From IMG/VR virus record IMGVR_UViG_3300025251_000021, positions 1 to 44,080 of that record: a stretch of DNA of 44,080 bases. One strand, 5' to 3'. The notes under the pieces were generated by a model, which was not told where the DNA came from, ran no database searches, and worked only from the letters and a program-made list of their open reading frames with translations. A program made the translations under genes and the position numbers. The DNA is from a virus (Duplodnaviria > Caudoviricetes). Position 1 is the first letter of the stretch. Each line of letters starts with the position of its first letter. Positions 1 to 44,080 of this stretch are shown here, piece by piece.

Positions 1-11
1 GCCCTTATGCG

Positions 12-218
12 TTATTTGTTGTTTAACCTATTATTCTCTTGTCTATACCGTTTTCTAAACAAATAGGTAAGAATCTTCTCTTCTCGCCCCTGAATATCTT
101 GAATATCCTTATCTCCAAGGGCGAGTTTTTTTGTAACTATGACTTCTGTAGTTCCTTTGCTCCAACCTAACAAGTCTTGGAAAGACTTCATTATGTGGTT
201 CCACTTAGAAATTTTCAT
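12..218 (-). CDS. hypothetical protein
   Basis: 68-aa ORF, coupled (TAATG) to the upstream minus-strand ORF. Confidence 0.5.
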   Translation of the reverse strand: MKISKWNHIMKSFQDLLGWSKGTTEVIVTKKLALGDKDIQDIQGREEKILTYLFRKRYRQENNRLNNK

Positions 219-454
219 TAGTCACAGTTATCACAATGACTAGGTCCATACATAGCAACTGCATTTTCAAGAATGTCTTTATCGGAAATAGAATCTTCCT
301 CTTTTTTCTGATATTGTTCTTTATACTGATTTTTAATAGATGTTCTCAAATCAATACATATTTGATTTTCTCCTTCACATCTATGTTTTTCAATCATTTC
401 AATCAGTGCTTTTATATGATCTTTATCTAGTCTGAATTGATATTTCTTTAAAAT
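218..454 (-). CDS. small hypothetical protein ending HCDNCD; start ATT 454 or ATG 397
   Basis: Not in the ORF track. An open frame fills the gap between 12..218 and the SSB-like gene; GAGGA precedes the ATT. Confidence 0.5.
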   Translation of the reverse strand: MLKKYQFRLDKDHIKALIEMIEKHRCEGENQICIDLRTSIKNQYKEQYQKKEEDSISDKDILENAVAMYGPSHCDNCD

Positions 455-999
455 GGCAAGTCCTCTTCTTTAAGATTAACCTTATTAGATTTGAACACAT
501 TAATAGCGAGAGGGGTAATTCTTTCTTCCCCAGAGCTATCTGTCCACTTGTCGTGAACCACTTTGATGTTTACAGGGTTTCCACTAATATCTCCCTCTGT
601 AAGCATAGGAAGAGAATATCTTCCTTGTTCATCTTTTTCCATTTTGAAGCCACACGCTTCTGCAAAGACCATATAACCTTTATTGTTTCCTTGATTATCT
701 TCAAGTTTAGGATATTTGTCTTTGTTAGGCATCTTAAATCTGAAGTATCCTTTAGATTTAACTTCTGTACCAATCAGTTCAGGATGTTGTTTATCATTTA
801 AAGTATAGTGTGCTTCAAAGATATCAGAAAGATATTTATTTTTTACAATAATATCTCTCTTTATTGACAGTCTTGATACGGTGGCTTCATAAGTGCCAGC
901 CGGTATAACTATCTTCTTTTTTCCTGAAGTGTCTGAGTTTGGGTCATAGTAAGCTTGATTGTCATCAAGGTTATCTATCATTTGTCCAATGTCACTCAT
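448..999 (-). CDS. phage single-stranded DNA-binding protein-like (DUF669-like)
   Basis: IPAGTYEATV N-terminal motif, acidic C-terminal tail EEDLPF, adjacent to annealase. Confidence 0.65.
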   Translation of the reverse strand: MSDIGQMIDNLDDNQAYYDPNSDTSGKKKIVIPAGTYEATVSRLSIKRDIIVKNKYLSDIFEAHYTLNDKQHPELIGTEVKSKGYFRFKMPNKDKYPKLEDNQGNNKGYMVFAEACGFKMEKDEQGRYSLPMLTEGDISGNPVNIKVVHDKWTDSSGEERITPLAINVFKSNKVNLKEEDLPF

Positions 1000-1627
1000 T
1001 TTTATTCTCCTTAGTAACTTTTAATTTAGACAATACTTTATTGTAATTGTCTTTGTTTATTGTTCCATATTCAAGTGCAGCTTTAACTTTGTCTGCATCC
1101 TCTGTATTCATTTGAGACATAACAGATATAACTTTTTCGAATTGTTTGTCTGTAAGTGATCTATCTATATATTGTTTTCTATATACATCATCTGCTACAT
1201 TACACAATCTGTTAACTGCTACCTTGAAAGCGTCTGAGTTTGCTGCCTTTAGGTCATTACCTAAATCAACATATCCACTTCCGCTTCTTGACACGGCTAT
1301 TCTATGAGCCGCGACAGAGTCAAAACTACGAGGAACACCTTCGTCCATAATTCTAAGACGTCCGTGAACCACGATTGCTTTATCTCCTAATGTTTCATAT
1401 TTAATTATCTCCCAAGACCAAATTGGATAATGTTTATTTAGACACCAGCGCATATAGCCTTCGTCTACATAATCAAATCCACTTCTACTTTTTACTTGGT
1501 CTATTGGAGTTCTCAATTCTGAAACATATTGATGTTTATCATAGATATTATGGTCAAGTTCTGTTGACATTTGCATATCTACAATAGTTTTTTCTGTAGG
1601 CATAAAGCCTTTTTTCTTTTTACTCAT
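992..1627 (-). CDS. Rad52/22-family (Sak-like) single-strand annealing protein
   Basis: Motifs KSRSGFDYV, LN..Y..WSWEI, GNDLKAANSDAFKVA..RL. Confidence 0.8.
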   Translation of the reverse strand: MSKKKKGFMPTEKTIVDMQMSTELDHNIYDKHQYVSELRTPIDQVKSRSGFDYVDEGYMRWCLNKHYPIWSWEIIKYETLGDKAIVVHGRLRIMDEGVPRSFDSVAAHRIAVSRSGSGYVDLGNDLKAANSDAFKVAVNRLCNVADDVYRKQYIDRSLTDKQFEKVISVMSQMNTEDADKVKAALEYGTINKDNYNKVLSKLKVTKENKNE

Positions 1628-2501
1628 TTATACTCCCATTAATATATGGACACAAATGCCTAACCTCACAATAAGATTCACACTTACGTCCGTTCCAAGT
1701 CTGTTCTCCTGTGCATTTTTGAGGTAGTCTTCCGGTATCTAGTGCCTTAACTAACTCATCTCTTGCACTTAAAAATTTATTTTCTAATTCTTTATTATCA
1801 TATTTAGGAACAGGTATTAAATATATGTTTTTATCTAATCCTCTATCTCTTGCTACTATTAACCCTCCGTCTCTGAGGGTAATTTGTATATACATTTTAT
1901 CTACTTCGTATCCTTTTCTTTCTAATAGATACCTATACCAATTAATTTGCCAACCCCAATCTCCAAAGTCTGCCAATCCTTCATCTCTATACCACTGTTT
2001 AACCATCTTTGGAGAACCTTTCTTTCCCCATCTACCTGATATTTTATATTTTGTACCCGAAGGATCAGGAATTTTATGGTAATTCATCCCTAGTAGTTGA
2101 GAGCACTTGTAAGAACCTGTATTCTTGTAGTCAACCAAAAATTTGTTCTCTTTATCATAAAGGTCTGCTATCCCTGTTATGTCAAAGTCTTCAAGGCTCT
2201 CTTCTAATAGGTGTCGTTCATCTTGGTGTTGTTCCAATCTTGCGTGGTGCATAGTTCCTGCAAGGGAAAATGCTCTATCTTGTGGATTAATATAATAATC
2301 TTTTCTTCTCTTTAAAAAAGCTTCACAAGTTCCCACCAATAATTCTGTTGTTGAGGGTTTTCTTTCAGGGTCTCTCTCTTTTGACATTTCTATTAAAGTA
2401 GGTAAAGACATACCCATTTTCTCTATGTCTACCTTTCCTTTCTTTACGTCATCAAAAGAGACTCTACTACCATCTGGGTAAATGAAACCAACTGCTGGCA
2501 C
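1620..2501 (-). CDS. PD-(D/E)XK Cas4-like exonuclease
   Basis: GTMHH..LE, ITGIADL, VDYK, Q..WY..LL and C-terminal C..YC....LC cluster; probable GTG start at 2501 after AAGGAG. Confidence 0.8.
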   Translation of the reverse strand: MPAVGFIYPDGSRVSFDDVKKGKVDIEKMGMSLPTLIEMSKERDPERKPSTTELLVGTCEAFLKRRKDYYINPQDRAFSLAGTMHHARLEQHQDERHLLEESLEDFDITGIADLYDKENKFLVDYKNTGSYKCSQLLGMNYHKIPDPSGTKYKISGRWGKKGSPKMVKQWYRDEGLADFGDWGWQINWYRYLLERKGYEVDKMYIQITLRDGGLIVARDRGLDKNIYLIPVPKYDNKELENKFLSARDELVKALDTGRLPQKCTGEQTWNGRKCESYCEVRHLCPYINGSINE

Positions 2502-2640
2502 TTTTTTTCTCCTTAACATACTTATCTATTATGGTATGTAGGGCATCTTTCATAGATACTCCCTCTTCTACAGTTTTTGATTTAAACTTTATCCAAAGTT
2601 TTTTATCAATTATAAATGATGTTTGAAATCTGTCTTTCAT
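2467..2640 (-). CDS. ribbon-helix-helix DNA-binding protein (57 aa)
   Basis: MKDRFQTSFIIDKKLWIKFKSKTVEEGVSMKDALHTIIDKYV has the RHH hydrophobic pattern; below the ORF-track cutoff. Confidence 0.7.
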   Translation of the reverse strand: MKDRFQTSFIIDKKLWIKFKSKTVEEGVSMKDALHTIIDKYVKEKKSASSWFHLPRW

Positions 2641-2645
2641 ACCAA

Positions 2646-2675
2646 AATATAGTGATTTTTTAGGTTCATTGTCAA
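2646..2675 (-). promoter_or_regulatory. sigma70-type promoter, probably leaderless for the RHH gene
   Basis: TTGACA-18-TATATT ending 5 nt before ATG 2640. Confidence 0.6.
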
Positions 2676-2691
2676 TAAAAACTTTAAAACT

Positions 2692-3066
2692 TTATATATC
2701 ATTTCGTAGTAAATTTTTGTTTAAAACATTTTGAAGTTCTTCCCAAACAGAATCTACATCGACATCTTCATTAACCATATCTTCCCAAGACATCTCAAAT
2801 TCCTTATCGGTAGTTCCAAGATTGTCCCTCATCATTTGTTTTACATCTTCTTTTTTCATAGTAAACGATTCACTCACTTCGCTCTCCTTCCATATTCCTC
2901 TAATCTCTGATTCTATTAGATCAGATGGAGTATGTCTGTTTATTTCTTGTATCCACTTTTCTTTTCTATAGCAGTCTTTACATATTGCTGCATTATCATT
3001 GTCCACAAAGTAAGAATTGTTAAAATCTATACTTTGTCCACAAGAACATTTTAAGTTTTCTTTCAT
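2692..3066 (-). CDS. hypothetical protein with N-terminal Cys (Zn-ribbon-like) motif
   Basis: CSCG...CKDC; GGAGG RBS. Confidence 0.65.
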   Translation of the reverse strand: MKENLKCSCGQSIDFNNSYFVDNDNAAICKDCYRKEKWIQEINRHTPSDLIESEIRGIWKESEVSESFTMKKEDVKQMMRDNLGTTDKEFEMSWEDMVNEDVDVDSVWEELQNVLNKNLLRNDI

Positions 3067-3230
3067 TTTTCCTCCATTAATAACTCACTTTTTAAGTCCC
3101 ATTTTCTTTGTAGTCGCTTTGCCCACTCGTCCATTTCTTCAAGCGACATAGTTTGGCTTAAATAGAAATGTAGAAAGTTTGCTAAGTCCGTCTTAACATT
3201 AATCATTTCGTGATTTTTAGCTTGTTTCAT
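3063..3230 (-). CDS. small hypothetical protein (55 aa, MKQAKNHEMINVK...)
   Basis: GAGG RBS; fills the gap and overlaps both neighbours. Confidence 0.55.
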   Translation of the reverse strand: MKQAKNHEMINVKTDLANFLHFYLSQTMSLEEMDEWAKRLQRKWDLKSELLMEEK

Positions 3231-3480
3231 TTTTTACCTCATCAAATAAGATTAAACCTGCGTCTTTAACTACAAATTCATCTGCACTTTCATAACAAGT
3301 ACACTCTTTATTTTTGTGTTCTTTTTCTCCAAATGACATTCCACAAGCCAATTCTTCTGCTCGTTCTTCATTATGTTGTTCTAACCATTTATCAAAATTA
3401 TCTGTTGTAGTTTCATAAGTCATACTATTGTCATAGTCGTAATAAACATTGTATAGTTTTATATCCTTTGCTTGTTTCAT
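3217..3480 (-). CDS. hypothetical protein
   Basis: ORF with GGAGG RBS, ATGA coupling. Confidence 0.65.
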   Translation of the reverse strand: MKQAKDIKLYNVYYDYDNSMTYETTTDNFDKWLEQHNEERAEELACGMSFGEKEHKNKECTCYESADEFVVKDAGLILFDEVKNETS

Positions 3481-3869
3481 TTTTCCTCCAATGCTATTTT
3501 CTGAATTTCTTTCTCTGCGAGAATATCTCCATAAGCCTCTTTATATTCTTTGCTAAACTCAGAGTGGTCTCTGTTTTGTTCTTCCAAATGTATCAGAAAC
3601 ATATCTATTATGTGTCTAGTAAGAAGATCACGTAACATATTTATTTCTTTATCGAAGAATCCTATAGCATCAGACATTACTAGTCTTACCTGTTCTGGCA
3701 CATCTTCTTCTCTAACACTCATAAGTTGAGCAATTGTCTCCTCTGTTATGTGACTATCTTCTAAATCATTTAGAAGACTATAAATATCCATAAACAGAAC
3801 AGGGATAATTTTTCTATCTACAAAGTGTTCTTTTACTTGTTTTTCATTAACTATATTATTTTTATTCAT
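3477..3869 (-). CDS. hypothetical acidic helical protein
   Basis: ORF with GGGAG RBS. Confidence 0.65.
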   Translation of the reverse strand: MNKNNIVNEKQVKEHFVDRKIIPVLFMDIYSLLNDLEDSHITEETIAQLMSVREEDVPEQVRLVMSDAIGFFDKEINMLRDLLTRHIIDMFLIHLEEQNRDHSEFSKEYKEAYGDILAEKEIQKIALEEK

Positions 3870-3905
3870 ATTATAACACTCCCTTAGTGTATTTGTTTAT
3901 AAAAT

Positions 3906-4033
3906 TTTTTGACAGGTAAACGCCAACCGTCTATGTTTAAATAACTCTTATCAATTTAACTACAATAACATAAATATAGAGTAAAAGGTGTCCTTCTACA
4001 CCGTTAAATTAAATTATTTAACCCTGTCAAAAA
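3906..4033 (-). ncRNA. candidate structured RNA or leader (nested stems)
   Basis: TTTTTGACAGG/CCTGTCAAAAA, TTAAATAATT/AGTTATTTAA, TAATTTAAC/GTTAAATTG, GGTGT/ACACC; G-U pairs favour the minus strand. Confidence 0.5.
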
Positions 4034-4063
4034 TCTTTTTTGGCAAAACTCTTCGCCAAAAAG

Positions 4064-4092
4064 AATTTACTAATTTTCTTTGGTTATGTCAA
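4064..4092 (-). promoter_or_regulatory. sigma70-type promoter
   Basis: TTGACA-17-TAAATT with an A-rich upstream tract. Confidence 0.6.
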
Positions 4093-4123
4093 CCTTTTTT
4101 TACATTTTTTTTATTTTTTTTCC

Positions 4124-4149
4124 TCTCTATCCGGCATCTCTATCCGGCA
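4124..4149 (+). repeat. 13-bp tandem direct repeat TCTCTATCCGGCA x2
   Basis: Copies at 4124-4136 and 4137-4149. Confidence 0.85.
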
Positions 4150-4184
4150 ATTACACCCCATTTCTTGATCAAAAAATTTTTAGA

Positions 4185-4232
4185 GAAAAGTGTGAGCACA
4201 GAGATAAATTGCTTTATCTCTACACTCGCACT
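4185..4232 (-). terminator. long hairpin (GCAA tetraloop) with short U-tract after the amidoligase gene
   Basis: AGTGCGAGTGTAGAGATAAA-GCAA-TTTATCTCTGTGCTCACACT-TTTC, with three G-U pairs on the minus strand. Confidence 0.6.
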
Positions 4233-4243
4233 ATTCTATTTAG

Positions 4244-6517
4244 TTATTCTTCGTTTTCAAGCTCGTATCTATTAGCTTCAGTGTTCCATAACATATCGTC
4301 TTCATTAAGATATCTATGATATTCACTCTGATTTGTATTAAAGGTAGTATCTAAAGATGTTCTAGAGAGCCCATCAACTACACTATCAATTGTAGCTTCT
4401 TCAAATACAACTTGACTAGGTTTAACAGATATCTCTTCTTCAACTTCATCTGAATTCACCCTATACTTAAAGGCTTTATTCAGATGACACTTTTTACTAA
4501 ATTCAGACATCTTATAGGTTTTTCCTATAATATCCTTACTTAATAAATTCCCTTTTACTAATAAGTTTGAAAGCAAGGAATTTTCTATATGTTTGTCAGA
4601 TATCTGTATCTTCATTGGATAGAAATTAACACTACTTTGACCAAGAGGACTACTCATAGCATCTCTACTACTTATAGTGTCTATTTCAAAGTCCTTATTT
4701 CTAAACTTAAGAGCATCTCTATCCCAATAGACAACCCCAGTATTGTTGAAAAAACAATTTGTATAGTGTTGTGTAGGTGTTTGAGAATTTCTTAGTCTGA
4801 AATCTAACATACCTGTATAGAACATTCTTGTTCTCATTGGAACTTCCATAACATCAAACAGATTATGGATATCTATACAAGGATTATAATATGACTTGTA
4901 GTTTGTTCTAAGAGTATTAAATACTTCTTCATTTTCTACAAGTTTCTTCATATCCTCATTTAAAATATCTGTATGTTCAATATTCAATGGAATATCTAAC
5001 AACTCAGACACAGTCCACTTAATGCAATCATCTCCTCTCAAAGAGTAGAGAGTATCTCCCATCTCTTTGCACTTGTCAAAGATACAACCCCAAAGGATTG
5101 CCCAGTGTTTTATCTTGTTTGCATTAAGAGTTCCTTGATGATATCTCAACTCTATACTCCCAGTCTTATTACTACAGAACGAAGGGTGCATATTTAGAGA
5201 GTGATATCTCTTGCCTGAACAGTGTCTATCTCTATCATAACGATGTGTATCATACCAAAACTCAAGAAATGTTTCTTTATCTGTTATGTTTGTGAATGAT
5301 TCCAAAGTTTGAGACATAGGCCTACTGTAGGTTCCTTTAATTCTCGAAGGTGCTAACCAAGAGTATAGATGAGGTTCAAACATCTTAGTGAATAGAGATA
5401 ATACTGCTCTATGATACCAATCAAAGTCTCTACTATCTATATGTAGATGAAGCCCTGTTCTGCTTGTCACAAAACTATCAAAGTATTGTTTCAGAGCATC
5501 TGTCACAATACGAGAATCATCTAGTAGATATGAGCCTTGTCTAGGATCTAGAACTATCTCTCCACTTGTTATCTCATCATCATCTATACCATTTATGCTA
5601 CCATCAGAGACAATTTTGAACCCTAAATCACTAGCAGTTAGAGAACCATTTCTGTCTACAAACTCTTGTAGATGCATAGGTAAGTTTTCTTCACACACTC
5701 TCTTTTGAAGAGAGCGACAAAGAGCACTTTCTATTTCTCCATAGCTACTAGCATAGTTATGCACTTCTATCTCTAACCCCATAAATCGTCTTGAAGTATT
5801 TTCTTCAAAATTAGGTTTCTCTTTAAATTTCTTAAAAGAAACCCTCCCTTGAGGTTCAGACATATAAGACTGATATTGAGATTCTTGATTAAGTGCATAA
5901 TTAAGAACTTCTACACTATCAATTACTTCCCAATTATCACAAGCCTCTTCTGATGAGTGACGATAACAGTTATGACAATGATAGACTTCATTATAGTCTT
6001 CCCAGATAGCATCTTCTTGTAACATTTCTATTCCACAATGATCACAGTGAGCATACTGTTCATAGTAGCAATCTCCACAAAATGAGTCGCCATCGGCATT
6101 AGTAGCCACATTATCTATATGAGTAGTGCACTCACAACCTTCACAGCTAGTATAGTTTTCTTCAAAACATTTACTACAGACTGCTCTTGCTCGACTATTA
6201 ACATCATAGTCTAATTCAGGGTAGTCTTTTAACTGCATATGACAATCATCGCAGATTTCAAGGTTGTCTATGTCTTCTATCAACTCTATAAGTTCTCCGA
6301 GTGTAGCCTGAGATATAGCCCAAAATCTAAAAGTAGATTCTATTGCTACATCGTAGTTGGCATAATAACTAGCTAAGCCACTATCAAGGAAGTCTTCTTG
6401 AGGTATCTCTGAGAGATTCTCATACTTCTCTTTTTTCTGAAAGAAATCAGTAACTAAGTAATTATATCTATGCTTTACATTGCTCTGTAAAGAACTTATA
6501 TCTATTGTTGGATTCAT
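4244..6517 (-). CDS. putative amidoligase (COOH-NH2 ligase, Amidoligase_2-like) with N-terminal CxxC repeats
   Basis: GLEIEV, SDGSI, GEIV, TGLHLHI, RYHSLN, IELRYHQGTLN motifs; six CxxC pairs in the N-terminal part. Confidence 0.85.
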   Translation of the reverse strand: MNPTIDISSLQSNVKHRYNYLVTDFFQKKEKYENLSEIPQEDFLDSGLASYYANYDVAIESTFRFWAISQATLGELIELIEDIDNLEICDDCHMQLKDYPELDYDVNSRARAVCSKCFEENYTSCEGCECTTHIDNVATNADGDSFCGDCYYEQYAHCDHCGIEMLQEDAIWEDYNEVYHCHNCYRHSSEEACDNWEVIDSVEVLNYALNQESQYQSYMSEPQGRVSFKKFKEKPNFEENTSRRFMGLEIEVHNYASSYGEIESALCRSLQKRVCEENLPMHLQEFVDRNGSLTASDLGFKIVSDGSINGIDDDEITSGEIVLDPRQGSYLLDDSRIVTDALKQYFDSFVTSRTGLHLHIDSRDFDWYHRAVLSLFTKMFEPHLYSWLAPSRIKGTYSRPMSQTLESFTNITDKETFLEFWYDTHRYDRDRHCSGKRYHSLNMHPSFCSNKTGSIELRYHQGTLNANKIKHWAILWGCIFDKCKEMGDTLYSLRGDDCIKWTVSELLDIPLNIEHTDILNEDMKKLVENEEVFNTLRTNYKSYYNPCIDIHNLFDVMEVPMRTRMFYTGMLDFRLRNSQTPTQHYTNCFFNNTGVVYWDRDALKFRNKDFEIDTISSRDAMSSPLGQSSVNFYPMKIQISDKHIENSLLSNLLVKGNLLSKDIIGKTYKMSEFSKKCHLNKAFKYRVNSDEVEEEISVKPSQVVFEEATIDSVVDGLSRTSLDTTFNTNQSEYHRYLNEDDMLWNTEANRYELENEE

Positions 6518-7698
6518 AGTAGTCCTCCTTCGATTTTGTCTTCTAGTTCTACTTCTTTTTCTAGATTAAGTGCTTGTTTATAACAATCACAATCTTCAAA
6601 ATCCATATCAACACCACAATATCTACAATAGACTGGAGAATTGATTTTTAACTTTATAAATTCCTCTTCTGAGAGAACTTTCTTATCTACATTTATGTAG
6701 AACCAGTCCTCCTGTAGAGTGTCATAAAACCAATTTTTGTCATCGTAGTCCTGATAGTATCTTTCTTGTAATAGGTGACTATCTATAATACTTCTTTCTC
6801 CATAATCATCATCTGAAACATTATTAGTCTCCCAAATACTACCTTGTTGTGAATATTGAGTCGTAGAACCGTTACCATACTTAGATGCAAGAACTTTACT
6901 GTTATAGTTTTTTGTGTAACCACTATAATAGTTAACTCCACAACCGAAGTTATAGTATGTTTGACTCTCGAAGTTAAAATCAGACTTATCGACATTCGTC
7001 TTGATTTCATCGAATTTTAGAATATTAAAGGCATAGAGCCTATTACTTTCTAATTCGATAGTTATAGAGTTAAATACACCTGCTTGAAGCAGTGCTTTCT
7101 CTATATATTCATCTTTAGAAGCATAGAATAGAATTCTTGCTTCTTTCCAATAAGCAACACTGAGAGGCCTATTAGACTCCCTACATAAGTAGAGAGTATT
7201 ATAGGTATCTTTGACAAAACTTAAAGCAAAGTCTCCTTTTAGATAGTCTACTGCTTCTTGTATATTTTCTGTTGAGTCAATAGCCTTAAATATTAACTGG
7301 CTATCTACTTCACAAACTTTATCAAGTTTAGTTTTTAGACTATGCATATTAGTTAGGCACCCATTATGAGCACCTATTGTTCTACCAACTTTAAATGGGT
7401 GAGCATTCTTAGTAGAAATATCTCCCTGAGTAGCAAATCTTGTATGTCCAAGATATATATGCCTGTCAGGTAAACATTTCATAGAGTTTGCCCACTCTCT
7501 AGAAGTGACGAACTTAGAAGACTCTAGGAGGGATTTATGTATTTGGCTTTCAACTTCTCCAATTACTGCAAGTCCAGAGCTATCTTGTCCTCTATCCTCG
7601 CTATAAATAGCAAGTTCTCTGAGAACTCTCTGTGCTTTCTTAAGCTGTCTCTTGCTCTGTTGGTTAGGTTGTTTAGCCATACCATATATTCCACACAT
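6514..7698 (-). CDS. class II (Ntn) glutamine amidotransferase
   Basis: MCGIYG, RGQDSSG, GHTRFATQG, NAHPF, HNG, VDS motifs; AAGGAG RBS. Confidence 0.9.
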   Translation of the reverse strand: MCGIYGMAKQPNQQSKRQLKKAQRVLRELAIYSEDRGQDSSGLAVIGEVESQIHKSLLESSKFVTSREWANSMKCLPDRHIYLGHTRFATQGDISTKNAHPFKVGRTIGAHNGCLTNMHSLKTKLDKVCEVDSQLIFKAIDSTENIQEAVDYLKGDFALSFVKDTYNTLYLCRESNRPLSVAYWKEARILFYASKDEYIEKALLQAGVFNSITIELESNRLYAFNILKFDEIKTNVDKSDFNFESQTYYNFGCGVNYYSGYTKNYNSKVLASKYGNGSTTQYSQQGSIWETNNVSDDDYGERSIIDSHLLQERYYQDYDDKNWFYDTLQEDWFYINVDKKVLSEEEFIKLKINSPVYCRYCGVDMDFEDCDCYKQALNLEKEVELEDKIEGGLL

Positions 7699-7735
7699 AA
7701 GTTTTTCTCCTTATAGTTCTTGTTACATTATTGTT

Positions 7736-7813
7736 AGGTATATTACCTAAGACACCCTATCTAATAGACAGGGTGTTTCTGTCTGCTATACCTTGCAGAC
7801 TTCATCAGTTAGT
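7736..7813 (-). ncRNA. type I hammerhead ribozyme with loop II pseudoknot
   Basis: CTAA-CTGATGA-A-GTCTGC-AAGGTATA-GCAGAC-A-GAAAC-ACCCTGTC-TATTA-GATAGGGT-GTC^TTAG; loop II AGGTATA is complementary to downstream TATACCT. Confidence 0.85.
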
Positions 7814-8057
7814 TATCAGTTTGTCCTAAATAAGTTAGAACATCAACAACTGTTTTAGAGAAAGTGTCATAGTCTAACTGGATATTGAATAAAGTAAAAC
7901 CTACTTGTGCTTTTAGTTTCTTCTTTATTTTCATAGGAACTCCAACTTCTCTATACATCATATATATAGAACTTTTGAGTTCTTTATAATCCTTATTAAC
8001 TCTCTTGAACAACTTCTCTATTCTTCTTCTTTCAAGTATTACTTCTCTTTCGTTCAT
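7809..8057 (-). CDS. hypothetical protein
   Basis: AGGAG RBS; its stop codon forms hammerhead stem I. Confidence 0.65.
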   Translation of the reverse strand: MNEREVILERRRIEKLFKRVNKDYKELKSSIYMMYREVGVPMKIKKKLKAQVGFTLFNIQLDYDTFSKTVVDVLTYLGQTDN

Positions 8058-8066
8058 AATACTCTC

Positions 8067-8342
8067 CTAACAAGATGAACAACCACAACGATCTTTGTAC
8101 ATAGAAGCATATTTGTCATAATTTTTTATAACATCTAACCACTCCTTCTTGTTCAAAGTTGTCTGCATACGAGCTTCAGGAGACATCATATTATATTCTC
8201 CTTCTTCTTGCACTTCTACAAACTCGTTGAATTGTTCTTGTGTTACAGTCGCATTAGTAATTCTAATAGTATCTACTAACATCTTAACTCCTTTAGGGAG
8301 TAAATATTCTCCCTTGTATTTGAAACCATAAGTCAGCTCCAT
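8067..8342 (-). CDS. hypothetical protein
   Basis: ORF in the early cluster, ends CGCSSC. Confidence 0.55.
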   Translation of the reverse strand: MELTYGFKYKGEYLLPKGVKMLVDTIRITNATVTQEQFNEFVEVQEEGEYNMMSPEARMQTTLNKKEWLDVIKNYDKYASMYKDRCGCSSC

Positions 8343-8766
8343 CTACTATGTCTAAGTTCGACTTTAAACTATTGCTAAAGATATAGTAATTCTTAGCAAT
8401 CAGTGTCGGCCTATACATATTAGACTTAACTCTTGGTATAAATAAGAACGGTTCATCTCTCTTATCATAATGTAAGAGAACACTTCCTATTTTTCTATTA
8501 TCCCTATGTATGTGATACACTGGAATAGAGTGAATACCTTTGTAGATTTTTCTGACTTCTACAGTCTCTTGTTTACTTGTAAGAACCGTTTCGTTCTTGT
8601 TCCATTTCGTCACAAGTTCTTTGTAGCTCTTGTTTTTAAACAGAAACCATATTTGTCTTGGAAATTTTACTGTATAGTAATTATCTCCATTCTTATCTAC
8701 TCTTTCTACAAGAGTAGTAAGAGAACAAATACCATCTCTGTAATTATTGCTTTTTCTTACTTTCAT
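8293..8766 (-). CDS. hypothetical basic protein
   Basis: GGAGG RBS. Confidence 0.65.
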   Translation of the reverse strand: MKVRKSNNYRDGICSLTTLVERVDKNGDNYYTVKFPRQIWFLFKNKSYKELVTKWNKNETVLTSKQETVEVRKIYKGIHSIPVYHIHRDNRKIGSVLLHYDKRDEPFLFIPRVKSNMYRPTLIAKNYYIFSNSLKSNLDIVDGADLWFQIQGRIFTP

Positions 8767-8892
8767 TTTATCTAACCCTCCCGAGTTATCTATGTTAATT
8801 CAATTATAGCTCACTATCCTGCTATTAGGAATTCGTGGCTACAAATCAAAACTAATTCTATTATTAGTAATATATCTAATAGTTATTATCTA

Positions 8893-9411
8893 CTATATAG
8901 TTTGTCTCTTAATCTTTAGAAATAACTTTGTTTTCTCATTAACTTCATTAGACAATCTTTCAGTAGGAGTAATCGCTTTATCTTCAAGTTCATACTTGTC
9001 TACTAAGATTTCTGTCTTTGAGTAGATATCTGTGCTGTCTGTTCTGCTGTGTATCTCAAAGTTCTTGTCTTTACTTTCTAAAGAGTAATAAGTCCCTGAT
9101 TTACCAAGAGTAGTTGCAAGTTTTCTAACACCTGATATAGCTTCTCTAATTGTATCGTAGCCTGTAGTTTGTCTGTAGTAATCATCATAAGAGTCTACTT
9201 CTTTTAACTTAGCTACTAACATTTTATGTTCATCGTTTAATAGATGGACTAGTTCTGCTATAACATTATATTGTGAATTCGCAACTCTCTCTATTGTAAA
9301 TCTAATAGATATTTCTATATCTTCTACCGGAACCTTTTTATCTACCCACTGCTTACAGCAAGGACATTTAGTAGTTTCGGTAATGCAGATATCTTTATTT
9401 TCTATTATCAT
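8893..9411 (-). CDS. hypothetical protein with CPCC motif; first gene of the left arm
   Basis: 172-aa ORF, AAGGA upstream. Confidence 0.65.
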   Translation of the reverse strand: MIIENKDICITETTKCPCCKQWVDKKVPVEDIEISIRFTIERVANSQYNVIAELVHLLNDEHKMLVAKLKEVDSYDDYYRQTTGYDTIREAISGVRKLATTLGKSGTYYSLESKDKNFEIHSRTDSTDIYSKTEILVDKYELEDKAITPTERLSNEVNEKTKLFLKIKRQTI

Positions 9412-9522
9412 TTATCTCTTATTCCTTTGTAGAGTTAGTTTCTCATTTTGGATATAAAACCCATTCAATATAGTCATTTTTGATTAAAAAACAAAATTAT
9501 TTAAAAATGAATGCTTATGTAT

Positions 9523-9567
9523 TTCTAATCGCCTAAGTTTTGATAGTTCTCTATTAGGCGATTAGAA
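9523..9567. repeat. 14-bp perfect inverted repeat (hairpin unit 0)
   Basis: TTCTAATCGCCTAA-17nt-TTAGGCGATTAGAA. Confidence 0.8.
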
Positions 9568-9735
9568 TTAAAATACCTCTCTATCTTGCGTTTTAAAGCG
9601 TTTTAGGTGTTTTTTTGAGATAACGCCAATTTTGCAGAATGATTTTATTTATTTGTATTTATCTTATTTATTTGTATTCTTTATAGTTCGGCTTATCTGT
9701 TAATGATAAGGGACAAAATAAAAGGAATTAATCTA

Positions 9736-10317
9736 ATGAATGTAATTAAGATTAAGTTTCAAGATTGTGCAAGTAAGGGAATTAAACTTCCTGAAACTTC
9801 CGCGACTCAACATTACGCTACGCTTTTAGCAAAAGCAGAAGCTGATGACAAGATGAACGAAAACATCGATAATGGCGTTTTTAAGTCGCTATCAAAGGAA
9901 CAAATCAAGAGTGCTAACATTTCTTATGTTACGCCCGAAGATTTGGCGTTATCTAATGGCTCAGTTGTTACTTTTAGTTCAAATGTTGAACGATTAAATG
10001 CAATTTCAAGAGCTAAGGGAACGCGTTCAAGTTGGTGGAATACGAAGATGAAACTTTGTAATCCGGAACTATTTGAACAAGGCGAAAAGTTCTTGAAAGT
10101 CGTTCAAGCCTACGCAGATAAAGACGCTAATTTTAAGGCGGAATGGGTTGAAAAGGAAACTTTGGATAATGGCGACATAGTCCAAAGGCGTTTCAGTGGA
10201 CAAGCTCAGTTTGGCTTTATTGGTAAACGCCCTACTGCAAAAGTTGGTAATCATAAGTTATTGGGACAAACAATAACAAAAGCAAAAGACAAAAAGGTGG
10301 TAGAAAAAAGCAGTTAA
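9736..10317 (+). CDS. orphan 193-aa protein in its own transcription unit
   Basis: AAAGGA RBS before ATG 9736, followed by a terminator. Confidence 0.75.
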   Translation: MNVIKIKFQDCASKGIKLPETSATQHYATLLAKAEADDKMNENIDNGVFKSLSKEQIKSANISYVTPEDLALSNGSVVTFSSNVERLNAISRAKGTRSSWWNTKMKLCNPELFEQGEKFLKVVQAYADKDANFKAEWVEKETLDNGDIVQRRFSGQAQFGFIGKRPTAKVGNHKLLGQTITKAKDKKVVEKSS

Positions 10318-10338
10318 TCTAATAGTCGATTAGATAAG

Positions 10339-10373
10339 AAAAAGCCCTAAGCGAAATTTAGGGCTTTTTTTTT
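10339..10373 (+). terminator. intrinsic terminator (possibly bidirectional)
   Basis: AAAAAGCCCTAAG-CGAAA-TTTAGGGCTTTTTTTTT. Confidence 0.85.
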
Positions 10374-10388
10374 GCCTAAATTGAAAAA

Positions 10389-10993
10389 CTTGACTTGGGG
10401 AATGGCCGAATAGAAATTTCAGTTCTCTATTCGGCCATAATAACCATAATATCTATAATAATATTAGTCGCTATCAAGCCAAGCCAAAAAAAAGATGATC
10501 ACCGGATGTTGATTATACTTGACTTTAATCAAAATACTCTAATTAAATATTCGGCTATTTTTCTAATAAACTTGCTTGGGGGTTGCAGCCGAATAAATTA
10601 GAATTATTATTTTTGTTTATATAATTCTCTATTCGGCTGTAATAATTGTAATAATAGGACTCTCTATCAAGCCAAACCACGAAAAACCTTTGACCAGGCA
10701 CACGAATAAGGTTGACATCATCAATAAATCAAAAGTGGGTAATGGCCATAACGGTAACGATCAACCTGGGAAAGCAGCTCTTTGTAACTTCAACAATATG
10801 TGGACTTAGAAATGTGCTCAAAGTGTGCTTAAAAGCGGTGGGTAATGGATACCTTATATTAGGTAAAAGTGGGTGCTGTTACCCTATGCTGTAAGTCCAG
10901 CAATATGTGGAGTTAGAAGACTTGACTGGGGGTTGCAGCTGGATAAATTAGATTTAGTCCTTTTGTTTTCTAAATCTCTATCCAGCTGCAATA
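10389..10993 (+). repeat. three related hairpin repeat units (starts 10389, 10571, 10921)
   Basis: Each begins CTTG..TGGGG, then a 13-bp stem whose 3' arm is reached through TCTCTAT; compensatory changes between copies. Confidence 0.8.
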
Positions 10994-11208
10994 ATCACTA
11001 TTTGATTTTTCAAATTTTCAACGTAATCTTTCAAACTGCACTCTTTTTAGACCCGGCCCCCTTTGTGAATTGAAGAACGACACACAATCTCGCCCTATTT
11101 TTTGATACTGGACTGTTTTTTTCAACTTTTTTGTAAAATTTTGCGGGAATACTCTAATATGGGGTAAAAAACTTATAAAAAAAAATTTTTCGGGATAAAG
11201 ATCTCTCC

Positions 11209-11273
11209 GAGCACCGAGTATTATTAAATAAATAGATTTAATAGATTGTTTTTTTTAAGAGCACCGAGTATTA
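11209..11273 (+). repeat. 15-bp direct repeat GAGCACCGAGTATTA x2, 50-bp period
   Basis: Copies at 11209-11223 and 11259-11273. Confidence 0.85.
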
Positions 11274-11337
11274 AAGGTAATGCTTTCCTTTTATTGTTGT
11301 CAACTATTATTTATCTTTAATTTTTTTAAAAAAGGTG

Positions 11338-11367
11338 TTGACGTGTGTACCTATTTAGTATTAATTT
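11338..11367 (+). promoter_or_regulatory. sigma70-like promoter of the right arm
   Basis: TTGACG-18-TAATTT upstream of the first plus-strand gene. Confidence 0.5.
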
Positions 11368-11398
11368 GCATACACATTTAACAAATAGGGAGAAAAGA

Positions 11399-11701
11399 AT
11401 GGATTTATTAGGGAATATAACTATTGGAGGACACGAGTATAGTATTCTTTTAAAAGAGCTGGTACACGAGGACGACGATAAGACGTTATATGGAAGACAT
11501 ATGGTAGATGCAAACATCATTTACTTAAATAAAGACATTGTAGAATCAAGAAAAAAAGAAACACTGATCCACGAAGTAATTCACGCAATTCTATACAATA
11601 CAGGACAACAACATAAAGAACCACTGATAGAAGCGATATCGAACGGGTTTTTTCAATTAGGAATAGGAGACTATATATGGGACCAAGTCAAAGAAAATTA
11701 A
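11399..11701 (+). CDS. small HExxH zinc metallopeptidase-like protein
   Basis: LYG...IYLN....RKKETLIHEVIHA; GGGAG RBS before ATG 11399. Confidence 0.75.
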   Translation: MDLLGNITIGGHEYSILLKELVHEDDDKTLYGRHMVDANIIYLNKDIVESRKKETLIHEVIHAILYNTGQQHKEPLIEAISNGFFQLGIGDYIWDQVKEN

Positions 11702-11847
11702 AAAAAGAATTTAAAAAAGAAGATAGTAGGTTTTGGAGAGACTATAGATTAGCATATAATCAAGTTATGGACCTATATAATGAGATGAAAAGATCAAAAG
11801 CATCTGAAAAATGGTATTTGGAAAGAAGAAGAATACTAAATGACTAA
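11677..11847 (+). CDS. small basic hypothetical protein (56 aa)
   Basis: AGGAG RBS; fills the gap; below the ORF-track cutoff. Confidence 0.55.
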   Translation: MGPSQRKLKKEFKKEDSRFWRDYRLAYNQVMDLYNEMKRSKASEKWYLERRRILND

Positions 11848-12196
11848 AACAATTTTAATTGAAGATATTGTAGGGTATATTAAAGAGAATTACCCCGAAA
11901 CCGAAGAAATGTTTCAAAAAGAGTTAAACAATATGTATTTAACCTTTTGTAGTAAACAATATGATTACGGTCCAAACAACATTGCAATGGGAACCTTATT
12001 AAGCAATGACAAAGAAATCAGTATGTCCTTATTAGGGATTATAGTGAGATTAAATGATAAAGTTAACAGACTGGTTAATTTAGCCACCAAACACGACTTC
12101 AAGGCACAAAATGAGCCGATTGAAGATGCGTTCTTAGATGTAGCAATCTATTGTGTAATGGCATTAATCGTCAAATCAGGAAAATGGAGTAAATAA
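11840..12196 (+). CDS. nucleotide-modification-associated domain 1 (DUF1599-like) protein
   Basis: KQYDYG..N, G...RLNDK.NRL, E.IEDAFLD.A.Y pattern. Confidence 0.75.
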   Translation: MTKTILIEDIVGYIKENYPETEEMFQKELNNMYLTFCSKQYDYGPNNIAMGTLLSNDKEISMSLLGIIVRLNDKVNRLVNLATKHDFKAQNEPIEDAFLDVAIYCVMALIVKSGKWSK

Positions 12197-12297
12197 TGGC
12201 AAAGAAAGCAAAGAGTAAAAAAGTAGCTAAAAAGTTAGATTTTTGGCAAAGAGTAGCACTTGGTTGGAAAAAGTTCTTTTCACGTGGTTGGAAGTAA
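12196..12297 (+). CDS. 33-aa basic amphipathic peptide
   Basis: MAKKAKSKKVAKKLDFWQRVALGWKKFFSRGWK; GGAG RBS, TAATG coupling. Confidence 0.55.
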   Translation: MAKKAKSKKVAKKLDFWQRVALGWKKFFSRGWK

Positions 12298-12299
12298 TT

Positions 12300-13028
12300 A
12301 TGGCCGCGATAAAATGGACAGAAGACGAAGTTAGAATCATAGATCAATATGAAAGAACCGCTAAGTCAGCGTTTGTATTATATCAAGAAATAAGAAAAGC
12401 TGGATATAATAGAACGTATAAAGCAGTTTCAAGAAAAATTGAGTCTTTGGGACTTAGAAAACCAACTCGATATACTACCGGACACGAAATGACTATTGGG
12501 TATTTAGACATTGAATCCACAGGATTTAGTGCAAATATAGACATTATGTTGTCCTGGTGTATTAAGGGAAGGGGAGAAAAAGAAGTAGCTGGTGCTTCCA
12601 TAACAAGAGAAGAGCTAATGTCTGAAAATCAAGATGCTCGCATTGTTGAACAGCTTGTAGACGAAATGAATAAGTATGATGTAATCTTTACTTACTATGG
12701 AACGAGGTTTGATATTCCATTTATAAGAACTAGAGCATTGCATCATAAAACTTATTTCCCGATGTATAGACAAAAATCGCATAAGGATTTATATTATGTG
12801 GTAAAATCTAAATTAAAACTACATCGTTCTTCGTTAATGGCTGCAACCGAATTCTTTGGGATTGGAGGTAAAACAAGAGTATTGCCCGAACATTGGGCAA
12901 AAGCAAGATGGGGCGATGAAAAGTCAATGAAGTATATCTATGATCACAATGTTGCAGATGTTGTAATCTTAGAAAAACTGCATCGCAAACTTGAAGAATA
13001 TGCTGCACCAAACGTTAACCCAATTTAA
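12300..13028 (+). CDS. N-terminal HTH/Myb-like domain plus DnaQ/RNase_H_2-type 3'-5' exonuclease
   Basis: WTEDE; YLDIESTG, YGTRFDIPFI, HKDLY, HNVADV motifs. Confidence 0.8.
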   Translation: MAAIKWTEDEVRIIDQYERTAKSAFVLYQEIRKAGYNRTYKAVSRKIESLGLRKPTRYTTGHEMTIGYLDIESTGFSANIDIMLSWCIKGRGEKEVAGASITREELMSENQDARIVEQLVDEMNKYDVIFTYYGTRFDIPFIRTRALHHKTYFPMYRQKSHKDLYYVVKSKLKLHRSSLMAATEFFGIGGKTRVLPEHWAKARWGDEKSMKYIYDHNVADVVILEKLHRKLEEYAAPNVNPI

Positions 13029-13038
13029 GGAGAAATGA

Positions 13039-13224
13039 ATGTATTATTTAAATATAGGAAATAAAGAGATGGATATTATTCTAAATGCATTAGAAGGTTA
13101 TGGAGTAACTGGATCTGATGATGATAATCATTTTGCACAAGTAGCTGCAGAATTAGTAAGTGATAATATCTATAGACAAATAAATAAAAAAAGCAGTGAG
13201 GATAGAAATGACCAAAAAAGATAA
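13039..13224 (+). CDS. hypothetical protein
   Basis: AAGGAG RBS. Confidence 0.6.
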   Translation: MYYLNIGNKEMDIILNALEGYGVTGSDDDNHFAQVAAELVSDNIYRQINKKSSEDRNDQKR

Positions 13225-13453
13225 AGGTCAAGAACAGGTTATTAACAGAGACGGAAATGAAATCAAATTCTATATGGATGACTTAAGCAATGAAGCAAAA
13301 TCGCAATATGTTAGAGCGAATCAACTTGCATCAGAAGTTGTGCAATTAGAACAAGTATTGAATGAAAAACGTTTTATTGTTAATAACTATGTTTCTTTTG
13401 TTGTCAATGAACTTGATGACAACAAAGATGTTGACGACAAAGAAGAAAAATAG
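13208..13453 (+). CDS. hypothetical coiled-coil protein
   Basis: GAGGA RBS before ATG (MTKKDKG...). Confidence 0.65.
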   Translation: MTKKDKGQEQVINRDGNEIKFYMDDLSNEAKSQYVRANQLASEVVQLEQVLNEKRFIVNNYVSFVVNELDDNKDVDDKEEK

Positions 13454-13461
13454 ATAAATTA

Positions 13462-14226
13462 ATGAAGACTCGTGAAATAAAAGGAGTCACTCATTATTTA
13501 TATGAAGATGTTGCCGAGTTCCGAGACTATCACGATAGTGTCGCTCTGGTCTCAGATTGGCGACATTCTTCTATAGGTAATTGGGTTTTAACTGATGATG
13601 GTCAGGTTTGTCAAGTATTACATTTAGGAATGCTAAATAAGGATAATGACAAAAGAAAGACATATACGTTTATTCGAACTGTTATAGGTTCTTTTATTTG
13701 TGAAAAAAATGTTTTAATAAAAGGACCAATGAGAACGAATATGCACACTTTTTCATCTGATGGGAAATCACCTTCTGTTAGAAGAAAAGAAAAAGAGAAA
13801 GCAAATAACGCAGAATTTTTGTTTGCAAAGTATGTTGCAAAAGGAGATGATGTTGTAGAAGCATATATGAAAGTGTTTCCAACAAATAATGAAAAATATG
13901 CATCAGGACAAGCAAAAATGTTGCTTAAAACAGATAGGGTTAGAAATTTGATCAGAGAAGAAATAGATAAATACTTAGACGAAGCTGATATTACTCCTTC
14001 TTATCTTTTATCAGAAATGAGAAACATTGTTGATAAAAGAGATAGTTCAGATAGAGATAAACTTTCAGCGCTTAATACATTAATTAAAATCTCAGGGATG
14101 ATGGATACAGATAAGAAAATAGAATCTTTAACATTATTTCAGGGATTTTCACAGGAGCAATTGAATGCAATTCAAAAATCGAAAAACAAAAAATTACTTG
14201 AAGTTAAAAAGTCTTCAGAGAAATAA
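13462..14226 (+). CDS. terS: probable terminase small subunit
   Basis: C-terminal FAKYVAKG....EAY..VF...A..LL helical TerS-like pattern; upstream of TerL. Confidence 0.6.
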   Translation: MKTREIKGVTHYLYEDVAEFRDYHDSVALVSDWRHSSIGNWVLTDDGQVCQVLHLGMLNKDNDKRKTYTFIRTVIGSFICEKNVLIKGPMRTNMHTFSSDGKSPSVRRKEKEKANNAEFLFAKYVAKGDDVVEAYMKVFPTNNEKYASGQAKMLLKTDRVRNLIREEIDKYLDEADITPSYLLSEMRNIVDKRDSSDRDKLSALNTLIKISGMMDTDKKIESLTLFQGFSQEQLNAIQKSKNKKLLEVKKSSEK

Positions 14227-14392
14227 TAGATGTTATATATGCAATAGAAGACTTAAAAAAACAGGTGTTTATATTTTAAGTCCAAAACAGAGAGATGTCA
14301 CAGCTATAAAATGTATTTATTGTTTGACTATATATGATCCAAATTTTGAGATTATTACTTTAGGAATTCCACATATAGCTGGGTATGCATAA
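14165..14392 (+). CDS. small Zn-ribbon protein
   Basis: CYIC...CIYC; start uncertain. Confidence 0.55.
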   Translation: MQFKNRKTKNYLKLKSLQRNNRCYICNRRLKKTGVYILSPKQRDVTAIKCIYCLTIYDPNFEIITLGIPHIAGYA

Positions 14393-14793
14393 TGAGACTA
14401 GCAGTATACGGAACATTAAGAAGAGGTTCTCCCTACACTGGGAAAGTAGAGGGATTTAGTTTAGTGTTTCCTGGTGAACTTTCTTTTCCTGCTTTAATAA
14501 AAAATAAAAAAGGAGAAGGAGCTGTGGTTGAAATGATGGATGTTAATAATGAAGACTTATCATACTTTGATAGTTATGAGAATATTGATGGCGGTTTATA
14601 TATAAGAACTACAACTGATGTTAATCTAGATAATGGAAAAACGGAAAAAGCTTGGATATATGTAGCAGGGCCGTTACTTTGGGAAAACTCAAAAACATTT
14701 ACAGAGGTTCCTGACGGGGATTGGTTGTCTTCTAAAACACTAATGATGATGAATAGAGTTGATGACTATGAAAGACAAGCCTCAGAATTTTAA
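14392..14793 (+). CDS. gamma-glutamylcyclotransferase (AIG2/GGACT-like)
   Basis: AVYGTLRRG, D.YE....LY.R, AWIY, GDW motifs. Confidence 0.85.
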   Translation: MRLAVYGTLRRGSPYTGKVEGFSLVFPGELSFPALIKNKKGEGAVVEMMDVNNEDLSYFDSYENIDGGLYIRTTTDVNLDNGKTEKAWIYVAGPLLWENSKTFTEVPDGDWLSSKTLMMMNRVDDYERQASEF

Positions 14794-16345
14794 CATTATT
14801 CCACCAGATCTTGCAGCAAAGGAAAAAGCATTAGAGCTTGCAAAAAGAGATATCATTACATTTGGTCAAATGTTTCTACCCGAAGATTTTATGAAATCTT
14901 CCCCAGCGCCTTATCAGTACGAATTAAGTAAAATTCTTTTAGGTGACGAAAAAAGAGTTTGTTTAATCTTACCTAGAGGACACGCAAAATCAACCTTAGC
15001 AAAAACAGCATTATTACATAGGTTATATTTTAATCCACCCGATAGAAGAGAATTTATTGCTTGGGTATCTGAAGAACAGTCTCAGGCAACAGACCATATT
15101 AAATATATTCAAAACCATATTGATATTAATCCTGCTTTACAATATTACTTTGGAGATTTAAAAGGAGAAAAATGGACTGAAAAAGAATTTACTACTGCAA
15201 GAGGAGATAGGATTATTGCTAAAGGAACTACTCAAAGATTACGTGGTCGTTCTCAATTAGGTTTAAGATATACCAATATTGTTCTTGACGACTTTGAATC
15301 AGAACTAAATACAAAAACTCCTGATAGGAGAAGAGAAATTAAAGAATGGGTTATGTCTACAGTAGAACCTGCTTTAGAAAATTCTAAAGAGCAAGAAGGA
15401 TCTATATGGTTGATTGGAACTATTGTTCATTATGATTCTTTTTTACAAAGTGTTTATGATGGGTATGAGTCTGCAAGAAAGAATGAAAGAAAATATGCTT
15501 GGAAAGTTATGTTTAAAAAAGCAATTACAGACGGAATTCCTTTATGGCCAAGTTATTTTAGTAAAGAAAAATTAAGTGATATTAAGAGAAGGTTCTCTGA
15601 TATGGGGCTTGTTCATAAATTTGCACAAGAATATTTAAACGAAGCAAGAGATTTAGATTCTGCAAAATTTATGATAGATAGAATAAACTATTATGATGGA
15701 ACTGTAGAGTCTAGAAACAATTTTAACTATATGTTAGTAGATCAATCAGCAATTCCTGTAAATGTATATGTTGGAGTAGATTTAGCATATGAAGCAAACT
15801 CTAAGAGTGATTATCAGGTTATAATGGTAATAGGAATTGATAAAAGTAGAAATATATATGTTATAGATTATTATAGACAAAGATCTCCCTTGTATGATAT
15901 GCCTAAGAGAATAGTAGAGATAGCAAGACAATACAGTCCGGTTAGAAGGGTTAATGTTGAAAAGGTGGGTGCGCAAGGGGTAATCAAAGATTATGTAAAT
16001 CAATTAATTGGTTCAGATAGAAGACTAGCTCCTGGGTTAGCACAAGGAGTAAGACCTCCATCAGGCATTAAAAAAGAAGATAGAATAGAAGCATTGCTTT
16101 GTCCTATTGTTAATAGAAGAAAGTTATTTATAAGAAAGGAACACGTTGACTTAGTAGAAGAAATGTTTCAGTTTCCTAAAGGTAGAAATGATGATGTCCT
16201 AGATGGTTTATGGTATGCAGTCACAACTGCTAAACCACCTAGAAGTTCTGCTATAGAAATCTCAGATTTTGACGATATTGGATTAAAAGAAGATAAAAGC
16301 TTTGTTTCACAGACTATTTCTTGGATTACAGGTCAAAAAGATTAG
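14768..16345 (+). CDS. terL: terminase large subunit
   Basis: Walker A PRGHAKST, Walker B IVLDDFE, IGT, nuclease GVDLA, DDVLDGL. Confidence 0.93.
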   Translation: MKDKPQNFNIIPPDLAAKEKALELAKRDIITFGQMFLPEDFMKSSPAPYQYELSKILLGDEKRVCLILPRGHAKSTLAKTALLHRLYFNPPDRREFIAWVSEEQSQATDHIKYIQNHIDINPALQYYFGDLKGEKWTEKEFTTARGDRIIAKGTTQRLRGRSQLGLRYTNIVLDDFESELNTKTPDRRREIKEWVMSTVEPALENSKEQEGSIWLIGTIVHYDSFLQSVYDGYESARKNERKYAWKVMFKKAITDGIPLWPSYFSKEKLSDIKRRFSDMGLVHKFAQEYLNEARDLDSAKFMIDRINYYDGTVESRNNFNYMLVDQSAIPVNVYVGVDLAYEANSKSDYQVIMVIGIDKSRNIYVIDYYRQRSPLYDMPKRIVEIARQYSPVRRVNVEKVGAQGVIKDYVNQLIGSDRRLAPGLAQGVRPPSGIKKEDRIEALLCPIVNRRKLFIRKEHVDLVEEMFQFPKGRNDDVLDGLWYAVTTAKPPRSSAIEISDFDDIGLKEDKSFVSQTISWITGQKD

Positions 16346-16352
16346 AAAAGTG

Positions 16353-16382
16353 TTGACATAGATAAGTTAAAAGTATTATTTT
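16353..16382 (+). promoter_or_regulatory. sigma70-like promoter before the portal gene
   Basis: TTGACA-18-TATTTT; shares TGTTGACATAGA with the promoter at 35267. Confidence 0.55.
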
Positions 16383-16411
16383 TAGTATAAAAATTAATTT
16401 GGGAGAATACC

Positions 16412-18394
16412 ATAGCACACACTGACGAAAATAAGAGCAAAGCTCAGATAAATAAAGAATTGTTTAGAAGATGGAGCGACGCTAGAACGACTTGGGATAC
16501 TGAAGCCAGAGACGCTGTAGATTTTGTTTTAGGGAATCATTATACAGCTGATGAATCTAGCGCTTTACAAGCAGTTGGTCAAGCAGATTTTGTTATTGAT
16601 AGAGTTTATGCTGCTGTTGATAAATTAAAATCTTTATTAACCGCAAAGCCAGCAAGATTTAGTGCGATAGGAAGAGAAGATTCTGATAATAAATTATCAA
16701 ATGTTTGGAAAACTCTTTTAGAATATATTTGGGATATATCTAAAGGAGATGTTACTTTTAAACAGGTAGTGCACGATTATGCTGTATGTGGTCTTGGATA
16801 TATGTATGCTTATATAGATCCTGAAGCAGATTTTGGTAAAGGAGAAGTAAAATATACACACATTGATCCTTTTCGTGTATATGTAGACCCTGCATCAAGA
16901 GATAGATTTTTTCAAGATGCTTCTGGGATTATTCTTTCTACCTTTTTAACAAAAGAGCAAATACTTAATTTATATCCTCAATTGGAAGAATCAATTGATA
17001 GTGTAGAGGTTGGAGATAATTCTTTGTATGGAGAAGATTATCCAACTTCGAATAGGAAAAATACAAATAGTATTATTACTCCAGCAGAGGCAAAAAATTT
17101 AGATTATAATACCAATCAGAAGTATCAGATATTAGATAGGTTTTATAAAATTAGAGTTCCTTTTTATAGGCTTTTTGATACTTCAAGCGACAGCGAAAAG
17201 ATTTTAGACCAGGAAACATATTCTATAGTAATGCAAGATGAAGAAACTCAGATTGCTATAGAAACTGGAGCTATTGAAATAGTAGAAATTATGCAAGAAA
17301 GAATTGCACAATGTTCTACCATAGGAAATGTTTTATTATTTGAGCGTGTTTTAGACACTGATATCTACCCAATTGTTCCATTTGCGAATATTTGGACTAA
17401 CACTCCCTATCCGAAGTCAGATGTGAACAAGGTTAAAGACTCGCAAAGGCTTTTAAATAAGTTATTCTCTTTAACCTTGTCACACGCTCAGTCTGCTGCT
17501 GGATTAAAACTTTTAATTCCAGAGGGAAGTGTAGATAGCGTTAATCAGTTAGAAAAAGATTGGGCAAACCCAAATGCGGTTATTCAATATAATCCGGAAT
17601 TTGGTGAGCCACATTATCCACAACCAGCTCCTTTAACAAGCGAGTTTTATTTTCTTATAGATAGAGTGGAAAAATATATAGATTTAAATTTTGGTATTCC
17701 AGAATTATTACAAGGGTTTAAAGAGTCTGCTCCTGAATCAGTAAGAGGTACGATGCTTCTATCTGAAATGGGCGAATCAAGAGGAAAATCTAAACTAAGA
17801 GATATTGAATCAAGTTTGGCTCAAATTGGTCAAGTGATTTATAATCTTGCTAAAAAACATTATGATTATCAAAAAACCTTTAGAGTAGTACAACCGAATA
17901 ATGATTTAACTGAGTTTACAGTTAACAATAGGTTGTATGATGATAAAACAAAAGAATTGGTGTCGATTCAAAATGATTTAACTTTGGGTCAGCACGATAT
18001 TAGAATAATATCAGGTTCAACTTTACCGAGTAACAAAGTGGCAGAATACAATATGTACTTAGAAGCTTACAAACTTGGCCTGGTAGACGATGTCGAGGTT
18101 TTAAAGAAAAGTGAAATCTTTGACAAAGAAGGTGTTCTCCAAAGAAAGAGCGTTATGGCTCAAATGCAGAACTATATACAACAACTTGAAGACCAAGTGA
18201 AGAAACTAAGTGGAGATCTTCAAACATCTGAGAGAGAAACTGTTGGAGCTCGTAAAAGAGTAGAAACAGAGAAATTCAAAACTCAGTTAAATGAAGTTCT
18301 TCAAATGGAAAAAACTAAAGGAGATAAAAAGTTGTTAGAATTAGGAGCTGCAATTGATTCTATGAAGCTCGGATCTGAGGAAGACAATAAGTAA
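16412..18394 (+). CDS. portal protein (P22-like); start probably ATA 16412, alternative TTG 16460
   Basis: Position after TerL, VYVDP motif, long C-terminal coiled coil. Confidence 0.88.
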   Translation: MAHTDENKSKAQINKELFRRWSDARTTWDTEARDAVDFVLGNHYTADESSALQAVGQADFVIDRVYAAVDKLKSLLTAKPARFSAIGREDSDNKLSNVWKTLLEYIWDISKGDVTFKQVVHDYAVCGLGYMYAYIDPEADFGKGEVKYTHIDPFRVYVDPASRDRFFQDASGIILSTFLTKEQILNLYPQLEESIDSVEVGDNSLYGEDYPTSNRKNTNSIITPAEAKNLDYNTNQKYQILDRFYKIRVPFYRLFDTSSDSEKILDQETYSIVMQDEETQIAIETGAIEIVEIMQERIAQCSTIGNVLLFERVLDTDIYPIVPFANIWTNTPYPKSDVNKVKDSQRLLNKLFSLTLSHAQSAAGLKLLIPEGSVDSVNQLEKDWANPNAVIQYNPEFGEPHYPQPAPLTSEFYFLIDRVEKYIDLNFGIPELLQGFKESAPESVRGTMLLSEMGESRGKSKLRDIESSLAQIGQVIYNLAKKHYDYQKTFRVVQPNNDLTEFTVNNRLYDDKTKELVSIQNDLTLGQHDIRIISGSTLPSNKVAEYNMYLEAYKLGLVDDVEVLKKSEIFDKEGVLQRKSVMAQMQNYIQQLEDQVKKLSGDLQTSERETVGARKRVETEKFKTQLNEVLQMEKTKGDKKLLELGAAIDSMKLGSEEDNK

Positions 18395-18447
18395 ACAGAA
18401 AAGCACTCGGTTATGCACTCACGTGAAATCGGGAAAGGAGAGAAAAA

Positions 18448-19194
18448 ATGGCTAATAAGAATGAACAGGTTGAAGGACAAGACCCAATTACTGAAGGAGT
18501 TATAGAAGCGGAACCTATTGTTTCTATAGAACCGGAACAAGCAGAAGGTGTTGAAGCATCTGAAGTAGTAGATTGGGAAGCTGAATCTAAAAAGTTCCAA
18601 TCAATGTATGATAGAAAGACTGTCGACTATGAGAATCTCAGTAGAGATTCTAAAGATATGGTCGAATTAAAGCAGCTTTTGAATGAAAAACCAGAATTGG
18701 TTGAAGCAATGGAGAAAACATTGTCTGGAGAATCTGTTGAAAGTAAAGAGGAAGTTTCCTCTGAATCTTTCGACCCTTGGGATGCCTATTACAAGAAAGA
18801 TTCACCATCCTATAAAATGAGGGTGACGAATGAGCAAAAACTTGTACACGAGACTGTAGATCGTGAACTCGGAAAACTACAGGAGGCTATGGCAGTCAAC
18901 AATCTTAAGAATGAGCTAAAGGCAAAACATAAAATGTCTGATAACGATGCTGAAGAATTTCTTAGATTTGCTACGACTCCTCGTGGTGATCTCCCTCTAG
19001 ATACCTTGGTAAAAGTGTGGAGAGAAGGCTCAGGAGTTAAAGAAAATCCTAATAAGAAAGCAGTTGAAAAAGCTCAGTCAATTCCAAAGGCGGCTGGAGT
19101 TCTTCAAGGTGGGGAACTACCCCAGAAGAGCGAACCAGATCAAGTTTGGGATAGAATTATGAGTGTTGGTAACCGTAGCAAATTAGTAAAATAA
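18448..19194 (+). CDS. scaffolding protein
   Basis: Acidic N-terminus, helical, between portal and capsid. Confidence 0.7.
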   Translation: MANKNEQVEGQDPITEGVIEAEPIVSIEPEQAEGVEASEVVDWEAESKKFQSMYDRKTVDYENLSRDSKDMVELKQLLNEKPELVEAMEKTLSGESVESKEEVSSESFDPWDAYYKKDSPSYKMRVTNEQKLVHETVDRELGKLQEAMAVNNLKNELKAKHKMSDNDAEEFLRFATTPRGDLPLDTLVKVWREGSGVKENPNKKAVEKAQSIPKAAGVLQGGELPQKSEPDQVWDRIMSVGNRSKLVK

Positions 19195-19221
19195 TACAAT
19201 TAGCTTAGGAGAAAACTAAAA

Positions 19222-20592
19222 ATGGCTTACAATCAGAATACACTAAAGTCATCTGATATTACAGCAGCCGCTACTAGTGCAGGAGTCGGAACGGCTCCAG
19301 ACCAAAGAAGATTATATGACTTTTCTGACAGAGTTGCAGAACTTATGCCAGAGGAGTCACCTTTTTTCGTCTACCTAAATAAAGTTGCAAAGAATCCAAC
19401 AGACGATTCTATATTCCGATTTTTGGAAAATAGAACGGTTACTAATTGGACTTCACGTAATTTTAATTTAGCAGCAGCAGTAAATGGTGGTTCAGCAGTA
19501 TCAGCTGGCAGTACATATGATGTAACTGTTGACGACGGCTCAAGTGGCGCAATATCTTTCCTTACCAAAGGAATGGTAGTTGCAGTTAACACAGTCGACT
19601 CAACAGCAGGTTGGGCACAAGCCCTTGTAAGAGTTGAATCCGCACCTACAATTGGTTCATCTTCTACCGTATTTAGCGGTAGAATTATTGATGTATCAAA
19701 TGCTAATGTTTCAGGTTATAATGTTCTAGCAAATAATGATGCTTGCCAAATCGTTGGTACATCATTTGCTGAAGGAACAGGTTCACCTGATACATTTTCA
19801 GATACATTAGATGACGATTTTGGGTACACTCAAATCTTCAAAACAGCTTGTGAACTAACTAATACAGCTATTGCAACTCGTCATCGTGGCTATGCCAACG
19901 AATTTGACAGAGTTTGGGCTCAAAAACTCCGCGAACACAAAATCGATATCGAAAGAGCTATGCTCTTCGGTCAACGAGCACGTGTACAAGGAGTACAATA
20001 TACTGAAGGTCTCGTAGGACACATCGTAAAAAATGTCAACCCAACGGCTGACGATTCAGCATTAAGTTACTCTTCTGGTAGTGCATACTACAGAAGTGTA
20101 GCTCAAGCTGAGTTAACTTACGATAGACTTCTCGGAGATATGGAAGTTATATTTGACCCAGCACGAGGCGGAGCAGGTGAAAGACTTGTTCTAGCTTCCT
20201 TGCCAGTTATTACCTTCTTTAATAAAATGGGTGACGGCGCTTTTGTCGACGCTACCCAAGGCTACTCAAATAGTCCTTACAGATACAATATGGAAAAAGC
20301 ACAGGGTGCTTTCGGACACGAATTAAGTCAAATTAATACTGTTCACGGAAGTTTATATCTTGTGAAAGAACCATTATTTAGAGGAATGGCTAGCGGAATG
20401 ATGCTTATGGCAGATATGTCAAACTTAGCATATAGACCACTAGTTGGGAACGGTGTTAATCGTGATACTCAAATCCAAACAAATGTACAAAGTGCAGATG
20501 AGGATTTAAGAAAAGATATGATTCTTACAGAAGCAGGTCTTGAAATCACATTACCAGAAGTTCACGCTCTATACAACGTGGAGGGAATATAA
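19222..20592 (+). CDS. major capsid protein (SU10/DUF5309-like)
   Basis: PEESPFF, GYTQIFKT, EHKIDIERAMLFG, ILTEAGLE motifs. Confidence 0.88.
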   Translation: MAYNQNTLKSSDITAAATSAGVGTAPDQRRLYDFSDRVAELMPEESPFFVYLNKVAKNPTDDSIFRFLENRTVTNWTSRNFNLAAAVNGGSAVSAGSTYDVTVDDGSSGAISFLTKGMVVAVNTVDSTAGWAQALVRVESAPTIGSSSTVFSGRIIDVSNANVSGYNVLANNDACQIVGTSFAEGTGSPDTFSDTLDDDFGYTQIFKTACELTNTAIATRHRGYANEFDRVWAQKLREHKIDIERAMLFGQRARVQGVQYTEGLVGHIVKNVNPTADDSALSYSSGSAYYRSVAQAELTYDRLLGDMEVIFDPARGGAGERLVLASLPVITFFNKMGDGAFVDATQGYSNSPYRYNMEKAQGAFGHELSQINTVHGSLYLVKEPLFRGMASGMMLMADMSNLAYRPLVGNGVNRDTQIQTNVQSADEDLRKDMILTEAGLEITLPEVHALYNVEGI

Positions 20593-20593
20593 A

Positions 20594-21025
20594 ATGAGAA
20601 GTGCATATTTAGAAGTGAATAGTGGAGAAGGCGACTTCAGAAAACACGTAGAACACTTAACAGCAGCCGTTACTCTAACGAATAACGACAGTGGTAAAGT
20701 ATATATGTGTTCATCTGCAGACGGTGCGTTTTCAATTACATTACCTACAGCCTCAACAGGCTTAGATGGAGTGCATTATAAATTCATCGTTTGGGAAGAA
20801 ACCCCAACGGCTGATATTACAATCGCTGCTGGTAGTGCAATTGTTAGCTTGGTGCACAAAGATGCTGGCGGAGACGCTGCAGCTTCAACTGCTGGTACTC
20901 AAGTTTCAAACATTATTTTAGACACAACTGCTCAACGTGGTGATGTTGTAGATATAATGTTTTGGGGCGGAGAGTATGTAGCTACTGCACTTAGTGGTAT
21001 TAACGCAGGTATTCATACATCATAA
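20594..21025 (+). CDS. probable capsid decoration/structural protein
   Basis: TLTNNDSGKVY...ITLP beta-rich motif directly after the capsid gene. Confidence 0.55.
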   Translation: MRSAYLEVNSGEGDFRKHVEHLTAAVTLTNNDSGKVYMCSSADGAFSITLPTASTGLDGVHYKFIVWEETPTADITIAAGSAIVSLVHKDAGGDAAASTAGTQVSNIILDTTAQRGDVVDIMFWGGEYVATALSGINAGIHTS

Positions 21026-21123
21026 AATAACCCGTGAGGGTTAGCAGTATTGGAACTGTGGGGTTGTTCGTACAAAGGTGCAACCCCGAAATCCAAAAAG
21101 ATTTTAAAATATAGGAGAATAAA

Positions 21124-21318
21124 ATGGCAGCATATAATGCTAACGTAAAAATAGTTATTAATGATATAAGTGCATCAGCTGATACAGTATCAGGCTCTTT
21201 AGCCGCAGATATTAAAGCAGCAGTAAATGCTTTAGATAGTACAAGTGAAGCAATATTAGATATTTCGGTTGTAAAACTTGACCGTTCAAGAGTAGCTTAT
21301 ATAATTTTATATACTTAA
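21124..21318 (+). CDS. small virion-associated hypothetical protein
   Basis: AGGAG RBS. Confidence 0.65.
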   Translation: MAAYNANVKIVINDISASADTVSGSLAADIKAAVNALDSTSEAILDISVVKLDRSRVAYIILYT

Positions 21319-21320
21319 GA

Positions 21321-21575
21321 ATGAATTGTCAACATTGCAATGAACCTAATCCTGAAGGATATTTTAATTGTCCTTCGTGTGGAGAAAGGGCTTCAAAGCC
21401 TAAGTTCACTCAACAGTTTGTTGTGAGAGAAAATAATTCTTGGGCAAGAGCAATTAGAACTGACCAGATAGATTTTGGCACAAAAAATATGGGCGAGCAT
21501 ATAAAAGAATTGAAAAAGAAAAACCTTACTCCAAAAGTGGGTACAGGTGATTTTGCAAAAGTAAAAGGAGGTTAA
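21321..21575 (+). CDS. Zn-ribbon protein
   Basis: CQHC...CPSCG. Confidence 0.7.
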   Translation: MNCQHCNEPNPEGYFNCPSCGERASKPKFTQQFVVRENNSWARAIRTDQIDFGTKNMGEHIKELKKKNLTPKVGTGDFAKVKGG

Positions 21576-21576
21576 T

Positions 21577-21672
21577 ATGCCGTACGGACCAGGAACATAT
21601 GGAAAAAAAGTAGGAAGACCTAAAAAGAAGAAGAAACGCAAAAAAGGTAAGAAGAAAGGCAAGAAGAAATAA
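21577..21672 (+). CDS. 31-aa lysine-rich peptide
   Basis: MPYGPGTYGKKVGRPKKKKKRKKGKKKGKKK; AAGGAGGT RBS. Confidence 0.7.
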   Translation: MPYGPGTYGKKVGRPKKKKKRKKGKKKGKKK

Positions 21673-21815
21673 TGCGTGGATTAAGAGAACAAGTAAGAAA
21701 AACTAATGGTGCAAAAAAAACAAGACAAGGACAAAGTAAGAATACAAAGTTTGGGACACCAGTTAGTAAAAAATATTATAAAAAACCACACAATAGTAGT
21801 GGACAAGGAAGATAG
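21672..21815 (+). CDS. 47-aa basic peptide
   Basis: MRGLREQVRKTNGAKKTRQGQSK...; TAATG coupling. Confidence 0.6.
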   Translation: MRGLREQVRKTNGAKKTRQGQSKNTKFGTPVSKKYYKKPHNSSGQGR

Positions 21816-21818
21816 ATA

Positions 21819-22916
21819 ATGGCAACATTTCAAGTACAATTAGAAGATTTAGCAGGAGGATCAAGCGTAGATACAGCAGCTATGAGTGATTGGTTAACTG
21901 CTGGGGCTAGAACGGTATTAGATGTTTTAAGTCCAACAAAGTTACAAAGAATAGCAAGCAATACAAATTTTACAGATTCATTAGATGTTGAAGGTAAAAA
22001 AATATTAGCTGTTACCAGAAAAGATGCAAATAATAGCAATAGATATATGCCCTGTAGAGGACTAACTCCAAATTCAATGGGAAAAGTTTTAGATTCTAAT
22101 TATATGGAATATGCAAGTACTAGTGATCCTGCATATATAGTTCATAATGATGTTTTAAATACATATCCACAGAGTGTTGCATCTAATGATAGTAGGGTTG
22201 TTTATGTTAATTCTGGTATTACTGTAGCGTTTGGAGATAGTGCGATAGCTAACTTTCCAGATGAAGCAGAAAGTGCTGTAGTATCATATGCCTCGAGAAA
22301 TTATTTACAAAGATTAATGACTAATTTAATATCTAATACTGACATTACCACTGCTTTAGATGCAGCCAATACAGAATTAGATGAAACTCTATTAGTATGT
22401 GATGCAATTAATACAAATGTAGATTCTGCTGTAGCAGAGATATTAGAAACAGTTACCACTGTAGATACTGCTGTAGATACTGCATTAAGTGCAATGACAA
22501 CTGCAGCTGGAAGAATTAATACAGCAGTAGGTTTAGCAAACACACAACTTGATAGTGCAGTTACAGCAAACGCAGCAGAAGATATAGAATTAGCTTCTTC
22601 TCACGTAAACGCAGGTAGCGGTTTTATAGGGGAAGCAACCGCATCGGCAAGCGAGTTAAGTTCTTATGGTGTAGAAGTTCAACAAAGATTAGCACAGGTT
22701 GGAGCACAAGGACAGGTTGCAGCAAGATATATTTCAGCTGCTCAAGGATTTGCAACAGAATTACAAAGTAAAATTGGTATTGCTTCAGGATATTTACAAG
22801 AAATGCAAGGAAGATTAGCTGTAGATACTACTAAATATTCTTGGTATGAAAAACAATATCAAATGGCTGATGCAAGATATAAAGAACAAATAGAAATATT
22901 AAAAGGAACATTATAA
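21819..22916 (+). CDS. virion structural protein (adaptor-like) with Ala-rich coiled coil
   Basis: Position and composition. Confidence 0.55.
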   Translation: MATFQVQLEDLAGGSSVDTAAMSDWLTAGARTVLDVLSPTKLQRIASNTNFTDSLDVEGKKILAVTRKDANNSNRYMPCRGLTPNSMGKVLDSNYMEYASTSDPAYIVHNDVLNTYPQSVASNDSRVVYVNSGITVAFGDSAIANFPDEAESAVVSYASRNYLQRLMTNLISNTDITTALDAANTELDETLLVCDAINTNVDSAVAEILETVTTVDTAVDTALSAMTTAAGRINTAVGLANTQLDSAVTANAAEDIELASSHVNAGSGFIGEATASASELSSYGVEVQQRLAQVGAQGQVAARYISAAQGFATELQSKIGIASGYLQEMQGRLAVDTTKYSWYEKQYQMADARYKEQIEILKGTL

Positions 22917-23254
22917 TGGCAGCAATAGAATTTTCAGCAAAAGAAATATATAGTAGAGTTATTCAAGCAGTTCCTGGTATTTCAGAGAATTATGTATTAA
23001 ACTTAATTAATGAAGCATTGGTTGATATGGGAAGATATTCTTTGAAAGTAGAACACGCTAAGACAGATTTAAAACATAATCAATTATGGTATAATTTAGA
23101 TGATGATAGAGGAATAACTATTAATAAAGTATTCAGATGTTCTATAAAAAATTCTAATGGAGAATATATACAAATACCTAGGTTGACTACAGGACAAATT
23201 AAACAGTATTATCAAGAAGAATCTGATGGTACAAGTTGGACGGAGGTAGCATAA
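22916..23254 (+). CDS. putative tail adaptor/tubular protein
   Basis: LNLINEAL helix; position in the tail module. Confidence 0.45.
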   Translation: MAAIEFSAKEIYSRVIQAVPGISENYVLNLINEALVDMGRYSLKVEHAKTDLKHNQLWYNLDDDRGITINKVFRCSIKNSNGEYIQIPRLTTGQIKQYYQEESDGTSWTEVA

Positions 23255-23937
23255 TGGCTTCAATTTCTAGCACATATACTGACCCTTCCGATACATTTGT
23301 ATGGTGGATTGAAGGAGATAGAATTGCAATTGCAACTTCAAAAGGAGATGGAAGTACCACAGAAACTGGAGAAGGAAAACTTAAAGCACCTCAATTATCT
23401 ACAACTGCATCATATCAAGCAGATGGAAGTACTGCCAATTTATTGGATGAAGCATTGGATGCTTCTGAAACAGCAGTGGATGTTGATTATGGTGCTGGAT
23501 TTACTGCAAACGATATTATTCAAGTAGATGATGAGATTATGAGAATAGAAAGCATCTCAACAAATACAGTAACAGTTACAAGAGGATTCAGAAATACAAC
23601 TGCAGCTGCACACGATAACGATACAGCTATTACCGAACACGATGTGGTTACAAGTGGCGTTGCGATATCTTATGATGCAGAACCAGATAAATTAAGTTCT
23701 ATAACAGGAACAATTGATTTAGACAACACTTTACAACCTGCTTTAATTAATTATGTAAAAGCACAAGCATTGATGGATTCTGCTGCAAGAGAACAAGATC
23801 CAAATAAATCTATGATTAAAGCTCAAGCATCGCAAAGATGTTTAAAGCAATATCAAGACATTGTAAGAAAGTATGGTATGAAAAAGAATGATAAAACAGG
23901 CGGATTAAGAGCTGTAGCTCCATACGATTTAAGATAA
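23254..23937 (+). CDS. virion structural protein
   Basis: GGAGG RBS, ATG 23254; contains a DDEIM...VTRG...T.AAAH beta domain. Confidence 0.55.
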   Translation: MASISSTYTDPSDTFVWWIEGDRIAIATSKGDGSTTETGEGKLKAPQLSTTASYQADGSTANLLDEALDASETAVDVDYGAGFTANDIIQVDDEIMRIESISTNTVTVTRGFRNTTAAAHDNDTAITEHDVVTSGVAISYDAEPDKLSSITGTIDLDNTLQPALINYVKAQALMDSAAREQDPNKSMIKAQASQRCLKQYQDIVRKYGMKKNDKTGGLRAVAPYDLR

Positions 23938-24074
23938 TGTTTAGTGGACCTAATGGAGCAGGAAAAGGAGACAAACCAAGAATGGGTATTTCTCCAACAG
24001 AGTGGGCAAAACGTTGGGAAAAGATTTTTAGAAAAGATAAAAAGGTGAAAGGCAAAAAAAGTGGAATTAGGTAA
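23937..24074 (+). CDS. 45-aa basic peptide (GKGDKPR...WEKIF type)
   Basis: TAATG coupling; fills the gap. Confidence 0.6.
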   Translation: MFSGPNGAGKGDKPRMGISPTEWAKRWEKIFRKDKKVKGKKSGIR

Positions 24075-24330
24075 AGATACTAAATTAACATTAAAGTTGG
24101 AGACTATTGCTTCGGTTGTAGTAACTCTTGTAATGGTGGTCGGAGTTTATTTTAGTTTAAAATCAGATATTGAAGAAGCTAAAGAATTACCTAAGCCCGA
24201 AGTAAGTCGGACTGAATATGATTTAAAAGACCAAATGATTCGTGATACGATTATCAATACACAAGAAGATGTGGAAGAAATCAAAGAAGATGTTAAGAAC
24301 ATTGAACGAATCATAATAGAGAATAGATGA
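24061..24330 (+). CDS. single-pass membrane protein with coiled coil
   Basis: IASVVVTLVMVVGVYFSL transmembrane segment. Confidence 0.7.
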   Translation: MELGKDTKLTLKLETIASVVVTLVMVVGVYFSLKSDIEEAKELPKPEVSRTEYDLKDQMIRDTIINTQEDVEEIKEDVKNIERIIIENR

Positions 24331-24333
24331 GAA

Positions 24334-24747
24334 ATGATTATGATGAAAAAATACTTAATGCGATGGTTATTTCTTGTTGGGTTATGTTGCTCATCGCCCT
24401 TATTGTATGGGCAGTCAACCCTTGAGAACTTACAACAAGTACAGTTTCTAAGTCAAAATATATGTGTAGTAGTACAGGTGAATGCAGATTGGAATAAGAG
24501 TTCATCTATTGATTTAGGACATATGGATAATTGTCAATGGTTTCACGCAAGTATTGACAACAAAGAATATGGTGCTGCAATAGCAAGTGAATGGAATATT
24601 AAATCAGTACCAACAATTATTATGTTTGAAAAAGGAAAAGAGATTAAAAGATTTGAAGCAGGGTTGTCTTTTACACTAGACCGAGATGATATTAAAGAAG
24701 AAATAGAAGAAGAAATAGATAAAATAATGTTAAGGAGATTTCAATGA
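24334..24747 (+). CDS. secreted thioredoxin-fold protein lacking CxxC
   Basis: Signal peptide; NADWN replaces WCxxC; IKSVPTIIMFEKGKEIKRF. Confidence 0.7.
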   Translation: MIMMKKYLMRWLFLVGLCCSSPLLYGQSTLENLQQVQFLSQNICVVVQVNADWNKSSSIDLGHMDNCQWFHASIDNKEYGAAIASEWNIKSVPTIIMFEKGKEIKRFEAGLSFTLDRDDIKEEIEEEIDKIMLRRFQ

Positions 24748-25838
24748 TAAAGAAACTATTAGTAGGATTAATGTTAATGTGCTCACTTAGTGCTCAAGAC
24801 TTTTTAAAGTTTGGAACAATATATGGAGCATATAGCTTAACTAGTCCTTTAACAACAAATGAAACCTATCAAGTAACTGGTGGGAAGTTACAAGAACTAC
24901 AAGAAGAGTTAGAAGATCACGGTTCTCTAACCTTTGGTATTAGAAAATTAGCACGGTTTGATTATGAGAATAAACCTGAAGTATGGTATACTGGGAAAGA
25001 AGCTCCAATCAACGAAAGTGTGATGGTGGGCAATGGTATGGCAAAAGGTTGGGAATATGTATTAGAATATTCTAAACATACTCAATTTGGTGAATCATTT
25101 GATAATCACGAATATATGTTACGATACTTAGCTCCTAAATTTATCTTTAAAGCTAACTATGATGCAATGGGATTAGAAGATTTAGAATTTGCAGCAGTAG
25201 ATATGCGATACAGAATTAATAAAGGAAACTGGGATTTTAGTGCAGGACTTGCAGCAAGAAGCCATCCAGCATATTTAGACTTTCTACCTATAGATTTATA
25301 TTGGGAAGAAAAGGGATTTGATATTAATGAGTCACTCCCGTTCTGGCTTCTCGCCTGGGATGAAGAAGGTTGGGCAGATGGTCCATATAACGATGAATGG
25401 ACAAAACAATGGACTGCTTTTGGTTATGAATACTGGGATTGGTATTGGACAGATAAGGATGGAGTTTTAGTTGCAACAAGTGACGAAGAGTTTTATCAGA
25501 CAATTTATGGAGATATTGTAGAAGATTACAATGATACGTTTGCTCGTGGACTTGGATATCAGCACGAACTAGCATTATCGTTAGGTGCAGATTATTATAA
25601 ATATACAGATGATAATTGGTTTCATCTTTGGGTTACCGCTTATCCCTATAATGAAGGGATGAGTGATTACAGTTTTAATTATGATAATGCAAAATATGGT
25701 ATGGATTATGATGCTGGATTAGTTTTAGGGTGGAAATTATCTAATAAGTTTGGAGTCTTTGTTCAAACAAGATATATCAATATGTATGATATTCAAAGCT
25801 ATGAAGCACAAACAGGATTTAACTGGTTAATATATTAG
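24744..25838 (+). CDS. signal-peptide protein, outer-membrane beta-barrel-like
   Basis: MIKKLLVGLMLMCSLSA-Q signal, aromatic-rich alternating strands, C-terminus YEAQTGFNWLIY. Confidence 0.55.
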   Translation: MIKKLLVGLMLMCSLSAQDFLKFGTIYGAYSLTSPLTTNETYQVTGGKLQELQEELEDHGSLTFGIRKLARFDYENKPEVWYTGKEAPINESVMVGNGMAKGWEYVLEYSKHTQFGESFDNHEYMLRYLAPKFIFKANYDAMGLEDLEFAAVDMRYRINKGNWDFSAGLAARSHPAYLDFLPIDLYWEEKGFDINESLPFWLLAWDEEGWADGPYNDEWTKQWTAFGYEYWDWYWTDKDGVLVATSDEEFYQTIYGDIVEDYNDTFARGLGYQHELALSLGADYYKYTDDNWFHLWVTAYPYNEGMSDYSFNYDNAKYGMDYDAGLVLGWKLSNKFGVFVQTRYINMYDIQSYEAQTGFNWLIY

Positions 25839-25848
25839 GAGGCAATAA

Positions 25849-25974
25849 ATGATAGGATTTGTAATAGGATTTATATTAGGAGTTGCATCACATTATGCTT
25901 GGTGTAAGTATGCAAATAAATGTGATTGTAATGAAAAATGGAAAATGATTGTAAATAAGAATAGGAAGAAATAA
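25849..25974 (+). CDS. 41-aa membrane peptide
   Basis: AGGAGG RBS; MIGFVIGFILGVASHYAWC... Confidence 0.6.
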   Translation: MIGFVIGFILGVASHYAWCKYANKCDCNEKWKMIVNKNRKK

Positions 25975-26345
25975 TGCCTAAATTAGATATGATTGGTAAC
26001 ATTATTAACAAAGTTGCAGAAAATGTTGATAGATTTACCTTAGACAAACAAGAGAAAGCTGAATTAATTGCAGAAGTTAATAAAGCTCAACTTGAAGTTA
26101 ATAAAGTAGAAGCAGGTCATACATCAAGGTTTGTATCGGGCTGGAGGCCATTTACGGGCTGGATTTGTGCTACAGCATTAGGGTATCATTTTATTCTTCA
26201 ACCATTATTAACATTTATATTATATACGTTTGGTAATGAAATAGTATTACCAACATTTGATATGACTACTTTAACAACTGTCTTACTTGGTATGCTCGGT
26301 CTCGGAGGAATGCGTAGTTTTGAAAAAGTTAAAAGGTCTGCATAA
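25974..26345 (+). CDS. holin (GTA-type 3TM holin-like)
   Basis: FVSGWRPFTGWIC, LLGMLGLGGMRSFEK. Confidence 0.8.
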   Translation: MPKLDMIGNIINKVAENVDRFTLDKQEKAELIAEVNKAQLEVNKVEAGHTSRFVSGWRPFTGWICATALGYHFILQPLLTFILYTFGNEIVLPTFDMTTLTTVLLGMLGLGGMRSFEKVKRSA

Positions 26346-28783
26346 TGCCAAAACAAATGGTAACATTAAATGACTTTAGTGGAGGGATAAACACTAAAGC
26401 GTCTCCTAGAGACATCAAACCAAATGAGTTGCAAGAAACCTTAGATTGCATTGTAAGTATTCCAGGAGTAGTAAAAACTTCAAAATCAATTACCGACAAA
26501 GATGCTGATTCAGATAATTCTTTAGTTAAGACATCAAAAGGTAACGGATTATTCTATTTTAATTTACAAAATGATATTGGCAGAACAAGTGGTTCTGCAT
26601 CAGATTATGAATCTCCAGTACAAATATTAGCATATCCTTCCGGAACAAATATAACATTTTACACAAGAGCTTTCGCCAATACAGGAGATTGGACACATCA
26701 AGGAACAGACAATCAAGTAGCTTTTACTGGAACAACAACAATCGAACCTGTTTACTATTTTGTAGATGGCTGTTTATATATATCAGATAAACGAGTTGTT
26801 GATGGAGACAATAGTGATAGTCCTCAAGTAATTCAATTTGTTGATAAAGCAAGATTTGGAACAGCAGTAGCTGAGTTTGCAAGCGGAGATACAATAGTTG
26901 GACCTACAGATGCAGACACTTTTAAAACTATTGGAAATACAGGAACACAGACTACTCCAGCAGATGCAGGTGATTTTGACTTAGCATTTGATTCTTCGCC
27001 TACACAGGCGAATATGTCTAACATACAACACGGAAGTGTTAATATACAAGTAACTTCAAGCGTAGTTGAAGAATTAGATGCGGTTATGACAGTTACTAAA
27101 GCAAGTAGTTCTGCTGACATTAGTGGAGTGGCAGCTTTAGCTAAAGGTCAAACTGTATATTTAAATAATGAGGCAGTTGTAATAGATTCCTTAACAGGTA
27201 CTACAACATTAACTCTTGGGATATCGAGAGGAATGTTTGGAACTGCTGCTGGAGAACACGCAGTTGGAACAGTTTTGCAATCTTCAAGCGACGATCCAAT
27301 TGGTGCAGGTGGATGGCCAGAAGGAACATATGAATTTACTCATACTTTAGTAAATTATCCTGGAGATGAAACCTTACCACACGCAGCAGAATCAACAACA
27401 GCTGTTGTGGCATCAGGAGACTTTTTTACAGGTATAGCTGTTAGAATTAACATTGAAGCCACTTTTAGAAAAAGAGAAAAAGGATTTAGAATATATACAA
27501 GAATTAAAGATAGTAACGATAGATGGGGATTATTTGTAGACGCAGACTATGAAAGAGGGGCAAGAACAAACTTATTTGAAGATTTTACTGATTGGGCCCT
27601 TGGAAGTGGAGATGCGTATGGAGATGGAGGAACAAATAGTTATGCAGAAGTTACAGCATTAATTTCTAAAAATCCTTCCTTAGATACTTATCAATCTATA
27701 AATGGGTATACTGAAGAAGAAGATAAAATTGATTTTGGAAGTGACGGAGGTTATAAATCTGCAACAGTTTGTGCTCGTAGAGCTTGGGTAGCGAATGTAA
27801 GAAAAAATAATGTAGTATATGATGATAGAATTTATTATACACCAGTAAATCGATTTGCAACATTCCCAGATTCATTTTATTTAGATATAGGGATTAGTGA
27901 TGGTGATTCTTTTACTTCATTACATAGTGTTGGTAATAAATTATTAGCTTTTAAACAAAAGAAATTATATGTAATAAATGTATCTTCTAATTCTGATGCC
28001 GGTTGGTATTTAGAAGGAGAATATGATGGTATGGGTTGTCTATATCAAGAAGCTGTTACTAAAACACCTTTTGGAGTATGTTGGGTGAATGAAGATGGAG
28101 TTTATATATATACAGGAGAATCTGCTCCTATAGAACTTACTGTAAAATTAGATGATGAAGACTGGAGATCTGCAGCAACAGGAAAAGTTCCTGCAATTGG
28201 TTATGACGGAAAACATAAACGTATTTTAGTATTACAAGACACAGGAGCAGAGGGTGGAGCAGCTCAAAATAATGTATGGTCATATGATTTTGCAACAAAG
28301 TCTTTGACAAAAACAAAGAGAGAATTTGTTCTTAGTAACGACGGAGTTCCTGGAGTTTCCAATTTTGTAGAATCTTTTGATGGAATTTATGTTAATGAAT
28401 ACTCAAATACTGCTTCGTCTAATGTTAAAGCTGTTCAAAAATTAGAAATGGGAGAAAGTGAAGGCACAGGAGGGTTAACAATTATAACCAAAGATATTGA
28501 TTTTGGTTCTCCTGGAAAGGTTAAAAAAGTTTATAAAGTTTATGTAACAGCAAGAACTTTAGGTAGTTCTACTACATTAGCTGTAACTAGAGCTTCTGAT
28601 GGAAGCACCAGCTACGGAAACAGTTCTGATTTATCTTTTAGTAGTGCAAACTATGCTGTAGCAACTTATACAGCAAACGCAGATTGTGAATCTATGTCAT
28701 TTAAGTTTTATGCAAGCACAGGTGCTTTAGAAATAAGTGATATTGTAATAGAATATAGAGAAAAATATAAGAGAGCTTCATAA
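26345..28783 (+). CDS. tail nozzle/tubular protein B-like (beta-propeller)
   Basis: DFSGGIN N-terminus, LLAFKQKKLY, TKDIDFGSPG..K motifs; 812 aa. Confidence 0.7.
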   Translation: MPKQMVTLNDFSGGINTKASPRDIKPNELQETLDCIVSIPGVVKTSKSITDKDADSDNSLVKTSKGNGLFYFNLQNDIGRTSGSASDYESPVQILAYPSGTNITFYTRAFANTGDWTHQGTDNQVAFTGTTTIEPVYYFVDGCLYISDKRVVDGDNSDSPQVIQFVDKARFGTAVAEFASGDTIVGPTDADTFKTIGNTGTQTTPADAGDFDLAFDSSPTQANMSNIQHGSVNIQVTSSVVEELDAVMTVTKASSSADISGVAALAKGQTVYLNNEAVVIDSLTGTTTLTLGISRGMFGTAAGEHAVGTVLQSSSDDPIGAGGWPEGTYEFTHTLVNYPGDETLPHAAESTTAVVASGDFFTGIAVRINIEATFRKREKGFRIYTRIKDSNDRWGLFVDADYERGARTNLFEDFTDWALGSGDAYGDGGTNSYAEVTALISKNPSLDTYQSINGYTEEEDKIDFGSDGGYKSATVCARRAWVANVRKNNVVYDDRIYYTPVNRFATFPDSFYLDIGISDGDSFTSLHSVGNKLLAFKQKKLYVINVSSNSDAGWYLEGEYDGMGCLYQEAVTKTPFGVCWVNEDGVYIYTGESAPIELTVKLDDEDWRSAATGKVPAIGYDGKHKRILVLQDTGAEGGAAQNNVWSYDFATKSLTKTKREFVLSNDGVPGVSNFVESFDGIYVNEYSNTASSNVKAVQKLEMGESEGTGGLTIITKDIDFGSPGKVKKVYKVYVTARTLGSSTTLAVTRASDGSTSYGNSSDLSFSSANYAVATYTANADCESMSFKFYASTGALEISDIVIEYREKYKRAS

Positions 28784-31700
28784 TGCCAAAGAACGGAACA
28801 CACGTTGAGTCGTTTTTTAAAACAAGACCTTCTGGAAGAACTTTAGGAGAAGGAGAAACTGTTTCTTTTCTTGAAAAAGGAATTCTTGTAAAATTAGAAA
28901 AAAGAAATGGTGTAGTTTATGAATCTAAATATAATGAATCCGGAAAAAAAGAAGCTGCTGCTAGAACTCAAACAACTTCCACATCTTCATCCGGTGATAT
29001 TACTGCTGTATCAGCAGGTGATGGACTATCTGGTGGAGGATTATCTGGCAATGTAACTTTAGCTTTAAGCGTAGCAGACAGTTCAGCAAACACAAATTTT
29101 CCTGTCGTATTTCACAACGAATCAAATGGTTTATTAGATGATACTGGTGCATTAAGATATAATCCAAGTACAGGAACTTTATTAGCACCAAATTTAGAAG
29201 TTGCAGGAACAACTACTACTGTAGACACTGTAACAATGGAAGCTGAAAATGCAATTAAATTTGAGGGAGCTTCAGCTGATGCAAATGAAACAATATTAAC
29301 CATTATTGACCCTACAAATGATGACAATACGCAATATTTATTAAATGCAAGTGGATATATTCCATTATTAAATGCAGCATCAACCACTGTTATTACAGCA
29401 ACTCCTGCTGAATTAAATTATGTAGATGGAGTTACTTCAAATATTCAAACACAATTAGACGCAACTCTTGATACAGCAGGAACATTAATAGATATAAGTT
29501 CAACAACAATTAATGTAGATTTAAAAGAAGCAGATGAAGATGCTATTGCAAATGGTGATTATATATTATTTTTAGATGGAGGAGCATCAGGAGATGCGAA
29601 TAAAGAAGCTTTAGCAGATATGGTAACTTTGTTTGCCGGTTCTGGTTTGGCTGCCTCAAGTTCTGTATTAAGCGTTGGTTCTTCCACATTAACAGTAAGT
29701 TCTAATGCTGTTGATATTGCCTATGGAGCATTAAGCGCTGCAAGTGGAGGAGCAGCAACAGATGATAATATTATAGTTTTTGATACAAGTGCTAGCAATG
29801 CAACAAAAATAGTTGCGGTGTCAGATATTGTATCATTAGTAGGAGATATTACAGCAGTTAAATTAACTGGAGACAGTGGTTTTGCTTCAGATGCTTCTGG
29901 AGAAGCTGCAATAAAAGTCCTTGGTGGAACAGGTGTTAGTACAAGTGGAAATGAAAGTGTAGGAGACCCTACATTAACCGTAAGCGTAGATGCTGCACAG
30001 ACAGGCATTACTTCTATTTATGCTACTGATTTAATATTGGGAGAAGATTCTCAAACAGCTATTGATTTCGGAACAGCAAATGAAATTGATTTTAAGATAA
30101 ATAATTCTACAGAATTAACTTTAGATGCATCTGCGTTATATCCAGTAACCGATGCTGGACTTGATTTAGGTACATCAACATTAGAATTTAAAGACGCTTT
30201 CTTTGACGGAACAGTAACTTCAGATGCATTTGCAGGTCCTTTAACAGGAGATGTAACTGGTAATTCAGATACTGCTACACTTGCTACTAGTTTTACTGCA
30301 TCTGCTAATAATAGTACAGATGAAACAGTTTATCCAGTCTTTGTAGATGGAGCAACAGGAACACAAGGAGCTGAAACAGATACAGGATTAACTTATAATC
30401 CAAGTTCAGGAAATCTTTCAGCAACTCAATTAACTGGAACACTTCAAACTGCAGCACAAACAAATGTTACTAGCTTAGGAACACTTACAGCTTTAACAGT
30501 TGATAATGTTTCTATAAATGGAACAACCATTGGACATACAAGTGATACAGACTTAATAACTTTAGCAGATGGGAATGTAACAATAGCAGGGGAATTAGAT
30601 TTAACAACATTAGATGTATCTGGAAATGCTGATATAGACGGAACTTTAGAAGCTGATGCTTATACTGTTGATGGAACTGCTTTAGCTACATATATTAGAG
30701 ATACTGTTGGTACAAATATGTTATCAAGTAATACTGAAACTGGTATTGCTGTTACTTATGATACTTCTAATGATAATATTGATTTTGTAATAGATTCAGC
30801 ACAAACAGCTATTGCTTCTATATATAACACTTCTTTAACAATAGGAAGAGCATCAGACTCTGAATATATTGATTTTTCACAAGATAACGAAGTTAGAATT
30901 GTTGCAGGAGGTGTATTATATCAAAAATTTATTGATGGTGAAGATGTAGCTAATGTAAATGCAACTACTGCAAGTCAAGTAATTATAAATCCTAGTTCTA
31001 ATAAAAATATAGACTTTCTTGTTCAAGGTTATGATGGAACAGATTTAATTAAAACAGATGCAAGTGCAAACTCAGGTGCAGGTTCAGTAACTATTGCAGG
31101 ACTTTCTTTATCAGGAACAACAAGTACAGCAACTTTAAGAGCTACAAAATTACAATTATCTGGAACTGGAGATGTATTAATAGAGCATCATCACTCAGGA
31201 ACTGATGCTACAGATACTGCAATTACAGTTAAAGATGGTGGTGGAGTTGAATTTGCAAATGGAATTACTGTTAATTCTGGTGCTTCTACTATGGGAGCAT
31301 TATCTCTTGGTGATAATAATTTAACCAATGTTGGACAAATTGGTTGTGATATGGTATATGGAGATGGAGATACAGACACTCAAATGATATTTAGTGGTTC
31401 TGATGTTATTACTTTTAAGATTGCAAATACTACTCAATTTACATTTAATGATGGTTCTATTTTACCTACTACAGACGATGATATTGATTTAGGTTCTGCT
31501 TCATATCAATTTAAAAATGGTTATTTTGATGGTACAGTATATGCAGATGTAATAGATTTAAATGGAACTACTTTAGTATCAAGTCCAATTACTGCACTTA
31601 ACAATGCAACTGAAAATGAATTAGTAACAGTAGGTTCTACTACAACAGAATTAGATGCAGAATCAGGACTTACTTTTGATGGAAATTTATTATCTGTAAC

Positions 31701-34629
31701 AAGTGGTGCTACATCAAGTAGTGCAAAATTTGGAAGATATGCATCTCACGGATTATTTTTACATAGTGAAGCAGCAGCAAATGGCTCTCACTATAATTGG
31801 ATTATTCAAACACAAGAAAATATAGATGGTGGTTTAGAAATTACACCAAGTGCATCAGTAGGTGCAGCAGACTGGGTAAGTGCAGGTGGTTTAGCAATTA
31901 AAAGAACTGGAGAAGTTGGAATAGGAACTAACTCACCAAGTCAAGAATTAGAAGTTGCAGGAACAATAAAAGCAACAGGAACTGGTGGATTTACTATTGG
32001 TAATGTTGCAGGGGTAGCAAGAATACAAGAAGGAAGTAATGAGTTTTCATTTCTAACTACAGGCAATGCATACGCAAATATATATACTGCTGATGTTATT
32101 ATGCACGGAGACTTAATTCACTATGGTGATACTGATACATATTTAAAATATGATACTGATAGAGTAAGAATTTATGCAGGTGGAGAAGTATTATTAGACT
32201 TAACTGAAGCATCACAAGATGTAGTAAAATTAGGTGATGGTGGAGATGTAGACATAAATTTAAATGATGATATGTTTATTGAAGGTTCATCAGGTAGAGT
32301 CGGAATAGGAACTGCATCACCTGATAGACCATTGAATGTGAATAGAAGTGGAGATGGAAATGTAGCAAGATTTTCGCATAGTGGTTCTACTGGTTCAGTT
32401 GATATTTATTCAGCAGCTGCAGGTGGATTAATTAATATAAGAGATGATGCTGGAACTGCAACTATTAATATTGATGCAAGAAATGATAAAATACAATTAA
32501 ACGATAGTATTTGGTTGGCTCTTGGTAATTCTTCTGATGCTGCTTTATATCACGATGACAGCAATGCTTATTTTAGAAACTGGAAAGGCAATCTATACAT
32601 TACAGCAGAAACTGATGATGGAGATATTGTTTTATCATCTGACAATGGAAGTGGTGGAACAACTGCTTACATAACATTAGATGGTAGTCAAACAAGAACT
32701 AATGTATCAAAAGATTTAAGATTAGACAATAGTGTTAATTTACAACTTGGTGGTGGTGGCAATATGAGTATGTCGCACGATGGAAGTAATGCACTTTTTT
32801 CTAATGCTACTGGTAATCTAACTATACAAACATCAACTGATGATGGAGATGTTATTTTACAATCTGATGATGGAAGTGGTGGAGTAACACCTTACCTAAC
32901 TTTAGATGGTAGTGCTGGATATACGACTGCTCAAAAAAGAATAAGGTTTGATGATGATGTTACACTTGCTTTAGGAACATCACCAGATACATTAATATCC
33001 AGCAATGGTTCTAACACTTTCTTTGACCAAAATATTGGTAATATGTTTTTTAGAGTAAATACTGATAATGGTTCTATCCACTTTCAAGCCGATGATGGTA
33101 GTGGTGGATTAGCTGGTTATCTGGATATAGATGGCACTAATGAAGTTATAGATATTTTTAAAGATGTATATCTTACTGCTACGAAGAAACTTTATTTAGA
33201 TACTGGTGGTGATACTTATATACTTGAAAGTGCAACAGATATTATGGATTTCTATGTTGGTAACCAATTATTTTTAAGACTTGATGAAACCAACAATGTA
33301 GTTCATATACCAAGAGATGCAGACCAAGCAACATTTAAAATGGGCGTTGGTGGTGACTTAGAAATGTATGTTGAGGCAGGTGGAGCTGACACAGCAATAA
33401 TCAGAAGCAAGACTGGTGACTTCAAAATTATGGCACAAGCAACTGATGCTGATATGAAATTTTATTGTGATGATGGTTCTGGTGGAGATGATGAATATCT
33501 TAGATTAGATGGTGGTGCAACTTCACTTGATTTCTTTGTAGATGCAAGATTAGCAGCTACTAAGAAACTTTTCTTTGATGGTGGGGGCAATACTTATATT
33601 AATGAAGATATTGCAGATAGATTAAGATTCTTTACTGGTGGTGCTGAATTTATGCGATTTACTGAAGATACTTCCAATACATTAACCTTTTATCAACCAA
33701 TGAACTTTCAAGCACAAACAGTTGCTAATGTTGGAGATGTAAAAATAAATGCTACTAACAAACTTTATTTAGATGGTGGTGATGATACTTTTATAAGCCA
33801 AACTTCTGCTAATACAGTAAGTTTCTATGCAGGTGGAACAAGCAATGCAAGATGGAGTTATGATAATAATTCTGTTGATATTGCAGTAGATACAACTTTA
33901 GCAGCTACCAAGAAACTTTACTTAGATGGAGGTAATGATACTTACTTACACGAAGTTGCTGCTAATTCAATAGCATTCAATACTGGTGGTGCTGAAAGAA
34001 TGAGATTAAATACTGATGGATTAGGTATAATGACTGCTGACCCTGGTGCTTATAATAATGATGGAGATGACTTTGTAATATATGGCACAGGTGCTACTGG
34101 TATGTCAATAGTAAGTGGAACATCATCAAATGGTTCTATAATGTTTGCTGATGGAACTGGTGGAACAGCAGGATATAGAGGTGCTATTAAATACAATCAT
34201 AGTGGCGATTATATGCACTTTAATACTGCAGCAGCTGAAGCAATGAGAATAGAAAGCGACCAAGATGTCCATTTTGACCAAGATGTGATTGCCTTTTCAA
34301 GTACTCCCTCAGATATACGATTAAAAAAGAATTTTGAAAAGATTGAAAATGGATTAGATGTAGTCAACAAATTAGAGGGACATACATTTAATTGGAAGAA
34401 AGATGATAAAAGATTAAGTGCAGGATTTAAAGCACAAGAAGTAGAAAAGATTTTACCACATTTGATTGATGAGAAAAAACTTCCATTACGAGCAGATGAT
34501 GATAAAAAATATAAAGTATTACGATATGAGGAAATAATCCCTTATTTAGTAGAAGCAATAAAAGAACAACAAATTGAGATAGATTGTCTAAAAGCCAATC
34601 TTGACCAATTAAAATATAACAGGAGATAA
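28783..34629 (+). CDS. long tail fibre/spike with C-terminal peptidase S74 intramolecular chaperone
   Basis: Gly/Thr/Asp-rich repeats, VGIGT.SP, SDIRLKKN...GFKAQEVE...LVEAIKEQQ. Confidence 0.85.
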   Translation: MPKNGTHVESFFKTRPSGRTLGEGETVSFLEKGILVKLEKRNGVVYESKYNESGKKEAAARTQTTSTSSSGDITAVSAGDGLSGGGLSGNVTLALSVADSSANTNFPVVFHNESNGLLDDTGALRYNPSTGTLLAPNLEVAGTTTTVDTVTMEAENAIKFEGASADANETILTIIDPTNDDNTQYLLNASGYIPLLNAASTTVITATPAELNYVDGVTSNIQTQLDATLDTAGTLIDISSTTINVDLKEADEDAIANGDYILFLDGGASGDANKEALADMVTLFAGSGLAASSSVLSVGSSTLTVSSNAVDIAYGALSAASGGAATDDNIIVFDTSASNATKIVAVSDIVSLVGDITAVKLTGDSGFASDASGEAAIKVLGGTGVSTSGNESVGDPTLTVSVDAAQTGITSIYATDLILGEDSQTAIDFGTANEIDFKINNSTELTLDASALYPVTDAGLDLGTSTLEFKDAFFDGTVTSDAFAGPLTGDVTGNSDTATLATSFTASANNSTDETVYPVFVDGATGTQGAETDTGLTYNPSSGNLSATQLTGTLQTAAQTNVTSLGTLTALTVDNVSINGTTIGHTSDTDLITLADGNVTIAGELDLTTLDVSGNADIDGTLEADAYTVDGTALATYIRDTVGTNMLSSNTETGIAVTYDTSNDNIDFVIDSAQTAIASIYNTSLTIGRASDSEYIDFSQDNEVRIVAGGVLYQKFIDGEDVANVNATTASQVIINPSSNKNIDFLVQGYDGTDLIKTDASANSGAGSVTIAGLSLSGTTSTATLRATKLQLSGTGDVLIEHHHSGTDATDTAITVKDGGGVEFANGITVNSGASTMGALSLGDNNLTNVGQIGCDMVYGDGDTDTQMIFSGSDVITFKIANTTQFTFNDGSILPTTDDDIDLGSASYQFKNGYFDGTVYADVIDLNGTTLVSSPITALNNATENELVTVGSTTTELDAESGLTFDGNLLSVTSGATSSSAKFGRYASHGLFLHSEAAANGSHYNWIIQTQENIDGGLEITPSASVGAADWVSAGGLAIKRTGEVGIGTNSPSQELEVAGTIKATGTGGFTIGNVAGVARIQEGSNEFSFLTTGNAYANIYTADVIMHGDLIHYGDTDTYLKYDTDRVRIYAGGEVLLDLTEASQDVVKLGDGGDVDINLNDDMFIEGSSGRVGIGTASPDRPLNVNRSGDGNVARFSHSGSTGSVDIYSAAAGGLINIRDDAGTATINIDARNDKIQLNDSIWLALGNSSDAALYHDDSNAYFRNWKGNLYITAETDDGDIVLSSDNGSGGTTAYITLDGSQTRTNVSKDLRLDNSVNLQLGGGGNMSMSHDGSNALFSNATGNLTIQTSTDDGDVILQSDDGSGGVTPYLTLDGSAGYTTAQKRIRFDDDVTLALGTSPDTLISSNGSNTFFDQNIGNMFFRVNTDNGSIHFQADDGSGGLAGYLDIDGTNEVIDIFKDVYLTATKKLYLDTGGDTYILESATDIMDFYVGNQLFLRLDETNNVVHIPRDADQATFKMGVGGDLEMYVEAGGADTAIIRSKTGDFKIMAQATDADMKFYCDDGSGGDDEYLRLDGGATSLDFFVDARLAATKKLFFDGGGNTYINEDIADRLRFFTGGAEFMRFTEDTSNTLTFYQPMNFQAQTVANVGDVKINATNKLYLDGGDDTFISQTSANTVSFYAGGTSNARWSYDNNSVDIAVDTTLAATKKLYLDGGNDTYLHEVAANSIAFNTGGAERMRLNTDGLGIMTADPGAYNNDGDDFVIYGTGATGMSIVSGTSSNGSIMFADGTGGTAGYRGAIKYNHSGDYMHFNTAAAEAMRIESDQDVHFDQDVIAFSSTPSDIRLKKNFEKIENGLDVVNKLEGHTFNWKKDDKRLSAGFKAQEVEKILPHLIDEKKLPLRADDDKKYKVLRYEEIIPYLVEAIKEQQIEIDCLKANLDQLKYNRR

Positions 34630-34631
34630 CG

Positions 34632-34871
34632 ATGGCTAAGAATATAGCAGAAAAAGCAGTAGACTCAGAAAGTTCACCAAAGCAAGTTACAATTAAGCAT
34701 CTTCGCATAGTAAAAAATGCAGCAGGTGCAGATGTAGAAATAGTGGATTGGGAAGATACAAAAGATGTTGATTCAGCAATTTCACAAGCAGAAGCAGAAT
34801 TAGCAACTGCAGAAGCAAAAGTGACTGAATTGAAAGCAGATATTGTAGAATATAAAAAAATTAAGGGTTAA
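34632..34871 (+). CDS. small coiled-coil protein
   Basis: AGGAG RBS. Confidence 0.65.
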   Translation: MAKNIAEKAVDSESSPKQVTIKHLRIVKNAAGADVEIVDWEDTKDVDSAISQAEAELATAEAKVTELKADIVEYKKIKG

Positions 34872-34873
34872 TT

Positions 34874-35227
34874 ATGGCATTACCAGCAGTAGGTAATACA
34901 GATGTAGGATTGGCTTATAATGGTGCAGCTTTATCAGAAGCGTGTGGATTAGAAGATACCGATACAGGAACAGGTGGAAATCAAACCACAAACATTAGTC
35001 TAAAAGGACTATGTACTGGAGTTTCAGGAGATAGTAAAACCTTTTCTTTTGAAAGTGCAGGTGGGAGTGCAGACAACTTTGATAAATTTGGTGGTTCTAA
35101 TAATCCATTAGAATCGTCAGCAGGAACAGATACAGATGCATCAGATAGATTAGATATAGGAAGTGCCCCATATCATATGAGCCATTGTATAGGTGGACAA
35201 CACGAAGATGGTGGACCAGGACAATAA
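34874..35227 (+). CDS. Gly/Ser-rich structural hypothetical protein
   Basis: ORF after the fibre. Confidence 0.6.
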   Translation: MALPAVGNTDVGLAYNGAALSEACGLEDTDTGTGGNQTTNISLKGLCTGVSGDSKTFSFESAGGSADNFDKFGGSNNPLESSAGTDTDASDRLDIGSAPYHMSHCIGGQHEDGGPGQ

Positions 35228-35266
35228 ATTAGATGATTTATAGAACAGAAAAAAATAAAAAAGATG

Positions 35267-35296
35267 TTGACATAGAGGATAAAAATTTAGTATTTT
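35267..35296 (+). promoter_or_regulatory. sigma70-like promoter
   Basis: TTGACA-18-TATTTT with an upstream A-tract. Confidence 0.55.
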
Positions 35297-35359
35297 ATAT
35301 TGGTGAAGTACATCAAGATATTCTTGCTACTTTTTACCCTTGTTTTAAGAGGAGAAATA

Positions 35360-35848
35360 ATGAGCGTGAACGAAAATCAAATTAAAGGTTTAATTAAAGA
35401 TGTTTGCGTACAGTTAGGAGAGAAGTATGCGAAAGAGGAAGGTTTGGATATTGTCTACGCAACTGGGCTTGTGGAAAGTAAGTATCAGTACATTGAACAA
35501 ATTGGACCAGGTCCTGCAAAAAGCTTTTGGCAAGTGGAACCTGAAACAGCTGTGGATAACTGCAAAAATTTTATATCAGCTCGTCCTGAACTTATGCAAA
35601 AGTGTGCAGATATTCTTGGCATTGATCCTTATCACTTTATCGACCCTAGCGTTGATAATTGGGATTGGATTTTGCGCACTAATATTGCTGCTGGTATCCT
35701 TCATTGTCGTATTAAGTACTGGCGTATACCAGAACCTATCGGAGATGGGCCACAAGGGTTGGCAAAATATTGGAAAGAACACTATAACACAGAAGAAGGG
35801 GCAGGAAGCGTAGAGCATTTTCTTCATTTAACAGAAGGTAAATTATAA
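35360..35848 (+). CDS. lysozyme/transglycosylase-fold peptidoglycan hydrolase (putative)
   Basis: TGLVES, GPA..FWQVEP.T, YWK.HYNT..GAG; GAGGAG RBS before ATG 35360. Confidence 0.6.
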   Translation: MSVNENQIKGLIKDVCVQLGEKYAKEEGLDIVYATGLVESKYQYIEQIGPGPAKSFWQVEPETAVDNCKNFISARPELMQKCADILGIDPYHFIDPSVDNWDWILRTNIAAGILHCRIKYWRIPEPIGDGPQGLAKYWKEHYNTEEGAGSVEHFLHLTEGKL

Positions 35849-36705
35849 TGTCGTATTCAGCATTATTATCAATGTTACAAGACGTTGGTCAAACAGAGAG
35901 AACTTTTAAAGCGGAACATTTAGGTGGTACCATAGCAAAAGAAGAACACGCAATTAAGCAAGACGCATTATCACTTCAAAAAGAAATCAAAAGAATTGAA
36001 AGAGAAAATAGAAAAAAAGGTAAAAGAGCAGGATGGGGTAGATTAGGTGGAACTATACTTGGTGCTTTGGTTGGCGGACCTTTAGGAGCTGGAGTTGGAA
36101 GTTATGCAGGATCAGCTATTGGTGGTAGAGGAGATTTAAGTGATGCTAGATCAAATTTTAGCACAGGATTATTTGGAAAAGGGAAAAGACAAAAATTACA
36201 AAATGAATTATCTGAAGTTCAATCTATGATTGATGAAGCAAATACTTCAAAACAACAACAATATGTAATGCAAGCAGTGGGCGATGCGATTACTACTGCT
36301 ATGCTGATGAACACATTTGAGATTGAAACAAAAGGCAGTGGTAAAGTGGCTGAATGGTTTAAAAGTAAATTTCCTAAATTATCAGGTGGAGCTGGAGCTG
36401 GAGGTGAAGCAGCTGAAGTAGCTCAAGGCTCTGGAATGCTTGGGCCTGACCCTGGATCAGCTTTATATGGTGACATAAATAAAATGTTTGCAGAAGGAGA
36501 CATTTCTAAACAATATCTTGCCGCAATGAGAGGAGCAGGATCTACTCCCCTTTTAAGTACTTCTAGTCAAATAGGTAGTCAAATGGGAGGAAATTTGCCA
36601 CCTTTTATTAGAAATACGTTTGAACGAGGAATTATTCCAGGATTTTTGCAACCATTAATGCAAGATATGGGTAGTTGGAATATGTTTAATATGAGGAAGA
36701 GATAA
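35848..36705 (+). CDS. internal virion/ejection protein with glycine zipper
   Basis: GRLGGTILGALVGGPLGAGVGSYAGSAIGG. Confidence 0.55.
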   Translation: MSYSALLSMLQDVGQTERTFKAEHLGGTIAKEEHAIKQDALSLQKEIKRIERENRKKGKRAGWGRLGGTILGALVGGPLGAGVGSYAGSAIGGRGDLSDARSNFSTGLFGKGKRQKLQNELSEVQSMIDEANTSKQQQYVMQAVGDAITTAMLMNTFEIETKGSGKVAEWFKSKFPKLSGGAGAGGEAAEVAQGSGMLGPDPGSALYGDINKMFAEGDISKQYLAAMRGAGSTPLLSTSSQIGSQMGGNLPPFIRNTFERGIIPGFLQPLMQDMGSWNMFNMRKR

Positions 36706-37454
36706 TGCCATTTAACATACCAACTTTAGACGATATATTAGGACAATATGGGGTATCTACCTTAGATTTAACGGACCCGGGAGCAGGATATGGATATGGG
36801 AATATACAAGGAAGTCCATATTCACAATTTTTTACTCCTTATAACATAAGTCAATTTGATGAAGCGAGACAATCTTTAGGACAATTACAACAAGGATTGC
36901 TTTCTGATGTTAAACAACAATATTCTCAAACATTTCAAGATTTACAAAGTAAAACTGCGGGAAGAATGGGTGAAGCCTTTGGTGCACAATCAAAATCAGG
37001 ATTTTCTGGTGCTGGATTAATGGATAGATATCGTCAACAGCTAGGACAAACCGGATTACAACAAATTGGTCAAGCAAAAGGAGCTAGACAATCCAGTCTT
37101 ACTGGAATAGAAGAATTAATTGGTTCAAAATATGGACAACTTGCCGGAACTATTGGTTCTTTCTTAAGAGGACAGGCATCACAAGCATTAGGTATTAAAC
37201 AGGCAGATACTACAGGAGGAACAGAAGAAGCTGCAGATTCCAATACTGCTGCGGATGAAGCATTTATAGCCTCATTGAGAGATTTGTTAGACCCTACACA
37301 AAGGAATATTTTTGATAGTTATCTTAGTCTAAGTCAGAATCCTTCAAGAGCACAAGTGAGACAAATGTATACTCAGGTTACTCAAGGAACAGGTTACAAT
37401 ATAGGAGGCTCTGGTTATAATATGCAAGGAGGCTCTGGAGGTGGATACATATAA
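36705..37454 (+). CDS. Gln/Gly-rich internal virion protein
   Basis: Composition and position. Confidence 0.55.
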   Translation: MPFNIPTLDDILGQYGVSTLDLTDPGAGYGYGNIQGSPYSQFFTPYNISQFDEARQSLGQLQQGLLSDVKQQYSQTFQDLQSKTAGRMGEAFGAQSKSGFSGAGLMDRYRQQLGQTGLQQIGQAKGARQSSLTGIEELIGSKYGQLAGTIGSFLRGQASQALGIKQADTTGGTEEAADSNTAADEAFIASLRDLLDPTQRNIFDSYLSLSQNPSRAQVRQMYTQVTQGTGYNIGGSGYNMQGGSGGGYI

Positions 37455-39124
37455 TGGCTCCAATTAATTTAGGTCAAGAAGAACAGGGTGTAGATAGAAT
37501 AATGGATCTTCTTACTGTTTTGTTAAAAAACAAGAAGGATGAAGAAAATCAGGTAAGAAGAGAAGCACACGATGTAAAAATGTTCAATATGCAGCGTGAT
37601 GCTTGGGATAAAAGAGATCTTCGTGAACAATGGTTTCAAATAGATAGCTTAATGGACTCTGGAGAATTTAACAAAGCTTCTGGTATTATAAAATATGCCA
37701 AATTATTGGTCAAACAAAACCCTAATAACTATTTAGATATTGATATAGGAGCAAAAGAAGCCGAGATTGCTGCTAGTAAAGACGACTATACCTTAGATAA
37801 AAATGCAATTGATTCTTTCTTTGATGAACCTTCTACGCCTACTGATGCGGAGAGGAATGAAGGTTTAGAAGACCAAATGGATGTTTTAAATTACAGATTT
37901 AGTAAAATTAGTGATAGGGAAAATATACACCCAGCCCTTATTGCAAGGTTGGACAAGGAATGGCTAGATCCTAAGATGAAACTTCCTAAGTTTTTACCAT
38001 TTGCTACTGATGTAGCTAATTATGATGCAGAAACAATAAGAGGATTATTTTCTGGGAAGACTAGTATAGGAGAATATTCTGCACACAAAGATTATTCTGG
38101 AAACTATGCTAAGCAATATGAAAAGACATATGAAGCTTTAATACAAAAAAACCTAGATGATGAAACGGACTATACCCCAACACAAATTCGGGATCAAACA
38201 AGAGATATTTTAAGTCAATCTATGTTGCTTCCAGTTCAGAGTGAAGCTATAGCAAGAAGACACGAGATCGGAGCTGATTATGCATCTGGTTTCGAAAAAG
38301 CTAGCAGTAGCACAGTAAAAAATAAACTTGAAGAAATTGCTCAGGTAGAAGCAGAAATAGAACTGGCAAACGCTAAAGGTTTGACATTAGCAGAATATAG
38401 AAAGACTGATGGATATTTTGAGGAAATGGAACAAAAAGTTAAGGAGCTTTTTGGAGGCCCAGGATCTGCTTATGATAAATGGAGTTCAGATAGAGACGAA
38501 TTAAGTAAAAATGAAATTAAAGCAATAGAGAGGGCAGAAGCAGTTAAAGATTTCGAAGCCGCTGAAGAAGCATTGGAAGAAGCTAGTGGTTTTAGAAAAT
38601 TATTTGGTGCTCCTCAATTAAAAAAGGCGTTAGATAAAACAAGAGAAGAAGCTATAGCAGCAGGAGCTGAGATACCTACTATTGATCCAGGAGAAGTTGA
38701 AACTGTAATTGATATTGTTAACGAGATTCCAGTTGTTTCAGATGATATAGATAAAATAGCTGGTATTGGAAATATAAAAACTGAAAGAGATCAACAAATG
38801 TATCAATGGTTGGTTACAGGAAACAAAGAGCAAAGAAAGAAAGCAAATCAATATTTTAGTGCTAAAACTTCATTTAAGAGGGAAAAGGAGTTCATATTTG
38901 CCCCTGATTTAAAAAGAAGATTAAAAACAAAACCAGCTAGAGATGCTTATTCTAGAATTGTGTCTGGAGGACTATCTCCTCTTTCTGCATACAGAGAAGC
39001 TATTAAGGGCGGGAATAAAAATGAGATTAAAAGAACAAGAAAGGTCTTAGAAAAACGCATAAAAGATTTCAATGAAGATTATAAAAAATCAAAGATTACA
39101 CTATCACAAGTTTTAAATGACTAA
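37454..39124 (+). CDS. helical internal virion protein
   Basis: 556-aa charged helical ORF in the ejection cluster. Confidence 0.5.
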   Translation: MAPINLGQEEQGVDRIMDLLTVLLKNKKDEENQVRREAHDVKMFNMQRDAWDKRDLREQWFQIDSLMDSGEFNKASGIIKYAKLLVKQNPNNYLDIDIGAKEAEIAASKDDYTLDKNAIDSFFDEPSTPTDAERNEGLEDQMDVLNYRFSKISDRENIHPALIARLDKEWLDPKMKLPKFLPFATDVANYDAETIRGLFSGKTSIGEYSAHKDYSGNYAKQYEKTYEALIQKNLDDETDYTPTQIRDQTRDILSQSMLLPVQSEAIARRHEIGADYASGFEKASSSTVKNKLEEIAQVEAEIELANAKGLTLAEYRKTDGYFEEMEQKVKELFGGPGSAYDKWSSDRDELSKNEIKAIERAEAVKDFEAAEEALEEASGFRKLFGAPQLKKALDKTREEAIAAGAEIPTIDPGEVETVIDIVNEIPVVSDDIDKIAGIGNIKTERDQQMYQWLVTGNKEQRKKANQYFSAKTSFKREKEFIFAPDLKRRLKTKPARDAYSRIVSGGLSPLSAYREAIKGGNKNEIKRTRKVLEKRIKDFNEDYKKSKITLSQVLND

Positions 39125-39135
39125 AAGGGAATAGG

Positions 39136-42100
39136 ATGCCAACATTATCAGAACAAATAGAAGCAAGAGCATCTGGAACCCCATTTCTCCCCGGAGAAAA
39201 CGAAGAACAAAAAAATAAAAGAAATATGTGGGATCGCTTCCTGCCTCCTCTATTAAAAAAAGCATATAACGACTCCATTACCGGAATGGTACATCAAATG
39301 GTAACTGGAAAAAAAAGATTTAACCTACCAACATATGAGCCTGGTCTTGTTAAAGACATTACTGCAAGTTTACTAGGTTTTTTTATGCCTATTGATATTG
39401 CAACTGTTGCTATTCCTGGTGGTATAGCAGCAAAAGGTGCTACTATGGGAAAAACAGTTCAACGTACATCAAAGATGTTAGTAACTCGTGGAAATTTTGA
39501 TAAAAAGACAGCAGATAAAATAGCACATAGTGTTGCTAAACGAGGATTGGTTTCGGCAGCTGCTCTTGGATCATATGAAGGCGTATATGAAGCAATGAAT
39601 GAAGGAAGGAAAGAGATAGCTAAAAAAGGAATTTCTCTTTCAAAATTCGAAAAGATGGATAGGGATAAGATTTTAGAAGAAATGGTAAAGAAAGGAACAA
39701 CTGCTGGTCTTAAAGGATCTATTCTTGGAGGATCATTAGGCCTTGCAAGAGGAGCAAGATTTACAGACTTATATGGGAGAAAATACAATCCGCTTAAACA
39801 TTTCAAAGATACAACAGAAGGCGGTTGGTTAAATGAGGTGGTTGCATTTGGAACAGTATCTCCTGTTCTATATGAAGGAAGAGCACCAACTTTTACAGAC
39901 TACGCAATGGCTGGTGCAATTATTGGAGGACTTAATATTGCTCCTAAAATAGTATTAGCTCCATTTTCTATTGGAAGTAAAGCAAGAGAAAATGTCAAAA
40001 GAGCAAAAGAAGAATTTAAAAAGACTATGGATGTAATGGACCCTGAAGTAGCAAAAAAAATGGGATTCAAGAGCTGGGATCAGTTTCTCGGTTCAAGTAT
40101 GACTGATGATCTTTTAAAGTTAGAGTCGAATAGACTTCTTAAAATAGACCCAAATATGAAAAACGTTGAACACGTTGATCACTTAGTGAGATCAATTATA
40201 AGCGAAATTAATCAGGAACACCCTATGAAGTTTTTAAGACAAAAAATGTTGAAAGGTGACCAAATAAATCCAGAATATGAAAAGACAGTAAGAAAACAAA
40301 TTGATAAAGGCTGGAAGGGAAATCCTAAGAAATCATCATTTTTTAAAGGTAGAAATCTTGGATATGATGATGCAAATAGCATTTACGTAACAAAAATAAA
40401 TTTGGGAAGAGTTACTGAAACAGATCCTAAAGGTTCAATTTTTAGAAGATACGCATATGATGTATCTAAATCAAAGAAAAAAGCAAGGGAGCAATCTTCT
40501 GTAGATTATGGTATGTTTAGATTAGGTTCTGATATGCCTTATTTTAGTGAATCACTTGCGGGTGGAACTGAAATGTTAGTTAGTATGAGAGAACCTAAAG
40601 TTAGATATCACTTAGATAAAGAGAATACTAGAAAATGGTTTATGTATCATACTCATAGACAAGACATATATGATGCAACAGCCAAAATAGCAAAGAAGAA
40701 TGGAACATCATTTGACAAGGAAATTGCTAAAGTTAGAAATGGTATCGGAAAAGATTTAATTGATGATGCTGTTTCCAGGCCTGATACATACGGACCAGCT
40801 GCTATTGAAGGAGCATTTTTACAGCTAGAAGGAATGAAAGGCTTAGGTGGTGCGGCTGTTAAAACCAGAGGTGGAAAGATTAAACTTCCATTAAGAGAAA
40901 AACTTGATGTTAAATTGATGGATGCTAAGTATCAACCTGGTATTCGTGATATTAAAATTGATCCAACTGCTTTCAGAAAAAGATTTCATAGATTAAATCC
41001 TCAGCAACAAGAAGTATTTATACACCTTTTAGAAAATCAAAGATTCAGTTACCAGGATTATTTAATCTTTTCAGAAGCAACGAGACAGAATTTATGGAGT
41101 AGAAAATTAACTGATCCAACTTTTTCTGGTCCACTTTCAGAGTTTTTTGGAGCGTTCAGAAGTAATATGAACAACCTAGAACACCCTGTAGCTAAAATGG
41201 CTGTAAATATATGGGATGTTATAGATTCAGGCCAGAATGCTATGGCTGGATATTATAGTCATAAATTTAAAAGTGTACTGAATTTTGATTCACTCCTAAA
41301 AAAAGGAAGTCCTTGGTATAACAAAGATTGGCACAATTATATCAAAGGGAAAAAGCATAAATATGGAAAAACTTCCATTTCTGAAGATATGAAAAATAAA
41401 AATTTCGATAAAGATATAGTAGATGATTTGGCAAGAGCTGCCGGTAAAGGTGCTCCTCGTAGAAAGATGGATAAGATTTTTGATAAAGAAACAGGAAAAA
41501 CAACTTGGGTTCCTAGAATAAATAAAAAAGAATTTGAATTCCATACCCTTAGAAAAAAGGCAATTGAAGGTGTTAGATCAAATCTTAATGAGATGTGGGG
41601 AATATCTGAGAGAACATTAGGTAGAAAGAATTTGGCTCCAAAACGAGATTTTTATTTTCCTAATAAAGTTAGAAAAGAAATATTTTCATTTATGGCTGAT
41701 GCTGACAAAGCCATAAGTGCACAAATGGTAAGATCTACTGGAGATAAAAGATTAGAGTACGCAGTTACAGCGAGAGGTTTAGAAAGCGATATAATAGTTC
41801 AAGGAGAACGTAAAACAGTCAAATTAAACGAGACAACTAGAGAAAAAGCTGAAGGCGTTATGTTAGAATATCTAAATGGAATAAGAGAAAAAATTCAAGA
41901 GAAACTTAAAAAAGGACAACAGATTACAGGAAAAGATATGGTTAAACAAGGATATGTTTCTCTTGTTGAACAAGTTCAAAGACAACTTAGAAAAAAAGAT
42001 CCGGATGCGTCATACTATGATGTGTTTTTTGCTCTTAGAAATGCTGATTCTAACTATACATTTAAACCTATGATGGCAATAGAGAGAGCACGAGGAAAAC

Positions 42101-44080
42101 ATAAGAGAGCTTTTGAGTGGGTTGATATAGAATTAGCAGCAAAAAAAGCTACAATTGCTCCAAGTCAAATGAAACAAGGAATGAAAAACATACAAGAAGC
42201 TCTATATGAACAGGATGGTATGGTAGTTCTGAGCGATTATGTTAATCAATGGTCTTCAAGAATGATGCAGGCTAAATATTTGGGAAGAAGAGGAGAAAGA
42301 TTAAACTCTATGTTAAGTAGAATTCCCGCTGATAAAAGATTGAAAGGTTCTCTAAAGATGCCGGATTGGTTAGGAGGACACTCTTGGGAAGCATTGACTC
42401 CCACTACAGAGAAATCAGCTATAAAACTAGTGTCAGACATAATGACAAATAAGATTAGTTTAAACAATATGAGTACTCCAGCACAGGTGATGACAAAGGT
42501 AAACAATCTTGAAATGGCGTTTAAAATTAATGCAGGTTATGCTGCCTTGTTAAATGTAACACAAACTTTTATTTCAACAGCTCAAGTTGCAGGATTTTGG
42601 AGAACTGTGAGTGCAGCGAAAGATTCTTTAATTCTTAACCCTGAAAAAAGAAAATTAATTAATGCTGTGACAAATAATTTACAATTAATAGATGAAGTTT
42701 TTGGAGGAAACACTGGATTGGATATTGCAGCAACTCAATATAGAAGAGAATCCACCGGTGTCATATCTCAATTTGTAGACAGTATTTTAGGTACAAGTGG
42801 AGATAGAATAGGTTCTTTTGTTAATTGGACTGGAACTGTGTCAGGGTTTAATGCTATAAATAAAATTAATTCTATGATTGCTGGCGCTGCAGCAGAAAAA
42901 TTAATGCAAGATATGGCTAGAGTTGTGAGTGGAAAAGAAAGAGGAGCTTGGGGTAAGGCTATGTCTAAGATTGCTCCAGAACATAGAAAGGCTTGGGCTG
43001 CAGATAAATTAAGAGCAATGGGATTAAATATTGACTCCAAACATAAAAACTCTATTCTATATTTTGATAGAAAAGCAGGAAGACAGGTTTCTACAGAAGC
43101 TTGGATGAAAAATAATCAACCTGAAGTTTTAAGAATAATGCATAAATTTGCTGCAGATACTCAGTTAAAGAGAAGTTTTGTAAGAGACCCTATCCTATTG
43201 CAAAACCCTAATACAAAGGCTTTTTTAATATTCAAGAGATTCGCGTATAGACAGCCTCAACTAATATATGATACATTAAAAAGAGAGTGGTTAAATGGAA
43301 ATGTTGTTCCTGTATTATCTCTTGGTATGGCAGGTTTCGGTGGCGGACAGTTTGTATTAGCAGCTAAAGAATGGATAACTGAGGCTCTAACAGGAGAAGA
43401 ACATTTTACAACAAGAAATAGAAGAGCAAAATTATTAGAAAAAGGATTCGGAGATGTAACGTTTGATAAATTTTTAAATGGTGTTTCTAGTGTTGGTGCA
43501 TTTGGTATGGTAGGAGAATTAATATCTGATGAAGAACCTATGAACGCAGTAAATTTCTTTTTAAAACCTGTGGTACTAGATGATATGATGAAAATAGGAA
43601 GAGCATTTCAATCTTTCCAAAAATCAACTGAAACACACTATCCTCAAGGAGGTATGGGTGCCCCTATAAAAGCAGCGATTAAAACAGGTTCTTCTATAGT
43701 TGGTGGATATCCTCAAAAAGTATTAAAAAGAATTGAAACTGAAAAACAAACTAAAGATAGAGTTAGACAAATGAAAAGAAATGCTATTGTTGCAGCAAAA
43801 GATGCTATTATTGGAGGCAATGGAAGAGAAGCCTCAATGATTGTAGATGAATATAATAAAGCTTGGTCAGGAACATATCCATCTCTAAGAATAGAACCAG
43901 AAGATTTTTCAGGTAGTACCAATGATGTTTGGTGTGAATATTATTATGCCTGGCACACAATGCACGGTGGTTGCACAAGCGGTCTTAGGATGTTCAATAC
44001 AGACGGTCGTTTTCAAGGACAGCATGTAAGAGCATACAACGGATTAAGCGGCGCTACCGCAATGTTCGAAGAGTCGAAAC
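39136..44080 (+). CDS. large (>1640 aa) internal virion/ejection protein, truncated by the window end
   Basis: ATG 39136 (MPTLSEQIEARASG...); same frame reads as open wherever I checked, including the last line; absent from the ORF track presumably because it has no stop. Confidence 0.75.
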   Translation, partial: MPTLSEQIEARASGTPFLPGENEEQKNKRNMWDRFLPPLLKKAYNDSITGMVHQMVTGKKRFNLPTYEPGLVKDITASLLGFFMPIDIATVAIPGGIAAKGATMGKTVQRTSKMLVTRGNFDKKTADKIAHSVAKRGLVSAAALGSYEGVYEAMNEGRKEIAKKGISLSKFEKMDRDKILEEMVKKGTTAGLKGSILGGSLGLARGARFTDLYGRKYNPLKHFKDTTEGGWLNEVVAFGTVSPVLYEGRAPTFTDYAMAGAIIGGLNIAPKIVLAPFSIGSKARENVKRAKEEFKKTMDVMDPEVAKKMGFKSWDQFLGSSMTDDLLKLESNRLLKIDPNMKNVEHVDHLVRSIISEINQEHPMKFLRQKMLKGDQINPEYEKTVRKQIDKGWKGNPKKSSFFKGRNLGYDDANSIYVTKINLGRVTETDPKGSIFRRYAYDVSKSKKKAREQSSVDYGMFRLGSDMPYFSESLAGGTEMLVSMREPKVRYHLDKENTRKWFMYHTHRQDIYDATAKIAKKNGTSFDKEIAKVRNGIGKDLIDDAVSRPDTYGPAAIEGAFLQLEGMKGLGGAAVKTRGGKIKLPLREKLDVKLMDAKYQPGIRDIKIDPTAFRKRFHRLNPQQQEVFIHLLENQRFSYQDYLIFSEATRQNLWSRKLTDPTFSGPLSEFFGAFRSNMNNLEHPVAKMAVNIWDVIDSGQNAMAGYYSHKFKSVLNFDSLLKKGSPWYNKDWHNYIKGKKHKYGKTSISEDMKNKNFDKDIVDDLARAAGKGAPRRKMDKIFDKETGKTTWVPRINKKEFEFHTLRKKAIEGVRSNLNEMWGISERTLGRKNLAPKRDFYFPNKVRKEIFSFMADADKAISAQMVRSTGDKRLEYAVTARGLESDIIVQGERKTVKLNETTREKAEGVMLEYLNGIREKIQEKLKKGQQITGKDMVKQGYVSLVEQVQRQLRKKDPDASYYDVFFALRNADSNYTFKPMMAIERARGKHKRAFEWVDIELAAKKATIAPSQMKQGMKNIQEALYEQDGMVVLSDYVNQWSSRMMQAKYLGRRGERLNSMLSRIPADKRLKGSLKMPDWLGGHSWEALTPTTEKSAIKLVSDIMTNKISLNNMSTPAQVMTKVNNLEMAFKINAGYAALLNVTQTFISTAQVAGFWRTVSAAKDSLILNPEKRKLINAVTNNLQLIDEVFGGNTGLDIAATQYRRESTGVISQFVDSILGTSGDRIGSFVNWTGTVSGFNAINKINSMIAGAAAEKLMQDMARVVSGKERGAWGKAMSKIAPEHRKAWAADKLRAMGLNIDSKHKNSILYFDRKAGRQVSTEAWMKNNQPEVLRIMHKFAADTQLKRSFVRDPILLQNPNTKAFLIFKRFAYRQPQLIYDTLKREWLNGNVVPVLSLGMAGFGGGQFVLAAKEWITEALTGEEHFTTRNRRAKLLEKGFGDVTFDKFLNGVSSVGAFGMVGELISDEEPMNAVNFFLKPVVLDDMMKIGRAFQSFQKSTETHYPQGGMGAPIKAAIKTGSSIVGGYPQKVLKRIETEKQTKDRVRQMKRNAIVAAKDAIIGGNGREASMIVDEYNKAWSGTYPSLRIEPEDFSGSTNDVWCEYYYAWHTMHGGCTSGLRMFNTDGRFQGQHVRAYNGLSGATAMFEESK

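What the first reader, a model, noticed from the sequence alone, without database searches (positions are those of the whole stretch)
7736..7813. Pseudoknotted hammerhead ribozyme in the leader of the amidotransferase-amidoligase operon
Seen: the minus strand carries the full type I hammerhead core. Stem I is CUAA/UUAG, followed by CUGAUGA, stem II GUCUGC/GCAGAC, GAAA, stem III CACCCUGUC/GAUAGGGUG and a GUC cleavage triplet (cut predicted between 7751 and 7750). Loop II (AGGUAUA) pairs 7/7 with UAUACCU just 3' of stem I. The same 3' segment can instead fold UUAGGUA-AUA-UACCUAA, which excludes both stem I and the pseudoknot. The upstream gene's stop codon lies in stem I, and an atypical A-A opposition sits at the base of stem II. 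Known: hammerheads occur in phages, and loop-tail pseudoknots stabilise natural forms; the unrelated glmS ribozyme also sits before a class II amidotransferase. Inference: cleavage releases a 5'-OH, hairpin-capped mRNA starting about 50 nt before the GATase ATG. This could be a conformation- or translation-dependent switch controlling the ligase operon.
Basis: partly seen in the sequence, partly recalled or inferred. Interest (0 to 1): 0.85.

Follow-up and report, generated by a model that had tools for sequence, protein, structure and literature searches.

The report
Variant hammerhead ribozyme before phage amidotransferase
An RNA with the fold of a self-cutting hammerhead ribozyme, carrying one unusual mismatch, is conserved between two genes of uncultured phages and likely cuts the message so that the downstream enzyme genes get their own hairpin-capped mRNA; phage hammerheads are well known, but relatives fill the same slot with other hammerhead types or with a different folded RNA that Rfam does not list.

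Summary
The element is real. A complete type I hammerhead lies at 7812-7747 (minus strand), with a 7-bp loop II/tail pseudoknot and a competing tail hairpin; a strict descriptor found 0 hits in 300 shuffles. Three diverged orthologs keep it, with 5 compensatory pairs (all from one sequence); stem I, pseudoknot and hairpin never vary, so covariation does not test them. The mismatch at the base of stem II is conserved (A-A in 3 of 4, A-G in 1). It is not an operon leader but sits between an 82-aa gene and the amidotransferase. Of 160 related loci, 21 carry a hammerhead at this junction, in three architectures, always beside that 82-aa gene; a large sister clade has a different structured leader with an anti-Shine-Dalgarno-like loop and no Rfam match. 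Most likely role: mRNA processing, probably slowed; a translation-gated switch remains possible; glmS-like sensing is unsupported. Cleavage is untested. Phage hammerheads with this pseudoknot were described in 2011, and this scan noted hammerheads in amidoligase/amidotransferase operons of three other genomes. New variant of a known kind.

The parts
7809..8057 (-). 82-aa upstream ORF of unknown function; its stop codon (7811-7809) is part of stem I
   Evidence: no Pfam, PHROG or Atlas hit; 18 homologous clusters; present in exactly the 21 hammerhead loci of 160
7809..7812 (-). stem I, 5' strand (4 bp; 5 in L089)
   Evidence: invariant in 4 of 4 orthologs
7802..7808 (-). hammerhead core C3-A9
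   Evidence: only the free N7 position varies (L089)
7801..7801 (-). A opposite 7780: non-canonical 10.1 position, or an extra A after A9
   Evidence: A in 4 of 4 orthologs
7781..7800 (-). stem II (6 bp) and 8-nt loop II (7794-7787)
   Evidence: 3 compensatory pairs and 1 G-C to G-U change
7780..7780 (-). purine opposite 7801 (position 11.1)
   Evidence: A in window, L089, L090; G in L002
7776..7779 (-). core G12-A15.1
   Evidence: invariant in 4 of 4
7752..7776 (-). stem III hairpin, including A15.1-U16.1
   Evidence: 2 compensatory pairs and 1 one-sided change; loop length differs in L090
7750..7753 (-). GUC triplet and predicted cut between 7751 and 7750
   Evidence: hammerhead consensus; H17 is U in L089; cleavage untested
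7747..7750 (-). stem I, 3' strand; also the first 4 nt of the competing hairpin
7736..7742 (-). pseudoknot partner of loop II (7 bp; 6 in L090)
   Evidence: 6 pairs invariant in 4 of 4, no covariation
7734..7750 (-). competing 7-bp hairpin; would cap the 3' cleavage product with no unpaired 5' base
   Evidence: invariant arms, the one variable tail base lies in its loop
7707..7712 (-). Shine-Dalgarno-like sequence 8 nt before the ATG, inside a weak predicted hairpin
   Evidence: sequence, folding
6514..7698 (-). class II glutamine amidotransferase, 394 aa, starting Met-Cys-Gly
   Evidence: Pfam GATase_6 E 4e-14; PHROG 4736 E 5e-41
4244..6517 (-). amidoligase, 757 aa, start overlapping the amidotransferase stop
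   Evidence: Pfam Amidoligase_2 E 4e-17; terminator-like hairpin at 4227-4194

Best explanation
It is a conserved type I hammerhead with a loop II/3'-tail pseudoknot and a purine-purine mismatch at the base of stem II, which likely cuts the phage's polycistronic transcript right after the 82-aa gene and would release the amidotransferase-amidoligase message with a 5'-hydroxyl end that is predicted to refold into a terminal hairpin. Steps: (1) shown in sequence: core, three helices, pseudoknot and rival hairpin; (2) shown by comparison: the fold is kept through compensatory changes, and hammerheads of three architectures occupy this junction; (3) inferred: stem I plus pseudoknot form during transcription and support cleavage, at a reduced or fractional rate because of the mismatch, the 4-bp stem I and the rival hairpin; (4) inferred: after the cut the weak stem I lets go, the tail folds into the 7-bp hairpin, which aids product release and shields the new 5' end, much as in the engineered RiboJ insulator; (5) inferred: the downstream cistrons thereby get a half-life and translation rate separate from the upstream genes.
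For: One strict hit in the window, none in 300 shuffles. Four distinct orthologs down to 62% amidotransferase identity: 100 of 100 cells paired, 5 compensatory pairs, core invariant but for the free positions N7 and H17. 21 of 160 related loci (11 of 89 distinct leaders) have a hammerhead here: 4 pseudoknotted type I, 5 canonical type I, 2 type II with pseudoknot, cutting 30-85 nt before the ATG, which points to selection for a cut at this place and not for one fold. 3' product begins with a hairpin in 4 of 4 orthologs. Processing of phage transcripts by intergenic hammerheads and pseudoknot support are published (PMC3088659); an extra A after A9 costs only a moderate rate loss in a viroid hammerhead (PMC3705267); loss of the 10.1 N7 contact costs about 30-fold (PMC6961537); RiboJ raises mRNA about twofold, possibly through its terminal hairpin (PMC6206723).
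Against: No cleavage or expression data. All 5 compensatory changes come from one sequence (L090). Stem I, pseudoknot and hairpin are invariant, so none is tested by covariation. Pseudoknot-free folding puts 99.8% of full-length molecules in the rival hairpin and stem I at only about 15% even before the hairpin can form. Perreault et al. state that U-U supports more activity than any other 10.1-11.1 mispair and rejected such hits by default. The 5' hairpin is absent from the predicted products of the five canonical type I relatives, so capping is not general. The three architectures need not be three independent gains (quick tree only).
Confidence: 0.6

Rival explanations
1. A translation-gated, bistable hammerhead: a ribosome terminating on the 82-aa gene covers the 5' strand of stem I and the core, the tail snaps into the rival hairpin and locks the ribozyme off; when the upstream gene is not translated, stem I and the pseudoknot form and the RNA cuts. 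Amidotransferase-amidoligase output would then report on translation of the upstream gene.
For: Stop codon inside or within 2 nt of the first helix strand in the window and 9 of 9 relatives examined, across three architectures. The 82-aa gene marks exactly the 21 hammerhead loci of 160. Energy gap between the folds (5.9 kcal/mol at 37 C) is about the pseudoknot helix taken as a duplex (-6.2), at four temperatures. The hairpin's 5' arm repeats part of loop II, and its arms are invariant in 4 of 4. The sister clade has a riboswitch-like leader in the same slot.
Against: Phage intergenic spaces are tight, so abutting a stop codon is the default. Gene and ribozyme co-occur along one part of the tree, in effect a single loss event. 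Canonical type I relatives lack the rival hairpin. The A-rich stretch after the hairpin is equally invariant with no pairing role, so invariance alone is weak. Duplex energy is only a rough stand-in for a pseudoknot.
Confidence: 0.2
2. A decayed or nearly inactive hammerhead whose hairpins are kept for another purpose (mRNA stability, a protein-binding site), the mismatch and the rival hairpin having switched catalysis off.
For: Mispair next to the core; 4-bp stem I; the minimum-energy fold is non-catalytic in 4 of 4 orthologs; the variant was not found outside this lineage by four pattern scans.
Against: All strictly conserved core bases are unchanged in 4 of 4 while changes fall on the free positions N7 and H17 and on helices with compensation; the mismatch itself is conserved as A-purine; a dead core would be expected to drift at 62% protein identity.
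Confidence: 0.13
3. A metabolite-dependent ribozyme, like glmS, that senses glutamine, glutamate or an amino sugar and feeds back on the amidotransferase.
For: Position before a class II amidotransferase; conserved odd mismatch at the core; the sister clade's structured leader suggests this gene is under RNA-level control.
Against: No conserved extra domain; unrelated architectures fill the slot; glmS is a different fold and Rfam finds no glmS match; the review read names glmS as the only well-understood bacterial case (PMC6765202).
Confidence: 0.05
4. A chance look-alike.
For: Bare core pattern is common by chance; no Rfam match.
Against: 0 of 300 shuffles at the strict descriptor; covariation; canonical hammerheads at the same junction in relatives.
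Confidence: 0.02

Closest known systems
Pseudoknot-stabilised hammerheads in phage and prophage intergenic regions (Perreault et al. 2011, PMC3088659), in particular the type I element listed for Pseudomonas phages LUZ24 and PaP3
   Same: Type I topology, consensus core, position between co-oriented phage genes. The element at the like position in Bruynoghevirus phiIBB-PAA2 has a loop II that can pair 5 bp with the tail just after stem I (read), and lies 7-8 kb upstream of an amidoligase-amidotransferase cluster on the same strand. About 40% of that paper's hammerheads use a pseudoknot; a halovirus variant sits 13 nt before a start codon.
   Different: Here 10.1-11.1 is A-A or A-G, which that paper's filter rejects and its text does not report (only U-U); the ribozyme sits directly before the amidotransferase; the tail can form a rival hairpin that uses the stem I strand; single copy in the genome.
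Chrysanthemum chlorotic mottle viroid plus-strand hammerhead with an extra A between A9 and G10.1 (reviewed in PMC3705267)
   Same: An extra A after A9 followed by a G-C pair; active with a moderate rate loss. One-sided insertions after A9 also occur in related loci (L004, L006, L026, L092, L094).
   Different: Here there is also an extra purine between C11.1 and G12, giving a 1x1 loop; DNA phage, not viroid.
PK hammerhead with pistol-like topology (Zhan et al. 2024, PMC11300833)
   Same: Hammerhead core with a pseudoknot involving loop II.
   Different: There the pseudoknot replaces helix II, pairs with a separate stem-loop IV joined to helix I, and G10.1-C11.1 is a standard pair; here helix II is a full 6-bp covarying stem and the partner is a 3' tail.
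RiboJ insulator (engineered sTRSV-derived ribozyme plus hairpin; PMC6206723)
   Same: Self-cleavage removes upstream RNA and leaves a hairpin-capped leader before a ribosome-binding site.
   Different: Natural; the hairpin is made from the ribozyme's own stem I strand and pseudoknot partner, so it competes with the active fold.
glmS ribozyme
   Same: Self-cleaving RNA in front of a class II amidotransferase gene.
   Different: Different fold and chemistry; needs GlcN6P as cofactor; no Rfam match here; this amidotransferase has no sugar-isomerase domain hit and is paired with an amidoligase.

Membership tests
Hammerhead ribozyme, type I | Core C3-U4-G5-A6-N7-G8-A9, G12-A13-A14, A15.1-U16.1, H17 | tested here: met
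   invariant in 4 of 4 orthologs except N7 and H17
Hammerhead ribozyme, type I | Three helices round the core, II and III closed by loops, I open | tested here: met
   covariation for II and III only, stem I (4 bp) invariant
Hammerhead ribozyme, type I | Paired 10.1-11.1 next to the core (filter of Perreault 2011; exceptions admitted there when active) | tested here: not met
   A-A in 3 of 4, A-G in 1 of 4. Hence filed as a variant, not as a canonical member
Hammerhead ribozyme, type I | [quoted passage not shown] | tested here: inconclusive
   7-bp complementarity, 0.08% by chance, 6 pairs kept in 4 of 4 but never varying; competes with a hairpin
Hammerhead ribozyme, type I | Site-specific self-cleavage 3' of H17 | not testable with these tools
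   needs in vitro transcription or 5'-end mapping
Rfam hammerhead families | Score at or above the gathering threshold | tested here: not met
   canonical relatives were missed too
PK (pistol-like) hammerhead | Helix II replaced by a pseudoknot with stem-loop IV; standard G10.1-C11.1 closing a minimal stem | tested here: not met
   full covarying helix II; partner is the 3' tail; definition from PMC11300833
glmS ribozyme | glmS fold (Rfam model) | tested here: not met
   no match at E up to 5 in 7500-8000
glmS ribozyme | GlcN6P-dependent cleavage | not testable with these tools
   needs an assay

The most novel reading that the evidence does not exclude
A natural conformational switch built from a hammerhead: ribosome termination on the 82-aa gene flips the RNA between a pseudoknotted active fold, with a tolerated A-purine pair at 10.1-11.1, and a hairpin-locked off state. 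The junction before the phage amidotransferase is a regulatory slot that has held three hammerhead architectures and, in a large sister clade, an uncatalogued riboswitch-like three-way junction that can hide the ribosome-binding site.
Probability: 0.2. Interest if true: 0.78.

Novelty: new variant of a known kind. Interest (0 to 1): 0.47.

Why it matters
What bacterial and phage self-cleaving ribozymes are for is still largely open (PMC6765202, section read). This locus gives a natural allelic series at one gene junction: pseudoknotted type I with a core-adjacent mismatch, canonical type I, type II, and a non-hammerhead leader. That makes the question 'constant processing or regulated cut' directly testable with short transcripts and one reporter. 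If the A-purine variant cuts well, standard hammerhead filters, which reject any mispair at 10.1-11.1, are missing a class of active ribozymes. The sister clade's leader is a separate riboswitch candidate in front of a glutamine-using enzyme.

Tried and rejected
Rfam: no hammerhead or other meaningful match in the window, in 20 related loci at gathering or 12 at E up to 3. Pattern scans for the A-purine variant elsewhere: 14 and 50 viral loci, of which only the 2 of this lineage in each scan form the helices; 120 genome loci (51 of 64 parts scanned) and 120 viral loci (4 of 64 parts) gave 2 weak passes that look like chance; the patterns were narrow, so this shows rarity, not absence. A covariance model from the 4 orthologs found no second copy in the window and only L004, L052 and L060 weakly among 60 loci. 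Promoter scan: nothing in the intergenic space on the minus strand, and sites overall are near chance (35 against 27.7). RNA runs: no RNA holder listed; no evidence either way. A search with its alignment found one new viral locus (L475) that ends before the junction. The careful tree did not finish; a quick tree of 88 rows was used, one leader dropped for a protein under 200 aa. PK (pistol-like) hammerhead and glmS were considered and rejected. For the sister clade's leader, pairing of its second loop with the bases before the start codon shows no covariation (both sides nearly invariant) and is unproven. Literature: no paper held both 'self-cleaving ribozyme' and 'amidoligase' or ribozyme, phage, amidotransferase, upstream and hammerhead; two searches listed no A-A report in titles or abstract starts. 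Weinberg et al. 2015 (PMC4509812) and Nelson and Uhlenbeck 2008 (PMC2271363) are not held, so the list of ribozyme-associated genes and the mutational data for 10.1-11.1 were not seen. Perreault Dataset S1 is cut in the library and its text search found no sequence terms; Figures 5, S6, S7 were not visible. Three supplementary files of Fremin et al. 2023 (PMC10690425), two of them large archives, were not searched; either element could be in them.

Full report
OBSERVATION. Stem I is 7812-7809 with 7750-7747, the core C3-A9 is 7808-7802, stem II is 7800-7795 with 7786-7781 round an 8-nt loop, G12-A15.1 is 7779-7776, stem III is 7776-7766 with 7762-7752, and the triplet GUC ends at 7751. A7801 faces A7780. 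Seven loop II bases are complementary to 7742-7736, and 7750-7744 can instead pair with 7740-7734. The bare core pattern is no better than chance in this AT-rich genome (16 of 100 shuffles reach the count). With helices required there is one hit in the window, none in 300 shuffles at stems of 4, 6 and 6 bp and one in 300 at 4, 4 and 4. The 78-mer folds at z = -4.6, and a 7-bp match to loop II occurs in 0.08% of random 16-mers. Rfam has no match but also missed canonical hammerheads in L019, L026, L052 and L095, L140, L145.

SETTING. The window is a 44-kb phage contig (P22-like portal, SU10-type capsid). Many relatives come from Tara records, so a marine habitat is likely; the host is unknown, and the 25 listed matches among GenBank phage records are 24-32% identical. 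The element lies between an 82-aa ORF (8057-7809) and a class II amidotransferase (7698-6514) followed by an amidoligase (6517-4244) and a terminator-like hairpin. Three more co-oriented ORFs lie upstream and no promoter-like site falls in the gap on that strand, so the element is most likely intercistronic. There is one copy in the genome.

CONSERVATION. Searches with the amidotransferase gave 160 loci with 89 distinct leaders. Four distinct leaders carry this exact architecture: the window's own (4 loci), L002/L088 (88% protein identity), L089 (78%) and L090 (62%). In their alignment all 100 cells of the proposed structure pair, with 5 compensatory pairs (3 in stem II, 2 in stem III) and 2 one-sided changes; 0 of 500 shuffles reach this. 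All 5 compensatory changes come from L090. Core changes fall only on N7 and H17. Stem I, the 6 central pseudoknot pairs and the 7 hairpin pairs never vary, so covariation cannot choose between them. The mismatch is kept: A-A in three, A-G in one.

THE SLOT. Five more distinct leaders (L019, L140, L052, L060, L026) have a type I hammerhead with 6-7 bp of stem I, cutting 30-34 nt before the ATG, and two (L092, L094) have a type II hammerhead whose loop I can pair with the 3' tail (the pseudoknot read by eye). That is 21 of 160 loci, 11 of 89 leaders. A profile of the 82-aa protein hits exactly these 21 loci and none of the other 139, of which 135 have over 400 nt upstream (the profile was built from 10 of these proteins). 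In the window and 9 of 9 relatives examined its stop codon lies in, or within 2 nt of, the first helix strand. On a quick tree of 88 amidotransferases the hammerhead lineages branch outside a well supported clade of 67 rows (support 98; midpoint root, long branches flagged), so gene and ribozyme were probably lost together once, and the co-occurrence is not 21 independent events. In that clade 57 distinct leaders carry a UCCUUU motif, mostly in a hairpin loop inside a long-stemmed junction; in 30 of them aligned, 12 of 15 predicted outer-stem pairs show compensatory change. The loop is complementary to the Shine-Dalgarno region by 4-12 bp. Rfam has no match for it.

THE MISMATCH. It can be read as A10.1-A11.1 or as an extra A after A9 plus an extra purine before G12. 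Perreault et al. report only U-U at this position, say it is the best-tolerated mispair, and rejected such hits unless active. An extra A after A9 costs a moderate rate loss in a viroid hammerhead (PMC3705267, passage), and one-sided insertions at that place occur in L004, L006, L026, L092 and L094. G10.1 N7 helps bind the active-site metal and its removal costs about 30-fold (PMC6961537, passages); adenine keeps an N7 (inference). From recalled knowledge, not from a call, A-A and G-A can form isosteric sheared pairs, which would extend the A9-G12 pair and explain the A-to-G change in L002. Four pattern scans did not find the variant outside this lineage (two of them partial). I expect a slower ribozyme that leans on its pseudoknot.

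MECHANISM. Without pseudoknots the fold is dominated by the tail hairpin (99.8%), and stem I reaches about 15% before the hairpin can form; enforcing stem I costs 5.9 kcal/mol at 37 C, about what the pseudoknot helix gives as a duplex (-6.2). So the two folds may be near balance, though this is crude. The simplest reading (0.6): a fraction of transcripts folds actively during synthesis and cuts; the 3' product then refolds into a hairpin with no unpaired 5' base (4 of 4 orthologs), which helps release and would shield the end, as proposed for RiboJ (PMC6206723, passages). Interchangeable architectures argue that the cut matters, not a ligand pocket. The switch reading (0.2) rests on the stop-codon position, the energy balance and the sister clade's leader; against it, canonical relatives lack the hairpin and tight packing explains the stop. 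A relic (0.13) is disfavoured by the intact core. glmS-like sensing (0.05) has no positive support. What the enzymes make was not determined; a gamma-glutamyl cyclotransferase gene lies elsewhere in the window.

WHAT IS KNOWN. Perreault et al. 2011 (PMC3088659; parts 1-6 of 8 read, Dataset S1 in part) describe pseudoknots in about 40% of hammerheads of all three types, hammerheads flanking prophage genes, and a halovirus variant 13 nt before a start codon. They list type I elements in LUZ24 and PaP3; the element at the like position in phiIBB-PAA2 has the same loop II/tail pairing potential and lies 7-8 kb upstream of an amidoligase-amidotransferase cluster. The PK hammerhead of Zhan et al. 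(parts 1-2 of 6 read) is a different topology. A 2019 review (section 13 and passages) calls the bacterial roles largely elusive, and Weinberg et al. 2017 (passages) note that such ribozymes lie near certain gene classes; the list itself was not available. Two full-text searches found no paper tying a hammerhead to these genes. Fremin et al. 2023 list one candidate RNA before amidoligase genes and none before an amidotransferase in the files searched; three files were not searched. Earlier notes of this scan record hammerheads in amidoligase or amidotransferase operons of three other genomes and several core variants; these are unchecked leads, but they fit a recurrent association.

VERDICT. 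Real, conserved, probably active: a new variant of a known kind. What lifts it above an ordinary phage hammerhead is the conserved A-purine mismatch, the built-in rival hairpin, and the natural series of RNAs at one junction. Interest 0.47.

Noticed in passing
L009, L011, L012, L014, L023, L034, L042, L097, L131 and others, within about 200 nt before the amidotransferase ATG (e.g. L012:2862-2955): A different conserved leader in 57 of 89 distinct leaders: long covarying outer stem (12 of 15 pairs with compensatory change in 30 aligned), mostly a three-way junction, with a loop holding UCCUUU that is complementary to the Shine-Dalgarno region; a second loop could pair with the bases before the start codon (no covariation). 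No Rfam match. Riboswitch or operator candidate, possibly more novel than the hammerhead.
   Followed up: partly
L092-L095, just after the stop of the 82-aa homolog: Type II hammerheads with a one-base insertion after A9 and a loop I/tail pseudoknot in the same slot, cutting 84-85 nt before the ATG.
   Followed up: partly
L004:1501-1547, 2257-2301, 2738-2787 (and L006): An unrelated phage with three type I hammerheads in 1.3 kb, each just before a ribosome-binding site; two have an extra A after A9.
   Followed up: no
window 7809-8057 (-): 82-aa basic protein with no family hit, found only beside hammerheads among 160 loci; could be an RNA- or DNA-binding regulator; structure prediction did not finish.
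   Followed up: partly
window 7733-7721 (-): A-rich stretch after the hairpin is invariant over about 13 nt in all 4 orthologs with no obvious pairing role; it could dock in a minor groove or aid ribosome loading.
   Followed up: no
window 7713-7696 (-): Weak predicted hairpin covering part of the Shine-Dalgarno sequence and the start codon, predicted in all 4 orthologs.
   Followed up: no
L018, L092, L094, L098, L120, L136, about 30 nt before the ATG: A shared stretch with a TTGACA hexamer close to the ribosome-binding site, in both hammerhead and non-hammerhead leaders; too close to be a -35 box for this gene.
   Followed up: no
window 14392-14793 (+): Gamma-glutamyl cyclotransferase gene on the opposite strand, between the putative terminase genes, apart from the amidotransferase-amidoligase pair it neighbours in cultured phages.
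   Followed up: no
window 3870-4243 and 9412-9702: Long non-coding gaps with several hairpins, promoter-like sites and, at 9640-9670, short A-rich repeats; likely terminators and the divergent promoter region.
   Followed up: no
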